A stretch of DNA of 59,631 nucleotides, filler included, from Candidatus Zhuqueibacterota bacterium (GTDB taxonomy: Bacteria > BS750m-G25): assembly GCA_016783505.1 (NCBI GenBank). It is 2 parts of 2 records of this genome, joined end to end, with 100 filler letters (N's around TTAATTAATTAA, not from the genome) between each part and the next. Parts side by side here need not be neighbours in the genome. Positions count along the whole stretch, not along the records: positions 1 to 29,822 come from JADHWK010000026.1; 1 more part is not named here. One strand, 5' to 3'. This document shows positions 1 to 59,631 of this stretch, in pieces. The position numbers and the translations under genes were made by a program. The notes under the pieces are model-generated. The model did not search any database, was not told the origin of the DNA, and was given only the letters and a program-made list of their open reading frames with translations. Positions within the stretch are counted from its first letter, which is position 1, and each line of letters begins with the position of its first letter.

Positions 1-76
1 CTTTCTTGCTCAGGTATATTTAACGAACAAAACCGTTTTAGAAAGGAAGTACCTTTATGGTCAGTAGCGCAAGTTA

Positions 77-787
77 TTAATGGAACATTTTGAGAAGAAA
101 TCTGTTACCATAGTGTAAACACCCTGACAAGCTATGACACTTTATATAAGTTAATACTAAGAATATTGAAAACGCAATAAACCCAAAACTTAATTGAATT
201 CGGTCAGTTTCAACAACAGCCTTAAAACCACCTACAACTATATAAATTAGTGCAACTACAACAAATATAAAAAACAACAACATAAATAAAGACTGACCTT
301 GAGTTGTGTTAACAGCTGAAATTATTATATTACTTGTAAATTCTGCTTCAAAAAATGCTGTACCAGATAGACCGAGCATAGAAGCAATAGCAGCAATTCT
401 GGCTACATTCCCACTTTTATATTTTTTAGCTAAAAAACCATGGATGGATAGAGTAGATTCACTTTGAATATATTTTTTTAAGAGATCATAATCATTTAAT
501 TTTTTTAATAAGAAAAATCCCAAAAACCAAAAGACTGCAACCCATATTGTCCAAAAACCATATATATAACCCCAAGATGCAAAGAGTGAAATGGCTGCAA
601 TCTGATAGGCATATGCAACAGTAGTGTTTAAGAATTCATTGTTATTTATTTTTTTATCAGCCAAGAAGAACTCTCTTGTTGTTTTAGCCCAAGAGATTTT
701 TCTTAATTTCCATAGGAAGATGAAGATTGGAAATGCGACGATTAAAGTTAACAAAATGTACCGAAACGCATTCATTTTTCCCTCCAT
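77..787 (-). pseudogene. Sodium:solute symporter (SSS)-like membrane protein, N-terminal half only
   Basis: EFFLA, HGFLAKKY and YIVVGGFKAVVETDRIQ motifs and several TM helices; only 236 aa, and it ends in non-membrane sequence after LTYIK. Confidence 0.55.
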
Positions 788-891
788 TTAATTTTTTAAA
801 GATATTAATTTGATATTTAAATTATGCAGCTAACATATAATAGACTGCCCCATAGCCGTGTTATAACACGGCGTTTCGGCAAGCATAAAAG

Positions 892-993
892 TTAGATCAC
901 CTTCGCCTCTTCCTTCAGCAGCCTCACCAGTTCGCAAGCAGCACCAGTCCCCTCCCCCACAATCCTTCCTGGCGGCCTGGAAGGAGGATACTC
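892..993 (-). repeat. Diverged copy of the etfB 3' end (distal)
   Basis: Translates EYPPSRPPGRIVGEGTGAACELVRLLKEEAKVI*, matching the C-terminus of 2570-3319. Confidence 0.95.
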
Positions 994-1119
994 TACTGCT
1001 TAAGTGATTTGTTAGCTGACCTTCGACTGCTTTTGACATGACGACAATATCAACAAGGATACTGCTGATCACCGAAGAGGAAATCGGTAATTTTCGTCAG
1101 TAGTTTCTTAGGAGTCCAT

Positions 1120-1371
1120 TTATTTGATAATTCGTTCGTATTCCTCATGAGTGCCAATCCAGACCCAAGTGAAATCATCACCATCTTTGACGGCAAGTGC
1201 TCTATAGTCGAATCCTACTCTGGCAGACCATAACTTCCCAACCTTCTTAAAATGCAAGGAGGGATGCAACGGATTAGCCTTTAGAAGTTGAAAGTTGTTT
1301 TTAGAAATTTTCTGAACATAAGATGGAAGTTTCTCAAAGCATTTCCAGAAACGATTCGTTGTCCGATGCAT
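1120..1371 (-). CDS. RelE/ParE-like toxin
   Basis: 83 aa basic protein with NPLHPSLHFKKVG..WSARVG..YRALA..WIGTHEEY; follows a small acidic ORF. Confidence 0.8.
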   Translation of the reverse strand: MHRTTNRFWKCFEKLPSYVQKISKNNFQLLKANPLHPSLHFKKVGKLWSARVGFDYRALAVKDGDDFTWVWIGTHEEYERIIK

Positions 1372-1572
1372 CTAAAGCTCTTTCAAAGTACCAGCATTTT
1401 TTTCATCAATAGCTTCCCTGATCAAGAAATCCAGCTTTCCTGACTGTGAATCCTCCTCGATCTGTCTGTCCCATTTTTCCCAGTCCTTTTCGGTGAACCA
1501 CTTTCTCAGTTGAACAAAATCCTCCTCTGGAAGGGATTCAATGGTTGCCTTGATTTCGTCAACTTTCGACAT
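1372..1572 (-). CDS. Putative antitoxin
   Basis: 66 aa acidic protein (WDRQIEEDSQSGKLD) directly upstream of the toxin. Confidence 0.75.
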   Translation of the reverse strand: MSKVDEIKATIESLPEEDFVQLRKWFTEKDWEKWDRQIEEDSQSGKLDFLIREAIDEKNAGTLKEL

Positions 1573-1647
1573 TGATGTCTCCCTTCTATCCTCTTATTGA
1601 TTGTCTCGACTTAGGTCAAACTAATAAAACTCGCAGTTATTACCAAT

Positions 1648-1857
1648 TCAGAACATTACTGAAAAACCCTCTTTAACAAAAGACCCAGCAAAGGTGATAT
1701 AAACCTCTGTAATACCTTTCTCTGTTAATTCTTTATCAAATGCCCAACGGTCTTTATTATGGAGAATTACTTCCCCCTCTGGATTATCACTCTCATCGAA
1801 AGCCCGGAAGGCAATCCATTCACCTTCATATGTAGTTTTGGCTTCCTCAATCTTCAT
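1648..1857 (-). CDS. DUF5678-like small protein
   Basis: YEGEWIAF..GEVILH motif; RBS GGGGGAG. Confidence 0.6.
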   Translation of the reverse strand: MKIEEAKTTYEGEWIAFRAFDESDNPEGEVILHNKDRWAFDKELTEKGITEVYITFAGSFVKEGFSVMF

Positions 1858-1893
1858 TATCTCCCCCTTTTTTATGGGACAACAGCATAAAAG

Positions 1894-2005
1894 TTAGATC
1901 ACCTTCGCCTCTTCCTTCAACAACCTCACCAGTTCGCAAGCAGCATCGGTCCCCTCACCCACTATCCTTCCCGGCGGCCTTGGAAGTGGATACTCCATCT
2001 TTAAC
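1894..2005 (-). repeat. Diverged copy of the etfB 3' end (proximal)
   Basis: Translates LKMEYPLPRPPGRIVGEGTDAACELVRLLKEEAKVI*. Confidence 0.95.
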
Positions 2006-2016
2006 GTTTTATTGGT

Positions 2017-2322
2017 TTAATGATTAGCTTTGATCCTCGTTTTCCAATATCCAGGTTTCCTACGCAAATGCATTACTGCGATAATCTCAATACGCTCTTC
2101 TTTACATCTGTATATTAGACCATAAGGAAAACGGAGAACTCGACATTGCCGGATGTCATCTTCAAGAATGTGATAGAGAAGTGGATTTGCCTGGATCCGT
2201 TGGACTGCATCGCGTAAAGCTGCCATCAAGCGCTTGCCTAATCCCGATTGTTGGGATTCGTAATAGCGAATGGATTCGAACAATTCTGCCCTTGCCTCAG
2301 CATGGAATTGAACCGGTTTCAT
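2017..2322 (-). CDS. RelE/ParE family toxin
   Basis: FHAEARAEL..YESQQSGLG..RFPYGLIY..IIAVMHLRRKPGYW. Confidence 0.9.
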   Translation of the reverse strand: MKPVQFHAEARAELFESIRYYESQQSGLGKRLMAALRDAVQRIQANPLLYHILEDDIRQCRVLRFPYGLIYRCKEERIEIIAVMHLRRKPGYWKTRIKANH

Positions 2323-2549
2323 CCGGATTTCCTGCTAAGCTCTTTAAAAACCTGTTCTGCAGGAATTAATTCCACTACGCCTTCATCTATCTCTTTACAG
2401 CGACGCCGGATTTCATCCATCCACTCTGCGCTCACTTCAAAATCTTCCTCGTAATCAAGACTTTCAAGCAGTTTTTCTGCCAATAAAGCCCTTGTTTGCA
2501 GAGGAAGATGGAGTACCTCTCCCACAATTTTGTCAACATCTACTTTCAT
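2319..2549 (-). CDS. Addiction module antitoxin
   Basis: LLESLD..WMDEIRRRCKEIDEG; overlaps the toxin start by 4 nt; likely start MKVDV at 2549. Confidence 0.85.
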   Translation of the reverse strand: MKVDVDKIVGEVLHLPLQTRALLAEKLLESLDYEEDFEVSAEWMDEIRRRCKEIDEGVVELIPAEQVFKELSRKSG

Positions 2550-2569
2550 ATTGGGAAATAACAAAAAAG

Positions 2570-3319
2570 TCAAATCACCTTCGCCTCTTCCTTCAGCAAC
2601 CTCACCAGTTCGGGAACAGCATCGGTCCCCTCTCCCACGATCCTTCCCGGCGGCCTGGAGGGGGGATACTCCATCTTCAACACTTCGATGGAGGGTTCCA
2701 CTGGACAGGGTTCCAGCATGGAAATCTCTTTTTTCTTTGCCGTCATAATACCCCGTAGGGAGGGATAGCGGGGTTCGTTAAGTCCCTTCTGGGCCGTAAT
2801 TACGGCCGGCAGTGGAGTCTCCACCACCTCGATCCCTCCCTCTACTTCGCGGTGGGCCACTGCCTTGCGGGCCGAAATTTCCAATTTTACCACTACCGAT
2901 ACCGAGGGCAGGTTCAAAAGTTCAGCTACCATCACCCCAACCTGCCCCTGATCCACATCCATGGCTTGTTTGCCAAACAGGAGCAGGTCGAATTCCATAC
3001 CCTTCAAGGCATCGGCCAGCAGGGTCGCTGTGACCAGGGAATCCCCGTTGAACTTTTCCGTTTGGATCAAAGCCGCCTCATCAGCCCCCATGGCCAGGCC
3101 GGTGCGCAGGGCCTTGGTAGACCCTTCACCCCCCAGGCAAAGCAGACCCACCGTCCCCCCGAACTTTTCCTTAAGCCGGAGGGCCTCCTCAACAGCATAC
3201 TCATCATACGGGTTCAGGACGAAGTTAACGTCCTTTTCGTCAATGGATTTTCCATCGGAACTAATACGAATAGCCGCCTCCGTGTCCGGCACCAGCTTCA
3301 CACAAACCACACTTTTCAC
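2570..3319 (-). CDS. etfB: Electron transfer flavoprotein beta subunit
   Basis: VCVKLVPDT, NPYDEYAVEEALRLKE, GKQAMD, NEPRYPSL. Confidence 0.95.
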   Translation of the reverse strand: MKSVVCVKLVPDTEAAIRISSDGKSIDEKDVNFVLNPYDEYAVEEALRLKEKFGGTVGLLCLGGEGSTKALRTGLAMGADEAALIQTEKFNGDSLVTATLLADALKGMEFDLLLFGKQAMDVDQGQVGVMVAELLNLPSVSVVVKLEISARKAVAHREVEGGIEVVETPLPAVITAQKGLNEPRYPSLRGIMTAKKKEISMLEPCPVEPSIEVLKMEYPPSRPPGRIVGEGTDAVPELVRLLKEEAKVI

Positions 3320-3426
3320 GTTCCATCCTCAAAACAATGCGTCAATTATTCCAGAAAAACCCCTCCTCTTTCTGGTATCTAAAGTAAAACATTTTTTCCT
3401 AAAATGCAATAGTTTTTTGCGGGAAT

Positions 3427-4044
3427 TCAGGATTTTTTCGTCAACCTGATGATCTCTCCGCTTCGGCTTTCATCCTTCAAGGGAAGGGGGAAAGCTACCG
3501 GCCTGAGCGATGCTATCTGGGGACGGCCCCGGGGGCAGACCGAGCACTCCATGAGTTTACCCCCGTAGAGGGGACGGGTCATCAAAAGCAGGCGTTCCCC
3601 GGTATCAATCTCCAGAGCCGTGCATCCCCCCACCAACCCGGTCTTCAGCCGCTGGGCTAAACACCCGGCTAAACTTTTCCCATAAGGGGTGGCCGCCAGC
3701 AAAAGGACTTCGGGATTATGGGACTCCACAATAGCCGCCAGCCTCCTCACCCAATCCATCCAATCATACCCTTCCCCCTCGACAATCAACAACCGGTCGG
3801 CGCCGTAAAAAAACATCCCCCTGGCCAGCCCCTCATCTTCCCGGGGGAGGATGGCGCTCACATACACCCCCAGGGTGTCCGCCAGCTCCCGGGCTTTCCC
3901 TAAAGCCTCCAGGGAGGCATCCTTGACCCGATTCTCATCCACTTCCAGGAAAACAATCAAACCGCTGGGCTCCCCCCCTAATCCCTCCTCTTCCCCACCA
4001 AAGTAGCCAAACAATTGATCTTCAGGGACGGTTTCTTTCACCAT
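3427..4044 (-). CDS. ETF alpha-like protein, N-terminal domain only
   Basis: SLEALGKARELA, GADRL, TRPLYGGKLM, PQIASLRP; no FAD-binding C-terminal domain. Confidence 0.75.
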   Translation of the reverse strand: MVKETVPEDQLFGYFGGEEEGLGGEPSGLIVFLEVDENRVKDASLEALGKARELADTLGVYVSAILPREDEGLARGMFFYGADRLLIVEGEGYDWMDWVRRLAAIVESHNPEVLLLAATPYGKSLAGCLAQRLKTGLVGGCTALEIDTGERLLLMTRPLYGGKLMECSVCPRGRPQIASLRPVAFPLPLKDESRSGEIIRLTKKS

Positions 4045-4134
4045 CTGTCCACCTTCTATTATCAGCAGGTCACAATGATGCTAAGAAGCTTGCAAGTTGC
4101 CAAAATTGCCATAAGTTCAAAAATTTCAAAAATT

Positions 4135-4315
4135 GTAACAGTTTACCCCGTTGTCATTCCTGTCCCAAGATCGTTTCCCAAGACCCTTCGGGCCGACAGT
4201 CTTTAAAGCAGGAATCCATACTTTCTGATTAGTCCCGAAGGTTCGGGACGGGAATGACAAGATGACTAACTTTTGAGGTTCTAAACAGGTTATTCTTGAC
4301 AGAGTGAACTGTTAC
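4135..4315. mobile_element. MITE with GTAAC terminal inverted repeats and an 8-bp target duplication
   Basis: Ends GTAACAGTTTAC and GTGAACTGTTAC; exact flanking direct repeat CAAAAATT (4127-4134, 4316-4323). Confidence 0.8.
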
Positions 4316-4433
4316 CAAAAATTTTTATAATTTAGTTTGATTCCTTGGAAGTTCTGTATTAAGTTCAAAATAATTTTTGAAATTTTGGCCCCGAAGCTTC
4401 GGGGAACTTTTTGAAATTGGTGAGGTTGAGGAC

Positions 4434-5126
4434 TTATTCTGGCACAAAGGTCATCCGCACCTCGGTCATCGAGCCCTCCCGACCCACCTCGCCCGGGGAC
4501 AGGCTCAGATCGGCCACCCCCCAGACGGTGATGTCCTTTCTGAACGCTTGCATGATCCTCAGGGCACTGGGGATTCGGGGGGAATCGGCCCTGTCGGATA
4601 CCGTAACCAAGAAGGGGGCTTCAATCTTAATTTCCCTACTTTCATCATTGGACTGGCAAACCGCCCACACCCCTTCCCCCTCGACCCGAAGGCCCCTGAC
4701 GTAGCTTATCAGCGGAATTTCCAAAGCCTCTGCTAACCTGGATCCCGTCTGACCCGTTCCCCCAACCGTTGAGAAACTGCCAACGGAAACGAGATCATAG
4801 CCGCCAATCTTTTTTATTGCAGCGGAAAGCACACGAACATTGGCGGCCGCATCCCCCCCCGCAAACGCCGGGTCACAGAGATGAATTGCCCGGTCGGCCC
4901 CCAGGGCCAGCGCCTCCCTCAGAACATCCTTTGCCCCTTCCTCCCCCAGGGTAAGGGCAATAACTTCCCCGCCAGTCGCTTCTTTTAGTACCAAGACCAA
5001 TTCCAAAGCCTTCCCATCCACCGGATTCATAACCCTCTTTTCCGTCTCGATGACCTCGCCCCGGCTCCGGCTCACCTTCATGGCTTCAACATTGGGCACC
5101 TGTTTTATCAATGCAATAGTCTTCAT
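4434..5126 (-). CDS. Second, divergent ETF beta subunit
   Basis: LIKQVP, MNPVDGKALE, LREALALGADRA, GTGQTG; start MKTIAL. Confidence 0.85.
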   Translation of the reverse strand: MKTIALIKQVPNVEAMKVSRSRGEVIETEKRVMNPVDGKALELVLVLKEATGGEVIALTLGEEGAKDVLREALALGADRAIHLCDPAFAGGDAAANVRVLSAAIKKIGGYDLVSVGSFSTVGGTGQTGSRLAEALEIPLISYVRGLRVEGEGVWAVCQSNDESREIKIEAPFLVTVSDRADSPRIPSALRIMQAFRKDITVWGVADLSLSPGEVGREGSMTEVRMTFVPE

Positions 5127-5331
5127 TTCTATCAATCCCTCCAAAGGGACAGGGTAGCATTTTTTCAAAACAGATTTTAATCATTCAGCAACATTCCTTG
5201 ATGCTGAAGTTGTAGCCGCAGGTCACGCCATAGGCGGATCTGCCTCAGGCATGACTTTATGCCTGCGGTCAGTCAGGCTGGTCAGGCGCCCAACTGAATG
5301 ATAACTCCACACCCATAAAGGGCGTTATGAT

Positions 5332-6489
5332 TTAATATCTTCCCTTTTTGATCACGTCCCGGGCGATGATCATCCGCTGGATCTCGTTAGTCCCCTCGAA
5401 GATGCGGTTGATTCGGGAGTCCCGGTACATCCTTTCGATGGGGTATTCCTGCATGTATCCCATTCCCCCGTGAATCTGAACCGCCTTGTCCACGATCCGA
5501 TCTAGGGCCTCTGTGCAATACATCTTGGCGATAGCGGCTTCCCGGGAATATCTCATTTTCTGGTCGCACATCCAGGCCGCCCGGTAGACCAGGCTTTCCA
5601 TGGCGTAGACCTCAGCAGCCATTTCGGCCAGCATCCATTGGATGGCCTCCTGTTCGGCAATGGGTTTTCCGAACTGGACCCGGGTCTTAGCGTGCTGGGT
5701 TGAAAGGTCAATCAATTCCTTCCCCGCCCCTACGCAGCCGGCGCCTAAGGAAAGCCGGCCCACATCCAGCGTCTTCATAGCGGTAAGAAAACCAGCACCG
5801 AAACGCCCTAGTACATTCTCCTTGGGGATCCGCATGTCTTCAAAGACTAAGGTTGAGGTCCGGGTCCCCCGGATTCCCATTTTATGATCGTCTTTTTCCG
5901 CTTTGAAGCCAGGGGTATCCGCCTCTACGATGAACGTCGTTACCCCGCCCCTGGCCCCCAGGGCCTTATCGGTTACCGCAAAGACGCTTACGATGTCGGC
6001 AATAGAACCATTGGTGATAAAAATCTTCTCTCCATTCAGGACATAATCATCCCTATCCCTCACCGCTGTCGTCTGAATGGCCGCCGCATCGGAGCCGGCA
6101 TTGGCCTCTGTCAGGGCGAAGGCGGCGATCTTCTCGCCCCTGGCTAATGGAACCAGATATTTTTTCCTCTGTTCTTCCGTCCCATCCAGGTAGATGGCCA
6201 TGGCCCCGATGGACTGGTGAGCACCGATCATCACCGTCGTGGAACCACACCCCCTGGCCACCTCCTCCATGAGGATACAGTATCCAATCTCCTCCATCCC
6301 CGCCCCCCCGTATTCCTCGGGAAAGACGATGCCGAAGAACCCCAGTTCTGCCATTTTCTTAATGAGATCCTCAGGAATTTCCTCCTCTTCATCAATCTGC
6401 CTGGCCAGCGGTCTCACCTCCTGATCCACGAACTTCCTGACCATATCCCGGAGCATATTCTGCTCCTCGGTAAACGTAAATTCAATCAT
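5332..6489 (-). CDS. Acyl-CoA dehydrogenase
   Basis: FALTEANAGSD, NGEKIFITN, QIHGGMGY, IFEGTNEIQR. Confidence 0.97.
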   Translation of the reverse strand: MIEFTFTEEQNMLRDMVRKFVDQEVRPLARQIDEEEEIPEDLIKKMAELGFFGIVFPEEYGGAGMEEIGYCILMEEVARGCGSTTVMIGAHQSIGAMAIYLDGTEEQRKKYLVPLARGEKIAAFALTEANAGSDAAAIQTTAVRDRDDYVLNGEKIFITNGSIADIVSVFAVTDKALGARGGVTTFIVEADTPGFKAEKDDHKMGIRGTRTSTLVFEDMRIPKENVLGRFGAGFLTAMKTLDVGRLSLGAGCVGAGKELIDLSTQHAKTRVQFGKPIAEQEAIQWMLAEMAAEVYAMESLVYRAAWMCDQKMRYSREAAIAKMYCTEALDRIVDKAVQIHGGMGYMQEYPIERMYRDSRINRIFEGTNEIQRMIIARDVIKKGRY

Positions 6490-7047
6490 ATCCTCTCCTT
6501 CTTTTAAACCCAGAGTTGTAAATTCTCACTACCTACCAGAGTTACCACTATGAAACCTCCATCCCGAATCTTCGGGACAAATGGGGATAAAAATACCCTT
6601 CTCTGCGTTCTCAGCGAACTCTGCGGTGAAAGTATTTTGGCAAAGAAAATAAAACCCGGAAATATCAGCGATTTTATTACATGAATTTAATTGACCAATA
6701 CGTGAATATTTACACACAATAATTGAAAAAACAATCTATTAATTTATGGCATTACTAAATTCAGGGGAAAAATCAATATATGCACAAAAAATGATTATGT
6801 GTTAAGCTACAAAAAAACAAGTAAAAATAAGCCCCCATAATTTATTTGACCTTTTCGGGTTGTGTTAATATACGAATGTTCTTTATATTGTCAAATAAAT
6901 ACCCCTAAAAAAATCGCTGAAATATCGGGATTAACTCCATTACTTTGAAATTGTTGGAGTTAAGGCGTCAGCCTTTTATAAAAAGTCTGTGTAATCTGTG
7001 GTCTATTTTCAGTTGAAAAATGATAATTGAAAAGACCAGAACCTATC

Positions 7048-7827
7048 TTATTTATCCTGAAACTTCGGCTGTCTCTTCTGGATGAATGCACCAATTCCCT
7101 CCCGCATGTCCTCGGTCTCGCAGATGAGGCCGAACAGATGGGCTTCCATCTTAAGGCCTTCCTCCAGACTAACCTTTAACCCCTCTTCAATGGCCTCCAT
7201 TACCCGGGCGATGGCCACCGCCCCCTTGGCGGCAATGCGCTTGGCAATTCCCTGGGCCTGCTTGACCACCTCCATCCCCGGCACCACCTTGTTCACCAGC
7301 CCGATGCGGTAGGCCTCCTGGGCGGTGATCATGTCCCCGGTGAGGATCATCTCTGCCGCTTTCGCCCTTCCAACAATCCTCGGCAGCCTCTGGGTTCCCC
7401 CAAAACCCGGCATAATGCCCAGGTTGATCTCCGGCTGACCGAACCGGGCCCTATCGGAGGCGATCCGGAGGTGACAGGCCATGGCCAGTTCGTTCCCCCC
7501 ACCCAGGCACATGCCGTTGATGGCGGCGATGACCGGCTTGCGGAGTTTCTCCAATTTGTTGATGATACCCTGCCCTTTTGAGCAGATGTCCTCGCCATCC
7601 TGGACCGTCTTCAGGGTGTTGATCTCGTTGATGTCGGCCCCGGCGATGAAAAACATCCCCGCCCCGGTGAGCACTGCGGCCTTGATTTCGTCGTTATTGG
7701 CCACCTCGTCAATGCATTTATCCAGATCTTCCATGGTCGGTGTATCCAGTGCATTAGCTGGTGGGTGGTCAATGACGATCAAGGCCACCCGGTCCTCCAC
7801 CGTAAATTTGACGTTCTGCAATTCCAT
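7048..7827 (-). CDS. Enoyl-CoA hydratase
   Basis: AGADI, LGGGNELAMAC, GQPEINLGIMPGFGGTQRL. Confidence 0.95.
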   Translation of the reverse strand: MELQNVKFTVEDRVALIVIDHPPANALDTPTMEDLDKCIDEVANNDEIKAAVLTGAGMFFIAGADINEINTLKTVQDGEDICSKGQGIINKLEKLRKPVIAAINGMCLGGGNELAMACHLRIASDRARFGQPEINLGIMPGFGGTQRLPRIVGRAKAAEMILTGDMITAQEAYRIGLVNKVVPGMEVVKQAQGIAKRIAAKGAVAIARVMEAIEEGLKVSLEEGLKMEAHLFGLICETEDMREGIGAFIQKRQPKFQDK

Positions 7828-7857
7828 TGTTCCCTCCTGATTACCTTTTTAATCTTT

Positions 7858-8171
7858 GTAACAATTCAGCCACCCCGAAATAGTCACTTCACGACAATTC
7901 ACCTCCGAAGGAATCCCTTCGGGAAAAGGCACAAAGAAAAACGAATATGATAATCTTTAAATTTGGCTCTAGGTCGTTTCCCCCTATTTTTAAAGGGGAA
8001 CTAAGGGGAATTTTAAAATTTTTCGTTCAAAGCATTTGTTTTCTTTTGAAAAAATCCCCCTAAATCCCCCCCAGCCCTCCTTTATTAAAGGGGGGAATAA
8101 GGGGGGATTCAAAGGGAGACTTTGAGAAAGAACAAGGGATTCATAAATAGGATTTAGTGGTGAACTGTTAC
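7858..8171. mobile_element. MITE, same GTAAC family
   Basis: Ends GTAACAATTCAG and GTGAACTGTTAC; flanks TAATCTTT / TAATTTTT (7 of 8 match); internal CCCCCT..AAAGGGG palindromes. Confidence 0.7.
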
Positions 8172-8200
8172 TAATTTTTCTCCAGGTTTATTTTCAGAAA

Positions 8201-9409
8201 TTAATGGGTGTAGAACCCTCGACCGGTCTTTTTCCCCAGCAGTCCCCCGGCCACCATTTTCTTCAACAACGGGGCTGGCCAGAAGCGAAAACCCAGTTCG
8301 CCCTTTAATTTTTCTAAACCCTTTAGGATGAAATCCAGTCCCAGCTCATCAGCATATTTCAGGGGACCTCCCTTGTCCTGGGGAAATCCCGTTCCCGCCA
8401 TCATAGCAATATCAATCTCCGAGACCGAGGAGATTTTCTCCTGAAGAGCCAGAATAGCCTCATTGACCATAGTATAAAACAGCCTTTCGGGGGAAAACTC
8501 TGTCTTTTTCAGTCCCTGTTCCTTTTGAATCTTAGCGATGATTTCCTGCAGACCTTTTTCAGAACCGTCCTCGTCATAATAGCCGGTCCCCGATTTCTGG
8601 CCGTATCGTCCCTCCTGGTAGAGACGTTCGATGATAATCGGCGGTGCCATCCGGTGGCCGTAGCCTTCCTCCATAATCTTGGAGACCTTATAGACAACGT
8701 CGTTCCCCAGCATATCACATAGGGTGAAGGGACCCATGGGCATGCCGAAATCCACCATCGCTTTGTCTATTTCGGTGGCGGTTGCTGCTCCCTCCTGAAG
8801 GGCCGTAGCGGCCTCCCCAAGATAGGGGGCCAATAGCCGATTTACCAGAAAGCCGGGGCATTCCTCTACCCGGACGGGAAGTTTTCGCAGGGATTCAGAG
8901 AAGGCCATCACATCGTTTACCGTCTCGTCGGAGGTCAGCACCCCGGGGATGACCTCCACCAGCTTCATCACGTGAGCCGGGTTGAAGAAGTGCATCCCCA
9001 CCACCTTCCCCAGCCTTTTGGTGACCGAAGCAATTTCGGAGATGAACAGGGCTGAGGTATTGGTGGCCAGTATGGTTGTCTCCGGGCAGGCCCTGTCCAG
9101 TTCAGCAAAGACCTTTTTCTTAACCCCCATATCTTCGGGCACCGCTTCGATGACCAGGTCCACATCGGCAAAGTCATCGTAGGTCAAAGTCCCCGTGGCC
9201 AGCATGATCTTGGGTTCGGCATCCTCGGGGGTCATCTTCCCCTTATTTATACGGGACTGATAAATGGAACGTACCTTGGCCAGCGCGTTATCCACCGCTC
9301 CCTGATCAATATCCTTCACCACCACCGGAATCCCGGCGTAGGTGATCACTTGGGCGATAGCCCCCCCCATGGTTCCCCCTCCCACTACAGCAGCTTTATA
9401 AATATACAT
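8201..9409 (-). CDS. 3-hydroxyacyl-CoA dehydrogenase
   Basis: GGGTMGG Rossmann motif, VIEAVPE, GMHFFNPAH, GFLVNR; duplicated C-terminal domain. Confidence 0.95.
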   Translation of the reverse strand: MYIYKAAVVGGGTMGGAIAQVITYAGIPVVVKDIDQGAVDNALAKVRSIYQSRINKGKMTPEDAEPKIMLATGTLTYDDFADVDLVIEAVPEDMGVKKKVFAELDRACPETTILATNTSALFISEIASVTKRLGKVVGMHFFNPAHVMKLVEVIPGVLTSDETVNDVMAFSESLRKLPVRVEECPGFLVNRLLAPYLGEAATALQEGAATATEIDKAMVDFGMPMGPFTLCDMLGNDVVYKVSKIMEEGYGHRMAPPIIIERLYQEGRYGQKSGTGYYDEDGSEKGLQEIIAKIQKEQGLKKTEFSPERLFYTMVNEAILALQEKISSVSEIDIAMMAGTGFPQDKGGPLKYADELGLDFILKGLEKLKGELGFRFWPAPLLKKMVAGGLLGKKTGRGFYTH

Positions 9410-9422
9410 TTATCCTCCTTTC

Positions 9423-10625
9423 CTATTTTCTCTCAATAATCATCGCCCCCCCCATCCCACCACCCACGCAGGCGGTGGCCAGTCCCAATTGGGCGTCGTT
9501 CTGTTTCATAATATTCATTAGGGTAACCAACAACCTGGCCCCGGTGGCCCCCACCGGATGCCCCAGGGCGATGGCCCCCCCGTGGATATTGAATTTCTCC
9601 TCGGGGATTTTAAGCTCCCTCATGCAGGGCAGGGCCTGGGCAGCGAAGGCCTCATTAAGCTCCACAAAATCAATATCGTCCATCTTCAATATTGCCCTGC
9701 CTAAGGCCTTGGGCACGGCGTGGATGGGCCCCTCCCCCATGAAGGCTGGGCTGAGGGCGGCGTAGGCATAAGAGCGCACATAAAATTCCGGGGTATAGCC
9801 CAGCCCTACCGATTTTTCCTTAGTCATTACCACCATCGCCGCCGCCCCATCGGAGATGGGGCAGGAGTTGCCCGGGGTTACCGTACCGTTCTCCTTGAAA
9901 ATGGTTGGATACAAAGCGAGAATCTGCTTGTTAAGGCCGATATTGATGGTCTCATCCTCGGAAACCGGCTCCGAGGCCACCTCCCGTCCGGCCATCTTTT
10001 TGGGGACCTGGATGGTGACGATCTCGTCCTTGAACTTCCCCTCCCGGGTGGCCCGGAAGGCCTTCTTATGGCTCCAGATGGCGAATTCGTCCTGTTCCTC
10101 CCGGCTGATCCCGTATTTTTCAGCCACGTTCTCAGCCGTTCCTCCCATGATCTGACCGACAACGGGATCCGTCAGCCCCTCCCAGATGCAATCCACCAGA
10201 TCACCCGATTGCAACCGGTAACCGAAACGGGCTTTCCGCAGAAGATAGGGGGCGTTGGACATACTCTCGGTTCCCCCAATCAGAAAAACCTCTCCATCCC
10301 CGCTCTGAATGGCTTGATAAGCACAGGTAACCGCCTGAATGCTGGAGACGCAGAGGCGCTGGATGGTTTGGGCAGGAACGTGTTCTGGGACCCCGGCCTG
10401 AAGTGCCGCCACCCGGGCGATGTTGGGGGCATCTGAGGACTGGATGATGCAGCCCACAATGACATCATCAATAATTCCCGGGTCCAACTCCAGCCTTTTA
10501 ATCTGCTCCTCAAAAAGGATCTTCATCAGTTCCTGGGCGGTGATATCCCTTAAGGCTCCCCCAAAGGCCCCCATTGGTGTTCTCACCCCACCCAGAATGA
10601 CCACTTCTTTCATCGTATCCTCCAA
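9423..10625 (-). CDS. Acetyl-CoA acyltransferase (thiolase)
   Basis: RLCVSS active-site Cys, NEAFA, GHPVGATG, CVGGG. Confidence 0.96.
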   Translation of the reverse strand: MEDTMKEVVILGGVRTPMGAFGGALRDITAQELMKILFEEQIKRLELDPGIIDDVIVGCIIQSSDAPNIARVAALQAGVPEHVPAQTIQRLCVSSIQAVTCAYQAIQSGDGEVFLIGGTESMSNAPYLLRKARFGYRLQSGDLVDCIWEGLTDPVVGQIMGGTAENVAEKYGISREEQDEFAIWSHKKAFRATREGKFKDEIVTIQVPKKMAGREVASEPVSEDETINIGLNKQILALYPTIFKENGTVTPGNSCPISDGAAAMVVMTKEKSVGLGYTPEFYVRSYAYAALSPAFMGEGPIHAVPKALGRAILKMDDIDFVELNEAFAAQALPCMRELKIPEEKFNIHGGAIALGHPVGATGARLLVTLMNIMKQNDAQLGLATACVGGGMGGAMIIERK

Positions 10626-10635
10626 AAATAGCGGT

Positions 10636-10776
10636 AAATTGTCACGCTATCTCAACGAAAGTCCCGAAACTTCGGGACTAATAACAGTATGTTTCAACAT
10701 ACTTTCTTAGAGTTAGCATAGGAATTTATTCCTATGCGGTAGTTCTGCAACAGGCCCGCCCGACTGATATAGTTTT
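10636..10776. repeat. Dispersed ~140-bp composite palindromic element; inverted copy at 52554-52691
   Basis: Near-identical reverse complement, including GTCCCGAA..TTCGGGAC and GCATAGGAATTTATTCCTATGC. Confidence 0.85.
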
Positions 10777-10782
10777 GACTGC

Positions 10783-11370
10783 TTAGGTCCGAATCCCACC
10801 AATGAAAATATTGCCGATCTGCTCTACGGTCTCCATCAGGTCATAGCTTTTTTTCTTGGACAGCACCCAGAAGGTGGCCGTCTCATCGAGGGCGCCGAAG
10901 TAGCTGCGCTTAAAAACGATGGGTTTAATATCAGGTCGGATGACCCCTTCCCGCTGACCTTCTTCCACCAGCCCGCCGATAATCCGCAGATATTCCATGA
11001 ATTTTTCGTTCTGGTATTCTTTCATAAACTTATTGCTCTGTCTCAGTTCGATCTGGATCACTTCGGCCAGGTTCTGGTTTTCCAGCACCATCCGGGCATA
11101 GACCCGGGCAAAGCGTTTCAGCTTATTTAACACCCCATCTTCCTCGGCCAACTCCTGTCGGGTGCGGGCGATGATCTTGTCCATCTCCGTCTCAAAAAGG
11201 GAGATCAGGATGTCATCCTTATTTTTGAAGTACAGGTAAACAGTGCCATCGGCTACCCCTGCCTCTTTGGCAACATCGGCCACCCGGGTGTGGAAGAAGC
11301 CCTTCTGGGCGAACACCTTAACGGCTGCCCGAAGGATGCGGTCAAATTTGAGATTGTCCTTGGGTTTCAT
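10783..11370 (-). CDS. fadR: TetR-family fatty acid degradation regulator (YsiA/FadR-like)
   Basis: TetR HTH VAKEAGVADGTVYLYFKNKDDIL and ELRQS motif; first gene of the beta-oxidation cluster. Confidence 0.85.
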   Translation of the reverse strand: MKPKDNLKFDRILRAAVKVFAQKGFFHTRVADVAKEAGVADGTVYLYFKNKDDILISLFETEMDKIIARTRQELAEEDGVLNKLKRFARVYARMVLENQNLAEVIQIELRQSNKFMKEYQNEKFMEYLRIIGGLVEEGQREGVIRPDIKPIVFKRSYFGALDETATFWVLSKKKSYDLMETVEQIGNIFIGGIRT

Positions 11371-11377
11371 TTTCTTT

Positions 11378-11397
11378 ATGAATGAATAGTCATTCAT
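11378..11397. promoter_or_regulatory. FadR(YsiA)-type operator
   Basis: Palindrome ATGAATGAATAGTCATTCAT between the promoter and the fadR start. Confidence 0.85.
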
Positions 11398-11398
11398 T

Positions 11399-11429
11399 TA
11401 TAATATAACAAAAAAATCCTTAATGTCAA
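11399..11429 (-). promoter_or_regulatory. Sigma70-type promoter of fadR
   Basis: TTGACA followed by TATATTAT at normal spacing on the minus strand. Confidence 0.7.
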
Positions 11430-11464
11430 GGATTTTTTAATGAGTTTTCATTGTTTAGATTAGC

Positions 11465-12004
11465 TCACCCTTTATCAGGTTCCGTCATGTTTTTTGACTT
11501 TGGGGGTCCCCCAACAAATGGTATTTTCAAATCCTCCTCAGCCAGTGTGATCAACTTGGCCGGATCATTCACATCAATAGGATAGATAGCCACCCCCAGC
11601 CCCATCTTTCCCCATCCCTGTTCGGAGGCGATTCCCAAAAAGCGTTTTTTAATTACCGAAGGAACTTCAGCAGCGGTGACCCCGGGCAGGATCACCGAAT
11701 ACCGCCGCACCGCCGTCTGCATCACCACGTCATACTGCCGCACTCCTTTCTTAAGATGCTCCACGTAGACAGTCTTTCCGGGCAGGAACTTATGCACTCC
11801 CCGGGGAATAGCCTCATTTAATTCCAACATCAAGAAACCCACGTTATAATGAAACCGATCTGCCCGGCTCATCTCTACCGCCAGGGACCGCTCCATCAAC
11901 TTCCTCCGTTTGCGAAAGGTCCGCTTGAGGTTCCATCTGTCTAGAATCCAACCGACCAAGATGAAGACTGCTAAGGCGATAATTCCATAGATAAAATAAT
12001 TCAT
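11465..12004 (-). CDS. Membrane-anchored protein with degenerate GGDEF-like domain
   Basis: N-terminal TM helix; EMSRADR, VRQYD..YSVILP, GVAIYP..LITLAE; no GGDEF motif; start MNYFIY. Confidence 0.6.
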   Translation of the reverse strand: MNYFIYGIIALAVFILVGWILDRWNLKRTFRKRRKLMERSLAVEMSRADRFHYNVGFLMLELNEAIPRGVHKFLPGKTVYVEHLKKGVRQYDVVMQTAVRRYSVILPGVTAAEVPSVIKKRFLGIASEQGWGKMGLGVAIYPIDVNDPAKLITLAEEDLKIPFVGGPPKSKNMTEPDKG

Positions 12005-12030
12005 ACCGCATCCTATTAGTTTAATCAATG

Positions 12031-12200
12031 GTAATTGTTTAGCTATCTGAAATTGAAAAACAGAAGAGGAGCAGAGGGGCTGGGGAGCAGGAGAGAGAAA
12101 AAATCCCTTTTCCCCCTTGCTCCTCCGCTCCCCTGCACCCCGGCTTTTCCATCCTGATACCTTCCCATTCGTTATTAACTTCCCATAGTTAAACTGATAC
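12031..12200. mobile_element. MITE, related GTA..TAC family
   Basis: Ends GTAATTGTTTAGCTA and TAGTTAAACTGATAC; exact 8-bp flanking repeat AATCAATG, which includes the argF stop. Confidence 0.75.
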
Positions 12201-12202
12201 AA

Positions 12203-13114
12203 TCAATGAATCAATTTTATCAAAATAGCCTTCTGAATGTGAAGCCTGTTTTCCGCCTGATCAAAGACTACCGAATGGGGACCATCCATCACCAGGGCCG
12301 TGATCTCCTGACCCCGGTCAGCGGGCAGGCAGTGCATGACAATGCAGTCCGGGTGGGCGTGTCTCAACAGCCCCTCGTTGACCTGAAATTTCCTCAGCAG
12401 TTCGGCTCTCGCCTCCGCCAAGTGCTTCTGTCCCATCGAGGCCCAGACATCGGTGTAGACCACATCGGCACCCGAGATGGCTTTAAGGGGGTCATCGGTA
12501 ATTGTAATCTGGCTTATTCCGGCCTTTCGGGCCCGGGCCAAGACCTCCCCATCCGGCGGGGTATCAGGGGAAGTAGCAATCCGAAGATCAAAAGGCAATC
12601 GAGAGGCGGCGTTCAGCCAAGAGTTGGCCACGTTGTTACCATCACCGAGATAGGCCACCTTCATCCCCTCGATCTTACCCTTCTTCTCAACGATGGTTAA
12701 CATATCCCCCATCACCTGGCAGGGATGCAAAAGGTCGGTCAATCCATTAATAACGGGCACATCAGCAAAACGGGCCAGCTCCTCCAAGGCCGACTGGGCG
12801 AAGGTGCGGATCATGATCCCGTCCACATAGCGGGAGAGTACCTTGGCGGCATCGTGGATGGACTCCCGCACCCCCAGTTGAATCTCTTTATCCGTGATAT
12901 ACAAAGCCGTCCCCCCCAATTGGGCTACCCCTACCTCGAAGCTCACCCTGGTGCGCAGAGAGGGTTTATGGAAAATGAGGGCGATGGTCTTTCCGGCTAA
13001 AGGTTTGGGACATTCAGCCTTTTTTGTCTTTTCCTTTAATTGCCGGGCCAGCCGAAAGGTGTCGTCTATTTCTGAACCCGTAAAGTCAGGAATGGCTAAA
13101 AAATCCTTTTTCAT
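12203..13114 (-). CDS. argF: Ornithine carbamoyltransferase
   Basis: KPSLRTR, HPCQ, DVWASMG, HCLP, QAENR. Confidence 0.93.
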   Translation of the reverse strand: MKKDFLAIPDFTGSEIDDTFRLARQLKEKTKKAECPKPLAGKTIALIFHKPSLRTRVSFEVGVAQLGGTALYITDKEIQLGVRESIHDAAKVLSRYVDGIMIRTFAQSALEELARFADVPVINGLTDLLHPCQVMGDMLTIVEKKGKIEGMKVAYLGDGNNVANSWLNAASRLPFDLRIATSPDTPPDGEVLARARKAGISQITITDDPLKAISGADVVYTDVWASMGQKHLAEARAELLRKFQVNEGLLRHAHPDCIVMHCLPADRGQEITALVMDGPHSVVFDQAENRLHIQKAILIKLIH

Positions 13115-14030
13115 CCTTCTCCTTGGTCTTACTCCGGTTCCGCCAAAGATTTTCCCCGATAGAAATATCCTCGAAAGCATCTATATCGAGTGCCGGAGAA
13201 GCGTCTTTTATTTCGATTAATTTAAACCGGGTTCCCAACAATTCACCAAGCTTAGTTTCCATCCCCTTTTTGGTCAATTTTTTCTGTAAATATTTTCTTA
13301 CTTCCCGGCGAGCAAATTTGATAACGGTTACTATCTTTGTAGGATTTCTTAATTTTCGAACCGAATAGGCAAGATTTATTAACTCCAAGTTCCTAATCCC
13401 TTGAGGGTTAGCAAAACCCAGATTGGCGATCCGAAAACCCTTCCTCCCATATTTATCGGCCCCCTCTTTCCCCCTAGAATTATCATCAATCATCCAAAAA
13501 TAAGGTCTTTTTCTGAACCACTTTGTTGTTGGTTTTAGGGTTCTCCGGCTGACTACGGCGAAAAGGAAATCAAAATCCCTTTGATAAGACTGGCATTCCC
13601 TAACAAAATAGTCTATATCGGCCGGGGCTATAAACGGGATATCGGATGGGACAAACAAGGCGTGATTGGTGGCGCTGCTATTTTCATAGCTCAGCAGAGC
13701 GTTTTCCAGAAAGGGTCCCATTTGTTGAACAACCTTTACCGGGGTCTCCATACGGTTTATTATACCGACTTTTTGCTCAATCCTTTTCTTCTCCCCGACA
13801 ATCACAACCTCTGCAATAGTCTTCGCTTTATCCAAAGAATGGAGCACATATTCCATCATAGGTCTTAATTTTATCACCCCATCAATATTGCCTTTAAAAT
13901 TCCTCAGGGGTTTGTATTCACCGAACAAATAAGTTTCGTTGTAGATGAAGCGATAAAGGACCTTACTTATCGAATCATACCAAGATTTCTTTACCTTCCC
14001 CCCTGCTAATAATATTGCGCTGACCATCAT
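13086..14030 (-). CDS. MobA-like NTP transferase family protein
   Basis: AILLAGG, PMMEYVL, PSDIPFI, LDID. Confidence 0.7.
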   Translation of the reverse strand: MMVSAILLAGGKVKKSWYDSISKVLYRFIYNETYLFGEYKPLRNFKGNIDGVIKLRPMMEYVLHSLDKAKTIAEVVIVGEKKRIEQKVGIINRMETPVKVVQQMGPFLENALLSYENSSATNHALFVPSDIPFIAPADIDYFVRECQSYQRDFDFLFAVVSRRTLKPTTKWFRKRPYFWMIDDNSRGKEGADKYGRKGFRIANLGFANPQGIRNLELINLAYSVRKLRNPTKIVTVIKFARREVRKYLQKKLTKKGMETKLGELLGTRFKLIEIKDASPALDIDAFEDISIGENLWRNRSKTKEKDEKGFFSHS

Positions 14031-14219
14031 ATTATAAAATTAACCCATTCCTCATAGTTAATGTGGCACAGGTTTCGTTAGAAACCTGCGTTCTTACAAA
14101 TTATGTAATCTCTATGCATGCATTGACATATTTAATGCAATTCAAACAATTTAGAAAAAATCGATTTTTACAATAATTTAGTTTTAGTTAAAATTTTACT
14201 CTAATTTAATATTCCTATT

Positions 14220-15050
14220 TCATTTTGTTACTATGGAAGTACCCATACTACCTGTTGGTAGGTTTTCAATTGTTGCTGTAGAATCGCCAGTAGAACATTC
14301 CTTTGCATAGGGTTCAATTTTTCTTTCAAATAGATGATTGGCAGTGAGATAAGCCTCAACTAATCTCTTTTCCAAAATTAAATTATAAACTTTTTCAAAC
14401 TCTTTTTCAAAGTAAATAATGATGTCTTCTACAGCATCTTTAACAGGTATAAGATCTTCAGAATTGCAGTCTTTTGGTGTCATACCCCTTTTAGGATTTG
14501 ATGGTAATTTAAATTCTTCTTTATTTGATATTGGAAAACGCCAATAATGAACAGAATGGTGGCGAAGGAGGATTTTTTGATTACAATTATTAAAAATATT
14601 CCAAAAAGAATCATCAACCATATTTTTTCTTTTCTTTAAATCACCCAATGTAAGCCCCTTCTCAGAATCAGATTTTGGCTTTTTTATAAATAGAGATTCA
14701 ACAAAATTTTCCAAGGCACACAAACCCGAATATAAATCACTGTAACAAGCTTCTACTTCTTCCCAAATATAGAAATAGCTGTATTCTTGCAATTCATCTC
14801 CTAAAAGTTTTTCAAGATTATTGAGATGATAATAAGCACCAAGAATATGAGTAGCTGCAGAGTGACTTTCTAAACCTGTTTTATAAAATGAGTCCAAAAT
14901 TTCATCTGCATTCGGTACATCGGAAAAAAATATAACATTATCTCGTGAAAAAGCACAACCCTTTTCCCTTACTGTCCAGTAGGTTTTTAAAAATTTTAAT
15001 TATTCTTCCATCTTTTTGTCAAGAGGATCTAAGGGATATTTATGCTTCAT
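14220..15050 (-). pseudogene. HEPN-like protein with a premature stop
   Basis: ATG at 15050, in-frame TAA at 15000-15002, then open to 14220; RHHSVH (Rx4H) motif; AT-rich. Confidence 0.55.
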
Positions 15051-15109
15051 GTTAAAACCTTAAAATGATACTATGGTAATCGTTCAATAACCTTTAAATT
15101 TATACATAA

Positions 15110-15141
15110 CCGGCGGGCGATGTGGCTGCACCGCCCGCCGG
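15110..15141 (-). terminator. Hairpin after pepF
   Basis: CCGGCGGGCG..CGCCCGCCGG stem. Confidence 0.55.
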
Positions 15142-15173
15142 CTCAGCAGATTGGTTAATATAGCAAGACTGAT

Positions 15174-17081
15174 TTACTTCTCGGCCAAAATGGCTTCAAC
15201 CTGGTCAATCAGCTCGTCCATCTTTTTGGTGGTGGCCTCGATGGGCTCCGGGGTGGACATATCCACTCCAGCACCTTTCAGTAGGTCAATGGGGTAGGCC
15301 GAGCTCCCCCTGCTTAAGAAATTCAGGTACGCCTTCACCGCTGGCTCCCCTTCGGTCAGGATTTTCTGGGAGACAGCCTGGGAGGCGGCATACGAGGTGG
15401 CGTAGGTATAGACGTAGAAGTTATAATAGAAATGGGGTATGCGGGCCCAGGAGAGCTTCTCCTCGGGATCAACCACCATCTCCGGCCCCCAGTACTGCTG
15501 GTAGAGGTCACCGAAGAGCTGGTCCAGGACATCTGGGGTCAGGGCCTCTCCCCTTTCTGCCTTATCGTGCACCATTTTCTCAAAATCGGCAAACCGGGTC
15601 TGGCGGTAGAAAGTGGTCATAATGTTGCCGATGTACTTCTGGAGCAGGGCCAGCTTCTCATCCTTATCCTCAGTCTTTTTAAGCAGGTAGTCCATAAGAA
15701 GGGCCTCGTTGGTGGTAGAAGCCACCTCGGCCACGAAGGTGGCGTAATCGCTGTAGATGAAGGGCTGGGTATGAATTGTATAGTAGGTATGAATGGTATG
15801 CCCCATCTCATGGGCCAGGGTAAACACATCGTTGAGGGTGCCGTTATAATTTAAAAGGACATAGGGATGCACCCCGTAGGTTCCCGCCGAATAGGCCCCA
15901 CCCCGCTTGCCCACATTCTCGTAGACGTCAATCCAGCGATTTTCAAACCCCTCCTTCAGCACCTTGATATAATCTTCCCCTAAGGGCCTCAAGGCCTCTT
16001 TGACCATCTCTTTGGCCTCTTCGAACGTGTATTTTTTGGTGGACTCGGCGAACAGAGGGGCATAGGTGTCGTAGGGGTGCAGCTCATCTAACTCCATTAC
16101 CTTTTTCTTCAGCGCCGCCCAGCGGTGGAGGGGCCCCAGGTTGTTATGGATAGTGGTGATCAGATTATTGTACACCTCCACAGGAATATTGGGCCTATTC
16201 AAAGAGGCCTCCAAGCAGGTGTTATACTTCCGGTTCTTCATGTAGAAGATATCCGACTTGATATTGGCCGAGAAGAGGGCCCCCAGGGTATTCTTGTGAG
16301 CTTCATAGGGGACGTAAAACTCCTTGTAGGCGTCGTGCCGGACCCGCCTGTCAGGGGAATACATAAACATATAATACCTCCCCTTGGACATCTCCACCTC
16401 GTTATCCTCCTCGTCCTTGATAGAAGGCCAGCTAAAGTCGGCGTTATCCAGCATGCCGAAAACGGTATAGGGCGAGCCCATCACCTCCCCAGCCAAGGCT
16501 AAAATCTCCTCCTGCTCCTTGGGCAGGGTATGGGGCTTTGTGCGGGTAATGTCCCCCAGATAGTGCTCATAGACCGCTAATCCTTCCTCCTTTTTATGGA
16601 ACTTCCGCAGTCTTCGCTCGCTGATGGAAAGAATTTCCGGACGAATGAAGGCAGCGGCGCTGCTTAGCTGGGTGGCCAGACCCCGCACCCGGTCGGCCAG
16701 GGCCTGGTAGGTGGTATTGTTAAGGTCCTCGTCTTTCCGCCGGTAGGCGTACAAGAACAGCCTTCCTAGGGTCTCCCCCACCTCGTCCTGAAGCTTAAGA
16801 CACCCCAGAAGGTTTTGGGGAGATTTTCTCAATATGCCTTCGTACTCTTTAAACCGGGGGATAAATCCCTTCACCTTAGAAAAATCCTGCTCCCATAGAT
16901 CGTCGGAGGCGTAGATGTCCCCCAGATTCCACTTATACTGCTCCTCGATCTGGTCCCGGGTGGGGATTTTTCCCGCCTGCTCCTGGGCTAAAAGACCGGG
17001 TGCTCCCAAAAGGAACACCAGGCAGATCAGGCTGCCCAACACCCAACCCGCCTTCACTACCGCAAACAACTTCCGTCTCAT
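15174..17081 (-). CDS. pepF: Oligoendopeptidase F (M3B) with signal peptide
   Basis: HEMGH zinc motif, KRGGAYS, AEVAST, WARIPHFY. Confidence 0.95.
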   Translation of the reverse strand: MRRKLFAVVKAGWVLGSLICLVFLLGAPGLLAQEQAGKIPTRDQIEEQYKWNLGDIYASDDLWEQDFSKVKGFIPRFKEYEGILRKSPQNLLGCLKLQDEVGETLGRLFLYAYRRKDEDLNNTTYQALADRVRGLATQLSSAAAFIRPEILSISERRLRKFHKKEEGLAVYEHYLGDITRTKPHTLPKEQEEILALAGEVMGSPYTVFGMLDNADFSWPSIKDEEDNEVEMSKGRYYMFMYSPDRRVRHDAYKEFYVPYEAHKNTLGALFSANIKSDIFYMKNRKYNTCLEASLNRPNIPVEVYNNLITTIHNNLGPLHRWAALKKKVMELDELHPYDTYAPLFAESTKKYTFEEAKEMVKEALRPLGEDYIKVLKEGFENRWIDVYENVGKRGGAYSAGTYGVHPYVLLNYNGTLNDVFTLAHEMGHTIHTYYTIHTQPFIYSDYATFVAEVASTTNEALLMDYLLKKTEDKDEKLALLQKYIGNIMTTFYRQTRFADFEKMVHDKAERGEALTPDVLDQLFGDLYQQYWGPEMVVDPEEKLSWARIPHFYYNFYVYTYATSYAASQAVSQKILTEGEPAVKAYLNFLSRGSSAYPIDLLKGAGVDMSTPEPIEATTKKMDELIDQVEAILAEK

Positions 17082-17101
17082 GGTTCCACTCCTCCGTTTT
17101 T

Positions 17102-17389
17102 TTAACTGTTACTTTTTTTATTTCGTGACTTCTGGATACTATTTGCAATTTTCTGTAATTGCACAAGTATTTTTATCTTTTCCTCAAAAGGCAGTTTTGC
17201 CTGCTCTCTATGGAACTCTTCTTTTTTTTCAAACAAATCCCTTCGTGTTATTGTGCTATTCCCCTTCGTAATAATCTTTACCCCGTTAGAAATTCTATCA
17301 TATTTGGATTTATTTCTCTTCTGCTGTCTCATGCCTTCTTTTTGGCAATTTCTAACGGGGTTTATATCTTCAACCTTCTTATCAGCCAT
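17102..17389 (-). CDS. Small protein, putative partner of the nucleotidyltransferase; carries an in-frame palindromic insert
   Basis: KEEFHREQAKLPFEEKIKILVQLQK; immediately downstream of 17402-17887. Confidence 0.65.
   Translation of the reverse strand: MADKKVEDINPVRNCQKEGMRQQKRNKSKYDRISNGVKIITKGNSTITRRDLFEKKEEFHREQAKLPFEEKIKILVQLQKIANSIQKSRNKKSNS
17280..17361. mobile_element. Palindromic element inserted in frame
   Basis: 15-bp inverted repeat ACCCCGTTAGAAATT / AATTTCTAACGGGGT with a TTTA direct repeat. Confidence 0.8.
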
Positions 17390-17401
17390 AATAATTCTCC
17401 T

Positions 17402-17887
17402 TCATAAAGACTTGAGTTTCTCACTCAAGCCATACTTGTTTAAAATATCTTCGAGTTTTATCATATCTATTTTTGTTTGTTCCAAAAGTCTTTCTATTTT
17501 CTCTATATCCTTTTTCCTGCCAGCCCTTAATAATACGGATATCAGATATTCGGGGTTCATTACTTTTGTTTTAACTCCTTCATATTTTATTTCTTTTGCA
17601 TCGGTTACACCCTCTTCTTCCAGTTTATCAACTGGAATAAATTGAACAGGCATTCCCTCTATTATAATATGTTCTCCTTTCCATTGATAACCTTTATCTT
17701 TAAGATAATCGAATATAGGAGAAAGTAAAATTAGATTCTTCTCTTTTCCTTTAATTATAAACACATCTAAATCATAAGTAAGGAAAGGTTCAGTATAGAA
17801 TATTGTGGCAATTCCTCCGCCGATAGCATAATTTTTAATTAACCCCTCTTTCTGGAGTTCGTTTATAATTTCTATCGTCTTCTCCAT
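17402..17887 (-). CDS. Nucleotidyltransferase-fold protein (putative TA component)
   Basis: YAIGGGIA..TYDLDVF (GG..DxD), GRKKD. Confidence 0.75.
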   Translation of the reverse strand: MEKTIEIINELQKEGLIKNYAIGGGIATIFYTEPFLTYDLDVFIIKGKEKNLILLSPIFDYLKDKGYQWKGEHIIIEGMPVQFIPVDKLEEEGVTDAKEIKYEGVKTKVMNPEYLISVLLRAGRKKDIEKIERLLEQTKIDMIKLEDILNKYGLSEKLKSL

Positions 17888-17920
17888 TGCTTATTTGTTG
17901 CTATTTGGGCTACCAATTCT

Positions 17921-18003
17921 GGCTAACGGTTTCGGTGTATGCGATTTTGTGCCGAAGGCACAATTTGGGTGAGCGAAGCGAACCGCATACACCGTGTTAT
18001 ACG
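17921..18003 (+). other. attC-like recombination site
   Basis: GGCTAAC..CGGTGTATGCG..CGCATACACCG.GTTATAC: TAAC/GTTA ends with a paired inner box and internal hairpins. Confidence 0.6.
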
Positions 18004-18182
18004 CTCCGAGCGTAGCGAGGACAAGGGAGCGACAGCGACCGAAGTGTCATAGGCAAAGGGCCATGTCTTTTGTTTTGTGATCGTTTTCGTTGGGATATGA
18101 ACACATTCCTTAATCGCTTCTCACATCTTCCTCAGCCCACCGAAACCGTCTCTTTTCGTTGAGCTTGCGACACGAACCCGTC

Positions 18183-18554
18183 TCATACCTTCATTAATAA
18201 CCAATCTTTATTTTTCCAATGTATTAAAATATACTTCCCTGAGACTTTCTTTCCATGAAGTAAAAATTCAATTCTCTTCTTCTCAAAATTTAAAAGATCA
18301 TATGCTCCTGTATCCCAAATAAATATTTTACCTGCTCCGTATTCTCCCTCTGAAATTTCCCCCTCAAAATGTAGAAAACCCAATGTGTGATCTTCAACTT
18401 GAACTGCTAATCTTTTCACTTTAGGATTTGTTGGGACACCCTTTGGAACTGCCCAGCTTTTAAGAAAGCCCTCCATCTCTAATCTGAGATCCCAATGAAG
18501 ATGAGAAGCGTGGTGTTCCTGCACTACAAAGCTTTTTAGGCTAGAAGACTTCAT
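18183..18554 (-). CDS. Stand-alone LigD 3'-phosphoesterase (PE) domain
   Basis: FVVQEHHASHLHWDLRLE, LKSWAVPKG, KRLAVQVEDH, GEYGAG..WDTG. Confidence 0.92.
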   Translation of the reverse strand: MKSSSLKSFVVQEHHASHLHWDLRLEMEGFLKSWAVPKGVPTNPKVKRLAVQVEDHTLGFLHFEGEISEGEYGAGKIFIWDTGAYDLLNFEKKRIEFLLHGKKVSGKYILIHWKNKDWLLMKV

Positions 18555-18570
18555 GAGAACACCTTTTCTA

Positions 18571-18948
18571 TCATTTATCCGACTTAAACAAAACAGCGAA
18601 GAAATCTATTGGAGAATTAATTCTTTGGTATTCTATATATAAGAGTTGAATGCCCCTTTCAATATGGTTTCTAATAAATATAGAAATATACTCTCTATCA
18701 TCCATTCTTTTTCTTTCATGCTGATTAACTAAAGCTTTAAATATGTCATCATACTCACCTGTAAGGGTATATCTATTGAACTCATACCCAGCACTATCTT
18801 TTGGTCTTAGATTTTTTACAGATTTTTTTTCAGCTAACGAACGCCCTATGGCCAACCTACAGATTATGTTTCTTCTTTGGTCCAATCTATTTGAAAGATG
18901 GTCAAGTTGCTCAGACGCTTTTTTTGAAATCTTTAATCTACTTGACAT
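18571..18948 (-). CDS. dndE: DNA sulfur modification protein DndE
   Basis: RLKISK..NIICRLAIGRSL..EFNRYTLTGEYD..HIERG; follows dndD. Confidence 0.88.
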   Translation of the reverse strand: MSSRLKISKKASEQLDHLSNRLDQRRNIICRLAIGRSLAEKKSVKNLRPKDSAGYEFNRYTLTGEYDDIFKALVNQHERKRMDDREYISIFIRNHIERGIQLLYIEYQRINSPIDFFAVLFKSDK

Positions 18949-18956
18949 AAGTTCAC

Positions 18957-20966
18957 CTACTCAAAGAAGTAGCCATTATTTATTTTATTTTCCTCACTAA
19001 GAGATAAACTGTAGGCTTTATTAATATGAGGTTTTAATTTTCTATATAATTCTTGGTCAATCTCTCGATCATGAGCTAAAATAATAACCTGGTCTCCTGC
19101 GATTGGAAAAAAGTTTTCAGTAATTTTTTCTACATGACTCTTATCTAATTTTGCCAATGGCGAATCGACTATCAATGGTAGCTTTCTATTCGATATTTCT
19201 GATAGACCCCAAAGAACAGAAAGAGCATATATTTCCTTCTCCCCTGCAGATATATTATCCTTATCTACAACCCCATCATCAAAATCAATCAAAGTAGTAG
19301 TAAATGTTTTATGATCAATTTTTATTTCTTTGACCATATCGTCTTTATTTGCAAGTTTGCGGTACATGTTTGTAATTATTTTTTCTAGTTCTTCAATTTT
19401 TGATGAGATAACTACATTAATGAATTCCTTTATTGAATCTTTAATTTTCATGAATACATCAATCTTCATAGCGTCCTTTTCGATACATACTATTTTCTCT
19501 TCTAATTCTCTTATAATTCCTTCAATTTTCGTTCTTTTTTCTTTTAGCGACTGACTCTCATTCTTTAATGTGTTAATGTCTTTCTCCATGAGTTCTATCT
19601 TTGTGCGTATAGATGTCAGTTCCTCCACGTATTCTTTTACAAAACACTCATCTGGAACTTGTTTTAATTTATCTTTAAGTTTTTTAGCCTGCAGAAGATT
19701 TTTTTCTCTGAGTTTAAGAATCTCATTAAGTTCTATTTTCACATACTCTTCAGTCTTATTCAAAAAATTCTCGATAAAATCCATTTCTGCACTTGTCAAA
19801 TCATGAATAAAAAATTCTTGAGATTCATTAACAATCTCTTCAAACATTTCCGAGAAGATATTATTAATCTCGGTTTTGATGATATTCAATTGATTTTTAG
19901 AGAGATCAGTAAGTTTTTTACTTGATTCCACCTTTTTCATAAACTTTTGATTTACTTCCTCCAGAATATGCTTACCTGCTATTAATTCTTTTAGTCGTCT
20001 CTCTTTCTTTAGCTGGTTTAATAGACTCTTACAAACATCCGATGCAATGACGAAAGGTAAAACCTCGCCGCATATTTGCCTTATTTTATTGTTGAGTTCG
20101 TCGAGTTCTCTTTTTAATCTTAACAGTGTATTTTCGTTCTTTTTTCTATCTCTAGCAAAAGCACCAGCCCTTCTTCTTAAATCCTTTTCAACATCTTTTC
20201 TTAGGTAATACATTTTAGCAACTTTATGAGAATTTGCGTCAATATCGTTTTCAATACAATCGATCTCTCTATTTATTTTTGAGATTTCATTTTCCTTCTC
20301 TATAATTTCCTCTTGAAGTTCAGAATGATTAATATTTCTACGTTTAATCTTATTAATTAGCGAGTCTAAGTCTGTAGCTAATGTTTCGTATAGTTTCAGC
20401 CCTATCAAATCTCTTATTGATTCTTTTAGAATTTCTTCTGCCTTATTTCCACTTGCTAGCTCTTTTACTCTTTCTCCATCAAAAAAGAAATGATCGGAGA
20501 CATATGGCGGTATGAGAGAAATAATATAATCCTCCCAGTAATCTCGGGGAATAATTTCTAGAGGCACACCACCTCGATATATTGTAAAATTTTCCTTATC
20601 TACTCTACCATCTTTAAACTCCCACTCTCTCTTCAAAGTTATTGAATATGTCGGATAAGTATCATCGATGTCTATTTCAATCTGAATGAAAAATCGGTTA
20701 TCGTTATCTTTAACAGAAGATTTGTTTTTTCCTAAAAGAAGATAATTAAAATAATTTTCCCTTGATAATGTGGAACCATTGAATATTCTACCGAACAAAC
20801 ATAGCTTTATAGCCTCTACAATCGTTGTCTTACCAGACCCATTAAATCCGCCGATTAATATAATATTTTTTTGCTTATTATCGCTAGGTAGCGTCGTATC
20901 TATTTTGTGGTCCCCTCTAAAGTTTTTGAAATTACATAAAGTAACATTGCGGATTTTCATTTTCAT
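18957..20966 (-). CDS. dndD: DNA sulfur modification ATPase DndD
   Basis: GGFNGSGKTT, FFFDGE, coiled coil, SAGEKEI, DSPLAKLD, HDRE. Confidence 0.9.
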   Translation of the reverse strand: MKMKIRNVTLCNFKNFRGDHKIDTTLPSDNKQKNIILIGGFNGSGKTTIVEAIKLCLFGRIFNGSTLSRENYFNYLLLGKNKSSVKDNDNRFFIQIEIDIDDTYPTYSITLKREWEFKDGRVDKENFTIYRGGVPLEIIPRDYWEDYIISLIPPYVSDHFFFDGERVKELASGNKAEEILKESIRDLIGLKLYETLATDLDSLINKIKRRNINHSELQEEIIEKENEISKINREIDCIENDIDANSHKVAKMYYLRKDVEKDLRRRAGAFARDRKKNENTLLRLKRELDELNNKIRQICGEVLPFVIASDVCKSLLNQLKKERRLKELIAGKHILEEVNQKFMKKVESSKKLTDLSKNQLNIIKTEINNIFSEMFEEIVNESQEFFIHDLTSAEMDFIENFLNKTEEYVKIELNEILKLREKNLLQAKKLKDKLKQVPDECFVKEYVEELTSIRTKIELMEKDINTLKNESQSLKEKRTKIEGIIRELEEKIVCIEKDAMKIDVFMKIKDSIKEFINVVISSKIEELEKIITNMYRKLANKDDMVKEIKIDHKTFTTTLIDFDDGVVDKDNISAGEKEIYALSVLWGLSEISNRKLPLIVDSPLAKLDKSHVEKITENFFPIAGDQVIILAHDREIDQELYRKLKPHINKAYSLSLSEENKINNGYFFE

Positions 20967-22321
20967 ACACCGTTTTCAGCTGCCATTTCGTTTATTACAT
21001 GTTCCTCAATAACCTTTTCTAAACGGTCGTAAATTCCAGTTCTACGAGATAAAGATGAAAGATCCTTCTCAACAATCAAAAGTTGCTCTATCAAGCGTGC
21101 TGGGATCCTATTTTTATCACAAATTTTACTCAGTTGTTCCAGACCTAACATATTATTCCTGGGGGAATAGGCTGTAAAATCATTCATTTTAGGAAAATCT
21201 AAAACATCAGCTATGGAAGATATGTTATCTCCCTCATAAATCCATATGGTCTCAATAGCCTTAATTTCCTCGGGGGATATTAAAGGAATTTCTCTACCCA
21301 TGATTTGTTCTTGAAGTTTAATCAATCTTCTTAAAATTTCATGTCTTGTTTCAAACGTAAACGGGCCAAGAATCTTATGTCCTCGATGTTCTGGTAAGGT
21401 GTATTCTCTCCCCAATCTTTTGGCAACTACTTCCCTCTTTTTGCTATTTTTTCTTGTACCTTCTCGATAATTAGGATCGTTACGAATCTCTTTGAGCCAA
21501 TTTCTGAACTCTAAAAGGGGTCCTAACCATGCTTCCCCGTCTTCAATTAAGCCTTCTAGTGCTCTATCCCGTTCTACAACAGTACATACCCAACATCCGA
21601 ATCTGCTACCACCACAAGCGGGGGTACTTTTGTCAATAACCAACGGACACTCTCTATCAACCTTTCGGTAGAATGTTATCAAGTCCCTATTATTATCCCC
21701 CCAAGGTGATTGTACTTGTAGTAAATATGCCCAAACGTCTCTGTAGTCCCAATCTTCTATGGGAGTATAAATATAAGCACCGGGAATTGATGAGTGTTTT
21801 CTTAGTCCAAAATCTTCAATTTCATACTTCCCCATAGTCTGTGCTCGTGAGCCACTTTCGGTTTTTCTGGCTCCCAATAAAATTATTACCTCACCATTTT
21901 CTTTAACTTGTTCTATTATGTATTTAGTCATTGGGTATATTTTGAGTCGGTCCGTGCACCATCTAAACCATCTATTTGGTGATGGATACCCTCTTCCAAT
22001 TAGATTTACCCAGAAAGTATCATTTAACAGGGGACGCAATATTTTGACTGTAATTGGAAGTTCATCTTTTTTAGCTTGCTTTTCAATTTTTCTACATATG
22101 TTTTTTATTCTTAATTCTATAATTGGTGATTCTACTAACGTATCTGCAGATAGTACATGAACTTCTTTGTTACTTTTTTCTGGGTGTAAATTTTGGAGCA
22201 TATAGTAAACCATTTGAGTAACGCAAGTAGAGTCCTTACCGCCACTAAGACCAATTATCCAAGGTCTTTTATCATTTAGGTATAAATTTTCCATTTCTTT
22301 ATAAATCTCAGTAGGATTCAT
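20963..22321 (-). CDS. dndC: DNA phosphorothioation sulfurtransferase DndC
   Basis: SGGKDS, NLIGRGYPSP, WCTDRLKI, CGGSRFGCWVC. Confidence 0.96.
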   Translation of the reverse strand: MNPTEIYKEMENLYLNDKRPWIIGLSGGKDSTCVTQMVYYMLQNLHPEKSNKEVHVLSADTLVESPIIELRIKNICRKIEKQAKKDELPITVKILRPLLNDTFWVNLIGRGYPSPNRWFRWCTDRLKIYPMTKYIIEQVKENGEVIILLGARKTESGSRAQTMGKYEIEDFGLRKHSSIPGAYIYTPIEDWDYRDVWAYLLQVQSPWGDNNRDLITFYRKVDRECPLVIDKSTPACGGSRFGCWVCTVVERDRALEGLIEDGEAWLGPLLEFRNWLKEIRNDPNYREGTRKNSKKREVVAKRLGREYTLPEHRGHKILGPFTFETRHEILRRLIKLQEQIMGREIPLISPEEIKAIETIWIYEGDNISSIADVLDFPKMNDFTAYSPRNNMLGLEQLSKICDKNRIPARLIEQLLIVEKDLSSLSRRTGIYDRLEKVIEEHVINEMAAENGV

Positions 22322-22340
22322 TTTTTCAAACCTTCCCTAA

Positions 22341-22868
22341 TTAGTCAAATTCGTCTTGTAATTTTGATATTATCTCAGAGTCCTCCATCTTAAGTCTTTT
22401 ATGTTCATATTCTTCTTCCATTTCGCTTCTCATTTTATCTAAGTATTGTACAATTTCCTCAACATCATCTATTCTTATTCGGAAACCTTTGCCTGTCCAT
22501 CCTTCATAACTTCTAGTCCGAATAAATTCCCTTACATCGATCATTGGTTCAAATTTAGTATATTTATCTTTTATTCCTCTTATGACTATTTTTGAATCTC
22601 TGCCATTATCTATGACACCAATTTCTCCATTATGTTCTAGCTTATTTCTATTATTAGTTAGTATATCTCTTAATTTTTGTAGTTGATTTCTCGATAGAAT
22701 TATTCCTTTTTTAGTATAACCTGTATATCCTATTGATTGCCAATAATATCGTATCTGACCTAATTTATCAACATAATTTCTCACAGTAATCATAAAATGT
22801 AATGACTTATTTTCGTTAAGTCCTATCACTCCTACGATTTTATTTTCATAGCGCATCCTATTCCCCAC
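22341..22868 (-). CDS. Tandem PC4/YdbC-like ssDNA-binding domain protein (putative)
   Basis: Two similar halves: QIRYYW..YTGYTKKGIILS and IDVREF..YEGWTGKGFRIR. Confidence 0.6.
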   Translation of the reverse strand: MGNRMRYENKIVGVIGLNENKSLHFMITVRNYVDKLGQIRYYWQSIGYTGYTKKGIILSRNQLQKLRDILTNNRNKLEHNGEIGVIDNGRDSKIVIRGIKDKYTKFEPMIDVREFIRTRSYEGWTGKGFRIRIDDVEEIVQYLDKMRSEMEEEYEHKRLKMEDSEIISKLQDEFD

Positions 22869-23321
22869 TCAGATCTCGTGGTCAATTTTTTCCAATATTC
22901 CTTCTTCCTTTTTCTCTTTTACCTGATTAAAAATATAATTTATTAGATTATCTATTGGTTCACCCGGTTGGTCGAGTAACTTCTCTTTCAATATTTGAAT
23001 CCCCCCATTAGCATACTTTTCCAAAATCGTAATTTTCGTATCAAATGATTCTTCTGTGTCTAGCAATACGTTTAAATCATTTGTTTTTGATAAAGCAATT
23101 GCGTTTATTATAGCTACATCTGTAGCATTCCTTTCAAATACTTCCCAATGTATTTCTCCTTCCCCCGTTGCAGTAGATAAAATTTTTTCTTTACCTTTAT
23201 TATAACCAATACTAGCAGCTAACAGTAATATATCTTTACGAGTGGAAAAAATTTGCTCTTCAGATTCCATAAGTAGGTCATATATTTCCGTTTTTTTCTC
23301 GTAATAAATTCTTCTCGGCAT
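22869..23321 (-). CDS. pbeD: PbeD / Dnd-associated protein 4-like
   Basis: FSTRKDILLLAASIGY, EKYANGGIQIL; follows the SMC-like ATPase. Confidence 0.75.
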   Translation of the reverse strand: MPRRIYYEKKTEIYDLLMESEEQIFSTRKDILLLAASIGYNKGKEKILSTATGEGEIHWEVFERNATDVAIINAIALSKTNDLNVLLDTEESFDTKITILEKYANGGIQILKEKLLDQPGEPIDNLINYIFNQVKEKKEEGILEKIDHEI

Positions 23322-25334
23322 TTATTCCACCTCTCTTATCATTGTATGTTCATATTCTACATCGGGTATTTTTTGGGGGTCGTAATATTCCAAGTGGTAT
23401 TCCTTATCTGCCTTTTTTTTCATTGTTTTTTCTACTTCACCTTTCCATTGAGTGCTTGTCACAAGTACAATGACTTGTTCGGCCAACTTTGGCATACCCT
23501 CCCCAATTACTTCCCTATAGTCTTTATCTAAATATCCAAATGGAGCATCCATAATTATAGGATATATTCCCCCCTTAAAATAAACGGCATCTTTCTTCTT
23601 TTCAGATTGTTCCCTAGCAATATCTACCAACCCTCCGATAAAGGATAAACTCGCAATTTGCCGTTCTCCTGTTGACATACCCACAGGTATTTCTTGATCT
23701 TTTACCTTTTTGAATATCTTAAGTTCGTAATCATCTGTAATTTTCGCCCAATAGGGTTTGTGTATGAACTCAGAATATAGATCCCCAACCTTTGTTTGAG
23801 TTTTATCTCGGACTCTCTTTGCAAAATCTTGAAATAATCCCTCAATATATTTCTTTACCTTTTTACATACGATGAACCTCTCTTGTGCAATAGCCCCTCT
23901 AGCCTCTTTTGCTTTTGCTTTTTCTATATCTTTTTCAATATTATTAATCTCGGTTACAACTTTCTTGTTATCGCTTTTCTTAATTCCGATATTTATTTTA
24001 GTATCTTCTAGCTCTCCATCTATAACTCTTCTCTTATTTTCCAGTTCTTGGATCTCCTCGGTATCTTTTTCAAATTCGCTACCAATTTCGGAGATTTGTT
24101 CTTCTAAGTTGATTTTATTTTCAGATAATTCTTCTTTTTCCTTTAAAAGCTTTTTTAGTTGCTTTAGAAATTCGTCTCTTTTCTCAGAGAATTCTTTGAT
24201 AGAACCTGAAATTACAGTAACAGCTTCATCTAATCCTTCCGGACCTGCTTTTTCCCTCCATTGGGTAACTGCCCTATATGGATCAGTGCCCTCCTTTAAA
24301 GGTCTAGCGCAAATACATAAATGCACGTTCAATAAGTCATCTACAAATTGCTTTTTTATAGAGGAAGGTATTTCTCCCTTTTGTCTCTTCTCTTTGAGAA
24401 TCTCCATAGTCTTAGTAAAAGGTTCGTTTGCAAAAGCATAGTAAGCCTTTTTACCACAGAGCGTCTTTATTTCGTTATTTTTTTTATTTATCAACTCTTG
24501 AGTTTCATCCCTTTCATGTTCTAATTTTTCTCTTTTTTCTTGCCGCTCTTTTGCGCTTTCTAGTTTTTTAAGTTTTTCATTAACTTCCCATCTTTCCTCT
24601 TTTAGTGCATCTAAATTCTTATCTAAATTATTAAGATCATTTTTGAGGCCTTTAAGTTTTACTTCTTTTTCCTTCTTGTTTTGGATAAATTCTTTAAGTT
24701 CTTCGCTTCCGTATTTTTCCATTTCTTCTTCAAATCTTCTAGCGACACTATCAAGATGTGTAATAGATCTCTCCAAAATTGTTAGACCCATTATATTCCT
24801 TATAGAATCTTGAATTTCTCTTGAGCTTTCCGTTTTAGACATGCGGTCTATGTCTTCCCCGTGAAAGAAAAATAAGTTACTTAGACTTGGTGGCATTATT
24901 TGTTTAATTATATCTTGTGGGTTACCTGGCACCTTTGTCTTTCCAGTAATATCGATATATTCCAAATGGAATTCCTCATCAACTCTCTCCCCGGTAAAAT
25001 CATTTTCTGATCTCTTTCTTACTACATGTCTTCTCCAAATCGCATACCTTTTTTCATCGTGTTCAAATTTTAGTTGTACTTTGATTTCAATATCTTTGCC
25101 TACCTCAGCTTCTGCTATAGCCCGTTCATTTACAATTCTTTCAGGTCCAGGTAAATTGACCTCACCATAGAGTACCCAGAGAAAAGAATTTAGTAATGCC
25201 GTCTTGCCCGCTCCATTTTCTCCATGTATCACCGTTATATTATTCTCCTTAGATTTAGAAAACACAACCTTTTGTTCCTTTTCCCCACCGTAATATTGTC
25301 TAAAATTAGTCAGCGTTAGTGTATCAAATATCAT
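23322..25334 (-). CDS. pbeC: PbeC-like SMC/Rad50-type ATPase
   Basis: NFRQYYG, HGENGAGKT, FFFHGE, STGERQI, DAPFGYLD. Confidence 0.8.
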   Translation of the reverse strand: MIFDTLTLTNFRQYYGGEKEQKVVFSKSKENNITVIHGENGAGKTALLNSFLWVLYGEVNLPGPERIVNERAIAEAEVGKDIEIKVQLKFEHDEKRYAIWRRHVVRKRSENDFTGERVDEEFHLEYIDITGKTKVPGNPQDIIKQIMPPSLSNLFFFHGEDIDRMSKTESSREIQDSIRNIMGLTILERSITHLDSVARRFEEEMEKYGSEELKEFIQNKKEKEVKLKGLKNDLNNLDKNLDALKEERWEVNEKLKKLESAKERQEKREKLEHERDETQELINKKNNEIKTLCGKKAYYAFANEPFTKTMEILKEKRQKGEIPSSIKKQFVDDLLNVHLCICARPLKEGTDPYRAVTQWREKAGPEGLDEAVTVISGSIKEFSEKRDEFLKQLKKLLKEKEELSENKINLEEQISEIGSEFEKDTEEIQELENKRRVIDGELEDTKINIGIKKSDNKKVVTEINNIEKDIEKAKAKEARGAIAQERFIVCKKVKKYIEGLFQDFAKRVRDKTQTKVGDLYSEFIHKPYWAKITDDYELKIFKKVKDQEIPVGMSTGERQIASLSFIGGLVDIAREQSEKKKDAVYFKGGIYPIIMDAPFGYLDKDYREVIGEGMPKLAEQVIVLVTSTQWKGEVEKTMKKKADKEYHLEYYDPQKIPDVEYEHTMIREVE

Positions 25335-25350
25335 TTCAAGACCTCCGTCT

Positions 25351-25509
25351 CTACTGTTCTTTGATTATGTTCTTGATTATTTTCTCGATATCATTTATTA
25401 TATCTCTCGGTTTGTCCATATGAAGCTTTCTTTGCTCAGCTTCCAAGACTGCTTTGATTACCAACTTTACTTCATGTTCAATTTCTTTTGAGTTGTCTAT
25501 TTCCTCCAT
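25351..25509 (-). CDS. pbeB: PbeB-like small protein (52 aa, absent from the ORF track)
   Basis: MEEIDNSKEIEHEVKLVIKAVLEAEQRKLHMDKPRDIINDIEKIIKNIIKEQ; RBS GGAGGT; lies between pbeA and pbeC. Confidence 0.75.
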   Translation of the reverse strand: MEEIDNSKEIEHEVKLVIKAVLEAEQRKLHMDKPRDIINDIEKIIKNIIKEQ

Positions 25510-25527
25510 AACTCTACCTCCATTTTC

Positions 25528-27645
25528 TTATAGATGAAGAAGTGAATATTGTTTTTTCAGATTTAATAATTTCCTTTTAGCTTGTGGTCCATTTTCAGCG
25601 ATATCAGCAAACCATGAGACACGTTTTAGTTCTCTCATAATCATTCTTCGCTCAATGTTAAAACGTTTTGGATCAAGACGGTCCAATTCACCAATTGTTG
25701 GTGGAATAACTATGAAATCATAAATATACGAAAATTTCTTGTCTTTATGTTTTCGCAAAATTCTACCTCTCCTTTGGATAAACTGTCTCGGGTTTGTGCT
25801 GCTTGCTAATATATATGCAGTTTCAGTTGCAGGGACATCGACGCCTTCATCAAGGCAACGAATTGCAACTAGTACCTGTAATTCCCATTTTTCGAATCTT
25901 TTCAATAATTTTTCTCGTTCTTCTCGTTTTTCTTCCGCGGTAAATGGGTGTACCTTCATTCCCAAATCTCTTCCTAACATAGCTATAACTCTCTCAATTT
26001 GCCTGATACCTTCTATTTTTCCATCACCACAATATATCAGATTAAATTTGGAGTCTAACCTATCTTCCAAAAGCTCTCTCAATTTTTTTATTTTATTTTC
26101 TGCTCGCCCAATCAGCCTAGCTCTTCTAATTAATAGATTATTTAATGCTGAGTCCTCAGATAACTCAAAATCTTTATCTTTTGGAAATATACGTGCAATT
26201 TTTTTCGATAGTTGATGGTACTCTTCGCATTCATCATCTGTCAGTTCGACTAAATGTGGATAATAATAGTATTTCGTCAGCCAGCCATCGTTAATAGCAT
26301 CTTCAAGTTCATATTTATAAATTATTCCATTTTTAAAATATTTATTAATATATTCATTACCGACATTATCATACCATCTTTCAGGTGTAGCTGATAGTCC
26401 TAACCTAAAGGGAATATTATTTGGAAGGCAATCACGTAAATGCTTAGCTCCTAAGTGATGTACTTCATCCACAATCATTATCGTATCTCTATCATATAAT
26501 TTTGATAGAGTTTTTTGCATTACGTCCATTCCAAATGTTTTGTGTGTCGTAATTAATGAAAAACAATCAATTGCCTTTCCATTGAAGCCAGCTATTTTTG
26601 AGTTTAAACGTCCTTCCCATTTCCTACGAGATTCAAAACCTAAAATTGGGTTTAAATTAAAATTCTTAGCAACATTTTCCCATTGAACTACAAGATGTTT
26701 ATATGGGCATGTTATAATAATAGCTAACCTTTTATTACATCTTTTATATAACTTTGAAATTAATGCCAAAGCGGTAATGGTTTTACCCGCCCCTGTTGCC
26801 ATTTTAAAAATACCTTTTCCCTCATTTTTAAACCATTGTTCGATCGCTTCTTTCTGATATATTCTAAGTTCAATGGAAGAGGGGATTGTGGGGCCTTTTT
26901 CAGTAGACTTAAGTTTATATTCTAGATTTAGTTCATCAATGTCTCGTGGAGCAATTTTTATCAATTTTTCTTTTAATGCCTCAGGAATTTCAAGAATTTC
27001 TACTCTATCTGTTTCTCCATTCCAGTACTTGTTAAACTTGTAATAATCACTTTTAAAATGTTCATATTCTGCCTCAATACAGCTTCGAAATACTTTGATC
27101 TCTTCAATATTTTCGGTCCAAGCCCGTCTAGTTTCATTTACAGAGCCGCTGAAAGATATCCTATTACCATCACGGTCAGTAAGAACTCCTACTTTCATAT
27201 GGAATATACCCGTCTCCGAAATTGTTTGCATATCCATTGGGATGCCATTTTTATCTTTTACAATTGCAATACGAATCTCTAGCTTTTGTTTTGCAATCAG
27301 CCATCCGAGAGCCATAACGTGGTTCCTCACAAACTCATCCTCTATTGAATCAATATCATTTATAGTCGCTCGTTTAATCACTTCTTCCGGCTTTTCGAGA
27401 CCGACTCTTATTGCATCAATGTCCTCTTTTTTCAACATTGCACCAGCAACTATTTTCATCTTACCGTCATTCTTCAACAATCCTCGGATACCTCTAGCTG
27501 CAACTGCTAGAGCTGACGAGGAAAAGAACCCAGCGAGACGACAATATTCAACAGAATTATTGAGGACAGGGATATAAAAATCATTCAGAATGTCGTCATC
27601 ATCTGAATCATATGATGATTTAATTCCTATGTCTCCAAAGCTCAT
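25528..27645 (-). CDS. pbeA: PbeA: PLD-like nuclease plus SF2 helicase
   Basis: DFYIP, AGFFSS, FHMKVG..SGSVNET (HxK), ATGAGKT, DEVH, SAT, QRRGRILR. Confidence 0.85.
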   Translation of the reverse strand: MSFGDIGIKSSYDSDDDDILNDFYIPVLNNSVEYCRLAGFFSSSALAVAARGIRGLLKNDGKMKIVAGAMLKKEDIDAIRVGLEKPEEVIKRATINDIDSIEDEFVRNHVMALGWLIAKQKLEIRIAIVKDKNGIPMDMQTISETGIFHMKVGVLTDRDGNRISFSGSVNETRRAWTENIEEIKVFRSCIEAEYEHFKSDYYKFNKYWNGETDRVEILEIPEALKEKLIKIAPRDIDELNLEYKLKSTEKGPTIPSSIELRIYQKEAIEQWFKNEGKGIFKMATGAGKTITALALISKLYKRCNKRLAIIITCPYKHLVVQWENVAKNFNLNPILGFESRRKWEGRLNSKIAGFNGKAIDCFSLITTHKTFGMDVMQKTLSKLYDRDTIMIVDEVHHLGAKHLRDCLPNNIPFRLGLSATPERWYDNVGNEYINKYFKNGIIYKYELEDAINDGWLTKYYYYPHLVELTDDECEEYHQLSKKIARIFPKDKDFELSEDSALNNLLIRRARLIGRAENKIKKLRELLEDRLDSKFNLIYCGDGKIEGIRQIERVIAMLGRDLGMKVHPFTAEEKREEREKLLKRFEKWELQVLVAIRCLDEGVDVPATETAYILASSTNPRQFIQRRGRILRKHKDKKFSYIYDFIVIPPTIGELDRLDPKRFNIERRMIMRELKRVSWFADIAENGPQAKRKLLNLKKQYSLLHL

Positions 27646-28062
27646 TTTGTTCACATACAATTCTTTGCTTAGTACCCATATTAAGTATGCTTAGATTGTA
27701 TTAACATTAATTGGATACATCAGATTTTCAATGGGTTGCGAGTTTTCTGCGTGCATATGCCTCTTTCCAATCATATCCTCCGTTGTTTTAAGCCTTTTGC
27801 CCACGATTGCGGATAACGTCCGTATTACCGAACCATGAGGTTCGTATTATCGGAACGACCTTGGGAACTGATTAATTAACGGTATATGCAAACTGGTTCG
27901 CCAATATTCACTCTGTCGGAGCCCGTTATTTTTCACTGCTAAATATCTTCTTTTGTACGTCCCTCTTTTCACATTGATTTTATCCAGCGCAGTTTGTGAA
28001 AGAACCCAATAGATATAACTTGAAGGATTTAATCTAACGTTGCTTTTCCACAAATTCTGTGG

Positions 28063-29418
28063 CTACAGAATAAACCGACTCAGATCCTCATCCTCCACGA
28101 TATCCTTCAGCGTATCCCGCACCCTCTCCCGGGTAATCTCGATCTTCTTAGTCTTCCGGTCCGGCACTTTATAGAGAATATCTTCGAGCAAAGTCGTCAT
28201 AACGGTGTGCAACCTCCGGGCGCCGATGTTCTCCATCCGGCGGTTTACTAGGTCAGCGGTGGCGGCGATCTCCTCAATAGCCCCCTTATCAAAGCCCAGC
28301 TCAACCCCTTCGGACTTCAAAAGGGCGGTATACTGTTTGATCAGAGCATTTCGGGGGCGGGTGAGAATTTTCACAAAATCCTTAGCCGTCAGACTGCTAA
28401 GCTCCACCCTGATGGGAAATCGGCCCTGGAGTTCCGGGATGAGATCGGATGGTTTGGAGACATGGAAAGCCCCAGAGGCGATGAACAGGACGTGATCGGT
28501 CTTCACGAGACCGTATTTGCTAACCACGGTGGTCCCCTCCACCACCGGCAGAATATCCCGCTGCACCCCCTCCCGGGACACGTCCGGGTTGCCAGTGGCC
28601 TCGCGGCCGGCGATCTTATCTATCTCATCAATAAACACGATCCCCGAATTTTCCACCCGACCGATGGCCTCCTTGATCACCTTATCCATGTCAATCAGCT
28701 TCTGGGTCTCCTCCTGGGTCAAAATCTTACGGGCCTCGGCCACGGACGTGCGGCGGCGCCTGCGCTTCTGGGGGAGCATCCCCCCGAACATCTCCTGGAT
28801 GTTCAGGCCCATCTCCTCAATCCCGATAGGGGAGAAAATTTGCATCATTGAGACGGCCTCTTCACGAACATCCAGTTCCACCTCGTTCTGCTCCAGCCCC
28901 CCGGCAGAGAGTTTTACCCGCATTTTCTCCCGGTTTCGTTCCCGCTTCTCCAGGGCATCGGCTTCCGGTGGGTTGATCATCCCCCCCCTGCGCACCGGCT
29001 TTAAGGGGGGAAGCAAAAGGTCAAGCAGCCTCTCTTCAGCCTGTATTTTAGCCCGGTTCTGGACCTGCTCGACATTTTCCTTCTTTACCATGGACACGGA
29101 CAGGTCGGTTAAGTCCCGAATCATGGACTCCACGTCCCGCCCCACATACCCCACCTCGGTGTATTTGGACGCCTCTACCTTGATAAAAGGGGCCTGGGCC
29201 AGGTTGGCCAACCGGCGGGCGATCTCGGTCTTGCCCACCCCGGTGGGGCCGATCATGATGATGTTATTGGGCATAATCTCTTCTTTCAGATCCTCCCCTA
29301 CCTGCTGCCTCCGCCAGCGATTGCGGAGTGCAATGGCCACCATCTTTTTTGCCTTATCCTGGCCGATGATGTATTTATCCAGCTCTTTGACGATCTGTTT
29401 TGGGGTCAATTCCTTCAT
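28063..29418 (-). CDS. hslU: ATP-dependent protease ATPase subunit HslU
   Basis: [28 protein letters not shown]. Confidence 0.98.
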
Positions 29419-29457
29419 TCAAAGCCTCCGATCTAAAAAGTTATGATAATCCCAGAT

Positions 29458-29595
29458 TCGGAAAACACTGAACAACACTGAAATGATCGCTGATTGCTGA
29501 TTGCTGCTGGAGTTTAGGTTTTAACAATCAGCAATCAACAATCAACAATCAACAATTCAGCACTTTTTCGCCACTGCGAACCTTCGGTCGGTATT
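29458..29595. repeat. Intergenic element with 7-mer repeats; inverted copy at about 54085-54243
   Basis: (TGATTGC)n / (CAACAAT)n arms and shared flanks in reverse complement. Confidence 0.75.
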
Positions 29596-29627
29596 GAATT
29601 TCTGAATTTAGGGTAATCCCTGATGCT

Positions 29628-29822
29628 TTAGAGTTCCTTCACGGTAATGGAGTCATTCGTATAGATACAAATGGATGAAGCGATTTTCATGGCCTCCTCG
29701 GCGATCTCCCGGGCGGAAAGGTCGGTGTATTTCACCAACGCCCGGGCGGCGGCCAGGGCGTAAGGCCCGCCTGATCCGATGGCCACCACCTCATCATCGG
29801 GCTCGATAACCTCGCCTGTTCC
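29628..29822 (-). CDS. hslV: HslV protease, 3' part (cut by the contig end)
   Basis: [41 protein letters not shown]. Confidence 0.95.
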
Positions 29823-29922
29823 NNNNNNNNNNNNNNNNNNNNNNNNNNNNNNNNNNNNNNNNNNNNTTAATTAATTAANNNNNNNNNNNNNNNNNNNNNN
29901 NNNNNNNNNNNNNNNNNNNNNN
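29823..29922. other. Artificial contig spacer
   Basis: N44-TTAATTAATTAA-N44, giving stops in all six frames. Confidence 0.97.
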
Positions 29923-31178
29923 GCTTTCCCTGAATTAGTGAAAATTTTCAATATTGTCTTAGCTGCATCTTCTGCTGAGAATATGGCGTCAACGTTACCG
30001 TCTTTATTTATATCACCAAATGCAAATATATCCGAATTATACGAGAAGAGCAAACCGCTTTCGTTGGTTATATCTGAAAATGGACCATCAGCCATATTCA
30101 AAAATAGACGATTGTACTGATCAGGACCGGTATTCAAAACAAATAAATCGAGCAGATTATCCGAATTGACGTCAATGAAAGCGGCACCGGTAGATTTGTC
30201 ATTTAAGCTGCCATCAACGTAATAACGACCTGCTAGATCCTTGAAATAATTTCCTGTCCTCATTGAACCAATAATCACAATCCCTTTTTCTGAAGTTACA
30301 ATTCCGGTTCCGTCTGAAAATAGTTTTGCATCGTGGATTCGATAATTCGTGGGAATAGAGATTTTATCCCAACGGCCATCCCTGTATAGATGGAACGCTC
30401 CTTTTATACCATACGCAATCCCATGGTTTTTGTTGATAAAGAAAAACCTGATGAGACCTTTACCAGAAAAATTTTTATCGTAAGGCTCAAATTGTATGCC
30501 ATCATAACAGTAAATTGTCCCTTCACTTGTAAATGCAAGCCCTTCATCAGGGTCAAAAAATGTTAAGCCCTGAATATCAAATTGAGGATAGTCCTTTATG
30601 GGGACATTTTCAAAATTGACACCATTGTAATGGTAAATTCCTTCCGCCCGAGTGCTTAACCAGATATCTGTTTCAGAAATATAGGTAAAATCTAATATAT
30701 GGTGCTCTATGGGTGTGTTAATACGTTCCCAATGATTGTCAACCAGACGAAACAGTCGTCCCCAATCACCATACGCCCAGAAGTTGGTCGGAGAAACTTT
30801 ACATAAACCACGAACCGGAACATCGGCCACCAAAGCATATTTCAGCCATTTTCTGCCATCATAATAGAAAAAATGGGTTTTATAGCCTTGATCAATTGCA
30901 GAACATATAAAGCGGTTTAGACCTACAACGATATATCTGTAGTAGTTGATATCACTAATATCGGGTGGAGGAGAAGTGGTCCAGTTGTTTTTTATATAAT
31001 GATATAGATTTCCGGAATCATCAGATATCCAAAAATCATCTATAGACTCCGCACTTATAAGATAACAGTTCTCATGGGTGGGAACGTCTATTCTTCTCCA
31101 TTGAATGGTAGGATCCTGACCGAATGCAATAGCATTCGTGAAAACCCATAGTGATATAAACATTATCGTTTTGTTCAT
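29923..31178 (-). CDS. Secreted beta-propeller / FG-GAP repeat protein, partial
   Basis: Signal peptide, W-x-x-G propeller repeats, DVNSDNLLDL and GDINKDGNVD; runs into the gap. Confidence 0.75.
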
Positions 31179-31384
31179 GATTCAAATATACAAATAAAAA
31201 TCAAAAAATCCAAAAGTTTTTGTTGCCCATAAGGGTATCAGTGTTGCCTTTGAGGACAACACAAAGCAAATACGAATGCAAATCCATATACTGCGTAATT
31301 TATTTTATTCAATTACTTATGATAGATTGATTGATTTTGGCACGATATTGGCTTATATTTGGTATGTCAATTTGCTTGAATATC

Positions 31385-31612
31385 ATGCAAGATAAAAGCA
31401 GCGAAAAGTCCTACAAGATCTGCCCGAATTGCCAATTCTTCTGTAACGGGAAAGAGCGTGATGAATATTGTTCGATGTGTGGGACCAAACTTATTGGCAC
31501 ATGCCCCTCATGCAAAGGACAAATAGATAATCCCTACGCCAAGTGTTGTAAATTTTGCGGTATGCCCTATCCGAGGATAAAACAACAAGACGAAGGTAAG
31601 ATAAACTTTTGA
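31385..31612 (+). CDS. Double zinc ribbon protein
   Basis: Four CxxC pairs (CPNC, CSMC, CPSC, CKFC). Confidence 0.8.
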   Translation: MQDKSSEKSYKICPNCQFFCNGKERDEYCSMCGTKLIGTCPSCKGQIDNPYAKCCKFCGMPYPRIKQQDEGKINF

Positions 31613-31716
31613 TTAGCAAATTAAAAAGAGAGGAGGACAAAATGAAAGGTTGGAAAACCAAAGTTGTAGAACAAAAAAAGGGAATTTCCAATTTCTATTT
31701 GAAAGGAGAGTTTATC

Positions 31717-34647
31717 ATGAAAAGATCGCTCGTTTTGCTGATGACTGGGCTTATCTTACTCAGCTCATTCTCGCTGTTAGCCCAGGAAAAGTATGTGCTA
31801 CAACCCATCCAATCACTGAGTAATGCTTACCCTAAAGCGGTTGTTATAACCGAAACAGACACCCTCTTAAATGAAAGTTTTGAGGGAACAGTTACCGGCT
31901 GGACTATCATTGATAATGACGGGGATGGCTACGAATGGCAAGTCTACGAGGAGAACCCACCGCCAGATACAGTAGCACATAGTGGCATAAGGGGGGTTGG
32001 AGTTTACTATAATGAAAATGGAAATGATGACTGGCTCATTACGCCTCAGTTGAGCCTGTCATCCGGGGCAACTGTTACCTTTTCATTCTGGTCTCATTCA
32101 CATTCAGCATCTTTTCCCGAGGATTTTAATGTAAAATTATCTGCCAGTGATTCTAACATTGCTGACTTTACTGTTACCCTTGATGAGGTGACTAATGTGC
32201 CAGCCGCCTGGACCCAATACACCTATGATTTAAGTGATTATGCCGGTCAATCTATATATCTGGCGGTGCAATGTGTGTCAGTGAATGATTGGTATCTCTG
32301 GGCGGATGATTTCCTGGTAATAGTTGAAGAAGAAGGGGTTCTCACCGCTGATTTTACCGGCTCGCCCAGATCAGGCATTGCTCCGTTGACCGTTAATTTT
32401 ACGGATCAATCCACCGGCAGTTTCACCTCCTGGTCATGGGATTTTGGTGATGATGGGACGAGCACCGATCAAAACCCACAGCATACTTATAATAGTGTGG
32501 GAACTTATACTGTTTATCTTACTATTTCTGACGGCACAAATGAAGATACGGAAACAAAAACGGATTATATCACTGTTTCTGAATCAGTTGAACAAAATGG
32601 CTGGTTCTGGCAAAACCCCCTGCCCCAGGGTAATGCTCTTAGTTCCGTTTATACATTTGATGCCAATACTGCCATAGCCATTGGCGAGGTAGGCACTATC
32701 ATAAAGACTACCGACGGTGGTGCAAACTGGACCATACAGAACAGCGGGACTTCAGAAGACTTGTATTCCGTCCATTTCGTTGACGCCAACACCGGTTGGG
32801 TAGGTGGCTATGAGGGAGTTATCCTCCATACGACCAACGGTGGAGCAACCTGGACCGCACAAACCAGCGGAACCTGGAGAGATTTGAATTCCGTCCATTT
32901 TGCCAATGCCAACACCGGTTGGATGGTTGGCGACGGTGGGACAATTATCAAGACTACCAATGGGGGGGCAAACTGGACCGCAGACAGCAGTGGAACTACA
33001 AATGATTTGGAATCAGTCCATTTTGTTGATGCCAACACCGGTTGGGTAGTCGGTGAAGATGGAACTATCCTCAAGACCACTAATGGCGGAGGGACCTGGA
33101 CCGCAGAGAGCAGCGATGCCTGGGATTTGGACGCCGTCCATTTCGTTGATGCCAACACCGGTTGGGTAGTTGGTACATATGGAAGGATTCACAAGACCAC
33201 CAACGGCGGAACAGATTGGACTTTACAGACTAGCGGAACTACAAGCAGTTTGTGGTCAGTCCATTTCGTTGATGCCAATACCGGTTGGGCGATTGGCGGC
33301 ACCAGTGGGACTATCCTCCACACGACCAACGGTGGGACAGACTGGACTGCACAGACCAGCGGAATTTCAACTTATTTGAAATCTGTCCAGTTTGCCGATG
33401 CCAATACCGGTTGGACAGTTGGCGGTGAGGGAACTATCCTCAAGACTACTAACGGTGGAGGGACCTGGACCGCCCAGAACAGCGGATATACAGAGGGTTT
33501 GTATTCAGTCCATTCTGTTGATGCCAACACCGGTTGGGCAGTTGGCTATAATGGAACTATCCTCAATACGACTAACGGTGGAACAAACTGGACCGCACAG
33601 ACCAGCGGAACCTCAAGCACATTGTATTCCGTCCATTTTACCGATGCTACCACCGGCTGGGTAGTCGGTAATGATGGAACTGTCCTCCACACCACCAATG
33701 GTGGGGCAAACTGGACCGCACAGACCAGCGGAACTATAGAAAATTTGTATTCCGTCCATTTTGCCGATGCCAGCACTGGTTGGGCTGTTGGTTATGATGG
33801 AATTGTCCTCAATACGACTAACGGCGGAACAAACTGGACTGCACAAACCAGCGGAACTACAGAAAATTTGTATTCCGTCCATTTTGCCAATGCCAGCACT
33901 GGTTGGACAGTCGGCGCGAGTGGAACTATCCTCAATACGACCAACGGCGGAACAAACTGGACCGCACAGACCAGTGGAACTACAAAATATTTGCAATCTG
34001 TCCATTTTGTTGATGCTAACACTGGTTGGGTAGTTGGTCATGATGGAACTATCCTCCACACGACCAACGGTGGCGGAACCTGGAGCGCACAGACCAGCGG
34101 AACCTGGGCTGATTTGTATTCCGTTCATTTTGCCGATGCCAGCATCGGTTGGGCCGTTGGTACTGGTGGAAATATCTTCAAGACGACAGATGGTGGAGTA
34201 GGCTGGACCGAACAGCGTAGCGGAGTCTCAAGTTGGTATTACCTGCGTTCAGTCCATTATGTCGATTCCAATACCGGCTGGGTGGTTGGCAGTAGTGGAA
34301 CCATCCTCAAGACGACCACCGGAGGTGAAACCTCGGTTGAAGAAACAGGTGTTGCTATTCTTCCCACAACCCATTGGCTTTCACAGAACTTCCCCAATCC
34401 CTTTAATCCTTCAACCGAGATCAGATACAGCTTACCCAAAACCTCTGAGGTGAGTTTGAAAATCTACAATCTCTTAGGTCAAGAGATAGTAACCCTGGTT
34501 AATAACCAGTATCAACCGGTTGGCTTCTATCAAGTAAGCTGGGACGGGAGAGATAGTGCTGGTCAACTGGTCCCATCGGGAGTATACTTCTACCAACTCG
34601 ATACTAAAGAATTTGTCGAGACGAGAAAGATGATTCTTTTAAAGTAA
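31717..34647 (+). CDS. T9SS-type secreted protein: cleaved-adhesin-like domain, PKD domain, 14 YCF48/BNR repeats, C-terminal sorting domain
   Basis: Signal peptide, DDWLITP, WSWDFGD, 14 TTxGG repeats of ~42 aa, QNFPNPFNPST..KMILLK. Confidence 0.9.
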   Translation: MKRSLVLLMTGLILLSSFSLLAQEKYVLQPIQSLSNAYPKAVVITETDTLLNESFEGTVTGWTIIDNDGDGYEWQVYEENPPPDTVAHSGIRGVGVYYNENGNDDWLITPQLSLSSGATVTFSFWSHSHSASFPEDFNVKLSASDSNIADFTVTLDEVTNVPAAWTQYTYDLSDYAGQSIYLAVQCVSVNDWYLWADDFLVIVEEEGVLTADFTGSPRSGIAPLTVNFTDQSTGSFTSWSWDFGDDGTSTDQNPQHTYNSVGTYTVYLTISDGTNEDTETKTDYITVSESVEQNGWFWQNPLPQGNALSSVYTFDANTAIAIGEVGTIIKTTDGGANWTIQNSGTSEDLYSVHFVDANTGWVGGYEGVILHTTNGGATWTAQTSGTWRDLNSVHFANANTGWMVGDGGTIIKTTNGGANWTADSSGTTNDLESVHFVDANTGWVVGEDGTILKTTNGGGTWTAESSDAWDLDAVHFVDANTGWVVGTYGRIHKTTNGGTDWTLQTSGTTSSLWSVHFVDANTGWAIGGTSGTILHTTNGGTDWTAQTSGISTYLKSVQFADANTGWTVGGEGTILKTTNGGGTWTAQNSGYTEGLYSVHSVDANTGWAVGYNGTILNTTNGGTNWTAQTSGTSSTLYSVHFTDATTGWVVGNDGTVLHTTNGGANWTAQTSGTIENLYSVHFADASTGWAVGYDGIVLNTTNGGTNWTAQTSGTTENLYSVHFANASTGWTVGASGTILNTTNGGTNWTAQTSGTTKYLQSVHFVDANTGWVVGHDGTILHTTNGGGTWSAQTSGTWADLYSVHFADASIGWAVGTGGNIFKTTDGGVGWTEQRSGVSSWYYLRSVHYVDSNTGWVVGSSGTILKTTTGGETSVEETGVAILPTTHWLSQNFPNPFNPSTEIRYSLPKTSEVSLKIYNLLGQEIVTLVNNQYQPVGFYQVSWDGRDSAGQLVPSGVYFYQLDTKEFVETRKMILLK

Positions 34648-34687
34648 CTTGTTAGATATGTAAAAATAATGATATTGATAACATTGA

Positions 34688-34720
34688 AAAGGCCCCATCG
34701 AAACGGTGGGGCTTTGTTTT
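34688..34720 (+). terminator. Intrinsic terminator
   Basis: GGCCCCATCG-AAA-CGGTGGGGCT followed by a T-rich tail. Confidence 0.8.
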
Positions 34721-34814
34721 TAATACCCATTGATTTACGGCCTTTAATCCGCTGTTTTTTTCATGATGACATAGGAAAGTATAAAAGCGTATTTGATAAA
34801 GGACAATTTTTTTC

Positions 34815-34843
34815 TTGACTTTTGGGGAGAATTTTTATAAATT
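34815..34843 (+). promoter_or_regulatory. tRNA promoter
   Basis: TTGACT-N17-TAAATT. Confidence 0.65.
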
Positions 34844-34856
34844 ACCAGTGGTTTTT

Positions 34857-34929
34857 GCGAATGTAACTCAGTCGGTAGAGTGCCAGCTTCCCAAGCTGGA
34901 TGTCGCGGGTTCGATCCCCGTCATTCGCT
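34857..34929 (+). tRNA. tRNA-Gly(CCC)
   Basis: Acceptor GCGAATG/CATTCGC, anticodon arm CCAGC-TTCCCAA-GCTGG, GTTCGA T-loop; CCA not encoded. Confidence 0.97.
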
Positions 34930-34932
34930 CAT

Positions 34933-34960
34933 AAAAGCCCGATCCCAGCATCGGGCTTTT
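34933..34960 (+). terminator. Intrinsic terminator after the tRNA
   Basis: AAAAGCCCGAT..ATCGGGCTTTT. Confidence 0.85.
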
Positions 34961-35249
34961 GTGTTTATATGTGAGATTTTCCTTGCATTTTTCCAAATAA
35001 AGGTTAAATTTTATCAACATCCGATAAGGCCTTGGCCAGGGGATTTTTAATCGGGAAATACCGGAAGGGTTGATAAGGGAAGAGCGGAATCGTTTGAATG
35101 AGACAAATGCATGGTGTAAGGGAGTATAGAGGTTAATCCGTTTCTAACCTGCTCTTTCAGTTTATTCCAGAAAGAATTTTCTTACCCCTAATCCCGTCCC
35201 AAGATCGTTTAACAAGGTCCTTCGGGACGGGAATAAAAACGGTGCAGAA

Positions 35250-35345
35250 CCCTAATTTTTAGACAGCGGTCGAGCTTGGTCATGGCTTCGGGGGGAAAGG
35301 AACCCAGCTTTCTAAGGATAGCTCTTTTGGGGACGATGATAATTT
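35250..35345 (-). pseudogene. Possible PemK/MazF toxin C-terminal remnant
   Basis: IIIVPKRAILRKLGSFPPEAMTKLDRCLKI resembles the MazF C-terminus. Confidence 0.4.
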
Positions 35346-35445
35346 CTTCAGTTTTTACAAAAAAATTACTTGAACGTATAGAAAAATATGCGTATATTTG
35401 GGAAGTAGAAGATAGAAGATTAAAATCACTAAGGCGGTTGTTAAT

Positions 35446-36726
35446 ATGAAGATATTGGTCGTCGGCGGTGGGGGACGGGAACACGCCTTGGTCTGGAAAC
35501 TTAGCCAGAGCCCGAAGGTTGAGAAGATATTCTGCGCCTCCGGTAACGCCGGAATTTCACAGATAGCCCAGTGCGTGGACATGGGGGACTCGGTGTTCGA
35601 ATCCCTGGCCCACTTCGCTGAGGAAAACGGTATTGATCTGACTGTGGTCGGGCCCGAGGTCCCATTGGTCAAGGGGATTGTGGACTATTTCCAGGAGCGA
35701 GAGCTGCCCATCTTCGGACCCACCAGGCAGGCGGCCCAGATCGAGGGGAGCAAGTGCTTCGCCAAGGAGTTTATGGCCCGACACGACATCCCCACCGCTG
35801 CATTTCAGAATTTTGACAACCCGGATGACGCTATTGATTATATCAAAACCCTGGGTGCCCCGGTGGTGATCAAGGCCGACGGTCTGGCGGCGGGGAAGGG
35901 ATCCATCGTTTGCCCCACCGTGGAGGAGGCCTTTGGTGCTGTGAAGGCCGCCATGATTGACGAGAGGTTCGGCCCCGCTGGTCGGGAAATCGTTATTGAA
36001 GAATTCCTAGAGGGGGAAGAGGCTTCTGTGTTTGCCCTCACCGACGGCCAGGATTTTATCAACCTGGCCCCGGCCCAGGATCATAAGCCCATTTTTGACG
36101 GTGATAAGGGGCCCAATACCGGAGGAATGGGGGCCTACGCCCCGGCCCCGTTAGTTCATCCCCTGCTGATGAAACAGATTGAGCATGAAATCATCGAAGC
36201 CACGATCCAGGGCATGAACCAGGAGGGACGGGAGTATCGGGGGATGCTCTACTGCGGGCTGATGATCACCCCGGAAGGACTCAAGGTGGTGGAGTTCAAC
36301 TGCCGTTTCGGCGACCCGGAAACCCAGGCCGTCCTGCCGCTGATGGGTGAAGACCTTCTGGACCTCCTGCTGGCTTCGGTGGATGGCAACATAAAGGAAT
36401 GGAAAGCTAAAAGCGATCCCGGAATGGGCGAAGAAAAATCCGCCGTCTGCGTTGTGTTGGCTTCGGGAGGGTATCCGGGAGGCTACCAAAAAGGGAAAGA
36501 AATTACAGGGCTGGAAAAAGTAGAATCGGGCACTTTGATCTTTCACGCCGGGACAAGATGGGATGGATCCAGAATACTCACCAATGGCGGTCGGGTGCTG
36601 GGGGTAACGGTGGTGGGGGATGACTTAGAATCAGCCATCAAAAGGGTCTATCAGGAAATTTCTAAGATTCAATTTGAAAATATGTATTATCGAAAGGATA
36701 TCGGTTTAAAGGGATTAAAAAGATGA
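35446..36726 (+). CDS. purD: Phosphoribosylamine-glycine ligase
   Basis: GGGGREHAL, KADGLAAGKG, GPNTGGMG, RFGDPE. Confidence 0.98.
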   Translation: MKILVVGGGGREHALVWKLSQSPKVEKIFCASGNAGISQIAQCVDMGDSVFESLAHFAEENGIDLTVVGPEVPLVKGIVDYFQERELPIFGPTRQAAQIEGSKCFAKEFMARHDIPTAAFQNFDNPDDAIDYIKTLGAPVVIKADGLAAGKGSIVCPTVEEAFGAVKAAMIDERFGPAGREIVIEEFLEGEEASVFALTDGQDFINLAPAQDHKPIFDGDKGPNTGGMGAYAPAPLVHPLLMKQIEHEIIEATIQGMNQEGREYRGMLYCGLMITPEGLKVVEFNCRFGDPETQAVLPLMGEDLLDLLLASVDGNIKEWKAKSDPGMGEEKSAVCVVLASGGYPGGYQKGKEITGLEKVESGTLIFHAGTRWDGSRILTNGGRVLGVTVVGDDLESAIKRVYQEISKIQFENMYYRKDIGLKGLKR

Positions 36727-36794
36727 AATTCAACATAACTAGTGAAGCAAAACACAAACTGCTAATGTCAATAATGGCAAGATAATCGCAATTA

Positions 36795-37034
36795 ATGAGT
36801 CCTACTATATTTCGATATAAAGGTTACCGTTTCTTTTTCTTCTCACGAGAGGAAAAGCGGATACATGTTCATGTATCTTGCCCTAATGGGGAAGCAAAGT
36901 TCTGGTTAGAACCAGTGATCGCATTAGTACAACAATATGGTTTGTCACCAAAGCAGCTAAAAGAACTGCAAAAAATTATTGAGGAACGAAATGATGAAAT
37001 TACAAAAGCTTGGAAAAAACATTTCAGATGTTGA
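36795..37034 (+). CDS. DUF4160 protein (putative TA component)
   Basis: YRFFFFSREE..HVHV..EAKFWL. Confidence 0.85.
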   Translation: MSPTIFRYKGYRFFFFSREEKRIHVHVSCPNGEAKFWLEPVIALVQQYGLSPKQLKELQKIIEERNDEITKAWKKHFRC

Positions 37035-37254
37035 AATTCAGAATATTTCTATTTATGGCATCTGGTTGTATGTAAATGGTAAAGAATATTTCTTGTCTTA
37101 TAAAGAATATCCATGGTTCAAAGATGCAAAAGTAACAGAAATTTACAATTTAGAATTGCTTCATGATGTGCATCTCTATTGGCCGGATTTGGATGTTGAT
37201 TTAGAACTAGAATCTCTTGAGAATCCAGAGAAATACCCTTTGGTTTATGAATAG
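36991..37254 (+). CDS. DUF2442 protein (putative TA partner)
   Basis: YPWFKDA..HLYWPDLDVDL. Confidence 0.85.
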   Translation: MMKLQKLGKNISDVEIQNISIYGIWLYVNGKEYFLSYKEYPWFKDAKVTEIYNLELLHDVHLYWPDLDVDLELESLENPEKYPLVYE

Positions 37255-37291
37255 ATTTTAGACTAATGACCTATAATAAGAGGATGGGTTT

Positions 37292-38224
37292 ATGAAAATC
37301 TTAGTCACTGGTGGGGCAGGGTTTATCGGATCGCATGTGGTTGATATTTATGTGGAGAACGGTCATGAGGTGGTGGTGCTCGATAATTTATCTACCGGGG
37401 ATCGGGCCAACCTGAACCCGAAGGCCACATTTTATCTCAAAGACATCCGTGACCGGGATATGGGCGGTATCTTTGCCCGGGAAAAGTTCGAAATCGTTAA
37501 TCACCACGCCGCTCAGATGGACGTGCGTAAGTCGGTGGATGATCCCGGCTATGACGCTGACGTGAACGTTCTGGGAACCGTCAACCTGCTTCAGCTTTGT
37601 GCTAAGAGCGGGGTGAAAAAGTTCATCTTCGCCTCCACCGGGGGGGCGATCTATGGGGAACAGCGGACCTTTCCCGCTGATGAGGAACATCTCACCCGGC
37701 CCCTTTCCCCTTATGGAGTGACTAAATTGACGGGGGAAAAATATCTGCATTTTTACCAGCAAACCTACGGCCTCGACTATGTTGTCCTCCGTTATAGCAA
37801 CGTCTACGGGCCGCGTCAGAACCCCCACGGAGAAGCGGGGGTGGTGGCTATTTTTGCCAGCAATCTGCTGGCGGGAAAGCCGGCGGTCATCAACGGCGAT
37901 GGGTCCCAGACCCGGGATTACGTCTACGTAGGGGACGTGGCCCGGTCCAATTTGCTGGCCTTGAACCATACCGGGCCTCAAATCTTCAACATCGGCACCG
38001 GTCTGGAGACCGACGTCAATACCATTTTCAAGGAACTAAACCGGGTAAGCGGGACGGGCCAAAAGGAAATCCATGTTCCCCCCAAGCCGGGGGAACAGCG
38101 CCGCAGCGTGATTAATAACAGAAAAGCTAAAGCCGTTTTAGGATGGGAGCCGGGGGTGGAGCTCAGCACTGGACTGGAAAAGACGGTGGATTTTTTCCGG
38201 AAGAAAATGGGGATTATCAGATGA
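37292..38224 (+). CDS. UDP-glucose 4-epimerase family protein
   Basis: TGGAGFIG, STGGAIYG, YGVTK, GEAGVVAIF. Confidence 0.92.
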   Translation: MKILVTGGAGFIGSHVVDIYVENGHEVVVLDNLSTGDRANLNPKATFYLKDIRDRDMGGIFAREKFEIVNHHAAQMDVRKSVDDPGYDADVNVLGTVNLLQLCAKSGVKKFIFASTGGAIYGEQRTFPADEEHLTRPLSPYGVTKLTGEKYLHFYQQTYGLDYVVLRYSNVYGPRQNPHGEAGVVAIFASNLLAGKPAVINGDGSQTRDYVYVGDVARSNLLALNHTGPQIFNIGTGLETDVNTIFKELNRVSGTGQKEIHVPPKPGEQRRSVINNRKAKAVLGWEPGVELSTGLEKTVDFFRKKMGIIR

Positions 38225-38380
38225 TGGAATAATGGAATAATGGAAGGATGTAATATTGGAATAATGCCCTGGTTTAAAAAGATAGTAGAATGCAGTTATT
38301 GGTTTTGATCCCAATATTCCATTACTCCATCACCCCAGTTCCTTCGAGAGGGCTAACTACAAACACAGGAGAGGACTTCC

Positions 38381-39148
38381 ATGTCCAGAGTAATCTTGAC
38401 AGGTACGGCGGCGGGGCTGCCGGTCCTTGACCGGATGAACGCCTCCTGGGTGTTACAATATAAGGAACATACTTTTCTCTTCGACGCCGGGGAGGGGGTC
38501 AGCCGTTCTCTGCTTTCCAGTAAAATTGATCCCCACGACATCGAAAAGATCTTCATCTCCCACACCCATCCGGACCACATCTCCGGTCTCCCCGTTCTCC
38601 TGCAGATGATGTTCATGACCGACCGCCGCTCCCCCCTGGAAATTTACCTTCCAGCCAGCAATCTGCCCATTATAGAGCGGTTTTTATTGGGGGTTTATCT
38701 CATCCCGGAAAAGATGACTTACTCCTATACCCTCATGCCCATCAGGGACAATCCGGTCTTTAAAACTGAAGGAATCGAGATCAACGTCTTTCCTAACGGC
38801 CATCTGGACCTGGTGGCTCCGCTGGCCCGGCAGAACGGAGTCGGGGCGGAGAGCTATGGGTTTGACATTAAGATAAACGGAAAAAGGGTGATTTATACCT
38901 CTGACTTTCAGCGCACCGATGACATTGAAAAATACGTTACCACTGCCGACCTTTTGATCGTAGAATGTTCCCACGCCGGGTTTGAGGAAATTTTAGAGTT
39001 TCTCCAAAGTAGAAAAATTGGCCGTACCGTTTTAAACCACATTCTCCCCCAACAGCAGAAAGAGGCCGAAGCCCTGCCTATCTTAGCACAGAAATACGGG
39101 GTAGAAAATGTCTCCGTAGCCGCAGATGGGATGATTTTTGAAATTTAG
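38381..39148 (+). CDS. MBL-fold hydrolase, RNase Z-like
   Basis: LTGT, FDAGEG, SHTHPDH, YTSD. Confidence 0.8.
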   Translation: MSRVILTGTAAGLPVLDRMNASWVLQYKEHTFLFDAGEGVSRSLLSSKIDPHDIEKIFISHTHPDHISGLPVLLQMMFMTDRRSPLEIYLPASNLPIIERFLLGVYLIPEKMTYSYTLMPIRDNPVFKTEGIEINVFPNGHLDLVAPLARQNGVGAESYGFDIKINGKRVIYTSDFQRTDDIEKYVTTADLLIVECSHAGFEEILEFLQSRKIGRTVLNHILPQQQKEAEALPILAQKYGVENVSVAADGMIFEI

Positions 39149-39490
39149 CCCGACTTCCGCAGATCAAAATTACATTCCTTTTAATAAGCGGTCTTTGAGG
39201 ATTAAAAAGTCGGAAGTGTTCTATGGGAATAAATATATTAGGTGATCAGGATATCAGTGGGAAGAATATCAGATATAAGAAGATCAGAAGAACAGGATAG
39301 GATAAACGAGCTAAATATTATCCCAATAGGATAATCTGGTATTCTGATATCCTGATTTCCTTCCTACTGATCTACTGATATTCCGATTTACTTTAAATCT
39401 CGGCATTTCTGATAATTTACTTTAAAAAATGGTTAGATAGCGTAAAATCGGGTGATCATTTAAAAAGATTGACTAGGGATGTAAATAAGG

Positions 39491-40636
39491 ATGGATGACA
39501 AAACCCTATTAGGGCCCCCTAAGCAGGCCCTCCCCCCTCAAAGGTATGGTATTATCGGCAAATCCCCCGGGATCCGTCAGATCATCGAGATCATTAACCA
39601 GGTGGCCCCCACCGACATCTCGGTGTTGATCAGCGGTGAGAGTGGCACTGGCAAGGAGTTGATCGCCAAGGCCATCCATCAGCAAAGCTTGAGGCGGGCT
39701 AAGCCCCTGGTGACCGTCAACATCAGCGCCATCCCTGAAGGACTTTTGGAAAGTGAGCTCTTCGGTCACGAGCGGGGGGCGTTCACCGGGGCCGACAAGG
39801 TGCGTCAGGGATATTTTGAGCTGGCCCACCAGGGAACGGTTTTTTTGGATGAGATCGGGGAGATGCCGCTGGCCACCCAGGTAAAAATTCTCCGGGTGCT
39901 GGAGAGCGGGGAGTTCAACCGACTGGGCTCAAGTCAGCCCAGGCACTGCGATGTACGGGTGATTGCCGCCACCAATAAGAACCTGGACCGGGCTCTGGAG
40001 CGGGGTGAATTCAGGGAGGACCTTTACTACCGGCTGCGGGCGGTCACCATCCAGGTACCCCCCCTCCGTGAGAGAAAAGGGGATGTCCCTGGGTTGGTAC
40101 AGGTTTTTGTCAGGGATTTTTGCCGGGTCAATAATATCAATCAACCTGCGATTACTCCTGAGGGGATGAGGCTTTTGGAAAACCATTACTGGGCGGGCAA
40201 CGTCCGGGAGCTCAAAAATTTTGTAGAAAGCCTGGTGATTTTAGAGCGGGGAAAGATACTGGACGAAAAAAATATCCTCAAATATCTTAATCAGACACGA
40301 AGGGGGGAAAGTCACCTGCCCGTTCATCTGGACAAAACCGCCGAGCAGGCGGAGCGGGAGCTCATCTACCGCACCCTGTTGGATCTGCGGCGAGAGATGG
40401 CCGACATCAAGAGCCTTCTCCTGGGAAGGACCTGGCTCCCTCAGGACCGAAAGGTGGAGCCCGGGGGGTTAGTAGAGGAAACGGGCGAGATCGGGGAGGT
40501 CACCGTTGAAGACATGGAAAAGGAGCTCATCCGACGCACCCTGACCGAATTCGGGGGTAACCGAAGAAAGACGGCCAAGGCGCTGGGGATCGGGGAAAGA
40601 ACACTGTATCGGAAGATTAAACAGTATGATCTTTAG
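39491..40636 (+). CDS. Sigma54-dependent activator with no sensor domain
   Basis: GESGTGKE, GAFTGA, C-terminal Fis HTH. Confidence 0.93.
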   Translation: MDDKTLLGPPKQALPPQRYGIIGKSPGIRQIIEIINQVAPTDISVLISGESGTGKELIAKAIHQQSLRRAKPLVTVNISAIPEGLLESELFGHERGAFTGADKVRQGYFELAHQGTVFLDEIGEMPLATQVKILRVLESGEFNRLGSSQPRHCDVRVIAATNKNLDRALERGEFREDLYYRLRAVTIQVPPLRERKGDVPGLVQVFVRDFCRVNNINQPAITPEGMRLLENHYWAGNVRELKNFVESLVILERGKILDEKNILKYLNQTRRGESHLPVHLDKTAEQAERELIYRTLLDLRREMADIKSLLLGRTWLPQDRKVEPGGLVEETGEIGEVTVEDMEKELIRRTLTEFGGNRRKTAKALGIGERTLYRKIKQYDL

Positions 40637-40638
40637 AA

Positions 40639-41217
40639 ATGTGGACAGCTGAAAAATTAAACCGAGAACCTCAGAAATCCTCAGAATACTTGGAGAAAAG
40701 CAAAAATATAATTACCCGAGTCTTCCTGCAATTTCTGTGTCTTCTGTGGATTTCTGTGTTCTCTATGTTAGGCTGTGGTTACTATTCCTTCTCCGGGTCC
40801 ATCCCTTCCCATATCAAGACGGTGGCTGTGCCCTTGTTTGAGGATCAGACCACCGAATACGGGGTAAAGGAGAAGCTGACCAACGCTGTGATAGATGCCT
40901 TTATTGCCGATAACACCCTGAAGATCGTTGACCAACGAAAGGCCGATTCCATCGTTTTGGGAACCATCCTGCGTATCGAAGATCCTCCTTACACTTTCGA
41001 TGAAGAAGAAAAGGTGCAGGATTATCGGCTTAATATTTATGTCAACGTAGAGTTCCTGGACGTCAAAAAGAACAAGACATTATTTGAGGAAAAATTATTG
41101 GGCTGGGACACTTATTCCGCTTTGGAAAACATCGAGGAGGAACGTCAACAGGCTATTGACGTGGCCATCAAAAATCTGACAGATGATATTCTCAATAAGG
41201 CCATTTCCGGTTGGTAA
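40639..41217 (+). CDS. lptE: LptE-family lipoprotein (true start uncertain)
   Basis: LGC lipobox followed by GYYSFSG..IKTVAVPLF. Confidence 0.75.
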   Translation: MWTAEKLNREPQKSSEYLEKSKNIITRVFLQFLCLLWISVFSMLGCGYYSFSGSIPSHIKTVAVPLFEDQTTEYGVKEKLTNAVIDAFIADNTLKIVDQRKADSIVLGTILRIEDPPYTFDEEEKVQDYRLNIYVNVEFLDVKKNKTLFEEKLLGWDTYSALENIEEERQQAIDVAIKNLTDDILNKAISGW

Positions 41218-41341
41218 TTTTACAACCCGGTATCCTGTAAATTGGTCAGAGTAACGTCCCAAGATCCATAGGGGAAGAATGGATAATTGGTAGTTGGATG
41301 AATGGAAGGATGGATTTTAACCTTTTTCTGGTAGCATAGCG

Positions 41342-42193
41342 ATGACAGTAAAAGAGTTGAAGAAACAAGCCCGCAGTAGTACGCTGGGGAAAGTCCGGTT
41401 GGCTGATCTCTATTTATCCCAAGGAAAGGTTAAAAAGGCGCTCCGGCTTTGCCGGAAGGGACTTAGGGTTGACCCCCAGCTCGGATTGGGCTATCTGATT
41501 CTGGGTAAGAGCCTGTTAAAATTGAAGCAGATGGAGCAGGCCTGTTCGGCTTTACAAAAGGCCCGGGAATTAGAGCCAGATAACGCCCAGGTATTGATCT
41601 GGTTGGGGCGGGTGTTTTTAGCCAGAGAGAACAAAGAGGGCTACATCGAAAGCCAGAAGCGGCTGCTGGAAATTGATCCCCTGGTTCCGGAACTGCGGGG
41701 CCCTGAGGAACGGCCCGAAGAACAGCACACCGTTGAAGTGGCGGGAGAAGAACTTGTGGATGAAAATCTCCCGACGTCAAAACCGGCAGAACCGGTTGAG
41801 AGTCCAGAAGAGTCGTCTGTTCCCCCCCAGAAGGAGGGGGGCGTTATGGTGGAAATGGCTGCTCCCCAAGAGGAAAGACCGTTACCTATATTTTCCCGAG
41901 AAAAGCTTGCTGAATCGGGACCGGTTATTGAAAAGGGGGAAGAGACCCCACCCCCTGAACCTCACCCCCATTACCAGGGGCCAACAGCGACCAAGACCCT
42001 GGCCGAAATTTATGCTTCGCAGGGCCAATATTCCAAGGCAATAAAAATTTATCGCCGCCTGATCGAACTGGATTCCTATGATGGCAACCTGAAGGTAAGG
42101 CTGGATTATTTAATCAGGAAAATGGAGGAAACCGAGCAGGCTGGTGAAACGGGAAATAGTGTTGACGATAAGATTACATTATCAACATCTTGA
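41342..42193 (+). CDS. TPR protein
   Basis: N-terminal TPRs, acidic linker, TKTLAEIYASQG. Confidence 0.8.
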   Translation: MTVKELKKQARSSTLGKVRLADLYLSQGKVKKALRLCRKGLRVDPQLGLGYLILGKSLLKLKQMEQACSALQKARELEPDNAQVLIWLGRVFLARENKEGYIESQKRLLEIDPLVPELRGPEERPEEQHTVEVAGEELVDENLPTSKPAEPVESPEESSVPPQKEGGVMVEMAAPQEERPLPIFSREKLAESGPVIEKGEETPPPEPHPHYQGPTATKTLAEIYASQGQYSKAIKIYRRLIELDSYDGNLKVRLDYLIRKMEETEQAGETGNSVDDKITLSTS

Positions 42194-42279
42194 TGTTTTT
42201 CCTCGCTGTCCTGGAGCTTCTGGAAGCCGGGTATGTTTAGCACAGTAATTATTATCTGGCCGAAAACACCCATATTTTT

Positions 42280-42471
42280 TATCATTCCGGCAATTTTTAA
42301 GCCGGAATCTTATCAATTTCGGTAATAGATTCCCGCTAAAAACATGCGGGAATGACAAACTCGGACAGACACTAATTAGATGTCATTCTGACCCCGACGA
42401 TTCGTGGGAAGAATCTCTACTTTAGATTCTTCATTTCGTCCCGAAAATTCGGGACTACATTCAGAATGACA
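42280..42471. repeat. Nested REP-like palindromes
   Basis: TCATTCCGG..GGAATC..GATTCC..GGGAATGAC and GTCATTCTGA..TCAGAATGAC. Confidence 0.7.
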
Positions 42472-42526
42472 AAATGAAAGGACAAAATTTTTAAGAAATG
42501 AGACTAAGTAAAAGCAAGGACTACCA

Positions 42527-43024
42527 ATGAAACTCAATCAAGTCATACGGGGACGGGTTTGGAAGCTGGGGGATGACGTGAATACCGACCTAATTTACCC
42601 CGGGAAATATCTACCGATTATAGATGCCCAGGAGATGGCCCTCCACGCCCTCGAGGGGATTGACACAGGATTTCCCCAAAGGATTCGGTCAGGGGACATC
42701 CTTGTAGCTGGGTCCAATTTTGGCTGTGGTTCTTCCAGGGAACAGGCGGCCACCTGTTTGAAGTTTGCCGGAATCGTCTGCATCATTGCCAAGTCCTTTT
42801 CCCGCATCTTCTTCCGGAACGCCATAAACCAGGGATTGCCGTTGATCCAGGCGGATGTGGTGGACAGAACCAGCGAAGGGGAAGAGATCACCGTGGATTT
42901 TGGAACTGGGAAGATTGGGGTCAAGGATGGGGAGATCCCCTTTCCCCCGTTACCAGATTTCCTCCGGGGTATCCTGGAAGACGGGGGGCTGATACCACAT
43001 ATTAAAAAACGGATGGCAGGATAG
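42527..43024 (+). CDS. leuD: 3-isopropylmalate dehydratase / homoaconitase small subunit
   Basis: DVNTDLI, NFGCGSSREQA, IFFRNAINQGL. Confidence 0.9.
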   Translation: MKLNQVIRGRVWKLGDDVNTDLIYPGKYLPIIDAQEMALHALEGIDTGFPQRIRSGDILVAGSNFGCGSSREQAATCLKFAGIVCIIAKSFSRIFFRNAINQGLPLIQADVVDRTSEGEEITVDFGTGKIGVKDGEIPFPPLPDFLRGILEDGGLIPHIKKRMAG

Positions 43025-43092
43025 ATGGTGGTATGATCGGCGGACAAATATCCAGAAACTAAATATGGCCCATTAATAAAATTATCAAAAAA

Positions 43093-43997
43093 ATGAAATT
43101 TCAAATAAAAACAGTCAAAATATCCTTTGTCGGGTTTGCCTTGGTCAGTATTGCCCTTTTTGGTATGGGTTGCGAAAAAGAAAGCCCAATGGAAGATTCA
43201 GAACAGGAAATTATCTTCACCAAGACCTTTGGCGGAAGTAGCGAAGATTATGGCAATTCCGTCCAGCAGACCACTGATGGGGGATACATCCTGACGGGAT
43301 ATACCGAGTCCTACGGTGCGGGTCATCCTGATGTCTGGCTTATCAAGACGAATATATGGAGCGATACGGTCTGGACAAAGACTTTCGGAGGAAGTAGTTA
43401 TGATCTTGGCCAATTTGTCCAGCAGACCGCCGATGGCGGGTATATTATTGCCGGGGAGACCCTATCCTACGGTGTAGGTAATGATGATGTCTGGCTTATC
43501 AAAACTGATGCCAATGGGTCAGAGGAATGGAACCGGACCTTTGGCGGAATTGATAGTGATTGGGGCTGGTCAGTCCAGCAGACCGCTGATAGGGGGTATA
43601 TCATCGCTGGAGGGACCCATTCTTACGGCACTGGTGGTGGTTCTGGCTTATCAAGACCGACGTCATTGGGAATGAGGAATGGAACCAGACCTTCGGCGGG
43701 AGTTCTGATGATGGTAGCTGGTCCGTTCAGCAGACCACCGATGGAGGATATATCATTGCCGGGTATACCATGTCTTACGGCGCAGCTTCTTATGATGTCT
43801 GGCTCATTAAGACCGACGTCAATGGGAATGAGGAATGGAACCGTACCTTTGGCGGGAGTTCTCTTGATCGTGGCTATTCCGTCCAGCAGACCGCCGATGG
43901 CGGGCATATCATAGCTGGTTATACCTTCTCTTACGGTACTGGTTATGCTGATGTCTGGCTTATCAAGACTGACGCCCAGGGCAATACTGAAGAATAG
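43093..43997 (+). pseudogene. Repeat lipoprotein, frameshifted near 43640
   Basis: MGC lipobox; QQTx[13 protein letters not shown] repeats continue in another frame to 43997. Confidence 0.8.
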
Positions 43998-44111
43998 ATA
44001 GAACATGGATTACAGATCGGCCCGGGCAACTATCTCTGGCAAAATAGTTTGTCCTTTTTATGATTTTTAACTCTAAATAATTATTCCTAATTTACTTTCA
44101 AAGATTTTCCA

Positions 44112-44720
44112 TTGAATCCTATGTTGATCGGAGTTACCGGGGGCATCGGCAGCGGGACCAGCACGGTCTGTAAGATATTGCAAAGCCTTGGGGTTGTAAT
44201 CATTGATGCTGATCAGATTGGGAAAGAGGTGGTGGAAAACAACCCGGAAATTCTGGGACAACTCAAATCCCATTTCGACCCCACCATCTTTGACCACGAG
44301 GGAAAGCTAAAACGACAGGAACTTGGGGACCTGATCTTCGCTGATCCTGGGAAGAAAAAAAATCTGGATTGGTTAGTCTTTCCATTTCTGAAAAAAGAGC
44401 TGGACCGGCAAGTAGCAGTAGCATTAAAGAAAAGTAAAATGGTAGCCGTGGATGCCGCCCTGATCTACGAGTGGGGGATCGAGGGCCAATTTGACGGGAT
44501 ATTGGTGGTCACCGCCCCGATAGAAGAGAGAATCCGACGCATCATGAGGCGGGATCACCTGACCCGGCAGAGGATTTTGGATAGGATCGGGTCCCAGTTG
44601 CCCCTTGAGGAGAAGGTCGGCCGGGCGGATTGGGTCATCGAAAATAACGGGACTCCGGAAGAGCTGACCGCTAAAGTTACCGCCATCGTCCCTAAAATCC
44701 TGGCTGTCCCCATGAAATAA
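44112..44720 (+). CDS. coaE: Dephospho-CoA kinase
   Basis: GVTGGIGSG, IDAD, ADWVIEN. Confidence 0.92.
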   Translation: MNPMLIGVTGGIGSGTSTVCKILQSLGVVIIDADQIGKEVVENNPEILGQLKSHFDPTIFDHEGKLKRQELGDLIFADPGKKKNLDWLVFPFLKKELDRQVAVALKKSKMVAVDAALIYEWGIEGQFDGILVVTAPIEERIRRIMRRDHLTRQRILDRIGSQLPLEEKVGRADWVIENNGTPEELTAKVTAIVPKILAVPMK

Positions 44721-44777
44721 ATCATTAAAACAGTTGACTTTTGATGGAATAATTGTTATTTTTAACAAAGTTGATCC

Positions 44778-46088
44778 ATGGCTAAACGATTCGCAATCGA
44801 GACATACGGCTGCCAGATGAACAAGGCCGACAGCGAACTGGTGACGGCGATTCTTGAGAATGAAGGCTGGACACCGGTTGACGATTTGGGTGAGGCCGAT
44901 CTGATCCTGGTCAATACCTGCGGGGTGCGGGAGCATGCGGAGAGGAGAGTACTAGGGCGGCTCGATCAGTTGAAGGTATTGAAGAAAAGAACCCCCGGGG
45001 TTAAAATAGGTGTTCTGGGATGCATGGCTCAGAGATTATCCCGGCGGATTATAAAGGAAAAACCTTTCGTAAATCTGATTATGGGCCCCGATTCCTACCG
45101 CAAACTGCCCCAATACCTCGACGGCCCCTCCACCTGCTACAGGGACGTTATTATAGATGATCAACTCGATACCACTGAGACCTATGAGGGTATTTTCCCC
45201 GTCCGTAGGTCTGGTATTTCTGCCTGGGTTACCATTATGCGGGGCTGTAACAATTTCTGCTCCTACTGCGTGGTACCCTATACCCGGGGCCGGGAGAGGA
45301 GCCGGCCGCTGGATTCCATAATGGGGGAGGTCCGTAACCTGACCGACCGGGGTTTCTTAGAGGTGACCCTGCTGGGACAGAACGTCAACTCCTACCGGGA
45401 CGATGACCACGATTTCCTCAGCCTGTTGGAGAAGGTGAGCCGGACCCCAGGCATCAAACGGGTGCGATTCACTACGTCTCACCCCAAGGATTTATCTAAA
45501 CAATTACTTGAGGTAATGGCAGAAACCGATGTAATATGCAACCATATTCATCTTCCGGTCCAATCGGGTTCGGATCATATATTGAAACGAATGAACCGGA
45601 AATATACCCGGGAACAGTACGTAGCTTTGGTCCACAAAATAAGGGAAATGATTCCAGATGTAGGGTTGACCACTGATATTATGGTCGGTTTCCCCGGGGA
45701 GAGTCCCCGTGACTTCGAGGAAACACTGACTTTGGTTGATGAGGTCGGTTTTGACAGCGCTTTCACCTTTCGGTACTCTGTCCGTGAAGGAACTTCGGCC
45801 GCCCGACTGACCGATGATGTGCTCGAGGGTGAGAAGATCGAACGGCTGAACCGATTGATCGAGCTGCAGCAAGGGATTACAGAGGAAAAATATCAAAAGA
45901 TGGTCGGTCGCACTGTGGAAGTTTTGCTAGAAGGGGAGAGCAAACGTAATCCCCGGGAGATGGTGGGGCGAGCGGATGACTATAAAATGGTCGTTCTTCC
46001 CGGGGACGGCTGTGCAGGTAGGGATTTTGTGAGGGCAAAAATTACCCGTGCTTCTGGTCATACCTTATTCGGGGATCCTGTTATATAA
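44778..46088 (+). CDS. miaB: tRNA methylthiotransferase MiaB
   Basis: TYGCQMN, CNNFCSYC, TRAM domain. Confidence 0.97.
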   Translation: MAKRFAIETYGCQMNKADSELVTAILENEGWTPVDDLGEADLILVNTCGVREHAERRVLGRLDQLKVLKKRTPGVKIGVLGCMAQRLSRRIIKEKPFVNLIMGPDSYRKLPQYLDGPSTCYRDVIIDDQLDTTETYEGIFPVRRSGISAWVTIMRGCNNFCSYCVVPYTRGRERSRPLDSIMGEVRNLTDRGFLEVTLLGQNVNSYRDDDHDFLSLLEKVSRTPGIKRVRFTTSHPKDLSKQLLEVMAETDVICNHIHLPVQSGSDHILKRMNRKYTREQYVALVHKIREMIPDVGLTTDIMVGFPGESPRDFEETLTLVDEVGFDSAFTFRYSVREGTSAARLTDDVLEGEKIERLNRLIELQQGITEEKYQKMVGRTVEVLLEGESKRNPREMVGRADDYKMVVLPGDGCAGRDFVRAKITRASGHTLFGDPVI

Positions 46089-46149
46089 AGGGAGAGTTAA
46101 CCTTAATATTTTAGCCACCTGAATCTGCTAAATCTTAACGGAGGGAGAA

Positions 46150-46530
46150 ATGAAATTATTGCAGACCTTTTTGCTGTTAGCGCTGTTGGTCTTGATCATC
46201 ATTTTCTTGGGCCGCAATGTGGGCCAAAACGTGACCGTGGTGGACCTATTCGGCAAAAAGTTCCAGGATGTTAACGTGGTGTGGTTAATGCTGGTTGCCT
46301 TCGCCATCGGGGCCATTATTGGCTGGGTGGTGTCCTTCTTCCAAGTGGTGGGGGCCAAGATCGAATGCGGGAAGCTGAGTCGGGAGGCCAAGAGATTGCG
46401 TGGGGAATTGGACCGGTTGCGCAATTTAGCCCTGGAGGAAGAAGTCCCGGAACCCATCAAAGAGGAAGAGATCGTTAAGGTGGAAGCAGAAGGGGAAAAA
46501 GAGACCGAAGAGAAATCAGATAAAGGGTGA
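46150..46530 (+). CDS. lapA: LapA-family protein
   Basis: Two TM helices plus coiled coil; upstream of lapB. Confidence 0.75.
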   Translation: MKLLQTFLLLALLVLIIIFLGRNVGQNVTVVDLFGKKFQDVNVVWLMLVAFAIGAIIGWVVSFFQVVGAKIECGKLSREAKRLRGELDRLRNLALEEEVPEPIKEEEIVKVEAEGEKETEEKSDKG

Positions 46531-47687
46531 TGACTATGGAAAAATGGATGATCTATGTCATTATCGGCGTTGCTGTCCTGTTACTGCTATTCTTTTTCAT
46601 CGTCCTCCAGCGCCGTTCCCGCCGTAGGCTCGGGGGGTCGCCCTACACCGAGGCCCTGAACGCTATTATCAACGGGGATGAAGATCGGGCCTTGCTGAAA
46701 TTGAAAGAGACGGTGCGGCAGGATACGACTAATGTGGATGCCTACATTAAGATGGGAAACCTCCTTCGAAAGCACGGTGAGGTAGCCCGGGCCATCAAAA
46801 TTCACCGGGACCTCACCGCCCGGGATGACCTTACCCCCTTTCAGCAGGTAGAAATTTATAAGGGGTTGATCCTGGACTTCCAGGCGGCGGACGATCCAGA
46901 AAGGGCCATTAAATACGTGGATAAGTTGCTGGATATGGATAAGAGAAATGAATGGGCCTGGCAGGAGAAGTTGAAGATCTACGAAAAAAGCGGTCAGTGG
47001 GCAAAGGCCTTTGATACGACGAAAAAAATCCTCGGTCGTAAAAAGGAGAAGGGCCCCAGGCTGTTGGCCCTTTACAAGGTGGAGGAGGGACTTTTCGAGA
47101 TGGCCAAAGGTCAGGAAAAGGAGGGCCGAATTCGGCTGAGGGAAGCGCTGAAGATTGACTATACCTGTCCCCCCGCTTACCTCCATCGTGGTGAATCCTA
47201 CTTCCGGGAAGGACGTCGGGAAGATGCCATCAAGGAATGGGAAAAATTTGTGAAGGTGAACCCCCGCCTGTCCCATCTGGTCTTCAAACGGCTGGAGGAG
47301 AATCTCTATGAGGAGGGCAAGTTCGGCCAGATTGAGGAGCTCTACCAGGGGGTGATTGATTCCCATCCCCAAAACGCCCGGGCCGTCATTGCCCTTGCAA
47401 ATTTCTACGAACGTAAGGGGGAAACGGAAACGGCTATTGAGATATTAGAAAAAGGACTTGAGGCGAGCCCGGGTGACATACCCTTGCAAAGGAATTTAAT
47501 CCGATGCTATTACAAGCAGGGTAATACGGAAAAGGTCGTTTCCCTGGGAATGGAGGTAGTAGAAAGCTTCATTGAGGAGAAGGAAAGCTACCACTGTGGT
47601 CAATGTGGGTTTACCACAGATGAGCCGGCCTGGCACTGCCGAAAATGCGGGGCCTGGGATAGTTTTTTAGGGGAAGTAGGCTCTTAA
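46527..47687 (+). CDS. lapB: LapB-like protein
   Basis: N-terminal TM, TPRs, C-terminal CGQC..CRKC rubredoxin motif. Confidence 0.85.
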   Translation: MMTMEKWMIYVIIGVAVLLLLFFFIVLQRRSRRRLGGSPYTEALNAIINGDEDRALLKLKETVRQDTTNVDAYIKMGNLLRKHGEVARAIKIHRDLTARDDLTPFQQVEIYKGLILDFQAADDPERAIKYVDKLLDMDKRNEWAWQEKLKIYEKSGQWAKAFDTTKKILGRKKEKGPRLLALYKVEEGLFEMAKGQEKEGRIRLREALKIDYTCPPAYLHRGESYFREGRREDAIKEWEKFVKVNPRLSHLVFKRLEENLYEEGKFGQIEELYQGVIDSHPQNARAVIALANFYERKGETETAIEILEKGLEASPGDIPLQRNLIRCYYKQGNTEKVVSLGMEVVESFIEEKESYHCGQCGFTTDEPAWHCRKCGAWDSFLGEVGS

Positions 47688-47688
47688 T

Positions 47689-48357
47689 ATGAGAATTTGT
47701 TTAAATCTATTCCTTTTAATTCTTATAGTCATTTGGTTAAGCCCTGCTTTTTCTTCTGAGCCAAAGGAGGTCGCCGAAGGGGTAAAACTTTACGAGAAGG
47801 GGGAGCTTGACCAACTGGAAAAACGGGTTCCCGATTTAGTGGTCCGATATCCGGACAACCCGGACGTGATCTACTTTAAGGCCCTGTTTACACGGGATGG
47901 GGAGGAGGCCTTAAGGCTTTTCAAAAGGGTCCATCAACTCTATCCCAAGAGTCGGTTTGCGAGTGAGGCCCTTTACCGGGTATACCAGTATTACTTCGCC
48001 CGGGGTTATTATAAGAAGGCCACGGAAATCTGGGCGACAATTGAGGATAATTACCCTTCGCTGGCAAACCGCAAGGGAGATGAGAAGGTGCAGGGGGGTG
48101 GGGTTGAACCCAGAGCCCAGCCTTCATTACCGCGATATACAGTTCAAATTGGGGCCTTTGCGGACAGGAAGAACGCCGAGAGACTTCAAATAAAATTCAA
48201 AGAGAACTATACCACCACTATTGCCGAAAAGACGGTAGATAACCGCACTTTTTACTTAGTGTGGGTGGGGCGTTTTCAGGATAGGGAAAGCGCCCTTCAA
48301 TTCGGTCAGAAAATGAAAAAAACCCATGGCATTCCCTTTCAGGTGGTAGAAAGGTAA
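47689..48357 (+). CDS. TPR plus SPOR domain protein
   Basis: Signal peptide; YTVQIGAF..NAERL. Confidence 0.85.
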   Translation: MRICLNLFLLILIVIWLSPAFSSEPKEVAEGVKLYEKGELDQLEKRVPDLVVRYPDNPDVIYFKALFTRDGEEALRLFKRVHQLYPKSRFASEALYRVYQYYFARGYYKKATEIWATIEDNYPSLANRKGDEKVQGGGVEPRAQPSLPRYTVQIGAFADRKNAERLQIKFKENYTTTIAEKTVDNRTFYLVWVGRFQDRESALQFGQKMKKTHGIPFQVVER

Positions 48358-48606
48358 TGCCCTCTTAACGTGGAGTGCATCCCGAGTATTCGGGATGCAT
48401 CTGCAACCCCGAGACTTCGGGGTAATCCTCGACTATTGATACCCGAGGAATTGCGGCGGATGATACGACCGTAGGGAAACATCTACAGAGAGCGAGGGAA
48501 AAAGAGTTCTTTCTCCGAAGCTTAAACCACGAACCCTCGTGGTTTTTTGATTTGCTCAGAAGACGACTTTACAAAGTTTCCTGAAACATCTAGTTAACGT
48601 TTCGAA

Positions 48607-51225
48607 ATGACATCCATATCTACACCATTAATCGAGCAATATCTCAAGATAAAGGCCCAGCACAAAGGGGCGGTGCTCTTCTTCCGTATGGGGGACTTCT
48701 ACGAGATGTTCTACGACGACGCCAAGATCGCCTCCAAGGTGCTGGGGATCACTCTTACCTCCCGGGCCCACGGGAAGGCGGCGGACGTCCCCTTAGCCGG
48801 TTTTCCATACCACGCCTTGGAAAGCTATCTGGCCAAGTTTATCAAGGCCGGATATAAAGTGGCCATTTGCGAACAGGTGGAGGACCCCAAGTTGGCCAAG
48901 GGCATTGTGAAACGGGAGGTCATCGAAGTGGTGACGGCTGGTACCTCCCTCTTCAATAAAATCTTGGAGACGAAGAAAAATAACTTCCTGATGGCTGTCT
49001 ATCTGAACGAACAGGAAAGTGGACTCGCCTTCCTCGACCTCTCCACCGGCGAATTTTCAGCGGGTGATTCACCCCTGCGGGGGCTCTTCGAAGCGGTCAG
49101 GTCCATCGAACCCTCCGAAATCCTGATTCCCGAAGGCCAGCGGGAAACATTCGATGCCAGCTTCAAAGGACTGGATGATCCCGTAATTACCCCCCTGGAG
49201 GATTATCTTTTCAGCCAAGATTTTGCCCGTGAAACCCTGATTGAGCACTTTAAGACCCAATCCCTCAAGGGGTTCGGGATCGGGGACCTCAGAGGGGGAA
49301 TCCCGGCGGCCGGGGCTATCATGGCCTATGTGCGGGAGAACCAGCCCGCCGCCACGGTCCACATCACCCGCCTGTCCCGCCATGATGATTCGGAAATCCT
49401 GTGGCTTGACGCCACTACCCGACGCAACCTGGAACTTACCGAGACCCTCTGGGGCGGGGGGGGACGGGGGACGCTGCTGGGGGTGCTGGATCATACCCGG
49501 ACGGCAATGGGGGGAAGGTTGATAAAACGATGGCTGATTCGACCACTTCGCAAACTGGATGTTATAAACCAGAGGCTGGATGGGGTGGCCCAGATGGTGG
49601 ATGATCATGCCCTCCGTGAGGAGCTGGCAGCCATCCTGATAGGGACCGGAGACTTAGAACGGCTCATTACCCGCATCTCCGCCGGGCGGGCTAACCCCAG
49701 GGAGGTGATCCAGTTAGAAGAAACCCTTGCAAAAATTCCCCTGCTGAAAAAGGCTCTGAAGGATCGCCGGGCTTCCATGTTAAATCAGATCGGACTCAAT
49801 CTGGGGGAATTCGATGACTTAACCTCGTTAATAGAGCAGGCGCTGGTGGCCGATCCCCCGTTGGCCCTGAATCAGGGGGGACTCTTCAAAAAGGGATATA
49901 ATCGGGAACTGGATGAATTAAGGGTAATCTCATCCTCCGGGAAGGACTGGATTTTAGCCCTGCAGCGAAAGGAGAGCAAACGAACGGGGATCCACTCCCT
50001 GAAGGTGGGTTATAATAGGGTTTTCGGTTATTATTTGGAAATAACCAGGTCCCATCTGAGCAAGGTTCCCCCTGAATACATCCGCAGACAGACCTTGGTT
50101 AATGCTGAGCGATTTATTACCCCAGAGCTTAAGGAATACGAAGAAAAAGTGCTCAACGCCGAGGAACGGATCTACGCCTTAGAATACGAGCTCTTTTGTG
50201 AACTCCGTGAGAAGGTCGCCCTACGGACGGCTGAGGTCCAGCAGAGTGCCCGCCTGATAGCCCAACTGGACTGTCTGCTGTCCCTGGTTGAAGCGGCAGT
50301 CCGCCACGACTATCATCGTCCCCAGCTTAACCTAAGCGATAAAATCCATATTGAAGAGAGCCGCCACCCGGTGGTGGAACTCCTGCTCCCCCCGGGGGAG
50401 AAGTTCATTCCCAACGACGTAACCATCAACACGGCTACCGATCAGATCCTGATCGTCACCGGCCCCAACATGGCGGGTAAGTCCACCTACTTGAGGCAGG
50501 TGGGTTTAATCGTCATCATGGCACAGATGGGGTCGTTTGTCCCCGCTAAAAGGGCGGAGATTGGCCTGGTGGACAAGATCTTCACCCGGGTGGGGGCAAC
50601 CGACAATTTGGCCGGGGGGGAGAGCACCTTTCTGGTGGAGATGAACGAGACGGCCAACATCCTAAACAACGCCACTCCCAAAAGTCTAATACTTTTAGAC
50701 GAAATCGGTCGGGGAACGTCTACCTTTGACGGTCTCTCCATCGCCTGGTCGGTGGCGGAATACCTGCATAACACCCCGAGGGTGGCTGCTAAGACCCTAT
50801 TCGCTACTCATTACCACGAGCTGACCGAACTGGAATTGATTATGCCCCGGGTGAAAAATTATAATGTAGAAGTACGAGAATGGGGGGATGAGGTGGTTTT
50901 CTTAAGGAAGATCGTCCCCGGAGGATGCGATCACTCCTACGGTATTCAGGTGGCCAGGCTGGCGGGCTTGCCCCCGGGGATTATTGATCGCGCCAAAGAA
51001 GTGCTCCAGAATCTGGAGGAAAACGAACTGACAGTGGATGATAAGCCCAAACTGGCGGCCCAGAAAAAACCAAAGGATACGGGGCAACTCGACATATTCG
51101 CCGCTCAGGAAAATGCCCTCAGGGACATCATTGAAGGTTTGGAAATAAACAAAATGACCCCACTGGAGGCAATCCAGAAGCTGGATGAGATGAAAAAGAT
51201 GTTAAAAGATAGTGGAATAAAATAA
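48607..51225 (+). CDS. mutS: DNA mismatch repair protein MutS
   Basis: GDFYE, GPNMAGKST, DEIGRGTS, SYGI. Confidence 0.98.
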   Translation: MTSISTPLIEQYLKIKAQHKGAVLFFRMGDFYEMFYDDAKIASKVLGITLTSRAHGKAADVPLAGFPYHALESYLAKFIKAGYKVAICEQVEDPKLAKGIVKREVIEVVTAGTSLFNKILETKKNNFLMAVYLNEQESGLAFLDLSTGEFSAGDSPLRGLFEAVRSIEPSEILIPEGQRETFDASFKGLDDPVITPLEDYLFSQDFARETLIEHFKTQSLKGFGIGDLRGGIPAAGAIMAYVRENQPAATVHITRLSRHDDSEILWLDATTRRNLELTETLWGGGGRGTLLGVLDHTRTAMGGRLIKRWLIRPLRKLDVINQRLDGVAQMVDDHALREELAAILIGTGDLERLITRISAGRANPREVIQLEETLAKIPLLKKALKDRRASMLNQIGLNLGEFDDLTSLIEQALVADPPLALNQGGLFKKGYNRELDELRVISSSGKDWILALQRKESKRTGIHSLKVGYNRVFGYYLEITRSHLSKVPPEYIRRQTLVNAERFITPELKEYEEKVLNAEERIYALEYELFCELREKVALRTAEVQQSARLIAQLDCLLSLVEAAVRHDYHRPQLNLSDKIHIEESRHPVVELLLPPGEKFIPNDVTINTATDQILIVTGPNMAGKSTYLRQVGLIVIMAQMGSFVPAKRAEIGLVDKIFTRVGATDNLAGGESTFLVEMNETANILNNATPKSLILLDEIGRGTSTFDGLSIAWSVAEYLHNTPRVAAKTLFATHYHELTELELIMPRVKNYNVEVREWGDEVVFLRKIVPGGCDHSYGIQVARLAGLPPGIIDRAKEVLQNLEENELTVDDKPKLAAQKKPKDTGQLDIFAAQENALRDIIEGLEINKMTPLEAIQKLDEMKKMLKDSGIK

Positions 51226-51233
51226 TTTTTTAC

Positions 51234-51262
51234 TTGACTTTAAATGAAAGAATTGGTATATT
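51234..51262 (+). promoter_or_regulatory. Sigma70-type promoter
   Basis: TTGACT-N17-TATATT. Confidence 0.7.
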
Positions 51263-51585
51263 ATATTGAAGATTTAGGAGTTGCGATATTATCCTTTGCT
51301 AGGTATTTTGTCGGTTCACTTTAGTTGGAATTAGATTTTGAGAACCCATGCCTAGCAACCATACCGAGCTGCCGGAGGAGGGTGGGTCGGTTTTTTTATT
51401 GTTATTAGTACATCACAATCAGTCAAGACTATATCGAATTGTCTGAATTTTAAAGAGTTCAAAGATTGCCTAAATTTCAAAAATTTCAAAGATTGCTTAA
51501 ATTTTAAGAAATCGCTTGAACCGCAGGCAATCTTGGCAATATACTTTCTTCTAAGCATTATCTACTGATTATTGATAGGAAACGT

Positions 51586-52554
51586 ATGATGAAAACCTTT
51601 TGGTTATCCTTAATCATTTTTTTTCTGGGCCCATCGCTGACCGGGGCTGCATCTAAATATGCCGGGGAGTTTATGGACATCGGGGTAGGGGCCCGGGCCT
51701 TGGGGATGGGGGGGGCCTATACGGCCCTGGCCGCTGATATTACCGCCGGATACTGGAACCCGGCCGGGTTAACACAGTTTTCAGAACCCCAGCTTATCCT
51801 TATGCACTCCGAACAGTTCGCCGGTCTGGAAACCTATGATTACGCCGCCCTGGGAAAAGGGCTACCTAATGGGGCCACCGCAAGTTTATCCCTAATACGA
51901 TTGGGGGTTGATGATATTCCTATATCCACTAAGCTGGAGGATCCAGATGACCCAAACATTAGCCCCACCAACCGACCTATTCTTGAAGGGATGACCTCCG
52001 ATGCCGAGTATGCCCTCTATTTTTCCTACGCCAGATCAAAAGGGGAGAATCTTTCTTTAGGGGGGTCGGCCAAGCTGGTTCATAAACGGCTGGCTCATCA
52101 CTATGGCCTTGGGCTGGGGTTTGACCTCGGGGTTATGTATTTCTGGCACCGGGTCCAGCTAGGTGCGGCGCTGCGCAACGCCCTTACCACCCTGGTGGCC
52201 TGGGATACCGGGCAGAAGGAGTGGATTCGGCCGGAGTTGCGGCTGGGGATCTGCTATTTCCTTTCCCTGAAGGCCCTTTCGGCAAAAATTACGCCCACCG
52301 TTGACCTCAGCCTGAGGATGGACAATAGGCGTAATCTTACAGCCAACTACTGGGGGCACCTAAGCCTGGGTCAAACCTGGGGTTTGGAATACGAGGCTTA
52401 CCGAAGGGTAGCCCTCCGGGTGGGAATGAACGAAGTGGGATTATCGGCAGGGGCCGGCATCCGGCTGGGATCCTATCGGGTAGATTATGCCTTCGTGGGG
52501 CATAACGATTTGGGCAACTCCCATATGGTGTCGCTGATGTACGCCTGGCCGTGA
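51586..52554 (+). CDS. PorV/PorQ-family outer membrane protein
   Basis: IGVGARALGMGGA, YWNPAGL, DYAF..LG.SH. Confidence 0.85.
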   Translation: MMKTFWLSLIIFFLGPSLTGAASKYAGEFMDIGVGARALGMGGAYTALAADITAGYWNPAGLTQFSEPQLILMHSEQFAGLETYDYAALGKGLPNGATASLSLIRLGVDDIPISTKLEDPDDPNISPTNRPILEGMTSDAEYALYFSYARSKGENLSLGGSAKLVHKRLAHHYGLGLGFDLGVMYFWHRVQLGAALRNALTTLVAWDTGQKEWIRPELRLGICYFLSLKALSAKITPTVDLSLRMDNRRNLTANYWGHLSLGQTWGLEYEAYRRVALRVGMNEVGLSAGAGIRLGSYRVDYAFVGHNDLGNSHMVSLMYAWP

Positions 52555-52691
52555 AACCTATCAGTCGGGCGGGCCTATTGCAGGACTGTTGCATAGGAAT
52601 AAATTCCTATGCTAACCTAATAAAGTATGTTGAAACATACTGTAATCAGTCCCGAAGTTTCGGGACTTTCGTTGAGATAGCGTGATAATTT
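52554..52691. repeat. Inverted copy of the 10636-10776 element
   Basis: Reverse-complement match. Confidence 0.85.
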
Positions 52692-53146
52692 ATTATCACG
52701 CAGACGGAAAATCGACAATTTATGGGTTGTGCTACAGGTCCGGGCGCCTGACCGATCTGATCACCAAACTTTACAAATTTTTTAGTCACTGAGATCTGAC
52801 AAGGTCTGCCTGCCAGCCATGGTAACCTTGCTTAAGTAACTTCGGACTATTGTCGGACTTTGAAGGGAATCTTGAAATACATGAAATAACCTTTGGTTAA
52901 TAATTCCTTGAGTAAGACCCTGCGGGCCTTATCGATATATTTAATTTTTATCAAAGTTATGTGATCAATTTAAGGACGGTAAATAAAACAGAGAAAATCC
53001 AGACCGATCAGTCGGGCGCCTGACTGAGGATGCTGGATTTTTTTAAATCTTTTTCTAAAAAACCAAAATTTTATTTGACTATTGAGAAAAAATTTTGTAA
53101 TTTTACTGTTGCAATTCAATTAAAAATTTAGATTTAAACCCAAGAC

Positions 53147-54025
53147 ATGATTCATTCCATGACCGGTTTTGGGCGGGGTGAAACCGCCCGGGGGGATATT
53201 CGGGTGTCCGTTGAGATTCGGACGGTAAACAACCGTTTCCTGGATATTCAGCCCAGATTGTCCCGGCCCTTGACCGCCCGGGAGGATGCTATACGCGATC
53301 AGATCCGGACCAAGATTCATCGGGGCACGGTGAACATATCGGTGAATCTGAATGCTGAGAATGGGCAAGATGGCTGGTCGGTAGATCTTTCCTTGGCGGA
53401 ACGCTACGTCGAACTTTTAAATCAGCTTCGGAGGGTCTTAAACGTAAAGGATGAGATTACCCTTTCCCATCTTGTGCCCCTGAGTGAGAAATTCCTGGTA
53501 TATCAGGAGCCGGAGGCCAGCGGGGCCAGGGTCTGGGGAGCGGTTCGGATCGCCCTAAGGGTTGCCCTGCAATCGGTCATCAAAATGCGACGGGAGGAGG
53601 GAAGAGCTTTAGCCCAAGATATGAGAAGCCGCATTCAGCTTATGGCTCGGTGGCTGAATAAAATTGAGCAGCTAACCCAGAAAACTTCACAAGAGCGTTA
53701 TCAGAAGCTCGAGCAGAGAATAAAGAAACTGACGGAAGGGGTAAACCTAGACCCAAACCGGCTCTATCAGGAGGTGGCCCTGCTGGCGGAGCGGAGCGAC
53801 ATCTCTGAGGAATGCGTTCGGTTGAAGAGTCATTTGCGACTTTTCTTAGATACCTTTAAAGAAAAAGGACCCGTAGGGAAACGGCTGAATTTTATCCTCC
53901 AGGAGATGAATCGGGAGGTTACCACCCTCAGCGTTAAGGCCGGGGATGCGGCCGTATCCCACTTAGCCATCGGTCTGAAGGAAGAGATCGAAAAGATCCG
54001 GGAACAGGTTCAGAACGTGGAATAA
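53147..54025 (+). CDS. yicC: YicC/YloC family endoribonuclease
   Basis: SMTGFG, VNNRFLD, QEMNRE, REQVQNVE. Confidence 0.95.
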   Translation: MIHSMTGFGRGETARGDIRVSVEIRTVNNRFLDIQPRLSRPLTAREDAIRDQIRTKIHRGTVNISVNLNAENGQDGWSVDLSLAERYVELLNQLRRVLNVKDEITLSHLVPLSEKFLVYQEPEASGARVWGAVRIALRVALQSVIKMRREEGRALAQDMRSRIQLMARWLNKIEQLTQKTSQERYQKLEQRIKKLTEGVNLDPNRLYQEVALLAERSDISEECVRLKSHLRLFLDTFKEKGPVGKRLNFILQEMNREVTTLSVKAGDAAVSHLAIGLKEEIEKIREQVQNVE

Positions 54026-54243
54026 AGTATAATCAAAATCCCGGAAATTGCCTACGGCCTGTCCCCAGATCGTTCCGATAGGGAACACTGACCGAAGGTT
54101 CACCGTAGCAAAAAACCACTGAATTGTTGATTGTTAACCCGCCTGCTAAGACTTAGCGGGCAGGTTGCTGATTGTTAAAACCTAGGCTCCAGTAGCAATT
54201 AGCAATCAGTAATCATTTCAGTATCATTTGGTGTTTTCCGAAT

Positions 54244-54849
54244 GTGAGTTTAATCTTGACATTGACAAAAAAAAAGTCTGGTCATTTGGTGGTTTTATCA
54301 TCCCCCTCTGGAGGGGGAAAGACCACTATTATCCGGAAATTAATGACAAGAAATAAGGCCTTCGGCTACTCTGTTTCGGTAACTACCCGCCCCCCAAGGG
54401 AAGGGGAACGGGATGGAATAGACTACTGTTTTTTGAATAAAGAGGAGTTCCATAAGAAAAGAGTGCGGGGGCAACTCATTGAATGGGAGAACGTTCACGG
54501 TCATCTTTACGGAACCCCCCAGGAACCGGTGGAGAGAATGTTAAAAGGGGGGAGGGTGGTTCTCTTGGATGTGGATGTTTTCGGGGGGATCAGTATTAAG
54601 AAAAGATATTCTGATACCCTGTTGATATTCGTCAAACCTCCCAGTCGGGAGTCCCTCAAGGCCCGACTGAGGGGAAGGGGTAGCGAAAGCGAATTGGAGA
54701 TTGAAAATCGCTTGCGTCGGTTGCCCACCGAGTATCAAAGGGCTTCTGCATATGACCTTGTGGTGGTTAATAAAAAACTGGATCATACGGTTGAAGAAAT
54801 TTACGGTCATCTGTTCCGATTGGGATTTATCAAGGAGAATAATGGATAA
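54244..54849 (+). CDS. gmk: Guanylate kinase
   Basis: SPSGGGKT, TTRPPREGE, YGT. Confidence 0.95.
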   Translation: MSLILTLTKKKSGHLVVLSSPSGGGKTTIIRKLMTRNKAFGYSVSVTTRPPREGERDGIDYCFLNKEEFHKKRVRGQLIEWENVHGHLYGTPQEPVERMLKGGRVVLLDVDVFGGISIKKRYSDTLLIFVKPPSRESLKARLRGRGSESELEIENRLRRLPTEYQRASAYDLVVVNKKLDHTVEEIYGHLFRLGFIKENNG

Positions 54850-55126
54850 AAAGATTTTTTCCAAGGAAGATTTTGAGGATTTATCTGAAAACATCTATGA
54901 GGCAGTGATGGTTGTCGCCCAGCGGGCCCGCCGGATCGGGAAGGATCAGAAGGATCAAATTGAGCAATTCCTGGGCGAAATGGAGACCGATGGTGAGGAG
55001 AACACCGGGACGGTCCTAGATGAAAAATTAAAAAATGAAATTTTAAAAATGAAAAAGCCTACCGTGTTGGCCATAGAAGAAATGCTCGAGGGCGAACTGA
55101 AATATAGCTACAAAGGTCAATCTTAA
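54842..55126 (+). CDS. rpoZ: RNA polymerase omega subunit
   Basis: NIYEAVMVVAQRARRI, KPTVLAIEE; gmk-rpoZ-coaBC gene order. Confidence 0.85.
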   Translation: MDKKIFSKEDFEDLSENIYEAVMVVAQRARRIGKDQKDQIEQFLGEMETDGEENTGTVLDEKLKNEILKMKKPTVLAIEEMLEGELKYSYKGQS

Positions 55127-55128
55127 TC

Positions 55129-56331
55129 ATGCTGGCAGGGAAGAAAGTTTTGATGGGATTAACGGGCAGCATCGCTGCCTATAAGGCAGCCCTGGTGGTA
55201 CGGGAGTTGAAGCTGTTGGGCGCCCAGGTCAAGGTGGTAATGACCGAACATGGCCAGCACTTCATTACCCCCCTGACCATGGAAATTCTGTCCCAGAACA
55301 GGGTTATTACCGGACTTTTTCCCGCTGGTGAGCGCCGGGAGGTTGAGCATGTCAGTCTGGCCCAGTGGCCGGACCGCATCCTCATCTGCCCGGCCACCGC
55401 AAACATTATCGGTAAGATCGCCCACGGCATCGCCGACGACATCCTGTCCACCATCGTCATAGCCCGGGGTAAAGACGTCATTCTGGCTCCGGCTATGAAT
55501 GCCCGGATGTATCTTAATCCCGTGGTTCAAAAAAACATCGCTTATCTTAAAGACCTGGGATACGGTTTTATTGAGCCCGAGGTGGGCGAGTTGGCCTGCG
55601 GGGATGAGGCAGTGGGACGGTTGGCTGATCCCCGAAAGATTATTGATTACCTCTGCTGGGATCTATTAGCGACCACCAAATTGGCGGGCAAAAAAATCCT
55701 GGTTACCGCCGGACCAACCCAGGAACCTTTAGACCCGGTGCGCTTTTTCACAAACCGATCGAGCGGCAAGATGGGATTCGCCCTGGCCCGAGAGGCCTCC
55801 TTTCGGGGGGACGAAGTAACCCTGATAGCGGGTAGGAACAATCTCCCCATCCCCGTTGGGGTTAACTACCGGGGTGTCACCACCACCGCAGAGATGGCGG
55901 CGGCGGTGAAAAAAGAATTTAAAAAATCCGACATCGTCCTTATGGCAGCGGCGGTGGCTGATTTCCGACCTGGGGTTGTTGCCGGGCAAAAGATAAAAAA
56001 GGAAACATCCCCCACAACCCTGAAGTTCGTGAGGACAGAGGATATTCTGGCCCATCTGGGAGAAGTTAAAAACGAGAAGCAAATCCTGGTCGGGTTTGCC
56101 GTGGAGACGGAGAATGAGGTGGGAAACGCCAAAAAGAAATTAGAGGGGAAAAATTTAGACCTGATCGTGGTTAATAATCCCCTGGTGGAGGGGGCCGGCT
56201 TTGGGGAAGAAACAAATATCGTCAAGCTTATTGACCGGTCAGGAAAGGTAGAAGAATATTCAAAGATGAGTAAGCAGGAGGTGGCGAAGGTAATTTTTGA
56301 AAAGTTAGAGAAATTGCCCGATAGGGATTAA
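55129..56331 (+). CDS. coaBC: Bifunctional CoaBC
   Basis: GSIAAYK, PAMN, DPVRF..SSGKMG, VGFA. Confidence 0.97.
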   Translation: MLAGKKVLMGLTGSIAAYKAALVVRELKLLGAQVKVVMTEHGQHFITPLTMEILSQNRVITGLFPAGERREVEHVSLAQWPDRILICPATANIIGKIAHGIADDILSTIVIARGKDVILAPAMNARMYLNPVVQKNIAYLKDLGYGFIEPEVGELACGDEAVGRLADPRKIIDYLCWDLLATTKLAGKKILVTAGPTQEPLDPVRFFTNRSSGKMGFALAREASFRGDEVTLIAGRNNLPIPVGVNYRGVTTTAEMAAAVKKEFKKSDIVLMAAAVADFRPGVVAGQKIKKETSPTTLKFVRTEDILAHLGEVKNEKQILVGFAVETENEVGNAKKKLEGKNLDLIVVNNPLVEGAGFGEETNIVKLIDRSGKVEEYSKMSKQEVAKVIFEKLEKLPDRD

Positions 56332-56362
56332 CCTACCAAGAAAGCTAGGATTGGTGTGGATA

Positions 56363-57106
56363 ATGAGAGAATCGAATTTATCAGAAGTTGTTGATTTAAC
56401 CCAGAGATATCTATCCCAACTGAAGGAACTGGGTGAGGAGGAAATCTTCCTGAACCGCGACTTAATTGCTAGCCTATCACACCTAAGACCCGAGTCGGCT
56501 TCCGACCTTTCTAAATTTTACCGTCAAATCAAGGATTGCCAACTATGTCCCCTGAGTAGAACGAGAACCAACTTAGTCTTTGGAGTCGGTAATCCGGCGG
56601 CGGGGATGGTTCTGGTTGGGGAGGCCCCGGGCCGGGATGAAGATTTACAGGGAGAGCCCTTTGTGGGACGGGCGGGCCAATTATTGAACAAGATTTTGAA
56701 GGCCATTGATTTTGAACGGGCCGATGTCTATATTTGTAATATTCTAAAATGCCGCCCCCCGGGAAATCGGGATCCCCTGCCTGATGAGATCGAGGCCTGT
56801 AAGCCCTATTTGCTGCGACAACTGGAAATGATCAAGCCCCAGGTAATCCTGGTTCTGGGACGGGTGGCCGCCCAGGTTCTGCTTAAAACCAGTTCGGATT
56901 TAGGTAAGTTAAGGGGTAGAATTCATCTATTCGGGAACAGTAAGCTGGTGGTGACCTACCATCCGGCAGCCCTATTGCGCAATCCGCGCTTGAAGCGCCC
57001 AGCCTGGGAGGATGTGCAACTGGCAAGGCGGGTTTACGACGGGATGGAACCCGAAGGGGCGGATGATGAGGAAATAAGTTTGTTCCGGCCACATAAAAAT
57101 ATTTAA
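56363..57106 (+). CDS. udg: Family-4 uracil-DNA glycosylase
   Basis: CQLC, GEAPG, KCRPPGNR, YHPAALL. Confidence 0.95.
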   Translation: MRESNLSEVVDLTQRYLSQLKELGEEEIFLNRDLIASLSHLRPESASDLSKFYRQIKDCQLCPLSRTRTNLVFGVGNPAAGMVLVGEAPGRDEDLQGEPFVGRAGQLLNKILKAIDFERADVYICNILKCRPPGNRDPLPDEIEACKPYLLRQLEMIKPQVILVLGRVAAQVLLKTSSDLGKLRGRIHLFGNSKLVVTYHPAALLRNPRLKRPAWEDVQLARRVYDGMEPEGADDEEISLFRPHKNI

Positions 57107-57220
57107 ATACTAAACCCTGAGATTAATTTTGTAAGGAGATTTTTAATATCAAGACACGTTCAAGTTAATAATAAGTTCGGCGCGCGGCAAAAGCAATGAG
57201 TAGAAAGCACAATCGTTACT

Positions 57221-57722
<502 letters not shown>

Positions 57723-57935
57723 CATGCGATTTTAGACTGCGTTGTGGTGTGGGGATCGATTTTGTCATGGGAATAGCGTGCCTAACCCCCACTTTAACCA
57801 ACAGCCCTATCGCGCGCAAATCTTTGATAGCATCGAAGGAATGGATGAGGAGCAGCTGCAAAGAGGTTGATGAGTTGAATTCATTAAATTTAACTAAATG
57901 CTGGGGATAATAATTATGGTTGAAAGGAGGAGTAA

Positions 57936-58142
57936 ATGAACCAGTATGTGACCGATACGCGGGTGAAAAAGGGCCGGGTGGCATTGAAAGATGTACCATT
58001 TTCTGATGATAGTGAAGTCAAAGTGGTGGTGATCCCCAAAGCAAACATCTCGAAAATGTCGTTCCAGACCGTGCAAAAATTAACACAACCAATCACTGGG
58101 AATCTTTCTGATGATGTTGTGTCCGAAAGAGAGGACAGATGA
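57936..58142 (+). CDS. Putative antitoxin
   Basis: Small ORF overlapping the vapC start (ATGA); strong RBS. Confidence 0.7.
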   Translation: MNQYVTDTRVKKGRVALKDVPFSDDSEVKVVVIPKANISKMSFQTVQKLTQPITGNLSDDVVSEREDR

Positions 58143-58600
58143 ATGTTTTTGTTGACACCAGTGCCTTTGTCAAATTATATCACCACGAAGCGGGGACGGA
58201 GACGTTGTTTAATTTTCTATACCGACACTCGGAAGATCTTATCTTGTCCATTGCTGATATTACCGTGATTGAGTTGCATTCAGCGTTTTTGCGGCGAGTT
58301 CGCATGGGTGAGATCGCTGTTCAGATAGCGCAATCCGTGTTCACCGCGGTGGACAAAGATTTAAAGTTCATCAATAGTATCGAATTAGATACACCGGCCA
58401 AGCAGATGGCAAGGAAACTGCTTGATGAAGTAGCTCCCACTAAAAATTTGCGGACGTTGGATGCCTTGCAACTTGCCGCGGCAATCTTGGAAAATCATAT
58501 CTTGCCAATTGATTACTTCGTTTCGGCGGATGGGCGTTTGTTAGACATCGCTGCCGAGTATTTTGATACGTTTAATCCAGCGAAGGAGAGTCTTGTATAA
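58139..58600 (+). CDS. VapC PIN-domain toxin
   Basis: VDTSAFVKLY, LRTLDALQLA, FVSAD. Confidence 0.9.
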   Translation: MNVFVDTSAFVKLYHHEAGTETLFNFLYRHSEDLILSIADITVIELHSAFLRRVRMGEIAVQIAQSVFTAVDKDLKFINSIELDTPAKQMARKLLDEVAPTKNLRTLDALQLAAAILENHILPIDYFVSADGRLLDIAAEYFDTFNPAKESLV

Positions 58601-58613
58601 TTTTTTGATAAAT

Positions 58614-58739
58614 ATGGCAGCCCTGCTGCGCAATCCGGGGTTGAAGCGCCCAACTTGGGAGGATGTGCAATTGGCGCGACGGGTTTATGATGGGCTGGAG
58701 CCCGAAGGGGCGGATGAGGAAATAAGTTTGTTCGAGTAG
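58614..58739 (+). repeat. Diverged copy of the udg 3' end
   Basis: Translates MAALLRNPGLKRPTWEDVQLARRVYDGLEPEGADEEISLFE*; matches 56965-57085. Confidence 0.95.
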
Positions 58740-58809
58740 TTGCAGGACTGCCTTGAGTGGTAGACTGCAAGATTTGCAGTCCAATATATGTTAGCTATAG
58801 AAGATTGAA

Positions 58810-59631
58810 ATGGATATCGAAGGAGAAGACAAACAAGAGGTGAAAGAAGGATCTAATGTTTTGACTCTCGCTGATTTTCTAGAATCTATCCCCCCAAATC
58901 AGCCTTTCAAAATATCTGATCTCTCAAAAATTACATATCGATCAAACCTCGCCCGATATGTTGATGAAATTTGCACCCCAGAACTACAGCTCCATTGCCC
59001 AAGTGATGTTTGTAATGGACCTCGATTTTTCCGCTGTATAAATCAATCTGCGCCAATCCTCACTCAACAATCTTATAAGTTCTTATATCTTACATATAGA
59101 TGCTCAAACTGTCAGAATACGACAAAAGTATTCTCGTTAGCAGCGCAAATAGATGAAGAAAAAGAAGCATCTGGTGAATGTTTCAAATTAGGAGAGCTTC
59201 CTCCTTTTGGCCCGCCAACTCCTTCAAGACTAATCACACTAATTGGTCCAGATAGAGATACCTTTTTAAAAGGTAGAAGATGTGAAAACCAGGGATTGGG
59301 TATTGGTGCATTCATCTATTATCGAAGAGTTGTTGAAAATCAGAAAAACCGAATCTTATCCGAAATAATCAAAGTTTCAGAAAAAATTGGTGTAAAGAAA
59401 GCTTCAATTGAAGCTCTAAAATCTGCCATAGATGAAACTCAATTTAGCAAAGCTCTTACTATTGCAAAAGATGCTATTCCAGAAAGTTTATTGATTAACT
59501 GACACAATCCTCTTTCATTATTGCACAGTGCATTAAGCGAAGGAGTTCATGACAAAACTGACGACGAATGTCTTGAAATTGCCGGAAGCGTTCGGGTTGT
59601 CTTGGCAGAGCTTTCAGAAAGACTTTCTCAA
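58810..59631 (+). pseudogene. Cys-motif hypothetical protein with an internal TGA; runs off the window end
   Basis: Frame stays open after TGA at 59500-59502 (LIN*HNPLSLLHSALSEGVH..). Confidence 0.6.

Follow-up and report, generated by a model that had tools for sequence, protein, structure and literature searches.

The SCCmec and pseudo-SCC arrays at rlmH represent comparable accretion at the 3′ end of a gene. At rhs and cdiA loci, incoming DNA recombines within the conserved part of the gene and brings a new 3′ end together with cargo, leaving the old end as a downstream orphan; the new ends there encode different toxins with matching immunity genes. For insertion with long target duplication, Nobusato et al. 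2000 is said to be reference 37 of Furuta, Abe & Kobayashi 2010. Furuta et al. 2010 describe insertions of under 20 kb that lack mobility genes, often deviate in GC content and are flanked by direct repeats of over 30 bp, which vary in length and often lie over the 3′ end of a gene (PMC2853133). In the sections of that paper available to us, the class comprises restriction-modification genes inserted singly between repeats that are almost the same, and a genome with the empty site served as the check (PMC2853133). CIME and tandem accretion at gene 3′ ends is exemplified by ICESt1 at fda, among others: integrase-less units lie at the 3′ end of a housekeeping gene with copies of the gene end between them, the gene itself remains intact and, as far as the available part of the source goes, the arrays need a cognate site-specific recombinase and derive from an ICE, IME or SCC (PMC5704250). 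The tycheposons of Prochlorococcus also integrate successively, with partial target copies between units, older elements pushed further in and defence or metabolic cargo; in the available portion of their description, they target tRNA genes and carry tyrosine or serine recombinases (10.1101/2020.12.28.424599).

The array at the 3′ end of etfB described here is a real feature and a stacked form of an already described, little-studied route of gene gain. The window, the whole 59,631-nt stretch of DNA that was analysed, consists of contigs C23 and C24 of the recovered genome, and a further contig, C84, joins its start. The ends of C84 and C23 overlap exactly over 39 nt, and the reading frame of an SSS-like transporter gene resumes on C84 across the join. 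Half of a ∼243-nt MITE-like element with terminal inverted repeats (1..139) interrupts this gene and spans the junction, across which an unbroken 91% copy of the 243-nt element, at C76:10608-10849, can be aligned. An initial reading of the sequence alone (hereafter the sequence-only reading) had described three etfB tail copies with toxin–antitoxin cargo. We find instead five copies and four cargo units, Lamassu genes included, in an 11.4-kb low-GC array that splits etfB from etfA, because C84 joins the window and the fifth copy lies just before the single full-length etfA of the recovered genome.

The order on the minus strand is etfB, a toxin–antitoxin pair (TA1), tail copy 2, a 69-aa gene with a second pair (TA2), tail copy 3, the unit 3 island, tail copy 4, LmuA-LmuB, tail copy 5 and etfA. 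The intact target, etfB (2570..3319, minus strand), encodes 249 aa and matches the PF01012 ETF profile at 5.1e-44; its matches to NCBIfam EtfB-type models are under the cut-offs of those models. Among 80 homologous loci whose EtfB match is complete, drawn from 109 loci examined, 75 have etfA starting at most 355 nt from etfB. Here the distance is 11,391 nt, occupied by low-GC DNA in four co-oriented units of 564, 900, about 3,690 and 5,931 nt, each terminating just past a complete gene. The units have GC contents of 0.26, 0.30, 0.40 and 0.42, where etfB has 0.56 and the genome 0.464.

Three of the five 3′-end copies lie in the window and two on C84. Within the window they appear in a repeat search as one direct repeat family (865-1003, 1867-2005 and 2543-2681). 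Copy 1 (2570..2681, minus strand) is the working 3′ end of etfB and has the family-typical AVPELVRLLKEEAKVI ending. Copies 2 (1894..2005, minus strand) and 3 (892..993, minus strand) are orphans, both in frame and with a TAA stop; copy 2 reads AAC where the family has AVP. With stop codons at 2570-2572, 1894-1896 and 892-894, copies 1–3 each comprise 33 codons plus stop in the etfB frame. In own-genome searches with positions 2560-2700 of the window, the matches were copy 2 (88%, 120 nt, E 2.5e-37) and copy 3 (87%, 110 nt, E 4.1e-33). The same searches placed copy 4 at C84:88267-88307 (95%, 41 nt) and copy 5 at C84:82305-82340 (89%, 36 nt), 10 nt before etfA, with E-values across the five tail copies of 2.5e-37 to 1.1e-6. 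All five copies are co-oriented and end in an in-frame stop. Repeat lengths at the array are 36, 41, about 102 and about 112 nt; the copies are 84–95% alike, with pairwise differences put at 10–16%.

Copies 1–4 share an invariant 22-nt block followed by CTTTT after the stop, and adjacent synonymous sites are variable. An identical block of 22 nt lies at the lower limit for RecA-type exchange, a point against homology-driven import. Identical runs between individual copies reach 36 nt, as in copies 2 and 3. The post-stop motif (CTTTTWT...; 2546..2569, minus strand) forms the first part of unit 1; related sequence lies 3′ of the stop in copies 2, 3 and 4 and is absent after copy 5. The 5′ limits of homology fall into two tight classes, at ∼−99/−109 for the toxin–antitoxin units and ∼−36/−41 for the two islands; upstream of copies 4 and 5 there is no further homology, local alignment scores equalling those of shuffles. 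The tails do not fold like attC sites, with z-scores of −0.05 to +0.85, no better than shuffles.

The sequence-only reading held that the tails keep frame and stop and carry many synonymous changes, and both observations are borne out by the three in-frame tails of the window. Synonymous (Sd) and non-synonymous (Nd) differences were counted by the Nei-Gojobori method over 33 codons and compared with a Fisher test. Copies 1 and 2 differ with Sd 7 and Nd 5 (pN/pS 0.24, p 0.0099), copies 1 and 3 with Sd 8 and Nd 4 (pN/pS 0.18, p 0.0021), and the two orphans, copies 2 and 3, with Sd 8 and Nd 3 (pN/pS 0.13, p 0.0006), so that the alignment proposed in that reading reveals a synonymous bias in all three pairs. 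Between copies, pS is about 0.3, and copies 1–3 encode the same EtfB ending with 3–4 of 33 residues different. The claim that the tails belonged to once-functional alleles stands in part. The ratio between the orphans indicates purifying selection rather than random decay, but once-functional status is not secure for copies 2 and 3, because both have A and C at conserved positions where V occurs in 117 and P in 112 of 120 homologues. The copy nearest etfA, copy 5, is the most decayed: its V replaces an A found in all of 120 homologues, and its N a K found in 117 of the 120.

Unit 1 encodes a 76-aa antitoxin starting at the ATG at 2549 (2319..2549, minus strand; PF09720 Unstab_antitox, 4e-16; TIGR02574, 8.6e-09) and, in a gene overlapping it by 4 nt, a 101-aa toxin of the ParE family (2017..2322, minus strand; PF05016 ParE_toxin, 5e-11). 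In unit 2, a 69-aa ORF (1648..1857, minus strand) starts 36 nt past the copy 2 stop. Its earlier assignment to DUF5678 is unsupported: the ORF has no Pfam or NCBIfam match even at an E-value of 5, and in the Atlas an unnamed cluster scores 0.96 and DUF5678 just 0.80. The 66-aa putative antitoxin of this unit (1372..1572, minus strand) is named from its position alone, abutting the toxin gene; it matches no Pfam or NCBIfam family, and its Atlas matches are unnamed clusters. The adjoining gene encodes an 83-aa ParE-like toxin (1120..1371, minus strand; PF24732 ParE_like, 1.6e-06). Both units fit the layout of type II toxin–antitoxin modules and are predicted to belong to the ParE/RelE superfamily.

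Unit 3 opens, directly after copy 3, with an inverted repeat, an 18+18-nt palindrome (846..881), at which the terminator scan made no call. The island of unit 3 contains the SSS-like gene, genes for 140-aa and 178-aa proteins and a GIY-YIG gene (7.7e-05). The SSS-like gene is present in the window as an N-terminal fragment of 236 aa (77..787, minus strand; GC 0.31), and its PF00474 match (1.4e-4, 21.3 bits) is below the Pfam cut-off of 22.8 bits. In unit 4, overlapping genes match LmuA (PADLOC, 1.4e-23) and LmuB (PADLOC, 6e-64, profile positions 2-987 of 1007), with SMC_N and AAA_23 matches among the Lamassu genes; LmuC was not seen in this system. The unit fits a predicted Lamassu layout, in which an LmuA effector gene is followed by the gene of an SMC-like LmuB ATPase. 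Two of the cargo ORFs match no family. The gene order that the sequence-only reading gave for the window is as described, except that the second toxin is ParE_like and not RelE by name, the DUF5678 label falls away and the SSS-like gene is a sub-cut-off fragment. Promoter and terminator scans of positions 780-2720 and of the stretch before etfA returned 3 against 2.6 and 4 against 1.7 in shuffles, at shuffle level or just above it.

The array is best read as insertion with long target duplication repeated at one site. As the mechanism we favour serial, integrase-free import anchored in the etfB tail and driven by homology and host functions, with a probability of roughly 0.55. Foreign DNA would have been taken up at least four times at the 3′ end of etfB and inserted without an integrase, each import recombining within the last 36–110 nt of the gene. 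The incoming DNA would supply its own gene end, from the etfB of a diverged relative, along with cargo, and the previous gene end would be left stranded behind the new cargo. Host homologous recombination could be anchored in the 22 invariant nucleotides at the stop. A circle bearing a tail might enter by a single crossover, one side might join by homology and the other illegitimately, or strains already equipped with single cassettes might exchange DNA while misaligned. The outermost unit would be the oldest arrival, and transcription may read through from etfB via the co-oriented cargo to etfA. The earlier proposal that recombination in etfB pushes old tails outwards is upheld insofar as outward stacking is the most economical account and copy 5 is the most decayed; the order of arrival, the donors and the enzyme are what we infer.

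The footprint also extends beyond etfB. The sequence-only reading had cast the housekeeping gene etfB as the platform, but the genome self-comparison it suggested shows that etfB is not special in this respect: at least eight other genes of the same genome have a 3′ tail duplicated downstream of low-GC cargo, with no integrase. These loci, taken from a genome-wide candidate list curated by eye, lie on C5, C9, C28, C33, C37, C66, C72 (three units) and C87 and hold ten units in total. Their tails measure 44–234 nt, and GC is 0.34–0.45 in the cargo and 0.46–0.56 in the targets; the cargo on C37 includes a type IIG restriction-modification gene. Inspection by eye found no motif that the loci share where their repeats begin on the 5′ side. 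Other candidates were set aside: those on C35, C69 and C89 are type IX secretion C-terminal domain paralogues, those on C19, C26, C50, C57, C63 and C85 are tandem paralogues or unclear cases, and the repeats of the sugar-transferase array on C1 are internal to the gene.

The window was also said to lack an integrase, and profile searches agree: PF00589 has no match on C23 or C24 and PF00239 has none in the whole recovered genome. Tyrosine and serine recombinase genes are absent from the array, C23 and the C84 end, and the scanned cargo proteins contain no Pfam mobility domain. Elsewhere the genome holds eight PF00589 matches, all on other contigs or far from the arrays, and on C59 a 16-kb island has integrase genes beside a 45-nt, 97.8% direct repeat. 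Because the recovered genome is 59.9% complete, an integrase acting in trans may be missed.

Site-specific accretion is a rival reading, which we consider somewhat unlikely. One or two element families, with an attP mimicking the end of etfB, would have integrated by means of a tyrosine recombinase that acted in trans or has since disappeared, and the units would be CIME-like remnants, that is, cis-mobilisable with att sites kept and integration genes lost. The invariant core and the two discrete boundary classes count against the favoured reading, as they are the expectation for an att core of element families; units that end after complete genes likewise fit defined cassettes better than random joins. 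The post-stop motif shared by copies 1–4 and the presence of PF00589 genes and the C59 island in this genome also favour accretion. Moreover, a three-step decay-and-accretion model is known at gene 3′ ends (available part of PMC5704250), as is outward pushing at tRNA genes (available part of 10.1101/2020.12.28.424599). However, an integrase or ICE/IME gene is found in 0 of the 4 units here and 0 of the 10 at the eight other loci. The footprint occurs at many different target genes, with repeats of 36 to 234 nt, a variety that argues against one site-specific enzyme. At etfB, the diverged repeats with their synonymous bias are also unlike those of the C59 island, where short att repeats are nearly identical.

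Searches of genomes, viral contigs, metagenomes and proteins found no empty site, donor allele or close relative, which counts against the favoured reading; the one indirect pointer to an uninterrupted site is the close spacing of etfB and etfA at 75 of 80 distant loci. Among 5.8 billion proteins, the closest EtfB is 66% identical, and no full-length EtfB has the ending of copy 2 or 3. The search for relatives returned 60 genomes, all from the same domain only, with a best EtfB of 59%, and the phylum search returned the genome itself alone; the best match for related etfB loci in genome contigs was 54%. An exact 21-mer of the core had 0 matches in genome contigs, 0 in viral contigs and 6 in metagenome contigs, namely five unrelated genes and contig L050, which represents the same locus.

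L050 equals window positions 880-2202 at 99.6% and runs unbroken from copy 3 through unit 2 and copy 2 into parE; it differs from the window at five bases, two nonsense changes in TA2 among them. Logan contigs from runs of three studies show 0 differences at the junctions (997-1913, 1902-4126, 888-1026 and 1469-1957), and the unitig 1902-4126 joins copy 2 and copy 1 in run X1 and in run X2. One of the three studies may be the source of the window. In X1 and X2, one contig has a version of the copy 3 region that is 93% alike and is joined to 233 nt that do not fit the window. Run X6, with a strain ∼96–97% alike, has no contig over 1741-2610, where contig cover cannot show absence. The depth of adjacent unitigs drops outwards in X1 (52, 36, 28) and X2 (55, 50, 40), a measure that also cannot show absence. 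The X6 gap and the outward fall in X1 and X2 hint at strains without some units. X1 and X2 also contain a joint of 933 to 3081, with just 36 letters on one side, which probably comes from the etfB of another organism with a common core.

These data bear on the possibility that all or most of the array arose elsewhere or long ago and has come down by inheritance or been imported as a block, its tails being inactive old scars. The pS of about 0.3 does mean that the tail copies have considerable age, decay in copy 5 has reached invariant sites and the same array recurs in runs of three studies. We nevertheless regard such an ancient composite as improbable, given the copy 3 variant with its unmatched 233 nt in X1 and X2, the base differences and nonsense changes of L050, and the unequal GC of the units, which suggests separate origins. 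That an assembler chained tails from different strains is very hard to credit: the locus does lie at a contig end of an incomplete genome, and the 36 identical bases of copies 2 and 3 exceed Logan's k, so that Logan unitigs break there, but copies 2 and 1 share one unitig in both X1 and X2, L050 crosses two tail copies unbroken, the 10–16% divergence of the copies makes graph collapse impossible and the cargo-to-tail junctions require real structure.

Serial import anchored in the etfB tail places the locus closest to insertion with long target duplication. As in that class, the repeats exceed 30 bp and the units are under 20 kb without mobility genes; the cargo consists of toxin–antitoxin pairs, a GIY-YIG island and Lamassu genes instead of restriction-modification genes (compare the available part of PMC2853133). 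Because the class is descriptive, this cargo narrows the match and leaves the mechanism possible. The etfB array further differs in its four stacked insertions and in repeats that are 84–95% alike with a synonymous bias. With CIME arrays it shares tail copies with a conserved core, five in number, but it shows no cognate integrase or ICE/IME remnant, the eight PF00589 matches of this 59.9%-complete genome lying elsewhere, and many unrelated genes show this footprint too. Unlike the tycheposons, it has neither a tRNA gene target nor a recombinase of its own. It works like C-terminal displacement at rhs loci, with cargo unrelated to the gene and near-identical tails; the Rhs/CdiA likeness drawn by the sequence-only reading thus applies to the displacement pattern and not to variable C-terminal toxins with cognate immunity genes, since the copies encode the same EtfB ending. 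Chromosomal integrons likewise have co-oriented, promoter-poor cassettes with repeated recombination sites between them, and toxin–antitoxin cassettes are common there; the etfB array differs in having no intI and no attC-like fold in its tails.

A broader conjecture, which we hold only tentatively and think unlikely to be right, is that gene tails act in this lineage as portable sites of enzyme-free recombination, an ‘integron without an integrase’. Toxin–antitoxin, defence and metabolic cassettes with 40–230 nt of host-gene ends would move between related strains in circular form or as fragments, stack by host homologous recombination at many gene ends and depend on host-gene read-through for their expression, with repeated exchange keeping the core identical. 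For annotators, diverged in-frame gene-tail repeats can bound integrase-free islands at gene ends. The genome offers nine loci, with about fourteen units, for the study of repeat choice, circles and empty sites, on a route so far described solely for restriction-modification genes in a few cultured species. If the favoured reading is true, an uncultured FCB-type bacterium would gain defence, addiction and metabolic genes at the ends of ordinary genes without a dedicated recombinase, and would have done so repeatedly at one spot, with the genes for the two electron-transfer flavoprotein subunits now 11 kb apart.

The 3′ end of etfB (window 2570–3319, minus strand; PF01012, 5.1e-44) is followed by a series of orphan copies of the gene's tail, each separated from the next by a unit of cargo. 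We number the tails outward, copy 1 being etfB's own end and copies 2–5 the orphans, and the cargo units 1–4 from the etfB side to the etfA side. Unit 1 (564 nt, GC 0.42) is a toxin-antitoxin (TA) pair comprising an Unstab_antitox gene (2319–2549, minus; 4e-16) and a ParE_toxin gene (2017–2322, minus; 5e-11), followed by tail copy 2 (1894–2005, minus). Unit 2 (900 nt, GC 0.40) encodes a 69-aa ORF (1648–1857, minus) and a second TA pair, consisting of a 66-aa ORF (1372–1572, minus) and a ParE_like gene (1120–1371, minus; 1.6e-06), and ends at tail copy 3 (892–993, minus). An earlier DUF5678 label for the 69-aa ORF is unsupported; the domain is not recognisable, with an Atlas score of just 0.80. 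An 18+18-nt palindrome separates copy 3 from a low-GC SSS-like ORF (77–787, minus) that scores 21.3 bits, under the 22.8-bit cut-off. Unit 3 (∼3.7 kb, GC 0.30–0.31) contains this SSS-like gene, split by a MITE-like element, together with 140-aa and 178-aa ORFs and a GIY-YIG protein (7.7e-05). Unit 4 (5,931 nt, GC 0.26) encodes Lamassu, with LmuA (1.4e-23) overlapping LmuB (6e-64, near-complete profile). GC is 0.56 in etfB and 0.464 in the whole genome, and all 12 cargo ORFs are oriented as etfB and etfA.

Upstream of etfB lies a second, distant Etf-like pair (window 3427–4044 and 4434–5168), whose EtfB-like (244 aa) and EtfA-like (205 aa) products are each ∼32% identical to their canonical counterparts. 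The EtfA-like protein has the N-terminal ETF domain alone, without the FAD-binding ETF_alpha domain. The stretch between the short etfA-like and upstream etfB-like genes (4045–4433) contains many inverted repeats (I4, I7, I8, I10, I11, I18) and has a summed contig depth of 180–630, against ∼50 alongside, and numerous alternative joints. It is a hairpin repeat present in multiple copies and probably belongs to a BIME-like family.

The tail repeat family was recovered both by repeat search and by BLAST of the organism's own genome (88% over 120 nt, E 2.5e-37; 87% over 110 nt, E 4.1e-33). With their stop codons as anchor points, copies 1–3 each align over 33 codons in the etfB frame and translate as EYPPSRPPGRIVGEGTDAVPELVRLLKEEAKVI, EYPLPRPPGRIVGEGTDAACELVRLLKEEAKVI and EYPPSRPPGRIVGEGTGAACELVRLLKEEAKVI, respectively. 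The sequence-only reading had noticed that the copies end in frame with a synonymous bias, and this was borne out: pN/pS among the three is 0.24, 0.18 and 0.13 (Nei-Gojobori, 33 codons; Fisher p 0.0099, 0.0021 and 0.0006), the smallest value being that of orphan against orphan (copies 2 and 3). This pattern is not expected of two unselected drifting copies, and so the tails appear to have diverged while they belonged to functional genes, or under comparable constraint, with the caveat that copies 2 and 3 both carry A and C where EtfB homologues carry V (117/120) and P (112/120).

Checked for misassembly, the structure is upheld by L050, a metagenome contig, and by Logan contigs spanning the tail copies. 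L050 (1,323 nt, from another record) matches window 880–2202 at 99.6%, running from copy 3 through unit 2 and copy 2 into parE. It departs from the window at five bases, two of which introduce premature stops, one in the 66-aa gene and one in the ParE-like gene of unit 2; judging from these, the unit 2 TA pair may be non-functional in the population that L050 represents. Runs belonging to three studies, one of them possibly the window's source, yield Logan contigs that match the junctions exactly. In runs X1 and X2 a single unitig (1902–4126) contains copies 2 and 1 together. Other contigs join unit 2 to the end of copy 2 (997–1913), join copy 3 to the end of unit 2 (888–1026, X2 only), or run over the copy 2 stop (1469–1957, run X5). 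The tail copies are 10–16% different, which makes assembler collapse or chaining by identity impossible; only a 36-nt block common to copies 2 and 3 breaks unitigs. X1 and X2 also contain a 379-nt contig that matches the copy 3 region (window 881–1026) at 93% and continues into 233 non-fitting nt, and another (joint 933/3081) whose match is limited to 36 nt of the tail core plus sequence around 3081. Either may derive from another strain or organism whose etfB end is related.

The array continues beyond the window, as two more tail copies lie on the adjoining contig C84, with etfA beyond them. The final 39 nt of C84 are the initial 39 nt of C23, the contig that begins at window position 1. Other contig ends in this assembly share 139 nt, which sets this join apart from a standard graph edge. 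It is supported by a 243-nt terminal-inverted-repeat element, unbroken on C76:10608–10849, that crosses it at 91%, by the SSS-like frame, which halts on C23 and picks up in the same frame on C84, and by a GC of ∼0.30 on either side. The MITE-like element here (∼243 nt; window 1–139 and L009:15013–15154, equivalent to C84:91012–91153) has terminal inverted repeats GGGTGTTTACAC ... GTGTAAACACCC, breaks the SSS-like gene in frame and is the cause of the contig break; contig depth over window 1–174 is 2–7× that of its neighbours. Copies 4 (C84:88267–88307, 95% over 41 nt) and 5 (C84:82305–82340, 89% over 36 nt) each retain an in-frame stop, and local alignment found no homology to etfB further upstream of either. 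Copy 5 is the most decayed, with N, V and N where homologues have R/H/K, A (120/120) and K (117/120). Its end lies 10 nt upstream of the start codon of etfA (324 aa; PF01012 and PF00766), which has no other full-length copy in the genome as recovered and precedes a CCG-domain iron-sulfur oxidoreductase gene. We surveyed etfB–etfA spacing at 109 homologous loci of other organisms, 80 of which had an EtfB match extending to residue 240. In 75 of these 80, etfA starts ≤355 nt from etfB, and in two of the other five only ≤100 nt of sequence remained; the gap in this genome is 11,391 nt.

Self-alignment of the genome revealed the same footprint at other genes. Among 211 local direct-repeat hits, 47 pairs matched in the position of a stop codon and set a long ORF against an orphan; removal of secretion-domain and tandem paralogues by eye left eight further loci. 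The targets, with their cargo, are a Memo/AMMECR1 gene (C28, L134; mannosylglycerate synthase), a transglutaminase-type gene (C33, L135; a 1,431-aa BcrAD-type activase), V-ATPase subunit C (C66, L137; a 597-aa unknown protein, then the subunit F gene), a cNMP-binding gene (C5, L138; a DUF5615 PIN-type gene), an M3-type peptidase (C9, L142; a Schlafen AlbA_2 protein), a 162-aa gene (C37, L141; a type IIG restriction-modification gene on the opposite strand), a SEC-C motif gene (C87, L140; a low-GC carA-carB pair, which is foreign) and nfeD (C72, L139; three units). The repeats comprise 44–234 nt of the gene end, several reaching up to ∼70 nt past the stop. Cargo GC is 0.34–0.45 versus 0.46–0.56 for the targets, pN/pS is mostly 0.1–0.5, some orphans contain stops, and at seven of the eight loci the target and the main cargo gene share one orientation.

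Two other regions were seen in this genome. L143 (C1:35000–46500) is rich in small pairs that look like TA genes by sequence (AbrB/PIN-like, DUF4258/DUF2283-like and others) and is punctuated by repeated Bac_transf sugar-transferase fragments at ∼40.2–40.5 and 41.1–41.5 kb, an arrangement like that of the etfB array except that its repeats are gene-internal. By contrast, C59 carries a classical island, in which a 45-nt direct repeat (97.8%; 13629–13673 and 29517–29561) encloses ∼16 kb and one of its copies adjoins tyrosine-recombinase matches at 27.5–29.4 kb.

Import by host homologous recombination pairing at the etfB end is the most likely origin of the array. Incoming DNA would pair with the etfB end and contribute both cargo and a replacement for that end, leaving the resident end stranded behind the cargo; the footprint of working end, foreign cargo and older end is repeated four times. 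Each import could take the form of a single crossover of a circle carrying one tail, a one-sided homologous crossover with an illegitimate join at the other side, or a misaligned exchange between strains with one cassette each. The oldest unit would be outermost, which fits the greater decay of copy 5 but is not proof. A serious rival is accretion by way of a trans-acting integrase, since an invariant 22-nt block and post-stop CTTTT motif in copies 1–4 (the motif is absent from copy 5), 5′ homology limits in two tight classes, and the termination of all four units past a complete gene are traits of att sites on element families. Host recombination is nonetheless preferred over a single site-specific enzyme because the footprint occurs at many unrelated genes, the repeat lengths differ widely and no recombinase is present. 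As the sequence-only reading had stated, the window lacks an integrase: in profile searches of this 59.9% complete genome, PF00589 had no match on C23, on C24 (the window's second half) or on the C84 end, nor in the cargo of the eight further loci, and PF00239 had none anywhere. The array is not an integron, having no intI and tails without an attC fold.

The suggested likeness to rhs/cdiA arrays holds for the mode of displacement but not for content. A closer counterpart is ‘insertion with long target duplication’, which Furuta, Abe and Kobayashi (PMC2853133) describe as repeats >30 bp around inserts <20 kb without mobility genes. They reported it for every type of restriction-modification system, chiefly in species that are naturally competent, without settling on a mechanism. 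The etfB array, for which no empty site was found, shares the structural features set out there and differs in its cargo, its stacking and its diverged, selection-shaped repeats. The accretion model for CIMEs (cis-mobilisable elements that keep att sites and have lost integration genes; PMC5704250) and tycheposon islands (10.1101/2020.12.28.424599) give the same picture of outward pushing, but with integrases. The sequence-only reading was right in outline; the platform is not specific to etfB, given the eight further loci, and the process is not new in kind. The etfB array, in a host lineage without sequenced relatives, represents a way of acquiring genes that has been described but little studied, here in a stacked and well-preserved variant.
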